Source: Lepidodermella squamata (taxonomy: Eukaryota > Animalia > Gastrotricha). From it: a stretch of 64,000 bases of DNA. The notes beneath the pieces are model-generated. The model was not told the DNA's origin, searched no databases, and saw nothing but the letters and a program-made list of their open reading frames with translations. Below are positions 1 to 64,000 of the stretch, piece after piece. Location of the stretch: assembly GCA_047495785.1 (NCBI GenBank), contig JBLDXI010000024.1, positions 1,612,001 to 1,676,000 on the forward strand. The letters are read 5' to 3'. A program made the position numbers and the translations under genes. Position 1 is the first letter of the stretch, and the number at the start of each line of letters is the position of its first letter.

Positions 1-2895
1 ACGCTGTTGGTCCTCTTCCTGTGGCAACAACAGCAGCAGGCACTGTTCCCAATGGATATCCAAGTGGCTACAACCCAGCTCCCACTCGCTTAGCAGCTCT
101 TCAGTTCTTCGAGACAAAAGGAATGACCTTAGACGACAAAGACTCTGCTGGAAAAACGTTGATTTCCTACGCTTGCCCAAATGACGATAGTGTCTTCTAT
201 TACATCGCTACTAAAGCAAATGTTTGTGCTACAGATTGCCCCAAGCGCTCGACGGTAATTTTTCTTTCTCGTAAAAACCGCAAAAGGTTTGACTTTTTTA
301 ATGAATTTTGCTTGTAGAATGCTTTGCTAACAGCTGTAATCTGCGGGAACTTGGACGCTGTAAATGCCGCTCTAGCGATTACAGGAACTGATCCGAACAC
401 AATTGATCCATCGTCGAGAGAAACTGTTTTGCACATCGCAATCAGGAAGAATTCATTGGCTATTGTAAATGCTCTTCTTGCGAAAGGCGCTGATGTTGAG
501 AAAAGAACTCCGGTCGCCAATGCCGCAACAGCCGTACCCGGTGGCAATACTGCAATCATACTAGCCGCTAGTTTTAGCTGTGGGATCGATAATATCGAAC
601 TGATCAAGGCGATTCTAGCGAAAAATCCGCAGATAAATGCTGCGAACGAAAGAGGCCTTACAGCACTTCATTACGGATCATGCAAAGGCGCTGTTATCGA
701 GTTACTAATCGCTGCTTCCGCCAATGTCAACGCGATCGATGTTGAAGGCAATACAGCTTTAATGCGAGCGACGAATGAAGTTCGAGATAGTTTGCTGATT
801 TCTCGAGTCAACAAATTCCTGAGCGCTACTGGTTTCGACTTAGCGAAAACCAACAGTCAAGGTAGAAATGTTCTATGGTTTGCAGCGGGTCCGTTTCAGC
901 CTTCAAGTGGCTCAACCTTCACCGCTGCAGATATGTCTGCATTGAGACTCGAGGCCTTGAAACTTTTCGAAAGCAAGGGCTTGAGTCTTGATGCCAAGGA
1001 CAATTCTGGAAAGACTCTGACATCCTATTCGTGCCAGTTCGACGAGACAATTTTCAACTACATTCTTAGCAAAACTTCTTGCCCTGCAGATTGCGTCAGG
1101 TGCGCAGATGTGAGTCCAAATTCTTTTCTCTACAGCAGAATTTTCAAGATTGTTATTTCCAGTCCGCTCAAAAACTTGTGACCGCAGTTCAGAATGGAGT
1201 TCTAGCAGATGTTACAAACGCTCTAAGCTCTGGAGCTGATCCAAACACCATCGACCCAGCTACAGGCTGGAATGTGATTCACTTAGCTATTCGGAAAAAC
1301 CAAGCATCGATTGTTTCGGCCCTGATAGCCGCTGATAAGATCAACCTTGAGGTAAAGACTCCTGTTCAAGTGACGACGATAACTGGGACAAATTTGGTAG
1401 CAACAATTGGCGGCATGACACCACTAATCCATGCAGCTTTTGTCAGTTCGAGCTGCGCCTTCGACAACACAGACACAATTCGCAGCCTTGTAGCTAAGAA
1501 TGTCAATATTAACGCCAAAGATTCACAGGGCAATACAGCTCTGATTTACGGTGGCTGTACTTCGGCGGTGACCGATGTGCTGCTAGCTGCATCGACCCCA
1601 GCCGATCCTAATGCAGCGAATGCTGAAGGAATGACAGCGGCGATGAGAGCGACCATCGATGCTAGGCCAAATACTGTTGAACGGCTGGAAAAACTGTTCA
1701 ATGCTAGGGCTGATTTGGCTAAACGGGACAACAGGGGCCAAACTGTTCACTGGTACGCTGCTTCACCGTTACCACCTCCATCATCGACCTCCTCAACCGC
1801 ATCTGGTACTAGCTCCACAGCTGCGATCAGGCTTGCAGCTCTCAAGTTCGCTGAAAGCAAGGGCGTGCCCTTGAATGATAGGGATGCAGCTGGACGACTG
1901 TTGGTGTCATTTGCGTGTCAGAACGCTGTTGGAGATCAGAACGCTGATTCAGTTTTCAACTACATCTTATCAAAAACCTCCTGCCCGGCCGATTGCTCAA
2001 AATGTGTTTCCACCGTAAGTTCTTTTGTTCTAAAAGCGATAAGATTCTCTAAGTTCCATTCAAGGTACCGGTTTCGATCCTGGACAACGTCAGAAATAAC
2101 CACTATGACGCTGCTAAATTAGCACTTGCCAATGGAGCCAACGTGAATACTATCGATACAGCGACCGGGGAATCTCTGATACACATTGCGATAAGGAACA
2201 ACAATGCCGATATGGTTCAGCTGCTGCTTGACAACCAAGCCAATGTCGAAGCTAGAACTCCAGCAACTTCAGGAGGAAATACTGCACTTCTCCTCGCAGT
2301 AGCCTTAAATTGCGAGAAGAGTAACAACTTGATAGTGGAAAAAATCCTTACCTCCCGATCTTCGATCCAAGTGGACGCTGTAAATGGCAATGGCCAAACA
2401 TCTCTCCATTTAGGCGGATGTGGAACGAATATTCTCAAGTTACTCATGCAACGAGGAGCAAACTTGATTGCTCGAGATAATAAAGGGGCTACTCCTTTGA
2501 TGAGCGCAGCTTTCACTGTTCGTGGTGACTATCTCGCGAGGATTAAACTTCTTGTTGAAACTGCGGGGGTCAATACACCCGCCGGGTCTGGTACTCCACT
2601 TGTCGATAACGATGGTCGAAACGTCTTGTGGTACATCGTTGGCCCGGGTGAGAACCCTGCTGTAGCCACTATCGATTGGGTTCAAAACCGACTAGACGCA
2701 CTTGCTTACTTCTTCGGAGTAACTGATGGCCCGAGTTTGTTCAACTCGACCGATAAATCGGGGAAAACGCTGCTTATGCAAGCTTGTCAGTCGACGATTA
2801 ACAAGCGTATCTTCGACTTCATTTCGCAGAAATTGGCCTCATGCCCTGCAGCTTGTAGTTTGTACTGCTCGACAAGCGCAACATCGGGCAAGTAG
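1..2895 (+). CDS. Multi-module ankyrin-repeat protein, 5' end outside window; exons <1-254, 318-1109, 1163-2014, 2065-2895
   Basis: Ankyrin motifs (ETVLHIAIRKNS, GNTAIILAA, GLTALHYG, GNTALMRA) in ORFs 324-1181, 1079-2122 and 2143-2895. Three GT-AG introns (255-317, 1110-1162, 2015-2064), all phase 0, join these into one frame ending at TAG 2895. Confidence 0.9.
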
Positions 2896-3013
2896 GGCAA
2901 TAAGGTCGAACATCGAAAAATAACAAACTCTGTATCATTTCGAATTTCATCAAAAACTGTTGCGGTGATATAGCTTCCCCCGTGAGCTTTTATATCTTCT
3001 AGATTCTATATAT

Positions 3014-3073
3014 AAAGCAGGTAATAATGCTATTGATTCGAGAAAAGCAGGTAATAATGCTATTGATTCGAGA
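3014..3073. repeat. Perfect 30-bp tandem duplication
   Basis: AAAGCAGGTAATAATGCTATTGATTCGAGA at 3014-3043 and 3044-3073, between two convergent genes. Confidence 0.95.
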
Positions 3074-3303
3074 CTACTGAAAATGATTGCTGAAAGCTGA
3101 AAGCTGAAAACTGACGAGAATGAATGGCTGACATGAACAAATCGAATGAAGGCTTTTTATGCCCTTCCTTCTGATTGAAACTATGTTCATGTTGACTCCT
3201 AACTATACGTAAACAATACTCGCAAAAGCATCAGTTTTATTATCAATCAGTTCTCCAAGCAAAAGACTGGAAAATTAGGCGTTTATGCATGGAACCACCA
3301 AGA

Positions 3304-4762
3304 CTACACCGATTTCAGAAAAGCAAACATAAGAACCAACGCAATCCAAACTTGGGTATTTCCTCGGGGCACAAGAGAATCAGACTTGGCAATCGCGACA
3401 GTGCTGATTAGATCAATTTTCGGGTAGTCCTTAGAAGCCAATGTCGAACTGTAAGATGCAACGAATGTTGTAGAATTTTCAAATGTAGCATTCGAGGTTG
3501 TCGTGATAGCAGCAACGGTTGTTGTAGTTGTTGTAGTTGTTATTGACGAGAACACGAAGGGTTTTGCTCCACACGACTCAGCTGATTTGAACATGTTTGG
3601 GTCGAACTTTCCTGCGATAATATTGGAATCACTTGGCAATAAAATCATCAAAATCTTACGGCAAACAGCCTCAGGTTTCACGGAGCTTTCCAGTGGGAGA
3701 TCTTCCAAACATTGCTGGCAAGTTAGAGATTTTTCGCAAAATTTCCCAGTCAGTAAGTGGTTGTTGATCTCTGGATTCACGGTGCAGGTGTTGCCTTGCT
3801 TCAAATCAACAGCAGACCCTTTGATAACACATAGCTCCACCTTATCAAAGGTGTTTGAATCTGAGTTCAGGCTTGTTATTGTTGTTTTGACTGCTATCGA
3901 AGTATCACAATCACAGGTATTGTTTTGACAAGTGAGGAAATTCTTCCAAACTCGTGGGTAGAATTTATCATCTCCAAACCCAGCGCATTCAGCATCTGCC
4001 GTGCAGTTGTCGCCGATTTTGCGTGGAACACAAGCCATTTTATTCATGTCCAGGTACTCGAATGGCAACGTACATCCACATTGCTTGCTGGGTAGGCATT
4101 TCGTCTTCTCAACGCCGCAATCAGTGTCATTCTCGCACTTTTCTGGTAACCCGCACCCATTTCCGATTTGATTGAAATTACAGGTGACTTTTTTCCTAAC
4201 CGAATCGCATTTAGCCAGCGGGATAGTAATTATCTCAGTTTCGGATCCAGGTGTGCAATTAGCGTCCAAATCGTTCAAATACTTGACTACAACAAAATGT
4301 AATTAATAATTATAGAAATTCGCAAAACAAACACTGACTTGCTGTGCAATTTTTAGAATTTGGATCCCTTTTCGCACAGCCACTGCACAGGCAAGCTCTT
4401 GTTTTACATGGCGGACTCTTCAGTAAATAAATGAGTTATTAACAATAAAATTCGAGAAACAAACATCTTACCAGACTAGAAAATGACTCGCATATCTCGG
4501 ATGAACTGCAAGTGTTATTCGATTCGGTGCAATCTATAAAATTTTCCAAGTTTCAAACATAAAAGTTAATTATTGTAACAATCATTTTACTGACTTATAG
4601 CGAAATTTATCAAGTTCCCATTTAGGAGAATCGTTTCCACGCTGAAAAGCCAAGCAGCAAACCCGAGAACCGAAACCTGAAATCGAGGTACATAGAATTT
4701 TGAAATTTAAACCTGAGCTAATGGATACAAAATATTACGTTGATGATGGCACCGAGCTTCAT
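3304..4762 (-). CDS. Cys-rich (EB/EGF-like) secreted or GPI-anchored surface protein with Thr-rich stalk
   Basis: Hand-spliced small exons give MKLGAIIN|VSVLGFAAWLFSVETILL... (signal-like), NCTESNNTCSSSEIC and SPPCKTRACLCSGC, joining ORF 3304-4278. That ORF has EB-like Cys spacing (CVPRKIGDNCTADAEC), a poly-Thr stalk and a hydrophobic C-terminus (VWIALVLMFAFLKSV). Probable in-frame intron 3612-3659. Confidence 0.75.
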
Positions 4763-5102
4763 TCCTAGCACCGTAAAATGCTTTTTATTTACCTGCGGTA
4801 GCTCTTAATATACGAGGATGACAAGGGTAAAAAGGTTGTGGAGCTATTCGTGCAGGACGTGAGACTTTTGTCCTTAATAATGTTGCATGTTCTTTGTAAT
4901 TTATTTTCATTTTTTTGGCCGTTTGTCATTGTCGCGCGATGACCGTTAAGTGTATTTATGCTGCCGATGCCTGGACGAGCCGCTTAACATTCCTGTTCGC
5001 CACTTAATCAAGTCAGTGAGGCAATAAACTCCGCAGATGTGGGTCAAACAAAAAAGTAACGGTGTGTAATAAATGTATGCAAGCCTCTGATTCATCGTAA
5101 TG

Positions 5103-6512
5103 GTCACGTGACTCTCTTCGCAACGCACAATCGATCGCAGGTGCGCCGTGGTTAATAAAATCGAATTGCTCCGGGTCAAAAAGACGATTTCAGACGGAAA
5201 AGGCACGACACCTATAAGTCAAAATTCGGCTAATCACTTACAAGTATCAAAACACGATGAAAAATATTGGCGGGAAGTTTGAACGGAAATCTTGAAAAAT
5301 AATCGATTTTCCAGCTAATTTACTGCAAGTCGAGAGATTTTCGTCGAGTTTACAGCGAAATTATATTCTGGGCCATTCAGCTATTTGTTCTATAGCGTCG
5401 AGACCTGATGGCAATTTATTTAATAAAAATTCGTCGACTTACGATCAGATTTCGATCTAAGCCTGAAACGGTGTAATATTTTTAGTTACCGGAGAAAATT
5501 CCGAGAATAAGAGTCACGGATAGTCACGTGAGATCTATCTATATTGGCTATATATTACACCTGCCCGTGTCTGAGTTAGACACTACAGGGGTGAAGTTCA
5601 TTATTAGCGCCGTTTTTTATCCTTTTGTTTGTCTTGACGGAAATTTCACCTAGTTAGGAGATCCTCCACAAGCGTCATGTGATTTTAATTTGTCCGCGTC
5701 AGGTGGCCAAAAAGCCGCTGTTTTTTCAACGCGTCTCTCTCCACACGACTTGAAACCGGAGACTCTTACGTTATAAGAAAGCAGCTTCACTGTGATTAAT
5801 GTGAATTATTACGTTCGCGTAAATTGCTTGCACGAGAAGCACATGAAAATACCTACGCTGTAGCCTAGTTTTTTTAGCGATTCCCGTCGGAGGAAAAAAT
5901 CAATTTTTTCCACGCGTTTTTTGTCCAAACTCAGCATCAGTTGATACATGTTTTGCTAAGGAATCAAAGTAAATATACAAGGTGCCTTTAATTCCGTGCT
6001 GATGTTTGATGCATGTTGGTCTTCGATAGCGTTGATCTAATCTTATTAATATCTCAAAAATTGGGTCACAGAATGAATTTATAATTCACAAAATTGCGCC
6101 AATTAATTCATTCCTTTTTTGCTTGCAGCATCCATTTTGATACTCGATTTGCTTTCTTATTATAGTGGCTGAAATTATAAAGTGTCTGTGGTGGATGATG
6201 CCCTTGTAAGCCGGTTTCTTTTTGTCCCTTTGGGGAGCGCAGATGCCGGCGCTCTCTTCTTCGCTCTTTTAGGGAGTGATTTGCTCAAAAAACTAATAGG
6301 CTTATAATAATTCTCTAAGATAATGCGCGATATATAGTGCCTATATTCATCGCCGATGAATTTATATTATATTCCGGCGCAAATAGACACACATAAAAAA
6401 ATCACTTGAGTATTGCGCGAGGAAAAATGCGAAACTTGAAAATTACAGATTTAACTTGGCTTGTTTATTCTTTATACCCTTGATATATATCAGTAGATAG
6501 ATATCACGTGAT
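5103..6512. promoter_or_regulatory. Cluster of E-box/CLEAR-like palindromes in the divergent intergenic region
   Basis: GTCACGTGAC 5103-5112, GTCACGTGAG 5523-5532, GTCATGTGA ~5674-5682 and ATCACGTGAT 6503-6512. Function is inferred only. Confidence 0.35.
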
Positions 6513-6629
6513 CGAGGTTGGCGAAATCGATAATGTAAACCAGACTAATTAAATTAGCTTCAATTCGCCAACCCTTGAATTTTTCGACCTTTTTCTTTTG
6601 TGTCGTATATAGGAACATTACAGGACAGC

Positions 6630-8739
6630 ATGTTGCCGCACGTCAGGGCTCGCGGTTATTGCGCCCTGATGCGCCTCGCAATAACTGGTTGCGCGCTTTT
6701 GTTGGGCGCATTTTCACTCCTGATTTCAGCTAGTTTTTTCGTCATCACGTCAACTTTCACCACTAATCTACATCCTGTAACTGCACCATTTTTATCACCT
6801 GACCCTACGAACAGCTATCCTGATGAAATCGCAGCTGTTGTTGACCCAATACAGCTTCATCAGAATCCTTGCTCATCGATTCATCAGGTTTGAAAAACCG
6901 AAATTTGAATTTTTATTAATTATTAATTTGTTCATTTTGCAGAGTTCACCTGTCGCAGAAAAGTTGTGTCAACGGCGGAAAAGAGTTGAGTCAGTTTGCG
7001 AAAGTGAATACCCTCGCCACTATTCATGGTTCCATGACCTCAACTACGGCAGATTATCAAATCGGTATGAGCACTTTCTTTCGACAAAAATTCCCTTATT
7101 TTACTTAAATCTTAGAAAATTCCCGAAAAATTTTTTGGTCAACGAAAAAGCGAAAATATTATACTGCAGGTGAAATTAAATTTTTAAGAGTGTAATTTGT
7201 AAAAATAAAATTGAATTTTCAGCATTCCCAAGATCGCGTCGACAACGTGGCGAAATTACCTCACAAAGCTGATGCAAGTGCTCGATCTTGCGCAAAATGC
7301 AACCAATGCAGAGATTAGCCCAAAAGAAGAAGATGGAGAAGGTGGAAGTTTACGACGTCTTTCAGATTACTCGCCGGAACAAGTTAATGACATTCTCAAA
7401 AAATACACCAAGATTGTATGGGTCAGAGATCCACTTCAGCGCCTCATTTCGGTAAGAGCGAAAATTGCAAAGAAAAACCATGAAAATTCGGTCAAATTAA
7501 TTTTAATTCTAGGCCTGGAAAGACAAGCTCTCAAGGAACAACTCATACTACTCTAAGGTATGTTATCTCTATCTCTAAGGATGTGCTGAATAGGCAACCT
7601 AAAATTTTGGGTTCCAGCACTACAGCAACCGAAGTTTTTCCGAAAATAGGGTTTCTCGAGTTTCACGTACCAAAAGTCTCAATATTTCAATTTTCATGCC
7701 TATCGACGGTTAGATCAGACTGTTAGACGTGTTTTGCGGCATCGGCGGGCAATTTACGAGTTATACTTTAGCCTTTAGCCTGTGGAGCTGATATCGATTC
7801 CAAATATCGATTTTACAATTCAGTGATTTTTTCGATTTCAGCAGTCAGTAAATCCAACATTTAACAATTTTTTAGCTGATGATACCTGGCAGCTAACATA
7901 AGAATTCCAAAGTCATGGGAGGGGGGGGGGGGGAGGAAGGGGGGGGGGGGCCATCAAGAAAAAAAGAAGCCGAAATCGCGAAATGCAAAAATTTAGTGCT
8001 GGAACCTCATTTTAGTGGTGAAAATATGTTGACCTAATTATTTGATTGTGATTTTTTAATTATTTTAAGGCGATCGGCTCCGTGATAATTAGCCGTTATC
8101 GCACGAACGCTAGTTCAAGTGACATCAACGAAGGTTACCCGTCAACCCTCGAAGAATTTTTCCGATACCTAGATGATGAACCAGTTCGAACCTACGATGT
8201 GCATTGGTATGAATTGAAAAAATTTCAGCAATTAACCATAAACTGGGCTATTTTTTTCTGAAATTTGTAGGAAATCTCAGGATCAAATGTGTCTGTTGTG
8301 TAAAATTCACTGGGATTATTACGGCGCTTTCGAAAACATGCAATCAGAATCGAATTTCATCATGGCGCAAAGTTTATTGGCGGCGAATTACGGCAACTGG
8401 AGCGATGACGGCGGCCAGGTTGGCCGATACCGCCAAATTCGTGACGGTAGCCTGCCGCATCTATTTAACGCTTCAATCACTTCTTCAACGAACCAAAATG
8501 ATACACTAACTGCAACACTGCCAAAGTTGCCAATGCTGAACAGGGCGATGAATGCAGCCAACGATGTGACGGCTGCGATTTCTCAAATTCCGGTGCAACT
8601 CCTCGAGCGCGTACTGACGCGCGGCTTCAAGCGTGATTTCAAAATCCTCGGCTATGCTATGCCGGCTTTTTCCACGTCGGGCAGTATTGATCAACAACGG
8701 CTAACGTCAAACAGCGATCTTTCACTCGCACATGTTTGA
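6630..8739 (+). CDS. Carbohydrate sulfotransferase (CHST8-14/HNK-1 ST family, Sulfotransfer_2), ~7 exons
   Basis: Type II TM N-terminus. 5'-PAPS motif YC|SIPKIASTTW, 3'-PAPS motif WVRDPLQRLIS|AWKDK, YDVHW and C-terminal DFKILGY. GT-AG introns, including a long one at 7558-8069. Confidence 0.9.
7591..8036. mobile_element. Degenerate MITE-like element in the sulfotransferase intron, containing a G-tract (7917-7950)
   Basis: Inverted ends TAGGCAAC...GGTTCCAGCACTA (7591-7622) and TAGTGCTGGAACC...GTTGACCTA (7994-8036). Internal segments recur at ~35130-35362 and ~58221-58260. Confidence 0.6.
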
Positions 8740-9254
8740 ACAGTTTATTTTTGTAACGACAACACGTGACGCTTTAAAAGGGAAATTTGATATTTTTTAT
8801 CGTGTGTTTCATTGCTTTGTATTATTTTTTTGATCATGTCGCAATGTCTTCTGATGATTCTGGAAAAATTGCCAGATAAAAGCCATTGATTTTTACCACA
8901 TTTTTGTTTCGGTGAAAAAAATGAATCAGTAAAGCGATTTTCTGTGACAGAAGTTTACCATAAATTAACATTAACACATTTCGCCGGTTATAATATATAT
9001 TTTGGAAGGAGCTGAGGAAGATAATTGCTGTATTTTAGGAAATTTTGCATAAATTTGGACAATATAACTGCCTTGTGAGTTCTCAGATTTGCTAATCTGA
9101 TCCCCAGGGTTCAATTTACAAATATAATCAGCTGTCTTTTTTAACAAAAAAAGATCATTCTTCGGCGCATTCTTATACGGCCTAAAATTTCCTGATTTTG
9201 CACCCGAACTACAGGCGCAGATTTTTCTATTTTTTCACAGAGGGAGAGCAATTC

Positions 9255-9779
9255 CACTCTCACAGAAAAGACGGGTTTGATTAGTCTTCAAGGTGATTCA
9301 CATCTCTAAAGCACCTTACAGCAAAGGGATTCATAGCGCAGGCTGACAGATGACAAGATTCTCAGTCAGCCGGGGATGACTTTGAAAAAAAATTGAAATT
9401 TCCACGTCGCCTTGACAAAACGTCTAAATGTTAGAACTTCTTTTAAAGATGCCTTATCTAAGCGTCTTGCCGAGGCGTCTTAAAAAGACGACCTGGTATA
9501 GACGCCAAGATAAGGAAGGCGTCCTAGCATTAAGACGTCTTACCAAGGCGTCTTAGGGACTTGAAATTTTTTTCGAATGAAACTGTGCAAAAAATCCAGA
9601 TCATTACTCAAAACATCGCTCTCTGTTTTCAAGAGCGAGGTTTGAGAGGCTGGGTTGTGCGTGAGGTTGTCTGGCGTGGGTTCGAACCCCAGAGCTTACA
9701 TTGACATTATTATTTTTATTATTTTTATTTTATCTTGCGGTTTTTCGCATTATGCTAGCCCGTCTTTTCTGTAAGAGTG
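9255..9779. mobile_element. Non-autonomous DNA transposon (MITE) with 21-bp TIRs
   Basis: CACTCTCACAGAAAAGACGGG (9255-9275) vs CCCGTCTTTTCTGTAAGAGTG (9759-9779), 20/21 match. Internal array of AGACG/CGTCT motifs. No clear TSD. Confidence 0.8.
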
Positions 9780-11998
9780 CTTCAGGAATGCCCACGTCAA
9801 ATTTTATTCAAAATTTGGTGTAATTTACGAAGGAGATATGGCGTTGTCCCTAATAGACTTGCTGCTTTTTTCGAAAATTGAGTATATTGCTCCAATCACC
9901 CCGAACTTTACGTCTTTAGCAAGCTGGTAAATTGGAGATTTTTTCGCATTAATCCCTGTTTTTTTCTATCGTTCAGCTTAGCAAAGCTAAAAGTACCCAG
10001 AACTACCCCGCGTTACGGTAATCGTTAAAAGTCATCTAAAAGTAAAAAAGTTTCGTGCGCCATATTTTCAGTGACCTATATAACTGGAAGTATAGAGTGG
10101 AAATTTCGTATTTTTTTTGTAATAAGGCCATCATGACATTTGTACTTGTCCACATGAATGCAAAGCGTAAATGCTATGAAATAAGGAAGCTAGCGCAATT
10201 TCCGCGCGATCTCAAGCAGGTCCCTCGATGTCGCATGTCGCAGCTAGCTGAATTACGCGCAATAAAAACGGCACAAGCGCGCAGTCCAGCCTGTGCCGTT
10301 GTTTTTACGACAGCAACTCGCCTTCGAATTGTCGGATTGTATATTATCGCTAATATATATGCCGCACATCACGCAAAACATTATTGTGCCATTATTAATC
10401 GCTAAATAGAGGGCGTGTCTTGTGACACGGCTTATATCCAAAGAAAGCTGTGTGTGTGTGACCCTTTGATTGTAAGGCGTTATATTTACTTGTAAGAAGT
10501 AGCCATCGAAAGTTGTGTAATTACTTGGAGTCAAGATCTTGCGATTTATTGCCCCGGTGCGAGGCGCGTCACGCGGAGCTCAATTCATATATAGCTGTCC
10601 CTATGGGGTTTGAGCGTAATATGTGACAAAACGCGCATCTTTGTTTATGATAATAATTTAGAATAATATATTTCTAGTACGCCGTCCAAAAGGTTGCAAA
10701 TGATGCACCAGTTACTCAATAAAAAATTGAAATTTGAACCTTCCTTTTTAATGCGCCTTTTGTGGTTTCTATTCATTAAAACACCGCTATTATATTTGCG
10801 ATAGGTATCATATCTCATTCATCGCTTCATTTACAGCGCAACCTTATACACACATTTTGTAGCCATTTCGCACTTTTCAGAATTTTTTTTTACCACAAAC
10901 ATTTGGCCTATGGTGGACATATTTATGTATTATTTAGCCTGGAGCGCAATATTTGTAATTTTATTTTTTTCTGAATTTTCATTATTTTTATCGAGCGCAC
11001 TCTGTGATGACAGCTGTGATGATATAGGCAGTATATTTACAGCTAGATAATTAACCAGTCGCCTTAAATATTTTTCGGTTGCTGAAGCGGGTGGGTTCTG
11101 ATTACATTATTATTATAGCTGTTATTATTATATTTATTTGAGGAGGCGAAAAATCGCGCGCTTGTCGGGCACCACAAACTTTTGGCGTCGTTATAATAAT
11201 AATAATAATTTCGCCTCATTCGACGATGTTGATGATAATAATCGGCACTTTTTCTTGTACTTGGCATTAATAATCGCCTGCTTTCTACTTCTGTCGATGG
11301 CCATCGCTGTGGTGATGGTAGTATTATGAAAACAAAGGCGGAAGCGATGAAAGAGGCCATGAGATGATCATTATCAGCAGTACTATAGCGCGCGATGGTA
11401 TAATCGTAATGTACACAAATATAAAAGGCATCGAATTCGCAAAAACTTGAGTTTACGCTGATATAGTCTCAAGATTGCAACCGGCTGCGGCCAGACCTTC
11501 ACCGCGATTTATTATAATAATATCTATATCATTTGCTATATATTTAGCTCGAGTAATAACTTTGTTGTATAAAACAATGGCCGGTTCAATCACGATTTGT
11601 TTCCATTAAATTACCGAATAATAACAACCCCATCGAAAGCTATTTACCACAGCCTCAAGAGAGCAGCCTATATTGCGATTTTTTTATCTATCATTTTTGT
11701 CCCTCGCCATCGATTTTAAGAGCATATATACAACTAATCAATACTATATACTGCATTATATTATGACATTCAATGCCGTAATTATCTATTTTACATTTTA
11801 TTATTTCTGCTCAATCACCTTGCGTTGCTTTCCGCCACTCACCATTTCGCCGCTCTATTGTAAAAACGTTATAAATAATGCATCAATCTGACTATAGCCG
11901 TGGTAATAATAATTGTCATTATTTCTGGCTTTTATTTTTTAGGTACAATAACTCTAACTTTTTATGCCGAATCGTTGACTGCACGGCAGTAGCCTGGC

Positions 11999-13792
11999 AT
12001 GGCAAGTGGGAGGCACCTGAAACTGCCGCGAAAAATGCCATCGCCAGGTCATAATAATTACGCGGCCATCCACCGGTACCAGCACCAACGCCGCATGCCA
12101 ACCTCCTACCTAATATTAGCCGGCATCAGTTTCACGAGTTGCGTCTTCCTGAGTTGGTACACCCTGGACAAGAACAGTTTATACCTACCAGAATTGCAGC
12201 ACTTATTTCAACGCGATGTCCTATCATCGTTGCCCATCGGTCTGCTCGATCCTAATTCGACCTATATCATGGCTGATGGACAGCGAATCCGGGTGGCGCC
12301 GAATAAACGCGGACAAATGATGCCCAGTGACAGCTATATGGCCGATTTGTTCGAGAGACGAAAACGGCACGTTGAAATGATATGCCGGCGGAGATATCCG
12401 AAGCAACGTATCAGTCACCCTCAAGTTCTTCTTACTCGAAGTGGAAAGCCTTTCAATATGTAAATATTTTAGAATTTTCTCGATATTTATTGCATTTTTC
12501 GCTATTTTTATAGGCGACTTCCTGCCAATATGCTCGTAAGCGACCCGCTCAAACTAGTCTTCTGCAGGTAATTTTTTGATAATTTTGTATTCCTCCTTAA
12601 TTTATTTCAATTTATTTATTTAGCATACCTAAAGTTGCTTCCTCTAATTGGCATGCTTATTTCGAAAAATTGAGTCGAAATTATTCTTTCACCGGTGTTA
12701 ACGTGACGCAAAACGAGTCAATACCCGTATTGCGGTCGATTCAAAGCTACTCCCCGGCCGCCTCGAAGGCAATACTCGAAAATTACCGAAAGGTGATGTG
12801 GGTGCGCGAGCCGCTGTACCGGCTCATCTCGGCGTGGCGCGATAAGTTGAGTGTTTACAACGCCTACTATTCAAAAGTTGTCGGCTCGGTAATTATCAAG
12901 TCTTACCGGCCGAATGCAACTGATGCCGAGGTCAAAGCCGGCTATCCGTCGACGCTGCTAGAATTTTTCTCTTATTTGAAAAACCAACAACGAACGCGGT
13001 ATGATGTTCACTGGTACGTTTTTAATTATATAACGAGAAATTACGCATAGTGTATAAAGAAAAGTACCAGATGCACACACCACTCATTGATTCATTCATA
13101 GTATTTCTCGCACCGCCATTGTTTACTTTAGCGTGAGCGAGCGTGGGTTGCACATTTTAGTCACCATAGCCGTCTTAGTGAATGTATTGGGGATATAGCT
13201 CAGTGGTAGAGCATTCGACTGCAGATCGAGAGGTCCCCGGTTCAAACCCGGGTGTCCCCTACTATCTTTTTCGCCTTGTAAATATTTCAATATTTTTAAA
13301 TAATTTTTTACTAAATCAGAAATATTTTAAGGCGGATTTTTTATAATGCGTTTCATGAAATTTACCTATAGCTTAAAAATTAGTGTTTTATCTATTATCA
13401 CCTTGAAAAAAGTGAAAAATTTTGTAACAATTTTCTTGATGATAGCTGATTGCTGACCACAAAAACTGATAATAATTCGGCAATTTTACTGATTTTTTTA
13501 TTTTTTAAGGCGGCCTTATTATTTTGCTTGCTCACCGTGCAACTTGCCACTGATGACTTTTGACTATATCGGCCACCTTGAGGGCATCAACATCGAGGCC
13601 GACTACGTCATGCGGCAGCTGACCGGACGCGACGATTATCCGGCGTTTCCGAGCGGCTACAAAAACCAAACATCGGAAGCCATTTTACGAGAGGCCCTGT
13701 CAAAAGTGCCATCCAGCCTTGTCGAGCAGGTTTTACGCAATTACCAGATTGATTACGATTTGTATGGCTACGATAGGCCAAATATTTACTGA
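11999..13792 (+). CDS. Carbohydrate sulfotransferase, tandem paralog; exons ~11999-12459, 12514-12568, 12624-13013, 13510-13792
   Basis: TM segment LILAGISFTSCVFLSW, FC|SIPKVASSNW, WVREPLYRLISAWRDK, YDVHW, FDYIGHLE and YQIDYDLYGY. Shares two intron positions with the upstream paralog. Confidence 0.92.
13189..13260 (+). tRNA. tRNA-Cys(GCA), intronic
   Basis: GGGGATA/TGTCCCC acceptor stem, D-arm GCTC-AGTGGTA-GAGC, anticodon loop CT-GCA-GA and T-loop GGTTCAAACCC. T5 Pol III terminator at ~13267-13271. Confidence 0.97.
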
Positions 13793-14431
13793 TTGTCAGC
13801 ATAAATAATAATAATAATATATTATACACGCTTTCTACTCGCTTTCAGTCTGAGAAAACTGTTTTGTAGCCGGAATTTTCATATCGATAGTGACTTTTCT
13901 AGACACTTGTGGTACTTATTTGCGCCATTTTCTCTCTGCTTGAACATTTTCGTTGGAATTTTGTAGCCTGAAGAAGTCGGACTCGGTATTATATAGCGAC
14001 GATAAACAAGACGAAAAAAACACAATAAAAATATGAAACGCTGCCACGGGTTTGGTTTTTTTTTATTGCAACAGTTTAAGCTTAAAAATTGAAATATTAT
14101 CGAATATATCGTAAGAGCAGTGACATGGAATGCGGTTGAGATTCGGAACAACAACAAAAGGCAAAAAGATTCCATTTTTTTATATGATGGTAATAATATT
14201 ATTATTGATTGAAAACAAAATTTCGAGATATAAAAAATTAAAATAAGCTGCGAAATCGCACATTCACAAGGCAAGCAAAAAGCGGCTAAAATCAGACGAG
14301 CTTCAGAGATGCTTTCAAAATCGAAAATTCAGCTACTTTCAAATATTTTCGAATTTCCGCACGTCACCGTAAATCGTTAAAATAGCCTTACCGAAATAGG
14401 CCTGGAAGCCCATTTAACCATTAGAATATCA

Positions 14432-14612
14432 TTTAGCGGAACCAAATATCAAAACTTGGCATCAAAAACTCGTTTTTGACAATGTTTTTAACAATTCAGA
14501 ATTTAATTACAATTTCTATGGAGATTTCTTCAGATCTGAGAATAAAATTTCAGAAAATTAAAAAAAACGCTTTGTGCAATTTAATTAATCATTTAAATTT
14601 GGTTCCGCTAAA
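14432..14612. mobile_element. Short MITE-like element, 16-bp perfect inverted ends; related copy at 55732-55974
   Basis: TTTAGCGGAACCAAAT (14432-14447) and ATTTGGTTCCGCTAAA (14597-14612). Confidence 0.65.
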
Positions 14613-14709
14613 ATTAAGACCTTAAATTATACTATAATTAGCAGCTTAGTCCAGGTAATTAGGTCGTATAGTCAGAAAAAAATTGAAAAACTGCACAGCT
14701 AAAATGAAA

Positions 14710-17700
14710 TTAATTTAAATTGCTAGATCGGCTATGAGGTCCCAGCGCGAGTAAGGACGTCGTTGCGGTTACATTCGGCGGCGTTCCGGCGCGAAATTGC
14801 TCCAAGGCGTAGTTATTGTCACCCAGCGGCGCCGATTTCTGATGCGAAAAATCAGCCGGATCCGGAAATTTCACCCCGCTCAACGGCACGGCTTCATGCC
14901 GCTTCGACGACTGCTTTAAGGCGGATTTCGGCGGTTTATTCTCGCACTGCACCTGGGACTGGCTTTTCGAGGGCGTTTGTGGCGGTTTTGATTGAATGTA
15001 ATCAATCAACTTGATCTGCTGCTGAATCGTAGTTTCCAGGCGATATTTCTCGATGTTATGCGCCGACTCGGTCTGGGCTAAATTCCTTTGAAGGGCGTCA
15101 CGTTCATGCGTTAAACGCTCCAGCCTAGCGGCTAGATCTTCGCGTAGATTTTCTGAAATCTGCAATTTCTCATCTGTTTCATCGAGACGAGTTCGCAAAT
15201 CTTGACATGCCGATTCGAGCTCGGCAATTCTCGACCGAGTATTTTTCAAATCGCACTCGGCCGAAACCTTTTCGGAGTTGAGTCTCGACAGCTCCATGGT
15301 TAACTCGTCGTTGCGTTTTCGAGCCGCTTCGAGGTTTGAAGTCAAGGCGCTCTTCCAGGACGCCTCGCTCGTTTGATTCACGGTTGCCGATGATCGCAGT
15401 TCTTTCAACTCGCGTTCGGCAACAATTCGTCGGTCTCGCTCGTTGTCGAGGACTTTGCGTTCTTTAGTCGCTAGAACTTCGATTCGAGAAATTTCCATGG
15501 CGATGTCAGCGATATCTTTCTCCAGCGAGGAATTCCGAGCTTCGGCTGTGCTTAATTTACGCTGGATTAGGCCGAGTTCTTTCGCCATTTCGTCACGGTT
15601 TTCTCGCTCAACTTCAGCGTTCTGCAATGAAATAAATCAATCAATCACAATATTTAATGACGAGAATGATAATCCTTTATTTGGGCAGACCGTCAAAACA
15701 GCAAGTACACAAGACTGCAAACGCAACAAAACAGCGAATTTTTCACTTTGCGACATAACAGCAGAAATACGGTGCATCTCTTACATAGTAAGTTTTTGCT
15801 GTTTTGTCTAAAAATAAAAAATTTGCTGTTTTGTTGCATTCGCTGTTCTGCGAAGTTGCTGTTTTGTCGCCGTACCTTTATTTGCAGTAATTCTTGAAAA
15901 CGGATAAATTCGGGTTGCGAAGTAAAATCTCATATTTTATTGGACTGATGATATCCAAAGTTTATCAGTCCAATATTGTATCCGAAAATTCACTAATTTG
16001 TAAAATCGATACTTATTGGAATTGGCTCCTAGGCTGAGATGTAACTCGAAAAATGACCATTCATAGCGCAAAAATTGAATTCCGGTTTAAAACGATAAAC
16101 TCGAAAAACCATATTTTGGGAAAATTGGGCTAGAACATTAGGGGAAATATCGAATTTTGACAATTTTTCCGAAAATGCGAGAAAATCAAAAAGTGAGCGC
16201 GCTATTCTAGTTCTTGGCTATCCAAAGCATTCCGATTTTTCTCCATAATTTAGGCGTTCAGGCTTGGAATTCGGAAATCAGCAAAGTAATCAGAATTTTC
16301 GCTTTCCATCATTTAGCTGGATTTTTCGATTTTATGTATTCGCCTTCAATAATTTCTTGAAAAATGCCACTACCCCTTCAAAATAGAATTCTCTTATTCA
16401 ACAATTTTCTGCAATTTTTCCCCATTAGGCTACTTGGGAACCACCGAATCCACAAAATCGCTATTGGCTCGGCTGAAAATTGTCGAAGCCCGCGTTTTTT
16501 TTAGATTTTTCAGCATCTTCTGTTATTTCTCAAAAAGTGGAAAAATCTCCCAAAAACAGAAAATTCAGGACTTTCTTTCTTTTCGAGGAATAAAAATGCT
16601 GGAAAATCTATCAAATCGCGTGCTTCAACAATTTGTAGTCGAGCCAATTTCATTGCTCTAGAACACGCACTGAGGTGTTTGAAGCTGAACCCTATGTCTA
16701 ACCTTTTTCGCCTCAGCAGCAGCTTCTTTAGCAGCGACCAGTTCCAGTCTAAGAACCTCAAGTTCCCTGCGCAAATCGCGCTCAGCTAGGCCTTGCTCCG
16801 ACCTCAGCTTCTCACACTGGCGCCGGGCTGCCTCCAACTCAGTCTCGGCCTCAGTCAACGCTTTCCTCAACCGATTCGCCATAGCTTTCGACTCGTCCCG
16901 GTTCCGCTCCAACGACCCGATTTGCTTGTTCAACTCCGCAATGTGCTCGGTCGACTCCTTCTCCAGCGCCTCAAATTTCTGCCGGTAACTAGCCGGTTTC
17001 TCGTCTTGAAGAGACGGCGAAGTCCCAACAGCTGTCGAAACCTTCGAAACAGCCAAATTTTCGTTCCTAACCGAGTAACGAGGCAAATTTTGACGGTGCT
17101 CCTTCTCCCGCATCTCCCGTTCTCGTTCTTCCAGTTTCGCCGAAGTCCTCTGAAGTCGCTGTTCGAGTAGAACGACCTTCGTCTCCGCATCAGCGAGACG
17201 ACTCCTCAGCCCAGTGATTGTCTGAGCGCGTTCTCTAGCGTCGCTAAGCTCGTTTTCAAGGCGCGCGATTTCAGCCTTTGCAGATGCGAGTTCAGACCCC
17301 ATTTTGCGTTCATGACTCGCGTTTTCACTGCGTAAGTCATCCATTTTCCGGCGGAGCTCCCGGCTTTCGGCCTCAGCCGCTCGCAGACGACTCGTTTGAC
17401 CTTCCATATCGCGAATTGAGCTCTGGCGCTGCAAGGTCACCTGTTGCGCGCGCTCTTTCGCCACTGATTCAGTTCGCTTCAGCTGCTCGGTTAAGGCGGA
17501 TTTTTCTTCGTTAAGTGACTCGACTTGCTCGCGCAGGGTCGATAACTGCTCGAGGAGACCGTCCACGTCAATGCCGTTGCCGTCTTCCGTTTGCGTATGG
17601 GCGGGTGTTGCGGACAGGTGGGAACAATTAGCCACACTTCGGACCTAAAAAAAAAATAAAAAAAAGAAATCGTGAGAATGGAATGTTTTAAATATGATTG

Positions 17701-20700
17701 TAATCAATTTAAAATTGGTGTTAGGCGAGATTGGTGTTAGCCTTTTCAATGAAAAAGAGGCTAATAGCCATCCTGGTTGCCGAAAAGAGTAACTTTTGAC
17801 AAAAATTCAGAATTTTGGGAATTTTTCTATTTTAGCCTGATTTTTGACAGTAAAACGCCTTGTCTAAGGCGTCGATTACATTCTAGCGAGCCCTCAGATC
17901 TCGTTGGTATCGCGAGTAAAGGTGCCAAGTGCATTTTTCATAATTTTCCAGGAGACGAAAAAAACGTGTTTATTCCAAATTGATCCGGTATTTTTTCTCA
18001 TGGCTTGGAACCCGGCGGTATTATGGGGCGAGAAATGCGATGGCATGGTTCGTTTCACGTGAAAATTGCTTCCGCGTGAGATCAGGTGTACTTGGCACCT
18101 TTAACCAAAATACGCATGCAAAAAACGATGACGCAACAATGCATCACACAATAAAAAAATTTTTTAAACCCGAATGCAATAAATTTGCTCATTTTTAGTT
18201 AGTTTCCAGCATGAATTCGACCATTATTTTATGATTTCGCGATGAATTTTTTTACATAGTTCGATTCAGAAGGCTAATGCGATCATTTTGGTGTAAATTT
18301 TTTGTAATTCGGATGAAATTTGCACTTGGCACCTTTGACTTGCGAAGGGTATTTTGAGAAACGGAGGTCACCATTCGATCGGCCGTATCAACTTTAGTAA
18401 GAATCCATCATAAAAACGTTTTCCGAAAAAATGTCACTTGGCACCTTTACTCGCGATACCGACGATCTAGTGCCTCCTTTGTTTCGATATCGTCATGTAT
18501 CGAGAGCATCGAAGCGGAAAACAGATTTCCAAACTGCTGAACAAACGCTTCGAACTGCAAGTGGGACAACTGTTAATGCGGGCCGCGACTCAGGGGCTAT
18601 ACCATCGAGTCTTCTACTATCAACTGCAGCGGTGTTAAGCGCAGCGGCCATTATGGTGTCCGAAGTCGCTAAAACAAGGCCGGACAAGCAGTCGCTGTCA
18701 AGTCAAGTCTACATTGAAAGAAACCCTTTTCCGCAGACCGGTGAAATCCTGGTTCAACCGCCCGGAAAAAAGAAAGGTGTTATGCCAGCCTGGAGAGGTA
18801 ATCACTAGCAAGGAGGCTCGTCTGCGGTTTTTAGCAGAACAGCGGAAGAAGGAAGAAGAGGAGGCTGTAAGCGAACTAAGAAAGGTCGACTACAGTTACT
18901 ACGTCGCTTCAGCCAATCGGAGATACAACCGCCGATCCAGCTACCCAATCTCAGAATGGATTGAAGAATTGCTTCTGACCAAAAATAATTTGGCTATTCT
19001 TCAGAGCACGAAAGGATGGGTTAATGATAGGATTAAGGACGCGTCCAAGACTTCGTTCGCGAGATTCTACCTCCAGTAGTCGATGGACTGCAGATTCTCA
19101 CTCATTCGGATATCATTTTAGTGTATTCCATGGTGAGGAATCTTGCAAGATAATCTGTAAGGATATGCCGGCTGGCTCACTGCATGATCGAATTCGTGAA
19201 GCCTTGCCCGATCAACATCGATCGCAAGCAGTTATGTGAAGCTAATGGAATTCTGCTCTACGAAAATTTCATCCACGTCCCAGTCGCCCTGCGTCTCCAA
19301 GTTTTTAGGAGCCGGCAGATCCTTGCATAATCAAACATTTTCAAACTTAATTTTCACCGGAGTCAGTCAAGTCGACGAAGATTCCAAGGAAGATATGGCG
19401 TTAGACATTGAAGTGCCGATTTTCATCGAGGAAGTCCGAGCTCGGCCATTAATCTGGGACGCCGGCAATGAGGAACACTCAAATCGAGACAAAACACAGA
19501 AGCCTGGGTGCAGATCGGCGAAAAAAAGAACTAGTAACCCGAAATCGCCAAAAATCGGTGGAAATCTCATTCTAAATACTAGAAAAAATTGCGCGCAGCT
19601 CAAGAAAAGCCCGAAAAATCCTTTCGGTATTTTGACAGCAGGATCTGGGTGTCAATTTCTGCAGGGGCGATTGCAACCCGAAGCCACTACCAATACAATT
19701 CTGGCTGCTGTTTGCTTAAATAACTTTCTGATTAACGATAATGCCTCATTATTTATCGCCATCCTTTGAACAAAACTGGCCAGTTTTGTTCAGTTTGCCA
19801 GTTGGCTCGAACACGTTTTGAGGTCAAATTTAGATTTGCAAATCTAAATTTGACCTCATAACGTGTTCGAGCCAACATATCAGGTGAAAACTTGCGGGCA
19901 ATGTTTTTCAAGTCATCAGAAACAACGTGCACTTAATGTAAACATTTCCATAGCAACGCATGTGTCTCCTTGTCTCTGCGATTTATGAATGCAATTTTGT
20001 TTCTCTTGTCTCTCCATTTCCCTCCGTTTCTCTTGAGGAAAGTTTAATACTCATGTGGATCCACTTAAAAAGTCAGAATTTTGTTTACAGCCCGGGATTA
20101 AGGAGGATGGGAGAGGTCACCCAGAGTTCTAAAACTGGGTTACTTATTTAAAATTCGCGATAGAAAAAACTTTTTCAGGTCAACAGTAAGCCAAGAATCA
20201 TTCTATTTCATATTTTCTCACCTGTAACTGCCTCCTGACGTCAGAAAGCTGATTTCTAACAGCTCGCTCGAGATTTTCCAGCTCACGACGTTGCAGCGAG
20301 ACCTGTCGCGTCAACAGCGCATTTTCCGCCATTTGCTTAGTCAAATCTCGCTCCAACATGTCGCGTTGAAGTTGAACTTGCTCGAAAATTGCGACTCGCT
20401 GCGAAATTTCCTCACGCAGTGCCGCTATCATGCGATCATTTTCATGCAAACGGCGCAACATATTCGAACAATCGCGGTTGAATTCTCCAAAATCCGGGTC
20501 GTTCTCGCCGTCGGTTTGAACGCCGTCATCAGACGTGACCATTCGCTCCTTCTTAACTGACGAGCAAGACGGAGTTTTGCACTGTTTAACAGCCTCTGAT
20601 CTCGCGAAATTGAACCCGGCCATGGTATGGCTATCAGTCGAATCTCGCGTCGACTCATTTTTAGTCGGGCTCTGATTCTGAGGCTTGTTGTCGTGCTTAG

Positions 20701-21880
20701 AAGGCGGCGGGAAGTATTTTGTGTCATCTGGGCCGGATAATTGCGGCGAAAACGGCGGCTTCATCGAGCGCAATTTGTCGAAATTCAACCCGGCGAAAAA
20801 TGCATGGCCTCTTATCTGGTTGTAACCAAGTCGCTTGTTCGGAGCGGTTAACAAGTGGCGAATCATTTGTTTCAATTCAACTGAAACATTAGCAGGTTTC
20901 TCGCCTGAGGTCGATTCGGCTGTTTCCGGGAAACGAAAATACTTGTCGTAGTTCATGATTTTGTTGAAGAGCGCCATTTGCGAATCGTCTTCAAATGGCG
21001 TACAGCCGTAGACCATTTCAAAAGCTAGAACGCCAAATGACCACCAATCGCATTCAACTCCGTAACTGTGAGCAGTAGCCTTTTGCTCGATAGATAACAA
21101 AACCTCAGGAGAAACATATTCCGGCGTTCCAACGACCATTCTAAAGAAAAACACCTCAATTTCCAAATTTCGGATGGAAGTTTAGTTATTACTTTGCTGA
21201 AACCTTTCCATCTTGAGACAACTTGGCCGCAGAGCCGAAATCACCAAGACAAATGTGACCAGCTTGATCAAGAAACAGATTTTCTGGCTTGACGTCCCTG
21301 TGAACTATACCGAAATTCCGAATGTGAAAGAAAATCAACAACAAAAATTCGAAAGCAAACCATAGCTTAGTGAATGCAAAGCATGAATAGCTTGGCAAGC
21401 TTCGGCGAGATAAAATCTGGCGGTCTTTTCGTCGAAACAGTCATTGCTCCTGAGAAGTAATTGCATCAAGTCACCACCCGGTAGAAAATCCATGACAAAG
21501 TAAGCTGATGATGCATCGTAAAACGAATACTGCAGTTTAACGAGCCACTGGCTAGTAGCTCGGGCCATGATGTCTCGTTCGACAAACAAATGTTCTACCT
21601 AGAAAGGATGGAATCATCTGAGTGATAGTTGAATGTGGGTAGTTGAAGCTTCTTACATTGTTGTTGCGTAGGTATTTCAGCTTGTCAACCTGCTTTAGCG
21701 CGAAAAACTGGTCGGCAGTCTTGTCTTTGGCGAGATAAACAAAACCAAAGTGGCCACTTCCAATGAGTTTTAAAATCTCGAAATCCGATATCGACGATGC
21801 AGGCATTTGCTGCGTATCGCGTAATATACTAAATAATGAATCAGGTTAATATCAAACATTCAGATGATAACTAACTGCAT
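14710..21880 (-). CDS. CIT: Citron/sticky-like AGC kinase with long coiled coil
   Basis: Kinase motifs IGSGHFG, FALK, MDFLPGGDL, VHRDVKPEN, DFG and VGTPEYVSPE, then an AGC C-tail (PPFSPQLSGPDDTKYF). Coiled-coil exons 16703-17644 and 14710-15621 contain EKYRLETTIQQQIKLIDYIQSK, matching the Citron-type motif [22 protein letters not shown]. Long introns 15622-16702 and 17645-20221. Start codon uncertain (21880 or 21806). Confidence 0.8.
15688..15875. mobile_element. Small foldback/MITE with imperfect long inverted repeats
   Basis: CAAAACAGCAA...GCAACAAAACAGCGAATTT mirrored by AAATTTGCTGTTTTGTTGC...TTGCTGTTTTG. Confidence 0.55.
17902..18464. mobile_element. MITE with ~30-bp TIRs and 4-bp TSD (ATCT)
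   Basis: CGTTGGTATCGCGAGTAAAGGTGCCAAGTG vs CACTTGGCACCTTTACTCGCGATACCGACG (1 mismatch). ATCT at 17898-17901 and 18465-18468. Internal ACTTGGCACCTTT copies near 18090 and 18325. Confidence 0.88.
18714..19769 (+). mobile_element. Decayed DNA-transposon coding debris (PIF/Harbinger MADF and DDE fragments; possible pogo-tail and Ulp1-like fragments)
   Basis: IFIEEVRARPLIWDAGNEEHSNRD is a MADF/Myb-SANT start. NPFGILTA...ILAAVCLNNFLI resembles the DDE_Tnp_4 C-terminus. KGWVNDRIKDA...DGLQ weakly resembles Ulp1. Frameshifted and antisense within the kinase intron. Confidence 0.65.
19801..19876. repeat. 76-bp near-perfect loopless palindrome
   Basis: GTTGGCTCGAACACGTTTTGAGGTCAAATTTAGATTTG|CAAATCTAAATTTGACCTCATAACGTGTTCGAGCCAAC; 37 of 38 pairs match. 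Confidence 0.95.
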
Positions 21881-23020
21881 TTCTTCAACTTATGACTAGA
21901 AGGTGTAACACAATAACACCGTAACCGGTTCAAAATTTCAAATCCCAACGTTTCCCTCATCCAACATACTACAGAATTTGCCCTCGACTTGACCTAGATG
22001 TGGATTGCAAGAAAACACAGCCTCAAATGTCAACTGCTTTTTGCCGATATTCGAATAAGTTTAGGATGAAATGAGGCTGAATACTGAGTAATAAAGCACG
22101 TATTTATTGATGAACTGCATGTTTCTAGTCAGAACAGATAACAGATTCAGTTTTCCAATCATCATATATCTACAATATATAATCATACAACTACATCTAC
22201 GATGGCATAGATGGAGGTGGGAGGATTTGAAATTATTGCTACCCACTACCCAGTAAGAGAAAAACGGTCTAGTTGATAATTGATCATGTAAGGCTCAATC
22301 AGAAAGATTTAAACGGCACAGAAAAGCATTGAGTAAAAGCCAGATAAAGAATGGAGTGTAGATACAAGATGGCAGTGAGAGATACGTGTTACTAGATGCT
22401 AGATACCAGGACGGGCAACAGGTCCGCAGCCAAGGCCGCATGATCAGGCCGCAAGCGCTTCACAACATTTTTTGAAATAACCGCCATTTTGAACATAATA
22501 TTCAAAATTATTATATATCTGAATTTTTTTCAATATGAGCATAAATAAACACATAAATGTGAAAGCCAAAGCATTGCAGTATTGATTATCTTGGCAACGA
22601 TTTCCATGGTAACGCAATATCATAATCTAAGCTTGAAACAGGGCACGAAGGCCCAACACATGGTTGTTACATGATACTTGCGCTGCATTGTTATATCATT
22701 ATGTAAACTGATATCATTACGCAACATGAATAATCAGACTAAACTTTGTTCAATGCGATTGCTGATGAAATATTTATGTACAGGTGGAGCACCATGTTCT
22801 GCAGCCATTTGCCGAATAACAGTTGCGAGAATTGGAAGGCTTGGGGAGTGTCTTTTTTGTTTAAAAGCTGGTTTCTGAATAAAATTATCATCATTTGTAG
22901 AAGTCTTATTTTCATTATTTTCAATCGTCAACCATGCCAAGGGGGATGTTTTTAATGAAGTTTTATTGTTACGAATCTGTTCGCATTTTACGATTGCTCG
23001 GAGATGAATTTACATTCTGA

Positions 23021-23410
23021 CTACTCTTGTTCGGTCATCATGTCGTGAGCCATCATTTGCGCCCACATATAAAACGCCGAACTGTTGGTGCAAATCGCCA
23101 ACGAGTTGAAGGTTTTCATGCACTTCTCTAGCCTTGCTTTTTGTTTCTGGGCCCTGATTTGCTTCGACAACTGGTTTATGGCGGCCATGTCGTTGTTCGC
23201 TATGTACCTCCAGATGGTTTCCTCTGTAATAAAGTGGTAAAATGTTAGGCCAATGTTTTGTCTACTTTATTAGGTTGACATACTCATTCGTTCCTTATCT
23301 TCCTCTCCTCCATCTAAAGAGCCATCAATACTCAAAGGATTAGCCGATACCGATTCCATCACCACTAGCACTTGTAAAACGGTTAGTATTATAGCGGCGT
23401 TAAGTCTCAT
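23021..23410 (-). CDS. Small secreted protein / candidate peptide precursor, 109 aa, 2 exons (23284-23410, 23021-23223)
   Basis: Signal peptide MRLNAAIILTVLQVLVVMESVSA and a 60-nt GTATGT...TTACAG intron. Exon 2 encodes ETIWRY...EKCMKTFNSLAICTNSSAFYMW...EQE*. TATATA lies ~45 nt upstream. Confidence 0.75.
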
Positions 23411-23908
23411 GTCTTCAAAACCTAGACAAGACCTAGTATAGATTGAAGTAAGTATATACATATGAATAATGAAAATCTCCCCTAATCAATCACGGGTCAT
23501 TTTTATTGCGCCATTTATTAAAGGAACTTTTCCGAGACGCAGTCAAGTGAGCAAATTCTGAGGCACTTCCTGAGCTGCATTGTTATTGGCAAACCGGTCA
23601 GCTGATCACTAACGTAATTATACATTTCAAAATTTGGCACCGAGTACAAGCATTATTACACCTAAAAGAATCAGCAAAAGTAAAAAGAAATGCAAAAAGA
23701 GTTTTTGTAGTGTTTCTGATCCGTTTATTTTCTCTACTAAATTAAATGCATAAATATATTCAGGGCATGTAGAGAATGATCATGAAATTTCATATCGAAT
23801 GATATCGCATGATTCTCTTCAATCCGCTTTGGAGAGTGCGATTCTCACGAGCCAAGAGTGATAAATAAAAAGCGACGTTGATATCGCATTATAGCCGAGG
23901 CTTATCCC

Positions 23909-24338
23909 TTTAGCCAGAGTGCTGCGCATCCGATTTTTGATCGTCTTCGTGGAACACTTCCTCGGCAATCTGCGTTTGATGAGCTATAATTTGCAAAACT
24001 CAGCCGTGAATACTGATAAATCGAAAAATAAACTGACTGATAGCAGTTATAGGGGATGGCTCGTAATGAGTTGTAGGCACTGATTGTGATCGATACAATT
24101 TCCAATTGATATTGCCGTGAAATCTCGCACCGTTGAGTGCATTCGACCCGTTGCCCGATTCGTCTGACTGAGATGACTTGAAAAAAGCGATGATTTGAGC
24201 ACGCACCTTGTCATCGATTGTCTCATGATCAGCATCGGCCGCAATTATCTGAGCGTCTTTCAATTGCCGCACAAAGGCGGGGTTCTTTAACAGCAAATCA
24301 ACGTCATCCATATCCATCTCGGCATCATTCGTGTCCAT
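23909..24338 (-). CDS. Small orphan protein (~110-125 aa), possibly 2 exons
   Basis: ATG ORF MDTNDAEMDMDDVDLLLKNPAFVRQLKDA... with protein-like composition. A possible GTCAGT...TATAG intron gives the tail THQTQIAEEVFHEDDQKSDAQHSG*. No family recognised. Confidence 0.45.
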
Positions 24339-25873
24339 GTTTTAAAATAAAAATTCTACTTTATAGCGGAAAATTCTGATACTGTATAAAAGGAGGATTA
24401 ATAATAGTATTAATGGAGAAAAATAAGCAACTGTTATTAGGACGAAAATTTGTGTGCACTCTTGAATAAAGCCACACATGCAAATGAAAAAAAAACATAT
24501 CGAAAACGGCAACTAGCAAGCGAAAAGGTGTCTACATAATTTTTTGTATTCGACTGAATGACAGAGTAATAATATTGCGAGTACTCACTGCGCATATTAT
24601 TTGTTAATAAATTTGTAATACAATAAAAAAAATACATAATATATTATATATGCCGTGCTTCGGAAACATGTGAAATTATATCGGAAAGTGTGTACATAGC
24701 CGCTTTTTTTCGCGCATATATTCATCTTATATCAGGCGAGCTTTTTGCTATATACCGCAAATGGTTGTTGTTATGTAATGAATAAGCTATACTAAAGGGC
24801 GTGTATATGGCGGGTTTTTCTCTCGGCGGGGGCACATGGCAGTTTCAGTTCTACTTCATAAAAAAGTGAAAATATATAAGAGAAATAAATCGATAACCTA
24901 TTATGTCTTTTCAAGGTTCATTACCTTTTATTCATTAAAAATAATTTCCACCGGAAGAGAAAAACATGGCCTGGTTTCATAAAATTTCCTGATTCAACTT
25001 TTATAGAAGAATAAGCTGAAAAGCTATAATATTTTAATGGAATTCGATAATTTTAATAAATATTCTGCACACGTCACTATAATGAAATGTTGATCTCATG
25101 GAGTAGCAGTAACTGAAGATGAAAATTCTCAGCGTTTTTTATCTAAGATTCAGCTTTCCATATTGCCATGTTATTAAATGAAAGGTGCGTTTTTGCTGAT
25201 AGAATACATGAAATATATGTTGAAACACCTGCCTCCCGTCTCTTTCGTTGTCGGTAATAAAAATTCCTATATATCACATGCGCACGTAGTATTCTTACAG
25301 CCGAAGAGAAGATTGTTGGGTTGTATTATATTATGAAAGCATCCATGAAAGGAAAAAAGCGCAAGAAAAACACGCGCTGTTGTGGTTTGCGATATATATA
25401 TCGGCGTTAATTATTCAAAGTATATCGTGCCATTTTGGCGCCTTGATACTGCCTGTCGTCGAGTCGGAATATCGCAAATACTTAGCAAAATGACGAGATT
25501 ATCGTAAAAAAATCCCGATATGTCCGTTTTGCCGTTCGCGTACCATTTTCAGAAACAATGAAAAAACCAGGAATTATGTAACATTTTCTTTAATTTATCA
25601 CTCAATTTTCTGAGAAAAAAACAATAAAATCAATAAAAGCCAGTAAATATACAACGTGGGTCTGAATAATAGTACAATTTCTCAGTTCTCAGATGTAGAC
25701 GTATAATTTTCCACCATGGTTACATGAAATGTCGTGATAAATAAATTATTTATATACTCAGGAATAATAAAAGAAAGCCCAAAATATTTATTTCAGATAA
25801 GTGTATACTAAAAAAGCACTGAACTGGAACCTACAAAACACAAGACACTTTTCAGTTCAAATCCGTCGCGACC

Positions 25874-27841
25874 TCAATCCGAATCGCTGAAATCGTCTGT
25901 TGTTTCATCCTCGCTTTCTATAAAAATTCGATATTTTAATAATTTTTTAATTAATTTTAAATGATTTTTTTACCTGCGAACAAGTATTGCCGTTGCGTAA
26001 TTTCGCGCCTCAAAGCTTCGGCCATACTTTCAGGCGGCTGATTAGCCGGCGATTGATTTCTATGGTGTTCACTCGATTTTTTCAAAGCGGCGCCTTGAAT
26101 TGCCGATTTCAAGTCACCGCCTCCGACGCCTGATTTCCCGCCCGCCTTCGCAACAGGTTTCAACGAGATACCCTTTCGAATATCGTTCAACAGGTTGTCG
26201 CGAGCCGGTGGGGCGGACGCTGCTGGTTTCGGCGCGGCTGGCCATGAGGCTGAATTTTCGTCATCACTACCGCCCGGTCTCGGAGCTGCTGGAGCTGGCC
26301 GTTTTGGCATTGAATTTCCAGGCAGGGGCGGGGGAGGCGGTGGTGGGGGAGGTGCGTTGTGGCCAGGTAAGGCTGGTGGCGGTAATGGAGGCGGCGGAGG
26401 GATTGCCCCCTTCCCAACCGTTGGCAAAGGAGGTGGCGGTGGGATGTTACTACCATGGCTAGGAGGCGGCGGAGGGCGAGCCGGAGCCGCTTTATTACTA
26501 CTAATAATCGGAGGAGCCGGACCTGGCGGGCGGGGTGGTGCTGTTCGTTTAGCGTCTGCAAACTGGATATCGGCCACATCAGGCCCACGTACTGAACAGT
26601 ACTCGCTTCGAACTCGTTCCATCCCACCATTTTGTTGGATGAAGTCGGCGATAAATTGGCGCTGCTTGTTCGATTTCAGCTTGATACCTGTCGTGTCAGT
26701 GATATCGCGCAGTAATTCGAGGCAAGCTGGGTCTGCGAACTGAAATAGGGCGAACTAAACCTTGAAAAAAGTTGAATTTTAATGACTCACGTCAATTCCA
26801 GAGTCTGCGCCTAAATGGGCTCGAACTTCGAACGACCCAGCCAATGGGGCGCCAATGTCGAGTTTTGTGATTTTTTGATTCTTCTTCTGATTTTTCGCAT
26901 GTTTACTGCCCTTATTTCGAGCAGCATCGACGCCTTGGCGGAAAACCAACTCGGCTGCTCCGCATTGAACTGGAACTGTTTCTATACGAAAAATCAAGAA
27001 TTTGTACGCAAATTCGACGAAGGCTATCAATTCCTTACTAAGATGCAGATCCGATGACTGGATCATTCCAACACTGGCCAAATCATTGGCCATCATTGTG
27101 GCGGACATAGGTGGCTGCGGTTGAGGTGGCGATTTATTCATCAGTGGCATGGTTTTCGAAAAGTTGTTTTGGTCATTCAGAATCAACTGATTGGCTGGCA
27201 GTATTTGAGGGCTCGGCGTTCCGTTGTCTTCGCCGCCACTGTCGCGAGCGTCTTTCGGCTTTTTCCGATTCATTTTTTCAATAATAACTCGGTAATAATC
27301 ACGAGCCTCGTCTTCACAGGCAAAACAAAGACCTCCCATACAGTCCTTAATAATAATGAAAATTTCAAACAACAAGTTCAAGTCGATTCAAGAGCTTACA
27401 TCGGCCTCGAACGATATGAAAAATGGTTTCAATAATTGGGGTTGGGGAGATTCCTGGAACATTTCCTGTTCCCATAACAGTTGCTCGGTCTGGAAATATA
27501 TTCGGAATTATTTGAAAAAATCCTGGAAATATTTCCTTACGTAGATGTCGTAGATTCGAATAAAAAACGACCGTTTGGTAAAATCTTTAACAAAAGCGAC
27601 CACGCCGATAAATCGCCGCAGCCACTGGTCATGGTATGGTGGCTCAGTTAGGAAAAGTTGAGCAACTCCACTAGCCAAGGTCTAACAAAAAATCGGAAAA
27701 ATAGCAGATTCCTTTGATGAACTATAACAATCTTACGATGCATTTGTTTCCCAGAAGCGAGAAAAACAGTTGATTTTCTTCGATTGAAAGTACCTTTGAG
27801 CCAACGTTGGTCTCTTTAAGGCGGCCGTCTCGGTTGGCCAT
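25874..27841 (-). CDS. WASP: Wiskott-Aldrich syndrome protein (WASP/N-WASP)
   Basis: WH1 (NVGSKVLSIEENQLFFSLLGNKC, GVVAFVKD, LLWEQEM), basic region and CRIB (ITKLDIGAP..SFEVRAHLG), polyproline, WH2 (RDNLLNDIRKGISLKPV), central helix MAEALRREI, and acidic last exon ESEDETTDDFSDSD*. Confidence 0.95.
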
Positions 27842-29442
27842 CGGCAGGGGTCTTTTTTGTTGTTTAAAAAAATTGAAGCACCAATAACTAACTGGTGACA
27901 TTGTTATTTCGTTTGATGATGATGGCGAATGATTAATGATGATTCACGACAAATAACAGATGGGCAGCAGAAAAATGGCGCCGCGTGCGAGTGTCGACTT
28001 TTGTTTCGCAGAGTTTTGTTGTTTTCAATAATTGTTATTATAGCGAATAGTTTTGATGTATAATCAATTTACTGCGCACGCTCGGTAAAGCGAGGCGAGG
28101 CAGCTAAAGGCGGGTAACATTAGGCATATAAAGTGCGATGCTATGTTATTGTTGCTACCTTTAAGAGCGCGCATAAGGTCGACTCCCGACGCGTCGCCTT
28201 AATTAAGGCGCCGCTCGCAATAAATGGAACTCTGGCGCGCGCATTTGCAAACAAATTTTCGAACACAAGGAGAGAAACAAATTGGCAACGTCACAGGGCA
28301 GCAGACGCTTCTTGTCTATACCTATACATTTTGTGTCACCTTATAGCAGAAAAACGTAGCTAGATCTTTTATTATTACCATGAATAGCGCACGCCATAGG
28401 CAATGATATATTTCACGAGCTTTTTACACACAACGAACAATCGTGTTGCCTTTTCTATGTTTTGAAGGCTAAATTATTGTTGTAGTAAAAACACTCCGCT
28501 TATATATCCAAGCCAAACGCTAACATAAGCAAAAAATTATTCAAATTATTCCATACGAAATTATAGAATAACAAAATTGATCAGATCTAGGCCAATATAT
28601 TTATAACAGGTGTCTACGGATACTATGATTGTACTTTGGAAGTAATAAGATGAAAAAATAACAAGCTGTTTGACAATAAAAGAGAGACTAATAAAACAAA
28701 GCTGAGAGCTGAGTAATGCATAGTTTTTACATTATTATCATTCCATTAAAGCCAAGAGTCTGGATTATTCACTCTCTTACAACTTATATATATCAAGGTA
28801 TATTTTATACGAAAAATACTAGCAAGTACTGCGTGACGGCTTTTAGTGTAAGCATAATAATCACGTGTTTAAGACAAGACGCGTTTGATTGCGCACCTTT
28901 TACAGCCTTGACGAAAACGACACGCGGCGCAAAAATAATCTGGCCCAGGTGTGTAAAACGCGCAATAAATAGCGCGCGATTGTTTATCAACGGCGTTTAT
29001 TATCGCCGCATTATTCTCGCCTCAGGTGTTGCTGGGGAAAAGTTATTCGAAGTAGGCTATCATTATTATTTGTAAACGTCTCGGGCAAAGCTGATGACGT
29101 TATATACAGAAAGAAACAAACATCAGCGTTTTACCTGTTGAACTGCGTCTATGAAACAATGCCGGTGTGTGTTTGCCCAGACACTTTAAGTGTAGATACC
29201 TACCTATATGGCGGGCAATAAATGATTGTCGCGCTGTTAATAACAATTTTCAGGTCAGCTGGTCAGCGCGCGTGCAACATGACCGCTTGAAACCAGCTCG
29301 CACGCGCACCAGAGTGACACACGCGCTGAACCCGTGAAAACGAACGCATTAAAAAAATCCACCTTAAAACTTTTTCATACAAAACGCATTCTCATGTTTT
29401 ATTAAGGAATTATTGCAATATAATTCAAGAATGTGATGCGTG

Positions 29443-30019
29443 TCAATCGATAAGCGCAGTTAAAGGTGTAGTAGCTCGCTTCACAGCCAAATACTTAGGA
29501 TCAGACTTCACCGAAGTCAGCTTTTCGTGATTACCGGTAATGTTGACCTTCAAGTCGATTACAGGTTTTATTGCTGCTGGTTTCTCGCTGGCGGAAAAAA
29601 CGACATTCAAATACGGGAAACTGCCTTTAAGTGCGCACCTTTTCGATGCGAAATGAAGCTTGTTCATTTCTTGCGACGAAAGAAGAAGCAACTTATTCGA
29701 TTTGGAACCTTTGCTAGGCGCCGATTTGCTTCGTTTTCGCTTCTTCTCGTTCTGTAATGGCGATTTTTGATTCGATGATGGAGGGTGGCTAGATATTTGA
29801 AATTAATGAGAGCAATGACATTTTTTGCTTTTTTTACCGGGAAGCTGTTTTGGGCCTAGGAGCTCGGCTCGAGCTTCGCTTCCGATCTGATTTAGGCGGA
29901 CTCGAACTAGGTCGCTTAGTATCGGGTGCTGATTTCTTCGCCGATCTGCTACGGCTTTTCGATCTCTCCCGTTTGCCCACTGCAGTTACAGGCCGGTCTT
30001 TTTTACCCTTGTTTGGCAT
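29443..30019 (-). CDS. Basic Ser/Arg/Lys-rich protein (~175 aa), 2 exons; protamine-like or H1-tail-like
   Basis: ORF 29834-30019 (RERSKSRSRSAKKS...RKRSSSR) splices via GTAAAA...TCTAG into HPPSSNQKSPLQNEKKRKRSKS..., which is in frame with ORF 29443-29691. Confidence 0.65.
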
Positions 30020-31023
30020 AGTGTTTTCGAAATGTGGTAAAATGAGTGAGAGAAAGCAATTTTCCTAGTCATACCAAATTATGGACCGCTCAAATCCGAA
30101 CTTGTTATCACCTCTGTAATATAGTTTTCTCAATCGATTTCAGGCGTTGCTAAGCGCTTTTCCCAGAAAAACAGCGCTTGCATCAACAAATGACCCCGTT
30201 CGCATTTTCTTTGCACATAATTTCCACATGTTTTTATTATCGTTTTCCATCGATTATAACAATCTTTTCTACCGAGACACAACTCGCCACTATATATATA
30301 ATTATTTCATAATATGATCAAACTAGCGACTGAAAACTTGCTTTTGAGTGACGTAGAGCCTCAATCTATCAGTCGAAAATTGCTGCTATATAACGTGAAA
30401 GAGCGAACTAATTTTTCGAATAGATATTATATAAATGCCGAAAAAAATTAACAATTTTTCATATCGAAAAAACACGCGGTAATGATATAACAGCAAGAGA
30501 AAGGACGATGAGAGAGAAAAAAAATAGAAAAGAAGCAAAATCGTGTGCACCTTTCTAATCAAACCGATTAATCGAATCTTTCAGCAGCGATTAGACCGTT
30601 AAAGCAATATAGAAAACTCGATACAATAACTGCGTTGTTTTCTTAGAATAAGCCGTTTTTTTAAACAAAAATGTAAAATTAAGTATGACCAAAATACCCA
30701 GTGATAAGGCAGTAGCTGAAATGATAGAAGTATAGCTAACGGCCTGGAAATTCGGTGTTGATAATCAGATCGAAAGTCACTTTTCATCGAGAGAAACTTA
30801 TCAAGTGGCGATGACGAACAAATGAAATAAGAAACAACCAGAAAAACCATATGATAAAAGCAGAAAATTAATCCATCTCGATTTTTTTTAATACGAAACA
30901 AACGATATATATATATGTGGAAACAATGCGGGAGTAGACCGGGTCGAGCACCAAAAACGTCGTGCACTATAATACGTTCACTTTTTATTTTATATAAATT
31001 CAGGTGATTTTTTGTGTTAGAAA

Positions 31024-34000
31024 TTAACGAGGTGAAGCAACAAGACAAGAGTTCAGAACAATGTCCATGGTATCGGGTGGTAGCGATCTCGCAATCTGCA
31101 AATACTGAGCCGTTAGCTTCTGGTCGAGCCCAGGCGGCAACCTCACGCCTTGTAATACCAATCGCGACTAGAAAAAGATAACTTCATTAATTAAAATCTC
31201 AAAATCAAGCGAAATATTTAGATATTGATGTAAATCCAATCCAAAAAAATTAAAAAATTTGAGGACAAATTTAGAAATACTGCAATGACATTCTCCGATA
31301 CGGAAATCTCATTGCCATGATATCGCTACTTCGATGCCAATTTCATCGCACATGTTTCTCCATTCGGGTGAGTTGCTTGAAGGCGTTTCCTGGATGCCTG
31401 CCCTGGCTGGCCCTATCATCTCTGGTGCGTTCTGGGTACTTTACCAAAACATCCGGGTCATTTTCTCTACGCATTTTACCTTTCGCTTTCTTCCGGATTA
31501 TTCAGGCGGCTCGTCTACGTATCGCGGTGTCCTTCTAACTTCGAACCTACGAGGCTCTCAAGACCAACTGCGCAAATATCACGCGACAGGTTTGCGACAT
31601 CTTTGTTAAATGCTGTGAACAATGCGATCGTCGTACCGAAGAATCCGAAGTCGGCGGTACGTTATTTTCTAGCACAACGGGGTGCCAGCTCATTACTGGA
31701 AAGAATTTCGAGGCTTGCGAATTATCTAAATTCGATCAGAATTGGTCTACTTGGCATATTTCTTCGCATGTCTCTTGAAACAAACCATGGATTTTGGTCT
31801 CTTTTACGACATACACCAATCCTGTTGCTTTTTGTGATGCTTGTTTTGCGGGCGATTTAGTTCAGCGACGTTTGCAAACCGGCTATTGCATTAAACTCAT
31901 CTGCTGGATGTCTCGACGCCAAGACAGTACTGCCATGTCTAGCACATAAACTGAATATACTGATCTCGCGACTTGCGCCATGGATTGTATGTGGCTGATC
32001 CGCATCTTCCAAGAATTATCATCATCCTCGCCCTGTCCGTTTGACTGTGTGGTGAGGGGATGCGATATAATCTTCGATGTGAATGGTTCAAAATCCAATT
32101 TCTTCTCGAAAAACTCGTCATGTTGACTTGAAATATCATTATAAGTTTGATGCTCATGAAAAAGGATTGACCGATGTGAAATGGTGCAGTTCTGATGAAC
32201 AACTGGCTGACTATCGACTGTCTTACCGGCATCTAAATTCGAGGCTCTACGCGACAAACTCAGCGTTCGACAACATCCCTCTTCGTTGAACTCGCCTCGG
32301 GGTGCAAGATCAAATTATAGCATAGAGTATTCCCTTATTTACGAAGAAATTCAGTCAAACCGGCTTAAACCATCAGAATTCTCAGGTTCAATGCGTGGAA
32401 AAATTCCTTGCCGAATATAATTTTCGAAAAATAGGCAAAATACGCTAGCTCAACGGGACCTATTTTCTAGCAATTCATAATTAAAATTTGCGTTGGGACA
32501 TTCCTTTATTTCGATTCAGCTTTCGATTAAGGAACCGAATTAATTGAGAAAATTTGGAACGAAAAAAGACTGAATATGTGAATCACTTTACTGTACAAAC
32601 GAAATGCAATTCTCACCTGAAGGTCTTTGGTGCGCATGAGCAAATCGATCATTTCAACTTCAATGCGGCCCGCACACCACGACTGAACATCAACCTCGGC
32701 AAACAGCTTCAAATGCTCGATGCCAATGTGCTGCTTCAGTTCATCGGTGCGCCGGTTGAACCACAAGTGAAAGTTCGGGCTCTTGAAAAACCGCCTGTAC
32801 AGCCCGGCCCAGTCGCCCTTCACCGCCGACGTTAGATGCGGCCCAGTTTGAGCGAGTTTCCCCAGAAATTCCTCCTGGTCGAACCGCGCCAGGGTTGGAA
32901 CAGCCATCAGCGGGTTGAAGGCGTTCTGCCTTGGCATTAAGTTATTGTTGATGAAAGACTCGAGCGGTGTAATCAGACTGCTGGTTAAATCGGAGAAGAA
33001 TCGAGCGAGAAGTGAGCACAGCACATCACGATCGCGTCCATTCGCCGGCTCCCGGCCTTTACCCAGCTCTTCAACAAAATCTCGGCCCAGGTTATTCGCC
33101 CGTTTCAAATGAGCCTTGTAATTCGTGTAGATGCCAACGCGTTCTTCCGCCTTTTTCACAGCACTCAATTTTCGTTTATTACCCCCGAGAGCTAGCGAGG
33201 ATGACGAGTCGGACTGGTGCATGGTGGATATTGTCATATTTGAGGCGGATCTTCGCATCGGACTAGCGGGCGAGCCGGGTGTCGGCGAATTCGATGCTGT
33301 CGTGCAGTAGATCGGCATGCCGTGATCGCTGACCCCTATCACGCTGTACCGGCCCTCGGCCAGCTTCAGAAAGTGAGGATTCGCCACTCCGAGAATGACT
33401 GGTGGGCTAAAATCGGTGTTAGAAATAAACGCGACAAATTAGATAATTTCTCAAAAAATTAACTTGTGTGAACGCGATTTATTTCTGTTTGGTTTCTTTA
33501 CGCCTACTCAGGATGCAGCCACCGGTTTTAAGATGGATGCAACACGCGAGGCGAGAAAATAAAAAGACACGAAAAATACTAAAAAGTACCGTAACGTCGG
33601 GTAATCGGGGACAGGGTCATTTTTGTGGGTAAATAGCCGAATAATAAAATTCTCATTTTTGTCCATTTTTGAATGGTAATTAGGAAATTTGGATGTCGAT
33701 TTGGGAACCCATCATTACCGTTTCCAGGTATAAAAAATCGACATGAAAATACCCTAAGCTTTGCTCTCTGTGTAACCAATAACCAAGGGAAAACACAAAT
33801 TGAAAATTGGAGTCAGCAGGAAATCGACCGAATGTTCAGGTACAAATTCGGAAAATTTCGGGCTTTTGTATTTGAGCGTAAAAGGATTTTATTTTCTTTC
33901 GTTGAAAGAAATTCCGTTCTTACTTTTTAAAAAAATTTCATATTTTTTCATATTTTTTCAAAATTCAACAAATATTTCAACAAATATTATGCAAATGGGC

Positions 34001-36117
34001 ATCCAAAATTAATCGCTAATTTTGCAAGTTTAGTCAAATAGGATATAGGATTCAAATTACCGAAAATCAAATAAAAAATGAAAAATTGCCAAAATTGCCA
34101 AAATTGAAAGGAAAATCGGGAATCATCATGCAATCCTTTGGTTACAATTTTTTGAGCAATAATTGATTTTTAACCTTCCAATAACAGGTTTTGCCCTAGT
34201 TTACCGCTCGTTACGGTATTTTTTAGTTAGATCGCAAAAATTGGGAGAGCAATTGTTTTCTCATTGAACTTGATTGAAAAAGAATACTTACGCTTCATTT
34301 TCTGGACAGCAAGCATATTGCTTGAATTCAGAATCATGAACTGTGAAGAAGGGTCGATAGTCGGTGGCGTATTGCAGCGGCCAAATGAGCGAGACTAACG
34401 TGTTAACCGCATCCGAGGCGACCTGAGGGTTAGGCGCGTAGACTAGAATAGGCTGGTTGGTTAGCACGAGTTCCCACACCAGTTGCAGGTTGCCTAATAG
34501 CGCGCGAAATAGCAGGACAAAGTCGAGGTGGATGTGGACAGGCACGGTGAAGCGTAGCAGGTCGTTCGACGTGAATCGGGGCGATATGGAGGCGGGGCTG
34601 AGCGGATTTTCGGTGGCTTGCAGGGCGGCGGCCTGCACGGCCAGTAGGGAGTGACGGCAGAAATGCGTTGGCACTTTCGCGCCGCTGTTCATCGCAGACG
34701 GCGCCAGCAGGTTCATTGAGCTGCTCGATGTGAAAGCGGCGAGAGCACTGTGCTTCGACGGGATTATCACTTGGAACGGCGTGCTGAACAGTGAAAGAAT
34801 CATCGGCGTTGCAGGCAGCGGCGGCGGCCAAGAAGACATCTCCTTCCATACTAGAATAAAAATTCAAACACGATTAGCATTACATTCATTCCAGTTCACA
34901 AAATCGATAAATCAATCATTTGGACATTCGAGTTTTTATCGGTCAAATTCAAGCATCGCTCAAGTCTCGACTTTCCTATAATTTCATAGCGATTCCCAAT
35001 TTTTAACCCAAGATTGCTTAAATTTTCACGCGAGGTTAGTTTCGCTTTGAGAGGACAGCTAACGAATTATACTTCTGCCTTTTTAAACCTTTTTTGACTC
35101 GATTTCTATCCATTTTTATCGATCGATGCAATCGATTTTTACAAATCACAGATTTTTTCCGATATCTACAGACTTGGAAGCCAATATTGAAATTGTTTCT
35201 ACATACCTGATGATACCAGCTAGTTAAAACGAAATACCAGTGTCATAGTGGACATCAGTATCGATTAAGAAAAGAAAAGGCCGAAATCGCAAAGAATTGG
35301 AAAAATTAGTGCAGTGACGCTCAAATTTAGTGCTAGAAACTCTGTTTTAGTGGTACAAATATTTAGTCCCTGCAAATATTCACACCTTTAATCTGAACTA
35401 GAGCAACACGCTACGCTAAAGCACAATAAAAGTGAAAAATTGTACAACGCTAAATTCAAAATATGGGAGGCTCAAATATTTAGATTTTAAGGTGGATTAG
35501 AGAGATATTTCTTGCATTTAGCTGAAATTAGGAAAATTGGGATAACTCACTCGTTTCCAAAGCAGGTATTCCATGCTCGAAGAAATGCGGCGCCACTTGA
35601 GCCACACAAGCCAGAAATAAGTTGACGAATGGATACCGAGACAGTAGTACTAAAGACTAAAATCAGAAAAAACGAGTCATAGTCATACTTTTAGGTATCA
35701 AAAATCACGTCATACCTTTTGAAAGTAACCTCTGCGATTCGACGCATCTTTCATCTGACGGAAATACGCGAATCCGTGAAGATGGGTCGGACAGGGTTGA
35801 AGCGCCGGGCAGTAGTCGCGGCATATCTGATGCTGCAAATGCCTGTTCTTATTCGCACTAATTATCGCAGCTTCGTCCTGTGATCGTCGCACTCGGAACG
35901 AATAGACCAAATCGCCGAGCAGGCCCGAATTCGAGTCTGGGAAAGCCAGATAGCAAATGCTGGACATCTCCTTTTCGCTGAGGGCATAATTCGGCGGGAA
36001 AATCGACTCGATTTTAGACCCGATCTCTAAATCGAAATTGACCACGCAAAAGCAGTCGACCCACGACAGCTGGTCGTCGTCCAAGGCCCCATTATTTTTC
36101 AGGTTATTCGGAGTCAT
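31024..36117 (-). CDS. DENND6: DENN domain protein 6 (FAM116; Rab14 GEF family), ~5 exons
   Basis: WVDCFCVVNFDLEIG, ICYLAFPDSNSG, RRGYFQK, LVWELVLTNQP, DYRPFFTVHDSEF, GVANPHF and KGDWAGLYRRFFKSPNF. Last exon 31024-31167 (SRLVLQ...SLPPDTMDIVL...) found by hand. Confidence 0.93.
31690..32250 (+). mobile_element. Ty1/copia RT-RNase H remnant in the last DENND6 intron
   Basis: AFCDACFAGD, ICWMSRRQDSTAMSST*TEY, CMWLIRIFQEL and RKTRHVDLKYHY...VKWCSSDEQLAD match copia RNase H motifs, with a stop and frameshifts. Confidence 0.85.
33589..34216. mobile_element. Tc1/mariner/pogo-type MITE with TA TSD
   Basis: TA|CCGTAACGTCGGGTAA ... TTACCGCTCGTTACGG|TA, within a DENND6 intron. Confidence 0.7.
35130..35362. 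repeat. Dispersed repeat copy related to 7795-8027
   Basis: Shared blocks ATCGATTTT(T)ACAA, CTGATGATACC, GCCGAAATCGC, AATTTAGTGCT and TTTTAGTGGT occur in the same order. Confidence 0.65.
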
Positions 36118-36252
36118 CAACCCATATAAAAGCAATTTTCATTTCAAATCATTCTAAAATAACAATACAAAATTCGGAATGATCAATATTTTTTTATCAA
36201 ATAACATGTTTAAACGTTGTTGAGCTATTAGAAGAAAGAAAGCTGTTTTGTT

Positions 36253-39200
36253 TCACATGATTCTAAACCGGGAATCAGAATGTCCGAAATGACCGGTTTC
36301 CAAACGTTGTTTAGCGCCGGAGGTTAGTTTTCGAATGCGGCGAAGCAGTGATGAAGCTAGTTCAGCGTCTTCCAACTCTAAAATTCCACGATTTCTAGCT
36401 TCTTGAGCAAATTGACCCAGCTGACTGATTGCGTGGTGCAGCTGCATTACACAAGAATCTGGGCAGGAATCGACGATAGATCGGACAAGGCGAGCTACAC
36501 TTTCGTGAGAAATTCCAAGACTTCTCGCCTTCGATTCGTTACTAGCAACCTCGAGGTACACATCGTAGTGTCGGAACAGTAGAATTAAGGCTAAATTCAA
36601 GTTATTCAGCACAACGCCAACACGTCGGCTGAGATTTTGAGCGGCATTCTCGAGTAGCGATCGAGCAATTTCGCGGCACTCGCTCAAGGGGGTGAGGCCG
36701 TCGCAAGGCAGCGCGCCTGAAGGGTGCCACGCTGTGATCACTTCGTTGACTTCCTTCAGTGAAAGGCTTTCAAGGTCGTGGATTAAGGTGGATGCGGTTT
36801 TCAGGTCAGAAGTTGCCCGTTCGGCGAATAACGTGACGTTGCTAAGCAACCGCACCAAATGAGACAAATCAGGTCGAAATGACGCCACTCGCTCTTTCCT
36901 GATTAAAAAAAAAACAAATTTTAAGTTGGATTTTTTCTTATTTTGATGTTTTTGTATCAATTTATCCTTAAATTTAAATATTTTTATCAAAATGCTAGAA
37001 AAATATATTTTAAGGCGGATTTTTTTAAAGTCAACTTACATGTGAGGGGCGAATGTTGAAACTGAGAAAACAAGGGTATCAAGTTGCGATAGCGGGTTCG
37101 AGCCAGACCCGGGTGTTGTCGAGACGTTGATCAACTCGGACGCGTACATCAACAGAGATTCTTGGATGCGACAAATCGGCAGCATAAACGTCATTTGCTC
37201 GATAGGCCGCGCGTGTTCAAGAGCCATCGCAAAATCTGCGATATCGGAATAAGCGACTAGAGCTTGTAAAATCACGTCTTTAACTTGAGCGAGTTTCGAC
37301 AAAGAATCAGCGCCCAGTTCGAGTACAACCCCGTTTGAAAGCTCAGCTGAGTTCACGCCGACAACATTTTTCAGCACTGAAAGACATCGGCAAACAATTG
37401 CAAACGCTTTCGAAGACACTTCGAGCCATTCAATGTTGAAATTCGCAGGTTTAGACAGCAATTCACCGAAAATCACAGAATTTGCAATGACAAAACGCGC
37501 AATTTCTCCCGCAACTAGGCGGTTGTAAGGCAAGGTCGAAAATACGGCGGAAATGAAGTCTAGCGTTGAGTAGAAACACGTTACCAACCGGGCAGATTCA
37601 ACCTGGGTCAGTGCCACCTGTTTAGCCGGGTCAGTGACCTGAGGATTCGCGGCTCCTGTTGTAATTCGATCGAAGCCAAATCGCAAAATCCCGTCAATCG
37701 GGCGAGAATTCACGACAATTAAGCAAGTCTCCGGCGATAGCAAACTCAAGGTGGATAAAAACGCGAGACGAGCTTCTAACAGCCGATATTGATCCCCAGT
37801 CGGCGATGCACTGGCCAAAGAGACGCAGATGTTAGCGACGTGCTTCGAACTTTTCAGCAAATCGAAAACTCGGCCTGAGCCATCGAGGCGGACAAATTTT
37901 TGAAGAAGGCTGTAGGCCAAACAGGCGAGACGGGTATGCGCCGAATTTGACGAACAGTCGAACAAAACGACTTGTAACAAGCTTTCATCAGCGTTTTCAA
38001 ACAAATGGCGAACAACTTTTAGGTTAACTTCAACGAATTTCAGAATGAAAGCGTACAAGTAAACGCGAGTTTCAAGGCCGGAATTCGCCTTTCGGGAAAA
38101 AACGATGCAATTAACGATTGATTTCAGCAAATGGCTCATAGGCGATGTTGCATCGAAAGCGCACGAGCTCACTGAGATGATTTCAGAAACAGCTGCGATT
38201 AAAGAGCAAGCGTTCGGGAAGAATAGATCACTCGAGTCTGATAGCTGGATTTTTTCGAGGAGGACTGTCGCAATGTCGAAACAAATCGACGCAGTCGCTT
38301 CGATATCGTCCTTAACCACGGTGATGACCGATTGAACGAGATCTCGCCATTTTTCGAAGAAGCAAACTCTAGCGTGGAGTAGTTCAGTTTTTGCGTTGCA
38401 CTCAGCCGCGTATCTCATAACACCCTCAACTAGCTCATCAGTTTGTTGGACCAATTCGGGCTGAGTTTGGGTCGAAGCTTGTTGCGCCGCCAGGAATTCA
38501 CCCTTCATACCAGCCAGGGCAGAATGAAGTCGATGGATGTCGAACAGACTCAGCCGAACGCCCTCTGAACTATCAGATTCAACATTTACCGAACCGAGGA
38601 GGCGAATGATTTGAGCTATTGGCCGGCCGATGAAAGACGCGAATCGATCCAATGGGGCTAAATCGACATTTTCGTGCTGAAACGACAATTTTTGAACAAC
38701 TGACAGCAGTAACGGCGCGTTTGTTCCGAAATTTGACGTGGCTTGCAGTAAAATTTGCGCGGCCTTGAGAACATAGGATTTCAAATCGAGTTGACTCGAA
38801 GAACACATGTGTAGATCAACGGTTAAACAATGAAATAGCCCAGCAACTGCGAGGTAGTGTTTCGCGGTCACTTCGTCAGTAGTCAATAGCGACTCGACCA
38901 GTGTCCCTTCAACCATTTGGCTCAGTAAAAACGGCGGCGATGATCGGAGAAGGTTCAGAACTGGCAGAGCAGTCTTCTCATTCGTGCATAGACGCTGCAG
39001 AACTCGAAATCCTTCGTACGAAACATCGACATCTTGCGTCGATCCTAAATGAGCGACGATCGATTTGAAGCAAGTTTTGACAATCTGCCCGGTTTCCAGC
39101 TCGATTAAGGTGGAACTGACAACAGGCCGGCGGTAGAAAAGGCCGAGAAGAATGTACGCAACGTTAGGCGCTGGCATTTTAAGGAGGATCTGCGAAATTA

Positions 39201-42030
39201 TTTCAATCGCTTTCACCTGAATCCGCTTCGCCAAATGTTGTTTCGACTCGCTATCAGCCGCGCCAACGTTACCCTCGACGCAATTGACGAATTTCGTGAT
39301 GACTCGAACTTGAAGGGGAATGTCGAGGGTCAGGAAATTATAAATAGCAGCGTGGCAATCGGTTTTCGAAAACAACACGCCCACAATTTTTAATGCCATT
39401 AAACAATGCGACATCAAAATTTGATCAGAATTTCCGACAAAATTCAAAATTGCGATGATGTTGCCCAAAACGCCAACAGTACCACCGGACGGGGTCGAAT
39501 CGACAGTAGTCAACATTTGCGAAACCGATAAATGGCAATCGGCGCCGAAACTAGGCAGCGTTAACAGTCGCTTATCGAATAAATCCGCGTTTTCGAGGCA
39601 GATTTTGAACAAATCAAGAATACGACTAGCCGTGGACGTTATTTGTTCGTAATGATCAGGCAGTTCCGCTTCTTGGTACAACGAATTGTGGCATAGTTTC
39701 AGCAATTTGATCGAATTTTTGAAAAACGACGACCCGGCCCTTAGCAGAGCTCGGTAGACCAGGAAACCAGGGTGTCTCAGCAACAAACTACCGGCCCAGA
39801 GCGAGGTCGGATCGGCTGAAGGGCTCAATAAAACGACTAGATGGTCGAGTAAACGAGTCAAAATCAGGTAGCAAGGCGCGGCTACTCGCCATAATTCCGA
39901 TTGAGAAGTTGGGGTAGTCGTCGTATTCGTCAACCTGGGTAGCACCCCGTCGACCACAAACGCGACAACTGGTTCGAAAATTCCGCGTTCAGTCAACACA
40001 ATCGGCACATTGTAGACCAGCAGCGAGGCGATCAAATCCAAAAATGAAGAGGTAACCGGGAACGAGTTCAACCTAGTCTCAATCGAGCATAACTCAGTCC
40101 ACATACCACCCGTATATTGACCGGTTTGATCAGCGGCGGGCAACAACTGGCTCTGGTCGACAATATCCCATAGCTGGATCGAATGTTGAATCGAACCGAT
40201 TAAGGCGGCTGCGAAATCGAAAAGTTCCACCTTAAGAAGTGACGGAATCGAAGATGTGATCAGGGAGAACGTGTTCGAGATGAACATCGGGTACAACTCA
40301 GTTCGGCATTGTTGACTGAATTTAGCGATTCGAGTCAATAGACGAGCCGTGCAACACAGCGCTTCAAGTTCGGCCTCGTCGAAAATAGACCCGGAATTCG
40401 ACGCGTTACCGCCCTGTTGGCCCTGAATTTGATGTAAATAGGCAGCGACGTTTTGAAACGTAAATTGAAAGTGTTGCAACGAAACGCGGCGCCGGTCTGA
40501 ATTGGCAACCGCGTTATCGACGAGGAAGTGAAACGCCCCAGTCGCTGTTGATTCTTCCGAACTGATTATTGCCGTTAGCATCGATACGTATTTCGCGTAC
40601 TTATCCGCCGGTAAAATATCGCCAGCGAATGAAACAAACATCGACAGGTACAAATTTCGGTCTTTCAAACTGTTCAACCCAGGTTGATTGGTTCGGTTGA
40701 AAGCAGTCCAATATGGGACGACACAATCAGGTACAACATCACTCGCGACCTGGTAAAACCCGGCCAGACAATCGAGAAGGGTAGCAATGGTATCAGGCTC
40801 GATTTTCGGCAGATTGCTATGGTGATTCATCCCCGGTGACAGCAATTGATTGATATCTGTAAATTCGTCGCGGTAACTCAACGTGAAATTTTCTTCCTGG
40901 TTATCATCCATCGACCCGGTGATTAACCCGCGTAGAATCGGATGTTGAGTCGATAGGAATGAGACGAACATGTAGGAAAAAACGTCGCAAACGTCGCCAC
41001 TCTGCTTCAACCAAGGGCTAGGAATCACAAATCTGATGAAAAAATGAAGTGCCCCAGCTCGAAAAGCGTCGTGGAACATATGCGAGTAAGTATGCTCTTC
41101 CGTCTTGATGTCACGACTTCCATTAGCTATACCGATCAGCAATTTTATGAAAGCCTTCAGGGACAAGCATTGCCATTCGACGGATTCCAAAGCTGATCGC
41201 ACATTACTGAAAAAGTGCCCATCACTCGAACTTTGAGACAAACAAGTTGCGGCAAGAGAAGACAGCAGCCCAATGACGTTATCCGGCGCACCTCGTGGTG
41301 ATTCAAATTTAGGTGGATCATAGCTAGCAAGGCTATGCAGTAGGATATTCAGTTCGCCCATCGATAACGAATTTTCAGTTCCCCACCCTAACACAACGTC
41401 GTTCAGTGTTCGTAGAAATTGACGAAATGATGTGAGAACTTCACGGCGATGCTCAACAGGGCCTAGAGCTTGGGTTGAATCTAATCGTTCGAACTCGGCA
41501 TCTTCATTCAGACACCGTATGGCGTTGAGTAATGACGAAATCAATCCATCTTGAGCTAACATCGCGAAAAACCTCGAGCACTGACCGCCTCTAACCGTCA
41601 TGCTGTCCTTGAGTAAGAGCTTCAATGTAGAGGCTCGGCGAAGTCGGGCGTCGTAGAATAGCATTACGGCGACTAAACCACGCGGCCATTCCGGCCAGTC
41701 GCTTTGAAGGCCTTCAGCTAATCGTAGCAGCTTCGCGGATTCGAATTCATCAATCTCAAATAGAGCGGACAAAATTAAGGTTTCCTCGATGAAACTTTGC
41801 TCGAGAAGTATCGCAGGCGAATCTTCGAACAGAGCTAACGGCGTTTTGATGGAATCTTTGATTTTCTGCTCATGGACCGGGTTTCGCGGCGGCACTCGCA
41901 TCGGATTCAACAGAAATGGTTTATTTTCAGTCCATTTATTGAACATGAAAGCAGGCGGAACCGATCCATCGCCACTGATAAAGCGTTCTGTTAGGTTGAA
42001 CAGCTCAACACTGTTCGACCAAAAATTCAT
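36253..42030 (-). CDS. NUP205: Nuclear pore complex protein Nup205, 2 coding exons (~37040-42030, 36253-36898)
   Basis: FIEETLILSALFEIDEFESAKLL...PRGLVAVMLFYD matches the Nup205 N-terminus. ELCSIETRLNSFPVTSSFLDLI is also typical. ~1880 aa alpha-solenoid. Confidence 0.9.
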
Positions 42031-42325
42031 ATTAAATTGAGCCTAATTAAAAAAGACTAATATCGTAACAATTCATCAACATTTCTCTTTACACCATTTG
42101 AGGAAGCACATAGTCTTCGATAAAATTAGGTAGTTAGGCCTCGTACAAAAGCAAACAAAACCGTTCATCGGACAAAGTTGTTTTGAAAATTAATAAATAC
42201 GAATACTAGCTGTGTAGTCAAAGACCATTATTCCATTTTGATGAAAGGTTATATGTGTTCCGACAAGTAAAATTGTGTTTCCTCATCTCATGCACCGCGT
42301 CAATAAATTAGTGGAAATGGCAATA

Positions 42326-43474
42326 TCAATAACATAATTTAAAGCTTTTACATAAAAGCTCCACTAGATTGAGTTCGGCTTTTCTGGAGGTTGCTTTCGT
42401 CAAGTCACTCCCGACGACGATCCACGGAACCCAAGACAAATCACCGTTAAACGTATCTTTTGTATGAGTTCCCATTTGCTTGAGCAAAGTTTCGCCTAAC
42501 TTGGAGCCGCTTTGAGCACATGATCGAATCTGGCTACCAATTTGAGAATCGCAGTTAACAGCTCTTTCCTCCACACTGTTTGCGCCAATGTGACTCATGA
42601 AACACACCATAAAACGAAGTAAACGTAGCCAATCGGTTTTGCTCAGGAATAAAGCGCAAGCCATAGCTTGATTGCCATCGCATTCATGAGGTCCATGCTA
42701 GTAACGAAAAACATTATTCAAACACACTGCATTTTACGCCTAACAAAATATTACCTGACACTCAATTTTCCCATCAGCTCGAAACATTGCTTTGCCAAAG
42801 GGATAAAACTTGAAGTCAAGAAGCGAGGTGAAGTTGGCCGGTAATTTTTGCACCAATGGTCCGAGCTGTTGCGTGAAGAAAGACCTGCTATCGGGGCAAT
42901 CGGCTTCATAAAATATTTGCAGGGTCAAAGTATTTGAGGGGTTATTTTCTGTAGAGATCAATTCGTTGCTTTTAGTTGATGGCAAAGGCGAGTTGATTCG
43001 TTGAATGTCGTTATCATACGCAGCACGAGTGAAGTACGCACAACTCATTCGACAAGCTACGAAGTAATCATCGGCATTGCAAAGTTCCGATGAGGGAGAT
43101 GAACAGTCAAAAAATGGATTGACTGTGCTAGACATTCTGGAGAGAAAGTATATGCCAATGCTGAATAGTATTCCAGCACAAATGCAAGCCGCTGCAAACA
43201 TGGGGTTCCAGCGGGACATGCGGAAAGAGGGAGACGTGCGGTTAGGCAGCGACTGATAGGCAGGACGTGGCATCTCGGTTTTAGGTACTGGTAAAGACTC
43301 TGCGTTGCAGTTAAGTCGTGAAGATAAATCGCTATTAGTGGGATCGACGCCACGTTGCGACGGCGCAGATGAATCGACGTTGGTTTTTACAGGTAACAGA
43401 GAAACGGTGGCGCCTAAATCGACTTCGCGTGCGGCATTAGGTATCAACTCATCCATATCACCATCATGGCTCAA
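42326..43474 (-). CDS. IFI30: GILT (gamma-interferon-inducible lysosomal thiol reductase)-like
   Basis: Active-site motif FYEADCPDS, YPFGKA, CQ|HGPHEC signature across intron 42699-42754, and WVPWI. N-terminal TM segment and a saposin-A-like Cys motif. Exact start uncertain. Confidence 0.9.
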
Positions 43475-44734
43475 TTCTATGAACAGTTATTGGTTATAAC
43501 GAAATAAACAAGCACAAGAAATAGTCCATACTTTCTTCGCAATGGCTGGCATCGTTAGATTGCTGGAAACTGTTAATTAATTATGGCAAGCAAGCAATCC
43601 GCAGGCCGTAAGTATGCCAACGAACAATGAGCAGAAACTTGAACTTTAAGGCAAAATAAGAGTCTGCGTTTTTGCGTCCAACTAATTAGGCGTGTCAAAA
43701 CCCTTGATGTGCCAACGAGTGCGAGAAAAACACTGAGGCTTATCCCGTCCAAAACTTGCGCTCTCGCCGCTGCAGACCCTTCTTCAAAAAATATATTTAT
43801 AAAGAATATCCCCAGAAATGGCAATTTGTTATAAGTTACAAATAAGTAATTTTAACATTTTATACATTTTATTATGCATGAAAACAAGATGATTGAGTTT
43901 CCGCGGGCAATATTTTTGCTTGAAAAAAATCAGCAATCAGCCAACATCAGCCAACTTCGAGGTATACTTAGTTTTTAGTCGCGTGTTCAAAGTGCCGCGA
44001 ATGGCTCACGGAGCGACTAAGCACGGGGCACAGAGTCCCCATTACTAACAGAGTATCGTTTAACGGTTTATAACGCCCATATCAGCATACCTTGCTTTGA
44101 ATAAAAAACTTCGGTAACTGATAACTTCAAAATCGTTCCATAACCAACTGCGAGACATGGATGTATGCTACAGGCTGGCAAAAATTCGTAGCCATCCCAA
44201 GGGTAGTTCTCCAACACCTACCCTGATTTTGTCGAATTCTGGGATCGAGAGTTCACCGTGGTCCACGAACTTGAAGTAACGTGAAAAGTTTTGTAAACAT
44301 GCGCAAGATGCAAGATGAGGTCACGGATCGGGGTGCGTAAAGATGAGCGACAATTTGCCAATGCTCAATTATTGTGAAGCGGCTTATTTATCGAAGTATG
44401 CCAACTGACACTCTTATACTATTGGTACGGATTAACTTGTTGGTTTGATTGACTATGGTAAGGGATAGGGTTCGGTTTACTGTGAAGATTGGGATAAAGG
44501 TTGGGCTGTGGTTAGGATTTCCTGATAGATGACCCTTACCACTATTGAGAAAGTAAGTACATCTTAACCTTTAAACTTTAAACTCTTAACCTATACATCT
44601 CGAGACTGAACTATTACATTGACCTTTCAAGCTATTTTTTCATCCAGAATACTACCAGTACTCAAATTTAAATTGAAACAACTTTCCGTTCTCAGTAATA
44701 GGATATATTATTGCTATTGAGGATACAGCGTATC

Positions 44735-45505
44735 ATGGCAGCCGTACACAGCTACGATCGTGACAATGAAAGTGAAGCTCGGAAGAATCTCGGAGGTAAA
44801 TTAAATCTTGAATTACGAGCTTCGATATCACAGTTTTTTTACGTAGAGCTTAATCGAATCGAAATTGAGATCGAGTTTCTCATTCAACAGCTCAAGGAAT
44901 GCGGGCTGTCTCAGCGCGAAGTGGATAGCATTAATCGTGATATCAGAGCTAGATTTGGCGAACTCCGGAGCAAGTTAAAAGACCTACCAATTTTCAAGCT
45001 CGAATTAACCTCGCAGCTGGAAGCCGATGACTTTGACAAAGAGATTCAAGTTCATAATCAGCGTTTCTACACATTGCAAGCTAGCTTGCGAGAAGCGAAT
45101 CTCGATTGCTTGCGGAAGAGATCTGTTGCTGAAAAATCCGAGTTGTTAACTTCAAATTACGCTGCAGGTCGCTTGAGCGAGGCTCTTCCGACCCGTGACA
45201 GAGTGGTCGAAACTGCTGGAGAAATAACTGAAAACTTGGCTGAGCTAAGCCGTAAAGTCGCTGAAGAAGTTAAGCGAATGAATGAATCAAACGCTGTTCT
45301 TGCTCGATCATCTAGACAAGTTGCCGAGAGCCACCGTGAATTCCGGACGATGTCTGCTCACGTGAAAGACTCAGAGCGCCTACTTTCCCGTTACGGACGC
45401 CGGCTCATCACCGACAAATTGCTGATCGTCCTCGGCGTTTTATTTTTCTTGGCTGCTTGTTTGTATGTTCTCAAGAAACGCGTTCCAGGTCTCGGGCTCT
45501 TTTAA
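44735..45505 (+). CDS. BNIP1: Sec20/BNIP1 ER SNARE
   Basis: Sec20 SNARE region (ITENLAELSR...LLSRYGRRLITDKLLIVLGVLFFLAACLYVLKKR) with C-terminal TM. Probable 51-nt intron at 44796-44846. Confidence 0.9.
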   Translation: MAAVHSYDRDNESEARKNLGGKLNLELRASISQFFYVELNRIEIEIEFLIQQLKECGLSQREVDSINRDIRARFGELRSKLKDLPIFKLELTSQLEADDFDKEIQVHNQRFYTLQASLREANLDCLRKRSVAEKSELLTSNYAAGRLSEALPTRDRVVETAGEITENLAELSRKVAEEVKRMNESNAVLARSSRQVAESHREFRTMSAHVKDSERLLSRYGRRLITDKLLIVLGVLFFLAACLYVLKKRVPGLGLF

Positions 45506-45671
45506 AAACGACAGTTTTTGACCTCTTTCTTCCTTGTTAAATTATTCATGAGATCGTTGCAGTAAATTCATTACACCTGTCGCTTTATCGATTTTTGCCA
45601 TTTATTTAGATTTTGTTGAGAATTTGTGGGTACAGGAAGAATATAAGTCCGTGTATTTTGATGAGAAAATA

Positions 45672-48600
45672 ATGGACGCAAGTGTTCATGAAGTTTTAAA
45701 ACGCAAAGCTGAGGTCGTCAACTATCGCCGCCGAAGATTGTTTGGCTTCTTCAAGCTGATTCTCGCTATTTCGGCGCTCTGCTATTTGTAGGCTTGGTCT
45801 GAATAATTTTTTTTACTATTCTCAAGGTCATGCAATTTTAGTGACGTGAAAACACACACTGCTGGATTTCTCGAACCAGGAGCGGAATTTTTCGGTGCAA
45901 AAAGCACGGAAAACATTATCGCGTCATGTGGTTGGTTTACTGCTATAAGAAAAGTAAAATAACTTGATAACAATTGAATTCCAGTTGCAATTCTCGCAAC
46001 AATCGTATTCATTTCCGGAATTCGTGATATTGCTTCTCACAGCGCTGCTAAGCGGTCGTGGCATATTATTCGACTGAATCCTCTGAGGAAATATTTTCTC
46101 GGAGTAACTTCTGAGGGTAAATGAGAAAAATTGAGGTTAAAAAGGCATAAATGAGTCTTTTTATTCAGATGACGAAGTTCTTAAAACCGAAACAATGTTT
46201 TCGCCACCGAAATCCTCGTCCCTTTCCCATCTGGTTACGAGTCCAAGTGTGATTTTTGGCTCAGGGTTTCGCAATTTACTAGTCACTACACCCGGTGGAA
46301 GTGTTTCAACCTCAAATCTGCAATCAGCAACGTCACCGGGCACGCAAAATCAACAAACAGTCGATGCGAATCAGTCTATAGCGGATATTCCAGTCGCGCT
46401 GCCAGGGACTTCACCGATCCGCGGGCTGAAAATCCAGCCAACCCCATCGCAACCGTCTGAAGTTGACCGATTCATTGCAGCTGCCGCGATTACTCTATCA
46501 TGCAAACGGCCATTGACCCGTCAAATCTCAGATTCGATGTTAGCGGGAGATAAAAGGCAGCGGACTGTTCAATTAGACGAATCTTCCTTCGATAAAAGCG
46601 CCCTGTATTACTCGTCGTCAAGCGGCGATGAATTATCGAAAACGCCCCCGAATCGGCGGAAAAAAGCGAGCGCTTTGAAGCGCAGATTGTCATCAGGCGA
46701 CGTTTCCCCCGCTTCTCCGTACGATAACGGCGCCAGGACTATGAAACGGCTGGAAGTTCTCGAGGATTTTCTCGAAAGGCAACGGGAACAAGCGACTTAT
46801 GACGTGTTAGCCAACCAGCCGTTACTGTCACTATTCGACGCCGATTTAATGGGTACATACTGCGTTGCAACTCGACCAGCAGCTGAGGTTTCGACTATTT
46901 CCACGCTGACTAGCAACCCGTTGGTCGACGAAATTTGGCTGAGTTTACACGTTTCTTCGACTATGCTCTACGAGTGGACAAAACGCTTCCGTAACTGGAT
47001 GTCCGTGACGGTTTTAGCGCCGATTGTCAGCGAGGTGAATTCGTTGAATCGCACGTTTAACGAGTCGAATTTGACGGAAGATCTGCGCTTTGGCCACTCG
47101 TCTATCGCCACGATTCGCTCGTCTTTCGACCGGTTTCAGGCGGCCGGGTTTAACCAGGCTGTGTGCAACCGCATTGACATGTTGTGCCGGTTTCTCGACA
47201 CGGATTTGCACCAATCTTACGTTGTGACGCGGATTTGTGAACTCGGCCGGGCTGGGTATTTGCACGGCTATGCGTGGAACGGTCCGCCGAGTAACGCGTC
47301 GACTGCTTCTTCGAGCCCGTTGCCTGTTAAAGATGCTCAATTGCTGATGGATCTGTTCTTGAACTACATGGATGCGATTCAACCGAAAAATTCCATGTAT
47401 CCGGAGGGTCGGATGTTCTCGCGGCGGTATTTCGTCAAAGCGCCTAATAAACCAGCTGGTTAGCAATTTTAATATTTATCATTTTTCACTCAGTTCAGGA
47501 CTTAAGTTCTAGGTCTTTTGAATTTTTGGCAACTTTTTGTAGGAAATTCAACCATTTTTTTAATTAAACCTACCGAGAGAATATTCCATATTTTATCCGC
47601 GATTTAATCGAAGAAATGAAAAAGTTACCGGAGAAAACCCGGAAAACCCCGATGGTAACTGGTTCGGTAATTTTCGGTATTTTATCCGGCTGGACCAAAT
47701 TTCTCCGGACTTTTTAATCCCATTAATAAGTGACATAACTGATTACTGTTCTCGTGATTTTTTGAGTTTTTCTAAAATTTTTCTGGCCTTGTGATGTGAC
47801 TTCGCTGCTCATTTTGGAGTTTTATAGAACCCTATTCCGTATTTTCTTGGCTTGCGTTACTTATGGGACGCGCTGTATTTTGCTATTCCTACATATGAGA
47901 AATGATCGAGCTAAATCGAGCTGGCATCATGCAAAATATTACGGAAATATGTAGCTTTATTATATCATAATCATAATCAAATGATTTATTGCGTTATAAT
48001 TTTTTAATAATGGGAGAAACTAATGAATAACGATGATGATTAACACGATAAATCATAGGTACGGGCATCATAAATCATGTAGACGACTTCGCAAAATCAT
48101 CGATTTTTGCTGCTCCTACACATCGATAGCGTCTTTAAATAACTCGCATTCAAGCTTTTTGGCGTCAGTTTCTGACAAGTAAAAAGTGACGTTGTTTTAC
48201 GTGAAAGAAGCGGCTAAAAAAATACGTTTTACTTGTCACCTATCATCTCAATAATAATGTGAATAAGCTTGAAGCCGGTTATTCGATGACGCAATCAATA
48301 TGAGGAGAATTAAATATTTGATATTCAGGCTGATCTGATTCAGACCCCCATGCTAACACTAACCCTAACATGAAAATTAGATAAAAATGAAAATCTGATA
48401 AAAGGTACTTCGAGCAAATGGAAAGTGGGGTTTCGAAATTTACCGAATTTTGCTGCAAATCGCTAAATGTGTGTTAAAACAACCAATTTCATAATACCCA
48501 TGACTATATTTCCTTGTAGATTTTGAATTTCCAAGTTTCAGACGTGTAGGATGTTGCCATCCTCCATCCTCCTTAAAAGATGAGAAACCCTACTTATATT

Positions 48601-49407
48601 TTTTTGCTGATGTTGAGAGCTGGCGTAATTCTATAAAAATATATTTGAATATCTAGCAAGACTCTTCACCTTAGAGTACTCTTACTTGGAGTACTTAGAG
48701 TACAGTAAAATAAAAGTAAGAAAATAGCGTTAAAATTCACCTTTCCGATGTCAGAGGTGTATACGGGTAAAAGGAAAAAAATAGAAATAAAATGTAAAAT
48801 TTCTAAAATTGGTGGAATTTAGTTTGATCCGGTTATAAGATCTGAAGAACAGATCTGAATAGTACAAAGAAATTTGAGATATTTTTTAGTCACCTGGCTG
48901 TAGTGAAAAGTGTCAACAATTATATCGGGTAGATTGCAGCCTAATTTATAATAATTTATTTAATTAATAATTCGTTTTTTATTTCATTAAAATTTAGATC
49001 CGGTCCACAGTGCCAAACACGGCGGTTCGAACCCGGCGCTGGCTGGTCACCACGAACCAGCTGCGATGATTCAAATCTACCAGCCGGACGAGTCGCTGCC
49101 GCACTTCGAAGTGTACCTGCGCGGTAAGCGCATCCAACTGCGCCGGTCCAACAACAACCTGTTCCACGCGCTGCTGCTCTTCTTCTACGTCATCATCAAG
49201 CGCCCGCAACTCGTCGAACCGCCGCAGCGGACACAGCGCCGCACCGTGTCGACGAGCAAAGCCGGCGAGGCGCCGACGCCGGACACGGCTGTGGCGCCCA
49301 CCTTCGACGCCGCCATCGCAAATCTACCCGCCGTGCCTCTCCTCGGCCCGTTGCGGCTCGACAAGGCCGGTCTCAACCTGGTTTCTCTCTTCGACGTTCC
49401 TCGTTAA
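45672..49407 (+). CDS. TMEM209: Transmembrane protein 209 (NET31)-like
   Basis: N-terminal TM exons, LNPLRKYFLGV, Ser/Pro-rich middle, WTKRFRNWMSVTVLAPIVSEV, YVVTRICELGRAG..YAWNG, and last exon 48999-49407 (PHFEV...NNLFHALLLFFY...GLNL). Confidence 0.85.
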
Positions 49408-49707
49408 AATTTAGCCGGTGTTGCGCGACACTAACTTGAATTTTACATTCTAGTTCAGCTCTTTCCTTCTCGGTGTTCAACTAGCAGAAAAAAATCAGCT
49501 CAAATTCTTTATAATTGCTCCTGTTGGCTATGTAAATAATATTCGATCGCGTTTTTGGGACACCGCAGTTTCAATAAAAAAGTTGAAATTTGTTTTCGAA
49601 ACCGAGTTTGTTGGTTTATTAATATTTTTTTAAATTTAAAATGAAAAATAATATCAACGAGATTTTTGTGAGAAGAAAGCAACAACAACAAAGTCATTTT
49701 TTTGTGT

Positions 49708-52051
49708 TTAAAATTCGATCTTGTGAATGACAAAGCTGTCATCGGCGTCGCTCAAGTCGCTTGACAGGCAGGGTTTCATTTCCAATTTAGCTGGTTCGAG
49801 ACAGTTTCCGATGAGCGTTTTGACCGGCGTTTTCCAAGTAGCGAGCGGCAGGTTGTCCTCGGCAGAATCATAGCCGGAATCGAAACTGTTCCTGACCTTG
49901 GATTTGTTGACACGCATCAGGCGCAATCTTTGTTTCGACAAAGTGAAAGATTCGGCTGGGGGAAAAAATCAGAAATTTAGCGATTTTTTTTAATGTTTTT
50001 TTCAGGCTTACGTTTAGTTGACAGCGCGGTTCGAATCACCTCGAGCTTGCCTTCGCGGCGTTTGCGCTCAGAAACCGGCTTTTTAGTCACCGTGCCGCGG
50101 TCGTGGGCTCTCTGGTGACGCGTCAAGCCCTTCACGTCGCGGAAGTAGATATTGCACGGCGCGCAAATCTGCGGCTCTTCGACCTCGTGAGCAGCGGCGT
50201 GAGATTTCAGCTGAACATTCCACGTCGAAGCAAAGTCGCCTAAACGAGCCAAAAATCTAAGGAGAAAAATGGCGAGGAATAATCAAACAAACATTTATCG
50301 CATTTGAACGGCTTATCGCCGGTGTGGGTTCGCAGGTGGGAGTCGAGCTGGTACTTCTTGACGGCGACAAAGTTGCAGTACTCACAGTGGTACTTATACT
50401 CGCCCAGGTGCCGACGCGTGTGCTCCCTCAACATATAGGTATCAAAGCATTCGTATTCCTGAAAATTAAACAAATTAAAAATGCCCGAAAATATTAGGAA
50501 TTTACATACGCAAAATTCGCATTTATAGCGGGTTTCTTTGTTGTGATTGCGGCGGATATGGACGCGCATCTAACAAAAAAATTAATAATTAAAAAAATTG
50601 CACGGGAAAGGACAAACCGAAACAGCTGAGAGCATTTTGCCGCACAAATGGCATCGAACTCGAGGGTGAGTTGTCATCGGGGCAGACTGAGGGGCGTCTT
50701 CAGTGATTTCGGGGTGAGCGATGAGTTTATGCTGGGCGAGTTGCGAAGCTGTCATGAAGCGAAGATCGCAAAAGTCGCATCTTGCACTCAGGCCCTCGCC
50801 ATTGTGCTCCAATCCGAGATGCTGAGCCATTTCATCGGCATTATCGAACCGCAAATAACACTAATACAAAAAGTTGGAAAATTCGAGTAATAAATCAACG
50901 AAATTTCGAACTTACGATGATGCAGATGTGGTGAACGTGAAGCCGGTGGTAGTTGAAAGCAGCTTCAGACTTGAAACTCAACCCGCAATCGTCGCACAAC
51001 GAACCGCCCTCAAGGACCTCGATGCGATGGCTGGTATCGAAATGCGTATCAAGCTGCTTGTGGGTGTGAAATCGGCGCGGGCACTGGTCACAGTCAATCG
51101 AGGTCCGCAAATGCTTGACAATATCCGACGGATTAACCGTTTCAAAACGGCAATCTTCAGCGACGTGGCAGCTAAACAAGGCCGGTTCCAACGTTGGGCC
51201 ATCCGAGTTCCACTTGACCGTCAAATAATCGCCGTATTCGTTCATGATTTCTATCAGCGGCTTGTTGCGACACGACATCAGGAACTGGACACGCATGGCT
51301 GCGTCGTTGATTTCGTCAATCGACTTGTCGCCGTTCAGCGTTTTTATCATTTTGCCAGGCTTTTTAGCTTGACTTTCGTGGGTTGAAGTCGGTTTCGCAG
51401 TCGCCGTAAAACCTTCAACTTCTTCTTCAAGGAAATCTAAGGCGGCGTTGGATTCGGTCGGCTTAGCTCGGCTTTTTCTTATTGGTCTCGATTTCGCCGA
51501 TCGACTTGATTCGGCTTGTTTCTGCAGCTGATCGGCTGTGGCCGAGATGTTTGGCAACTCAGATCCGTTGACATTTTCGTGGTCGAGTTCTCGGAAAAGT
51601 TCGGAAAAGCTGATCAGAGGGTTGCCGGTCGAGTTACTGGCGGCGGCCGGAAAACTAGGGTTGAGAAAACTGCCGCTTAGTTGCGCAAAACTCGAGTTGA
51701 AAAACACCGATGGAGAGGCGGAGCAGCTGCAAAAACAAAGAAAAAATATGTCAAGGCGAGAATAAAACTTTAAATAAAAACCACTCACTCAGCGAAGTTT
51801 TCGTTGTAATGACCAAACGGCGTCGGGAAAGGCATGTGGGCAGGAAGTGGGCCATTCGGCAGCAACGCCGCGACGTTGACCGAGCTCGCGTAGTTTTGAT
51901 GGGCGGCCGGTGGCGTCGGATAGGCGAAGTTCTGGTGAGCTGCCGGCGAATTTTCATAATTCGCTTGATTTTGAGAGAAAAAATGGCTAATTGGCGGCAA
52001 AGGAGCCGATGGCTGGTAGCCGTCATTTGCTGCATACTGTACTTGTTGCAT
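49708..52051 (-). CDS. Multi-exon C2H2 zinc-finger protein
   Basis: Multiple CxxC...HxxxH fingers across ORFs 50895-51788, 50582-50854, 50240-50569 and 49977-50252, including the linker HTGDKPFKC. Short introns. Confidence 0.88.
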
Positions 52052-52641
52052 TCAATAAAATTTAAAGAAAATAACAATCTAAACAGAGCGGAAAGAAAAT
52101 TGTGGTAAAAATTGCACGAGTAATAAAACTAGAGGTCAAGAAAAAGTGAAAAATTGTGAGAGTTGCGCCGCGTAATAAAAGTGAAAATGCGAGTGCGGCG
52201 AACAGCAATTAAAAATGCGCCGAGCCTCACCAGACGCGGCAAGGCCGCATGTTTTGCTTGGTAAAACATCAACCAAAAAGTAAAACAAGAGCAATTTCCA
52301 AAAGAAGCGAGCAATAACAGCGAAAAACTTCATGAATAAAATTTTTTAAGGCGGGCTTTTCTTTAATTTTATTGAAATAAATAAAAATCAAGAGAAATTC
52401 TGTTATTTAATTTGCCTGCGCAGTTTGATTGATATTGGCGCTGCTATTTTTATCTGGCGAGGATTTCGAAATTGCGGAAATGCTATTCAAAAAAGTATTA
52501 AAGTACGAAAAATGTCAAATAATACTGCAGATATTTGTTCGAGTTAGTTTCGCTTTGGTCCTAGGCAAAAATAGGCCACGTAAAGAATAAAAGCGAATTT
52601 TTATTATAATTTTTCTACTACAATCAGGTGATTTTAAAATC

Positions 52642-53907
52642 ATGTGCTACTTGGCGATGGCATTCTGTGCCTTTCTATTTTTCATCGGCTATTCCGCATC
52701 CGAATTTCTGCCGCAGGAGGAGCAGCTAAAAAATTATCTCATCGACGAATGTTCCGTTCTATCTCGATCTAGACCAGTCGAGAAATTTAACGACCCTGTT
52801 GTTGTAGCTGTTGATTTATTGCCGTTTCGTTTCCAAGAGCTGAACGATCAACTGCAACGGTTCAAAGTCATAGCAGAGATCGATTTGTATTGGCAGCATC
52901 CATGTGCAAATTGGAATACGTCCGAGTGGCAAAACATCAGCGATGTTTCTTTCAACGCGCGGGAAACTTGGGTACCCATTGTTCAGCATGTCAACGCCGA
53001 TTCAGAAATGGTGCTGAATCGGTAAAAACTTTTTTCTGGAGAAAATGAGTAAATTCATCCCAATTTTATAGCTTGCTCGAGGCTGGGTTCATTTACTTGT
53101 CGAATCAAGGTCGCTTTCATCTGCCTACAACAGCGAGCCTAGATTCATTCTGTGAATCGAAGTTAGAATTTCCATGAATAATTTCTAATTAATTTTAATG
53201 ACTGATTTTACAGTCTAAAAAAATTCCCCTTCGACTCGCTGCGATGTTCACTGCAATTCGAACCTTATCAGCCCTCGAACTTTGTTCAGTTGGTTCTGCA
53301 GCAAGGTGATGGTAATCGCACTGTGGAAATTCACTCGGACAACAACCGCCTATTCATTAGCGATGGCGAGCTATGGAATTTGATTAACATTACAGGGAGC
53401 GTTCATTTAATTCGTTACGGAAATGATGTACTCGGAGATCAATACACAAGGGCTGTATTTATTTTTGAGCTGTCTCGTCGACCGACCAGTTACGCCATCA
53501 GCATTTTCGCTCCCTGTTTTGGTCTCCTGCCTGTTTTGTTCGCAGCCGGGTTCCTGCCTGCTAAACATCCAGATCGGCCTGTTTTCTTCATCACAGTCGT
53601 GTTAGCTTATTCTTTCATCCAAACTGCTGTCAATGAAATGATTCCAACTTCTAACGAAACAGCGTATGTTGTGATGCTTCTGGCTGTTCAACTTGGCGTT
53701 GGCTCGTTATGCACCATTTATTCAATGTGGTCGTGTCACTTTTCGAAAACGAAGCAGGCTAGCGAGTTGGTCATAATTACATTCGAAAGACTGAGGCTTC
53801 AAATCCGCTGGACCAAGATTAATGCCATCGATTTAGCTTTCTTTACAATCGCTTTCCTTATAACTTGTCTCATAGACTTCATTTTGTTGTTGCTTATGGT
53901 AAAATAG
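52642..53907 (+). CDS. Cys-loop pentameric ligand-gated ion channel subunit (divergent, nAChR/5-HT3-like), 3 exons
   Basis: Signal peptide, SRPV, TWVP, and Cys-loop CESN|LKKFPFDSLRC (C-x13-C). Pre-M1 LSRRP and four TM helices. Confidence 0.88.
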
Positions 53908-54348
53908 AGCCGTCGCTTAAACAATGTGCAAACAATAAATAAATACAAACAGGCTTCTTCTTGGCTGTTATCTGATCTATTGTTCGAATATCTTTAAATT
54001 ATTTCTGCCTTACAAAAGTATCGCAATCATAGGCTACGTGGGCATCAAATCGAACTATACCGGCCGGCTTCGCGTTAATTTTTTGAAATTTTTAAAATCC
54101 TTTATATTTTTAAAATTCAGCCGGATTCCAGGATTTCTAAATTTTTTATTGCATGAATCATTTTGTTGCACTTGTCATGATTCATCTGGCGATTTTTTTC
54201 AAACTGCTTAGGAGGTTATTAGAGTGCGCATGCGGCAGGTCGCGTGGACCATTCTTACTGATGCCAAAGATTGCACGGGCAGCGCAGTATAAAAGCAACG
54301 CTCCGACTTCATTTCTTCATCCTGTCTATTTATTTCTAGGGTAAAATC

Positions 54349-55585
54349 ATGCCTGATATTATCGATGATTTGCCGACTGCGCTGCGAATTCGTGGTCTAT
54401 CGAAGAACGGCGACGAGCCAATCGCGACCGGTGCTTTTGGCGCTGTTTATTCGTTGAAACGACTCACGCCGCCCCCGCCTAATAGTAAAGAAGCGCTGCC
54501 TGAATTGGTTATTAAGGTGATACACGCTGGCGACTTTACCGAGAAGATGCAAACACGCCACGGCGACTGGACTCTTGAGAGAATCAAGAAAGTTCTACAG
54601 CGTGTCATTGGCGAAGCCGAGCGACTAGCAAAGCTGCACCACTGTTACATAGTGCGTTATGAGGACCATTTCACGTGCGATGTACTACCTGGGCATGACT
54701 GGAAGTACGCAGCACTCGTGTTGGAATACGCCAGATTCGGAACCTTGGAGAAGCAAATACAAACGGCGGTCGACAGCATCATGATAGAGTTGATACAACG
54801 ATGGTTTCTACAAATAGCAATGGGTCTTGAATACATCCATTGCCGAATTTTTCCTGGCGCTAATGAGAATTCGTAACTTTAAAACATATTCATCGCTATA
54901 AGATTGCTAAATTTCTATAATTTCAGGTCTCCAGGAATGTGTCATTTGGACCTACAACCTGCCGTTAGTTTTATTTAATATCGAACAGAATATTTTCAAA
55001 AAATATGATTTTTTATAGAATGTTTTCATAAACGCCCGCGGTGATATTATCATCGGAGATTTCGGATCCGCTCTTATCATGAGAGACATGTAAACTTTTA
55101 ATATATAACCAATTATTATTGGGTAGGATGAATTTTCAACTGTATTTCAGCGAAAGCCGCGTCATCGGCACATCTGCTGCAGCTTTCGGCGATCCTAGCT
55201 ACTTCTCTCCGGAGCGCGTCAGCGGAGATCATTGGGTTCCATCGGGATTGGACGATACCTGGGCTTATGGGGTCATGCTCTACTACGCTGCGACTTTGCG
55301 CTTGCCAGTTCGTTTTTTACCGAGTTTATATTTGCGAATAACATTGTTTCGTGTCTCTAGTTTCAAGGCGTGAACGCTTACCAAATAATGAGGGAAATAG
55401 AATTGAAAGATCCCGTCGAAGTCGATAGCTGGGATCTACTGCTGCGCGATCTCATTAGGGGAACTTTGAACAAGTCGCCTGCTGATCGCTTGACGGCCGA
55501 GAAAATCTTGCGACATCCCTTCTTCCAAAGCAATCCAAATCTCAATACAGACCTCAAGGACAAAATCGTTCAAGGCAGAGGTTAG
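54349..55585 (+). CDS. Ser/Thr protein kinase (NEK-like fold, atypical catalytic loop), ~5 exons
   Basis: GAFGAVY, VIK, HCYIVRY, LEYA, CHLDLQPA|NVF, GDFGS, GDPSYFSPE, DTWAYGV and DRLTAEKILRHPF. Confidence 0.85.
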
Positions 55586-55731
55586 AATAATTCAATTAAT
55601 TTTATTTAACGCGTATAGACCTCACCGCAGATAACGGTGAGGGAAAATTATTAGTTGTCCCAGCGCAATGCCATAGATAACACGATAACCAAAAATAAAA
55701 AATAGAATAAAATAAAATGGGCCATACTTTA

Positions 55732-55974
55732 AGCGGAACCAAATTTTGGAATTTGCGATGGGCACAAAACAACATTTCGAAACTTTCAAGGATTTCATGA
55801 TTGATCGGCATAATTTAAACGAAATCATCTCTAAATTCAGCGTTAAATTCTGTACAAGACGCATTCACTATAGAATTTATGCATTGCCTCAATTTCGTAG
55901 AAATATTCAAAACGTGACCTTTAGCTTAATTAAAATTAGGTTCCGGTTCCGCAATATGCACATTTGGTTCCGCT
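55732..55974. mobile_element. Second copy of the AGCGGAACCAAAT MITE family
   Basis: AGCGGAACCAAAT (55732-55744) and ATTTGGTTCCGCT (55962-55974). Confidence 0.6.
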
Positions 55975-55987
55975 AAAAGGGTTGTAC

Positions 55988-56529
55988 GACTTTTCAGCAG
56001 TGACATTTCAGCAAATGAGGGTCAAATCATCAGTGACTTTTCATCAGTGACAAATGAGCAGTGACATTTGAGCTGCGACATTTGCGCAGTGACAAATCAT
56101 CAGTGACAAGTCAGCAGCGATTTTTGTTAATTTTTCCTATATTTTTTCAAATTTATTACTTTTATCTCAATGACATTTGCGCAGTGACATTTCAGCGGAG
56201 ACATTTCATCAGGAAAATTTTAGCCACACTAAGCAGGGGGCTATGCGCTACGTTGAACTCGAGCTCAAAAAGTGGAAGGTCAATGCCCAAGATTAATAAA
56301 TAAAAATTGACGAAATGTCACTTGCTCATTTGTCACTGATGAAAAGTCACTGCTCAATAGTCACTGATATTTTGTCGCTGCTGAAATGTCACTGCTCAGT
56401 TGTCTTCAAGGATTGTTTAAATTAATACTAAAATTCGATTTTTATGAATTTTTTACTGACAAGGTTTCACTGATGAAAAGTCACTGCTGATTTGACCCTC
56501 ATTTGCTGAAGTGTCACTGCTGAAAAGTC
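55988..56529. mobile_element. Foldback/MITE with ~60-bp TIRs built of CAGTGAC repeats
   Basis: GACTTTTCAGCAGTGACATTTCAGCAAATGAGGGTCAAATCATCAGTGACTTTTCATCAGTGA is mirrored at ~56467-56529. Many CAGTGAC/GTCACTG units flip orientation at the centre. Confidence 0.88.
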
Positions 56530-56696
56530 TGACCACGATTTTTTTCGTGAAAAAATGGCAAAAGTCATGGAAATAAAAGAATTTTTCTGCCGGAAAACTT
56601 ATTTGAAGTCATTTTGCTTTGCTCTCTTCGACTTTTATTATTTGTATATTTATTATACCTATCAAAACGGAGCTCAAGTTCTTCATTGGAAGTGCA

Positions 56697-57605
56697 ATGG
56701 TTTACCTTGCGTTGCTTTTTTTAATAGAAAATCTGCTCCACCACTTGCGGAAGAAAATTGGCGAGGGCGAGCCTGCTCGGCCAAATGAATCTCAGTTAGA
56801 TAATGCGCTGTTGGCTTGGCGAAAAGATGTATCCGAAACGTTTGGGGAATTCAAAGTTCTGTGTCGACAATGGCAACAGACGGTTCAGGAAAAACTGGAT
56901 CCGCTATACGCAGCGATAGCCAAGAAACTTGCTGATCATGATGAAGGCGTTAAATTTAGCCAAATTGGAAGCGGTTTCGGTGGACTGATTGCAACTGGGT
57001 TGGGCGTTGCTGGAGCTATTTGCTGCCTAATTGGATCAGGCGTGGTGGTTGGAGGTCCTCTACTCATAGCTGCAGCAGCTGTTAGTGTTGCGGGAACTAC
57101 GATAACTGGTATGGTGCTGGAAAAGTCGCTGCTTAGTGATGTCAAAACTGCTCAGGACAACTTCAAACCCTTGGACGACAATATGGTTGCTTTGATGGAA
57201 CGCCTGAGGGGCATAGTACCAGAAGACGCGTTGAATGAAGCGATCGAGACTAAACTGGGGAGACCGGAAAGCATGCAAGCAAACTGGGCTAATATCGCCA
57301 GAATTGCACGAGTCGCGGTCAACGCCGGTGACATAGCTGTAGATATCGCTGAGATAGCCACGCAGGCAGCCGTGAAGGAGGGAGCGCGGATAACAGGCTC
57401 AGTCCTGCCACCGTTTGGTGCCATACTCGACTTGGCTACGATTATCAGCGCCGGCAAATCATTCAATAAATGGGAGCAAGCCGAATTCATGGGATGTCTG
57501 AGTCGTGCTTTACAAGATCGAGAACAGTATTTCCAGGCAACTCATGACTTTATTCAGCAGCAAATCATTGTTCCGTTTAGCATGTTAGCAGAAAGCAAGG
57601 AGTAA
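56697..57605 (+). CDS. Apolipoprotein L (APOL)-like protein
   Basis: Helical region, then Gly/Ala-rich hydrophobic hairpin SQIGSGFGGLIATGLGVAGAICCLIGSGVVVGGPLLIAAAAVSVAG and a second hydrophobic segment GAILDLATII, as in the APOL family. N-terminus uncertain (possible acceptor near 56727). Confidence 0.65.
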   Translation: MVYLALLFLIENLLHHLRKKIGEGEPARPNESQLDNALLAWRKDVSETFGEFKVLCRQWQQTVQEKLDPLYAAIAKKLADHDEGVKFSQIGSGFGGLIATGLGVAGAICCLIGSGVVVGGPLLIAAAAVSVAGTTITGMVLEKSLLSDVKTAQDNFKPLDDNMVALMERLRGIVPEDALNEAIETKLGRPESMQANWANIARIARVAVNAGDIAVDIAEIATQAAVKEGARITGSVLPPFGAILDLATIISAGKSFNKWEQAEFMGCLSRALQDREQYFQATHDFIQQQIIVPFSMLAESKE

Positions 57606-58587
57606 GCAATTGCTTAAACTTCCCCTTCATTCAATGTGTTTGCTGCATTTATTGTATTATTGGTACTCGGTTTTGTTTCACGCTCTTGGCGCAGTTCAGT
57701 TATTCACATCATAATTCACATGTTGCTAATGTACCTATATTATGTTATTCGAGCATCAACGTGTGTTTCTGCTTGTGATCGATAAACTTATCATTGCAAA
57801 TAAACATGGTTTCATTCGAACAAAACTCGAGGTGTATTTTTTTTTAATTTTTAAATTTTTTTTTCAAGTTGCCGCTTTGAAAATCACCGAATTCAAAAAT
57901 CAATCGTTATATAAAACATGCATCAGGGTTGCTGATTAATTGGGCTTCGAAGTTCAACATAGTTCTGCTTTTCAAAAAGTGGCGAATAAAGTTTTATCTT
58001 GAATTTTCCTAAATCCACCGGAAAATCATCTTATCTTATCAAATTCATCCAATTCGGGTTTCGTATTCGCATACAGCGAACCTTCGAAGATCGAGTAAAT
58101 CCCTAGGTTGGAAAAAGTAAAAAAAAATGAATGAATTGAAGAAGCTGAAAATCATGAAAAAACAAAGGCGGGTTTCTTTAATAAAAATAATGAAATTGCA
58201 AAGGAAAAAGGTGTATTGATTCCAAGTATCGATTTTACAAATCCTTGATTTTTCCGATAGCAACCCCGAGGTTCAAATGTATAAAGCGTGAAAATTGGTT
58301 CATTTCATTTGGACGATTTTCGTGATTAACGCACATTTTTTATTGAAAACATGTTTCCCAACAGAATTTCATCCTTTACGGGCGGATCAGATTCAAGATG
58401 AGTCGAGACGCTTACGAGTTTCGGCTAATGAAGCTAACGAGAAGCCTAATTAAACATGCGCGAGATATGGCTTATAATTCATTAGTCGCCTGCGTTCAAT
58501 AACTGTGAGAAAGTTCCAGCCAAGACAGAGAGAACTGACACAAGAGACATTCTATCAATCTAAAACTGTCTCGAATCATCAACTGCG

Positions 58588-61240
58588 ATGATTTTAGGCT
58601 TCGTAATGTTGCAATCGATCTATTCGGCTACCTTGGCCATAAAACCTTACACATTGACCGTAATGACGATTATTCAGGAGTCCCCAAGCCGCCCTCAAAA
58701 TGGCAAAACATGCCGAGCAGCTTCCCGTCTAGTGGCTGATGTCATCAACAATCGTTCAGATATCCTACCCGATTACCAAATCGAACTCAAATTCGAGGAG
58801 GAAGAATTAGGCACGGCACCTGCGCGGCTAGTCACATCATTCAGCGAAATCTTCGGGCTACCAGCTTCGAATACTTCAAAGATCAAATCACCCTTAATCG
58901 TAGGCCCGTTCGTGTCAACTGGTTGCAAAGCCATGGGCGCTATTTTGCACCATCTTAATTTTGTCGCAATTAGCATTAATTGCGCGGCTACGGCTTTGAC
59001 CGAACATGCGCTGTACCCAAATTTGTACCTCATGTTCAACGCTGGAAACTTACCGGCAGCGGTTGTTGAATTTGTGGTCGATCAAGGTAATAATTTCACT
59101 AAAAAACTAATTTTAAGTTAATTAAAATTAAAATTTCAAATATAAATTTTAAATTTTTAAATTTCTAGAAGTGAGATTTTAATTTTAATTTTTTGTTAGG
59201 TATTTTCCATTTTTTGCAAAATTGCAAAGTTTTAAAAATCAAATTCAAGGCAAAATTCACAAAATTCGATTTATTTTGAGATGGACTATCCCGAAGCAAT
59301 TTTAAAAAAATTTGAAGAAAGAGATGAGCTCTTTAATAAAAATTCGTTATTTTTTCCTGCTTTCTCAAACAGGACATTGGAGACGAATGGCGATTTTGAC
59401 CAGTGCTACGAACTTGAACGACTACTACACCGCCCTAAAGGTTCAAAAGCTGGCAAATGCTGCCAATGTCTCTGTGCCTTGGTTCAACGTTGTCGTTGAA
59501 CTCGACGATGAAATAATCGATTCTTTGAAATCAAGCGATTCAAGGATAATTTTGATTTACATCGGAACGGAACGCGTTACTTGGAAATTTTTATGCCTAA
59601 CCTATCAGCACGGTATTACTGGACCGAGGTACATTTTCATGATTAACGAAGCAACTTACAGCGACCCTCGAAACATCCCTGAATCGTCGCTATCTGGCTG
59701 TAGTAGAGACGAATTGATAGAACAAGTTAAATATTCTGTATGGATAGGAGGCCGGCCGACAATAGACGACAACTTGATGTCGGAAATCGGCGAAAATGTC
59801 ACTATTTTTCAGAAAACTCTCGACAATAACTATCTTAACCATTCGATTCCGGGCGATTATCAAAATCGATTCCTTTGCCACGACGCCATGCTTCGCGGAC
59901 TAATGTCACTCGATAGGGCTGATCGAAATTTGAAATTACAAAATTTAACATTGAAAGACTACGCCACATTTCCGAGAGAAGTCATGCTTATCGTCAACAA
60001 ATCAGTATTGGAATCTGATGTAGCAGGATTAGGCCGATTGGCTCGAATGCAATACGACGAGTTAGGCCGAGATTCGGAGAATTTCGTGGCAATGTCGTAT
60101 TGGACCCCTGCAAATGCTATGAAGATGGTTTGGCTGCCAGAAAGTACGAAAATCTACCTTAATAGTAGTCAAATGCTTCGAAATATTACGAAATTTACGT
60201 GGACGGGCTGGGACGGAAAGCCGCCAAGAGATGGGCCTATCTTCATTCGTGAATACAGCGATGTTAGTGATATAGTCTTCGAAACTATATCTGTCCTAGT
60301 CGCAATTTCCTCATTCATCCAAATAGGACTTACAATTGTATTTATCGCCCTGAGATCCGAATTATCGGCTAATAATTCCTTTCCTGTGAGCAAAGTCGTA
60401 GGGTTCCTAGGCTGTATCGCTTCCAATACATCAGCTTTCATCTGGGCCTATAGAATTGATGGCAAAGATATTCATTTAGGCGAGATATTGAGCTCCTTAC
60501 GCATCGGGCTCTTAGTTATAGGGTTCAGCTTCGCAAACGGGGTCATTTCACTTTATCCTATTATTCTATACCGATTAGGACACGTTGCCTACCTCTCCTC
60601 TGTGAAATCTGTGGGAATATTGGCCTATGCTGTACCGAAGATGTACGGCATGATGGATCAGGTAGCCCGAGCTAGAACGATAGGATTGAAAGCTGGACTC
60701 CGGGGCATCTCCAAAGTCTCACAGAAAGCGGACCATTACACAGCGATTTCAGCCATTATTTTTGTTGGATTAAATATCGCAATTTTAATCGGTTGGTTAC
60801 TCGGCGATTCCAGAATCTGTTCGTTGGAGATTGTTAAGGCTATGAGTGGGTACTCTCCCGTGACCGATGTCTATTTAAGGACATTCGCTTTAAATTGCGG
60901 ATCCGAGTATCAATTCGCTTGGGTCACGACGATATGCAGCATTCAGATCGTTGTTTTCCTTATTGGGAGTTTACATTTTTTGCGATTCAAGAGAAAGCCG
61001 ATGCTGCGGCACAGTTATGGCGAATTTTTCTACTCAGTTTCGTCTCTTCTCAATTGTTCCACATTATTATTCTGCGCGATTCTAGCGCTTTTGGTCGCGA
61101 AAGATCAAACGGCCCAACGAACTATTTTGGCGTTTCTGTTGCTGACTTTGTCAATATCTACGGCTTTTCTATGGACCCATCCGCATCGAAAAGAAATTCG
61201 GAAAATTTTCCATCAAATCAAGAATAAGTTTTTGAAGTAA
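58588..61240 (+). CDS. Class C GPCR, GABA-B-receptor-like, 2 exons (intron 59087-59372)
   Basis: Signal peptide, Venus flytrap domain (INNRSDILPDYQI, LYPNLY, GHWRRMAIL, SDSRIIL, LCLTYQHGITGPRY), WDGKPPRD directly before the 7TM region, and no Cys-rich domain. Confidence 0.88.
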
Positions 61241-61257
61241 AAATGGTTTATTTTTGT

Positions 61258-64000
61258 CTAAAAAGCTTCATAAAGGTGATTGATAATGGGTAGATTTGAA
61301 GATTTGTTAGTACGTTGAACGGCCTGCTGCATGGCGTAGACAAATTTGGGCGACGCGCTTGAAATAACGTTGACATTACGAGCATTCCCATTCCGCTTGA
61401 TGATTCGCGTCAAAATCGCATCGAAATTCGGCCAGCCGAAGTGGCAACGAGCCCGCAGCCGCGTGAAAGCGTTTTTCGTGAAAATGCTGTCAGCTCGAAT
61501 AGCTTCCTGGTGTAAGACCATGAGTCGCAGGTCGTAGTCGGCCGCAGGTTGTGCGTAGAACATTTCGAAATTAACGAAGTTACCAAAGTCGACACGCTCG
61601 AGTGGTTCGATGACCTCGCTTTCGAGCCACTCTGTATCGCGATTTGCGATTACGATGACGTAGACCTTGAGACACTGAAATGGGAGATGGCCATCGGTGT
61701 GGCGCGCTTTGGTGATTTCGAAACGGACACGCTTGAGTAGAGACGCGAAGGGCGACGAGCAGATACCCTCCGCAAAGAGAACTGCTACGTCACATTGGTG
61801 CCAGGATTCACAGGCAACACCCGAAAACGGACCTAAAATTAATATAAAATATTAAATTTAATTTAATTAATTTAATTAAAATTTAAAATATTAAATTCAA
61901 CTGAGAGCCATGTGATCGAAAAGAAGGGCAAAAGAGATAGGGGCAAAAATCACACAAGAAATTGAAATGGAAATTCGATATCCTGGTATAAATCTCATCG
62001 GCGACTCCGGGTGTCCATGTTTGGTGTCCCTCAAAACGCCTCTGAGTGATCCTTTGAGCGAAGCTCAGCGTCGATTCCAGGTCGCGTTCATTAGCATTCG
62101 AATTTTCAAGTATTCTATGTGCCTGTTGTGTGCATCATAACATTGCAACAACACTTAACTGATGAAAACTGGCTACCCCAAGAGAAAGACGGTTCCCATC
62201 GTTTTTCCCACTAGCGCTTAAAGGTAGTGTATAGTAGGCTTTGCTCGTCGCGTTAACTAGTCGAGTTGTTCGATGACATTTTGATGAAATTGATTAGAGT
62301 CAAGCTCGATTTCAATCAACTTTATATGAAGACGAACATCAGACGAACAAGTGCCTGCTCAAACTTAGTGCGGTTCAAACGAAAAAGTGTCTTGGCAGGA
62401 ATTAGCGATTTTCTAGCCCTGTTGCGTAATCGATTTTGGGCAAAAATCTATTAATTTTATGAAAATTTCGCCAAAATATATATAAATCTATGTCCTGCTC
62501 GGGGCAGGACATAGATTTTATTTTATTTTGGCCATATTTTGTCGCTTTCAGCCAAATTTTATTAAAATTTGACAAAAAATTGTCCTAATAGAGGTCAAAC
62601 AGGAAATTTAGATAACTTTTAATAAATTGGACGTCGATTTGGTCCAAAAATTATCGAATCTTAAATATTAAATAAAAATTTACCGAAAAACGGTAAAATT
62701 TAAATATTGTTTAGCTCAAAACGACAGAATTTATTTAATTTCGGCTTTTAATAAAAACATTTACTTCGATCACATGGCTCTGAACATTCATTTTTTTAAT
62801 TTAATTTTTTTTTTATAAAAATCACCTTCGATTCGCACAACAGGTTCAGCTTTCGAAGCGACAAAATGTTGGCTCCAAGGTCCGACCGAAATTGCGTGTA
62901 AGGTTAGGAAAGGTTCTTCTGGCGTTGAAGTCAGCGAATAAGGGTGATAGTCGCTGCAGTTGAAATCTGGCGAGCAAATTTGAACGTATTGCCCAGGTTT
63001 GTAGCTCATCGCCGTCGGTTTCTCGAGTTCGACTCGCAAAACTTCGGATGGCAGAATGTTTCGCGAAACGGCCTTGACATTGGAAAATCGATGCCGTAGG
63101 CAGAAAATTCTGTCGACGGCAAGCGTTAAAATCGACGCTGCGAGAAATGAGAAATGAGCGGCAAGCAATTGTTGTCTCGAGTAGCTGAGAACATGAAGCC
63201 CATGAAAAATCGCCAAGTTGGAAATCACAACAATTTCGGTTAGATTGAACGAATTTTTGGCAGAAGTCACGTTGAAAAGCGCAAAATAACAGCAAGAAAG
63301 GGCGAATCGCCATGTAACGGCACCATCGTCGTACTTTTGCAGAATGTAGCTGAGAAGAACGGCTAAAATCAACCAGGCGTGACAATGGATCAAGTTTTTT
63401 CGGAATGTCCCAAGCGAGGAAAACGGGAAAAAATATCTAGCGGTCGTATTCCGTAATTTCGACAGGAAAAATCGACAATTTGCTAGAATTAGAGTGCCGA
63501 AGGTCAAGCTGGATAAATTCAAGGTGGTTTGGCTAATGGAATTGAAGGTGACCGGGAACAACTCGAGGAAAATCAAAACAAAGCAAAAATTCGCGAAGAC
63601 GAGCGACCAGAAAAATTGGCGTTGAATCGAGAAAAATGTTGCCGCAAATCTATCTCCGTAATCTTCGTTCTCGCCAAGTATCAATCGATCTACAACTTCA
63701 GGCGCTTGGTCGCTGATTGGCGACGGTAAAATCGTAATCGGAGAGGGCGGTTCCAACTTTTGAGCGAAAATTCGGTCGAAATTCGCCTCGAAAATAGGCC
63801 AGAATTGCGGGAATGAAATTGAGAACGCAGTGTTTTTCAAAGTTGGAACTTGGCTGATTAATTGCTCGAAAAATTGACACATCGCCTTGTTATCGACTGA
63901 ATTCGGCGTGAGGGAGAAAACAAGCGCGGCTATTTCGTCATAGCTCAACATTCGGTCTTGGTTAGAATCGTTAAACATGAAGCTGCCCGATATTTGCTCT
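61258..64000 (-). CDS. DUOX: Dual oxidase (DUOX)-like protein, C-terminal part, degenerate catalytic motifs; exons >64000-62826 and 61832-61258
   Basis: EF-hand DSNQDRMLSYDE and FAD region YKPGQYVQI...YHPYSLTSTPEE..LTLHAISVGPWS. IEG|GPF spans intron 61833-62825. DYDLR, FTRLRARCHFGWPNF and terminal HLYEAF (cf. DUOX HHYENF). Confidence 0.85.
62484..62518. repeat. 15-bp perfect hairpin in the DUOX-like intron
   Basis: AAATCTATGTCCTGC-TCGGG-GCAGGACATAGATTT, with weaker inverted similarity in the flanks. Confidence 0.85.

Follow-up and report, generated by a model that had tools for sequence, protein, structure and literature searches.

A putative DUOX-derived pseudoenzyme in the gastrotrich Lepidodermella squamata

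The NOX and DUOX enzymes are usually regarded as makers of reactive oxygen species (ROS) and as nothing else. Pseudoenzymes such as the pseudokinases and the iRhoms keep a fold from which the catalytic residues have been lost, and have long been retained beside their active paralogues. Their folds are different from that of DUOX, and in the literature searched we came across no account of a pseudo-NOX or pseudo-DUOX. Here we describe a gene of Lepidodermella squamata that may be of this kind.

The divergent copy, as we call it, has much in common with canonical DUOX, represented by human DUOX1 (PDB 7d3e and 7d3f) and by the DUOX genes of the same genome. All have a TM0 helix, a PH-like domain, an EF-hand region, a six-helix membrane domain, FAD and NADPH sub-domains and a C-terminal Y-E-x-F sequence. 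Unlike them, the divergent copy is without the peroxidase-homology domain, has three of the four haem histidines replaced and the NADPH motifs altered, has short loops and a degenerate first EF-hand, and evolves 4–6 times faster. NOX5 resembles it in placing an EF-hand region before the NOX core without a peroxidase domain, and is its second-best fold match, but NOX5 has neither TM0 nor the PH-like domain and is catalytically intact. The trees group the divergent copy with DUOX, and not with NOX5-like sequences.

Structure of the gene

The stretch of DNA analysed (the window) comprises 64,000 nucleotides of contig C24 (JBLDXI010000024.1). The DUOX-derived gene lies on the minus strand and has four exons and 879 codons, with two of the four exons inside the window; the exons and motifs below are given in window positions and are all on the minus strand. 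All four exons are open, and the GT-AG introns read from the sequence are of 55, 50 and 993 nt. Exon C, the third (62826–63998; 391 codons in open frame), encodes the second EF-hand loop, the six TM helices of a ferric-reductase-type domain and the FAD-binding sub-domain. Exon D (61258–61832) contributes 191 codons followed by a TAG (61258–61260), and encodes the NADPH-binding sub-domain. An earlier note on this DNA had described both exons as open with an in-frame splice, and this is correct: intron 3 (61833–62825; 993 nt, GT-AG, phase 1, as read from the sequence) interrupts a Gly codon that is rebuilt on joining as ...VVRIE-G-PFSGV.... DUOX-type sequence does extend to the last residues, as had also been claimed, with a C-terminus of HLYEAF that compares with HYYETF. 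The AATAAA located 6 nt past the stop codon (61247–61252) is a possible poly(A) signal, although it may have arisen by chance in AT-rich DNA. Intron 3 also contains a non-coding element of 878 bp (61904–62781, no strand assigned) with perfect 17-nt terminal inverted repeats. This belongs to a dispersed repeat family, with at least eight further copies of 85–88% identity on other contigs.

Sequence beyond position 64000 provided the 5′ part of the gene, so that the whole four-exon model was recovered, beginning at TM0. The start ATG is at the TM0 helix, and 9 nt before it stands a TGA in the same frame. From its N-terminus the 879-residue protein has TM0, a PH-like domain, a pair of EF-hands, the six-helix membrane domain and then the FAD and NADPH sub-domains. 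Searches, alignments, structure predictions and trees took the exons of the spliced model one at a time, not as a joined protein. Exon A aligns with the TM0/PH-like region of canonical DUOX and keeps the R, L and F columns found DUOX-wide. Its predicted structure is a TM helix with a PH-like sandwich, for which the best fold match is DUOX1 (rmsd 2.2 Å over 135 columns, at an E-value of only 0.036). The alignment and the model agree in pointing to the presence of the DUOX-specific TM0 helix and PH-like domain.

The peroxidase-homology domain is absent, because the reading frame begins at TM0 just after the TGA, the next gene upstream is of the cyclase family, and the PF03098 (An_peroxidase) profile has no match anywhere on contig C24. 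The earlier proposal that the protein might be a membrane anchor for a peroxidase-like domain therefore fails.

A search for a canonical paralogue, which had been suggested, found two complete DUOX genes besides the divergent copy, on contigs C55 and C29. There is one DuoxA gene in the genome, and a dedicated second maturation factor is therefore absent. The gene adjoining the divergent copy is receptor-like, and is a paralogue of the neighbour of the C29 DUOX gene (24% identity, E = 4e-32). We considered and rejected synteny between the two loci through these neighbours: the receptor-like family has 1268 first-look candidates in the genome, and because it is so large the adjacency is taken as chance.

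Haem, nucleotide and calcium sites

The AF2 model of exon C (pLDDT 79) contains six TM helices, and its top fold match is DUOX1 (7d3f, E = 3.5e-12), followed by NOX5. The best solved relative of the divergent copy is likewise human DUOX1 (E = 1.6e-14). A six-helix membrane domain of ferric-reductase type is thus predicted to be kept, with the extracellular loops following TM1 and TM3 shorter than those of canonical DUOX by ∼18 and ∼30 residues, respectively.

In NOX2 the haems are ligated by H101, H115, H209 and H222, two on each of TM3 and TM5 and spaced by 13–14 residues (PMC3591440). We placed the corresponding helices of the divergent copy using a 34-sequence alignment, the AF2 helix limits and a list of residues. 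TM3 (63334–63423; residues 193–222) has R200 and Y218 in the two haem-histidine columns, and its only histidines, H205 and H207, are non-canonical. TM5 (63187–63243; residues 253–271) has E255 in the inner column and retains H266 in the outer, with H269 nearby as its only other histidine. The ligand columns of the alignment thus read R200/Y218/E255/H266, with three of the four histidines replaced. This bears out the readings made by eye of FRK...SY in TM3 and LTEI...FHGLH in TM5.

The FAD sub-domain is better preserved. Pfam recognizes FAD_binding_8 (PF08022) at 40.6 bits, and the alignment places HPYSLTS (62926–62946) at the canonical HPFTLTS; the motif does persist as the note had stated, alongside GPWS. 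A FAD-binding sub-domain with a motif of the HPF(T/S) type is therefore recognizable in the sequence, and FAD binding itself is predicted. The fold of the NADPH sub-domain is marginally recognized, by NAD_binding_6 (PF08030) at 23.6 bits where the cut-off is 22.2, and in alignment exon D is 32–34% identical to the canonical paralogues. Both of its motifs are degenerate, as had been noticed: the pyrophosphate loop, expected as a GGGIGVTPF-type sequence, is AEGICSSPF (61747–61773) in alignment with canonical GAGIGVTPF, and ISSASP (61348–61365) replaces FTCGP, the C-terminal CGP motif at the nicotinamide site.

The central claim of the earlier note, that the oxidase chemistry has been dismantled, is thus upheld: three of the four haem histidines are gone, and so are CGP and the glycine-rich loop for NADPH. 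Haem and NADPH binding would both be lost. In that case electrons should be unable to pass from NADPH to oxygen by way of FAD and the two haems.

The EF-hand was said to persist, and this is half true. The second loop, DSNQDRMLSYDE (63934–63969; exon C residues 11–22), keeps every side-chain ligand position when aligned with the canonical loops DSDGDGNLSYEE and DTNGDGQLSYDE, with Gly6 replaced by Arg; a Pfam search of this region of exon C gave no EF-hand match. The first loop is encoded outside the window and is degenerate: its positions 9 and 12 are R and S, and its Pfam score of 18.6 bits is below the cut-off of 25.

A metagenomic relative and the age of the losses

Among 1.84 billion (1.84e9) representative proteins the best match to the divergent copy is P0001 (E = 1.2e-24; none has an E-value below 1e-30), and it is the only close relative in that set. 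It is encoded at loci L020–L022, in ENA assemblies ERZ27332993, ERZ23486787 and ERZ23486764. A word search with P0001 as the query, restricted to proteins within a window of lengths, returned only P0001 itself, and two scans of JGI metagenome contigs, the first with an alignment as query and the second with P0001, gave no relative. The two proteins are ∼30–32% identical, against 53.6% for the canonical DUOX pair of the same two organisms, and by raw score for the exon D domain P0001 is no nearer than canonical DUOX.

P0001 has the same classes of loss. Haem histidines have gone, and no membrane-domain histidine is common to the two proteins. Its NADPH loop is GYSICATPF, sharing Ile-Cys with AEGICSSPF but no glycine. 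The CGP motif is absent from both, being FTSAPP in P0001, so that both have SA(S/P)P at this point, and both end in YEAF. They have further derived residues in common and an intron at a similar site in the same phase. The P0001 locus is likewise without a peroxidase domain, and its PH-like reading frame matches exon A (E = 1e-6) and not the DUOX of its own species. P0001 differs from the divergent copy in that TM0 is not seen in its first reading frame, its FAD and NADPH parts are not separated by an intron, and its NADPH sub-domain has a deletion of ∼20 residues. The second EF-hand loop is unconserved in P0001, where both EF loops are dead.

Trees of exon C and exon D each unite the divergent copy with P0001 (100/99 and 99/98), and in both trees the pair is sister to, or inside, the DUOX clade of its own lineage. 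Either member alone takes the same position in leave-one-out trees (SH-aLRT 96 and 98). The sequences thus place the divergent copy among the DUOX proteins, and trace it and P0001 to a single old duplication. The catalytic losses are therefore old, since they are common to a relative of only ∼30% identity and the two copies group in the trees. Beyond a stem of 2.0 changes per site, the branches to the two divergent proteins measure 1.5–2.3, where those of the canonical copies measure 0.2–0.4. The branch of the divergent copy is 4–6 times longer than those of the canonical genes, so constraint must be weak.

Retention of a protein without oxidase activity

How should such a gene be understood? 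We consider the most probable reading, at a little over 0.6, to be that it is a third, fast-evolving DUOX paralogue that has been retained as a pseudoenzyme producing no ROS. The intact 879-codon frame and canonical splice sites, together with an intact P0001 that is ∼30% identical and has suffered the same losses, agree with the earlier suggestion of a retained gene; on this sequence evidence it looks retained rather than decaying. Conservation is patterned. Each of the two proteins keeps 12 of 17 near-invariant columns of the FAD sub-domain. In the EF/TM region the divergent copy keeps 8 of 20 and P0001 6 of 20, and the four in common are all in the B-loop. Selection would then be keeping the fold, most strongly the TM2–TM3 B-loop on which the dehydrogenase domain docks and the FAD sub-domain. 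The protein might act by binding and not by catalysis, with FAD, Ca2+ (through the second EF-hand) and other proteins as candidate partners; as to its role, we would guess at a membrane protein that regulates or acts as a scaffold, the dominant-negative partner put forward in the note being a further candidate.

It might instead still be a redox protein with altered cofactors: a FAD flavoprotein, perhaps with one non-canonical haem near the outer face, using another donor or acceptor. The FAD sub-domain is after all the best-kept part, with HPYS, GPWS and its 12 of 17 columns, the C-terminal aromatic Phe is kept, and H266 remains at the outer position of TM5. The multiple alignment has Tyr/His at the outer site in the divergent copy and His/Tyr in P0001. 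This reciprocal pairing vanishes in pairwise alignment and is therefore alignment-dependent, and we have rejected it as evidence. The two proteins have neither a membrane-domain histidine nor an NADPH-loop glycine in common, both lack CGP, and the FAD motif of P0001 is HPSS. We think this reading unlikely. Doubtful to a greater degree is that an old DUOX-derived clade has been rebuilt into a cofactor-dependent non-oxidase, for example a membrane sensor or regulator of the canonical DUOX system that binds FAD and Ca2+, or else a single His/Tyr-ligated haem. If true, it would be the first functional pseudo-NOX/DUOX.

Just as improbable, in our judgement, is ordinary decay, in which a redundant DUOX duplicate is becoming a pseudogene, unexpressed or functionless, with its frame open by chance. 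The very long branches (1.5–2.3 changes per site), the loss of the catalytic motifs and the transposon within intron 3 all speak for it. But the losses are old, being common to a relative of ∼30% identity, yet in both genes the reading frame is still open over a long distance and the splice sites could still be used. With a frame this long and losses this old, neutral drift would have closed it: when substitutions alone were simulated, 12% of runs still had all four exons open at 0.02 changes per site, and <1% at 0.05. Conservation that is concentrated in the B-loop and FAD sub-domain, and not spread evenly, is a further argument against decay. The clade has two known members, too diverged for a meaningful dN/dS, and the three near-identical metagenome copies, with 3–5 differences per pair and eight variable sites in 2.2 kb of reading frame, offer too few changes for one. 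The weakest alternative, a divergent working oxidase whose four histidines in haem geometry are hidden by misalignment, draws on a membrane domain that is hard to align (Pfam PF01794, Ferric_reduct, misses the divergent copy, and also a canonical paralogue at 27.1 against 28 bits), but it is extremely improbable, as neither TM3 nor TM5 has a histidine pair 13–14 residues apart whatever the gaps, three independent alignments are concordant, and alignment with structure prediction never restored the spacing of two histidines per helix.

The case is restricted to an obscure lineage, and is for now a lead and not a result. As a retained pseudoenzyme, however, a DUOX paralogue without its chemistry that was already present, and has stayed intact, from a time before the divergence of two distant species suggests that the DUOX scaffold, meaning TM0, the PH-like domain, the EF-hands and the membrane domain docked to the FNR-like domain, has a use independent of electron transfer. 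The divergent copy would then provide, ready-made in nature, a 'catalytically dead' control for work on how DUOX is assembled and trafficked and how it senses Ca2+.

Gene structure and surroundings of the dead DUOX

The dead copy, a DUOX paralogue, is a minus-strand gene of four exons and 879 codons that extends beyond the window end within G000, a eukaryotic assembly of 121 Mb in 151 contigs (window, G000:C24:1612001-1676000). Its 5′ part lies in the fetched continuation L002, where coordinate x is window position 63000 + x. Exon A runs from the ATG at L002 1995 to 1387 (203 codons) and is followed by a GT-AG intron of 55 nt and then exon B (L002 1331 to 1049; 94 codons plus one base). A second GT-AG intron (50 nt) leads to exon C (window 63998 to 62826), which is separated by the 993-nt GT-AG intron 3 (62825 to 61833) from exon D (61832 to 61258), which closes with HLYEAF-TAG. 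Splicing restores both split codons in frame, as Glu and Gly, and an AATAAA lies 6 nt past the stop codon. Intron 3 owes its length solely to an 878-bp non-coding element (61904-62781) with perfect 17-nt terminal inverted repeats (AGAGCCATGTGATCGAA) and an internal 37-nt hairpin at 62462-62540. The element belongs to a dispersed repeat family with at least eight more copies on other contigs (85-88% identity), and is probably a non-autonomous DNA transposon. All searches, alignments, structure models and trees were run exon by exon.

The earlier note had considered a membrane anchor for a peroxidase-like domain, but the dead copy has no such domain. Its open reading frame starts at a hydrophobic helix followed by KTRKR that aligns with TM0 of canonical DUOX, and the remainder of exon A can be aligned to the PH-like domain of DUOX and retains R, L and F at columns conserved across DUOX. 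The exon A model comprises a single TM helix and a PH-like sandwich; its best structural match is DUOX1 (rmsd 2.2 Å over 135 columns, with a weak E of 0.036), with ordinary PH and PTB domains ranking below it. A TGA in the same frame lies 9 nt upstream of the ATG, with no AG in between, and the gene directly upstream is a minus-strand member of the Cyclase (kynurenine-formamidase-like) family that ends at L002 2651 (2651-3843; G000:C24:1677651-1678843). The An_peroxidase matches of the genome are all located on C29 and C55, the contigs that carry two complete canonical DUOX genes.

On the other side, a two-exon plus-strand gene (58588-61240) converges on the dead copy; its product is receptor-like and includes a multi-pass membrane region. 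The TAA of this gene (61238-61240) is just 17 bp from the TAG of the dead copy (61258-61260), so the 3′ untranslated regions of the two genes must overlap on opposite strands. The protein has no Pfam match, and a paralogue beside the C29 DUOX falls just below the ANF_receptor cut-off (24.1 versus 25.4 bits). The family is very large. A first look at the genome turned up 1268 candidates, and about 69 full-length matches were scored, many in clusters on C24 and C25. The closest paralogue (G000:C24:2118708-2120594, 70% identity) contains an in-frame TAG and so may be a recent pseudogene.

Loss of the oxidase chemistry

Pfam finds FAD_binding_8 in exon C (40.6 bits) and NAD_binding_6 in exon D (23.6 bits against a cut-off of 22.2), and no match to Ferric_reduct or EF-hand in these two exons. 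Human DUOX1 is the best solved relative by sequence search (E 1.6e-14). We aligned exon C with its metagenomic relative P0001, the two canonical DUOX of the genome and 30 DUOX and NOX proteins. Of the 32 canonical sequences, 30-32 have His at each of the four haem-ligand columns; the dead copy has R200, Y218, E255 and H266 there. In the AlphaFold model of exon C (pLDDT 79, six TM helices) the only His within TM3 (residues 193-222) are H205 and H207, and within TM5 (253-271) H266 and H269. Two bis-His haems require His spaced by 13-14 residues, as for H101/H115 and H209/H222 of NOX2 (PMC3591440), and no gapping yields such a pair in either helix. An alignment restoring the four ligands is thus ruled out. 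The motifs read by eye in the earlier note are all in the sequence, and the loss of haem His that it proposed stands. In exon D the canonical GAGIGVTPF is replaced by AEGICSSPF and FTCGP by ISSASP, while the C-terminal Phe is retained. As judged from these residues, the dead copy is unable to transfer electrons in the known manner, from NADPH via FAD and two successive haems to O2.

The EF-hand had been read as persisting, which holds for one loop of the two. Every side-chain ligand position is retained in loop 2 (DSNQDRMLSYDE), whereas loop 1 (DDDDDGFIRVQS, exon B) is degenerate, with positions 9 and 12 occupied by R and S, and scores 18.6 bits against a Pfam cut-off of 25.

A second dead copy and the age of the pair

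The genome contains one dead copy, one DuoxA gene and the two canonical DUOX genes, both of which have the peroxidase domain, EF-hand pair, four His, GAGIGVTPF and FTCGP. The canonical loci (L011, G000:C55:474001-484000; L012, C29:1745001-1755000) are nearly intronless, with one peroxidase-domain exon followed by single open reading frames of 1226 and 1204 codons.

With exon C as the query, a full HMMER search across 1.84 billion representative proteins gave 864 matches at E ≤ 1e-3, none below 1e-30. The top match, P0001 (E 1.2e-24, 35% identity), comes from three ENA metagenome assemblies and is distinct from the remaining matches, ordinary DUOX and NOX proteins. Its locus has the same build as the dead copy. 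A PH-like open reading frame matches exon A (E 1e-6) and gives no match to the canonical DUOX of its own species (E 0.8); the EF region survives as remnants, and one intron matches intron 2 in phase and approximately in position. The membrane domain lacks the haem His, the motifs read FGYSICATPF and FTSAPP, and the terminus is YEAF. The same sample contains a canonical DUOX in the order DUOX-patatin-amidase that is kept on C55, and P0001 therefore comes from a distant relative possessing both kinds of gene. Between the two organisms identity is 53.6% for canonical DUOX, 57.8% for patatin, 63.6% for amidase and 30-32% for the dead copies.

In maximum-likelihood trees (LG+C20 PMSF) of the exon C and exon D regions, treated independently, the dead copies are joined with support of 100/99 and 99/98, and the pair is sister to, or within, the clade formed by the canonical DUOXs of this lineage (99/96 and 100/96). 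Either dead copy alone lands in the same place (SH-aLRT 96 and 98), ruling out long-branch attraction as the cause. A PH-domain insert is confined to five sequences, the dead pair and the lineage's canonical DUOXs, and the pair has in common the derived residues D194S, P289S, T355S and T376S, the Ile-Cys of the NADPH loop and GWP. Taken together, these trees and shared characters place both the duplication and the loss of chemistry before the divergence of the two organisms. The C55/C29 duplication of canonical DUOX is later than that split.

Retention and a possible role

We consider the dead copy to be a retained non-oxidase protein, with a probability of about 0.6. It is unlikely to be a modified redox protein that has kept FAD, or a single haem with unusual ligands. 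Plain decay would be rather improbable. Under simulated substitutions alone, 0.02 changes per site left all four exons open in 12% of runs; at 0.05 the share fell to <1% and at 0.1 to none. The two copies differ by several changes per site, yet both are open. The dead clade has two known members, between which dS is saturated, and near-identical metagenome variants of P0001 are too few for a selection test. Retention is moreover patterned. Each copy keeps 12 of the 17 near-invariant columns of the FAD sub-domain, 11 being kept in both. Of the 20 in the EF/TM region the dead DUOX keeps 8 and P0001 keeps 6; the four common to both (R176, R183, P192 and F193) all lie in the TM2-TM3 loop, which in NOX enzymes docks the dehydrogenase domain. 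No haem column, NADPH-loop glycine or part of the CGP motif is common to both. Such patterned conservation is what would be expected if selection acted on the fold and not on the chemistry. An artefact of alignment is extremely improbable, given the spacing of His in TM3 and TM5 under any gapping.

As a retained non-oxidase, the dead copy would be a seven-helix membrane protein with its extracellular part almost absent. The loops following TM1 and TM3 are also shortened, consistent with loss of the peroxidase domain that they contact in DUOX1. The cytosolic PH-like, EF-hand and FNR-like domains would be kept for binding rather than catalysis. The literature searched contained no account of a pseudo-NOX or pseudo-DUOX. 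By descent and architecture this is a DUOX, but it lacks three defining features of a working one, the peroxidase domain, the haem ligands and the NADPH motifs, and it should therefore not be classed as a dual oxidase enzyme. Our best guess is that, as a retained non-oxidase, it has a regulatory or scaffolding role.
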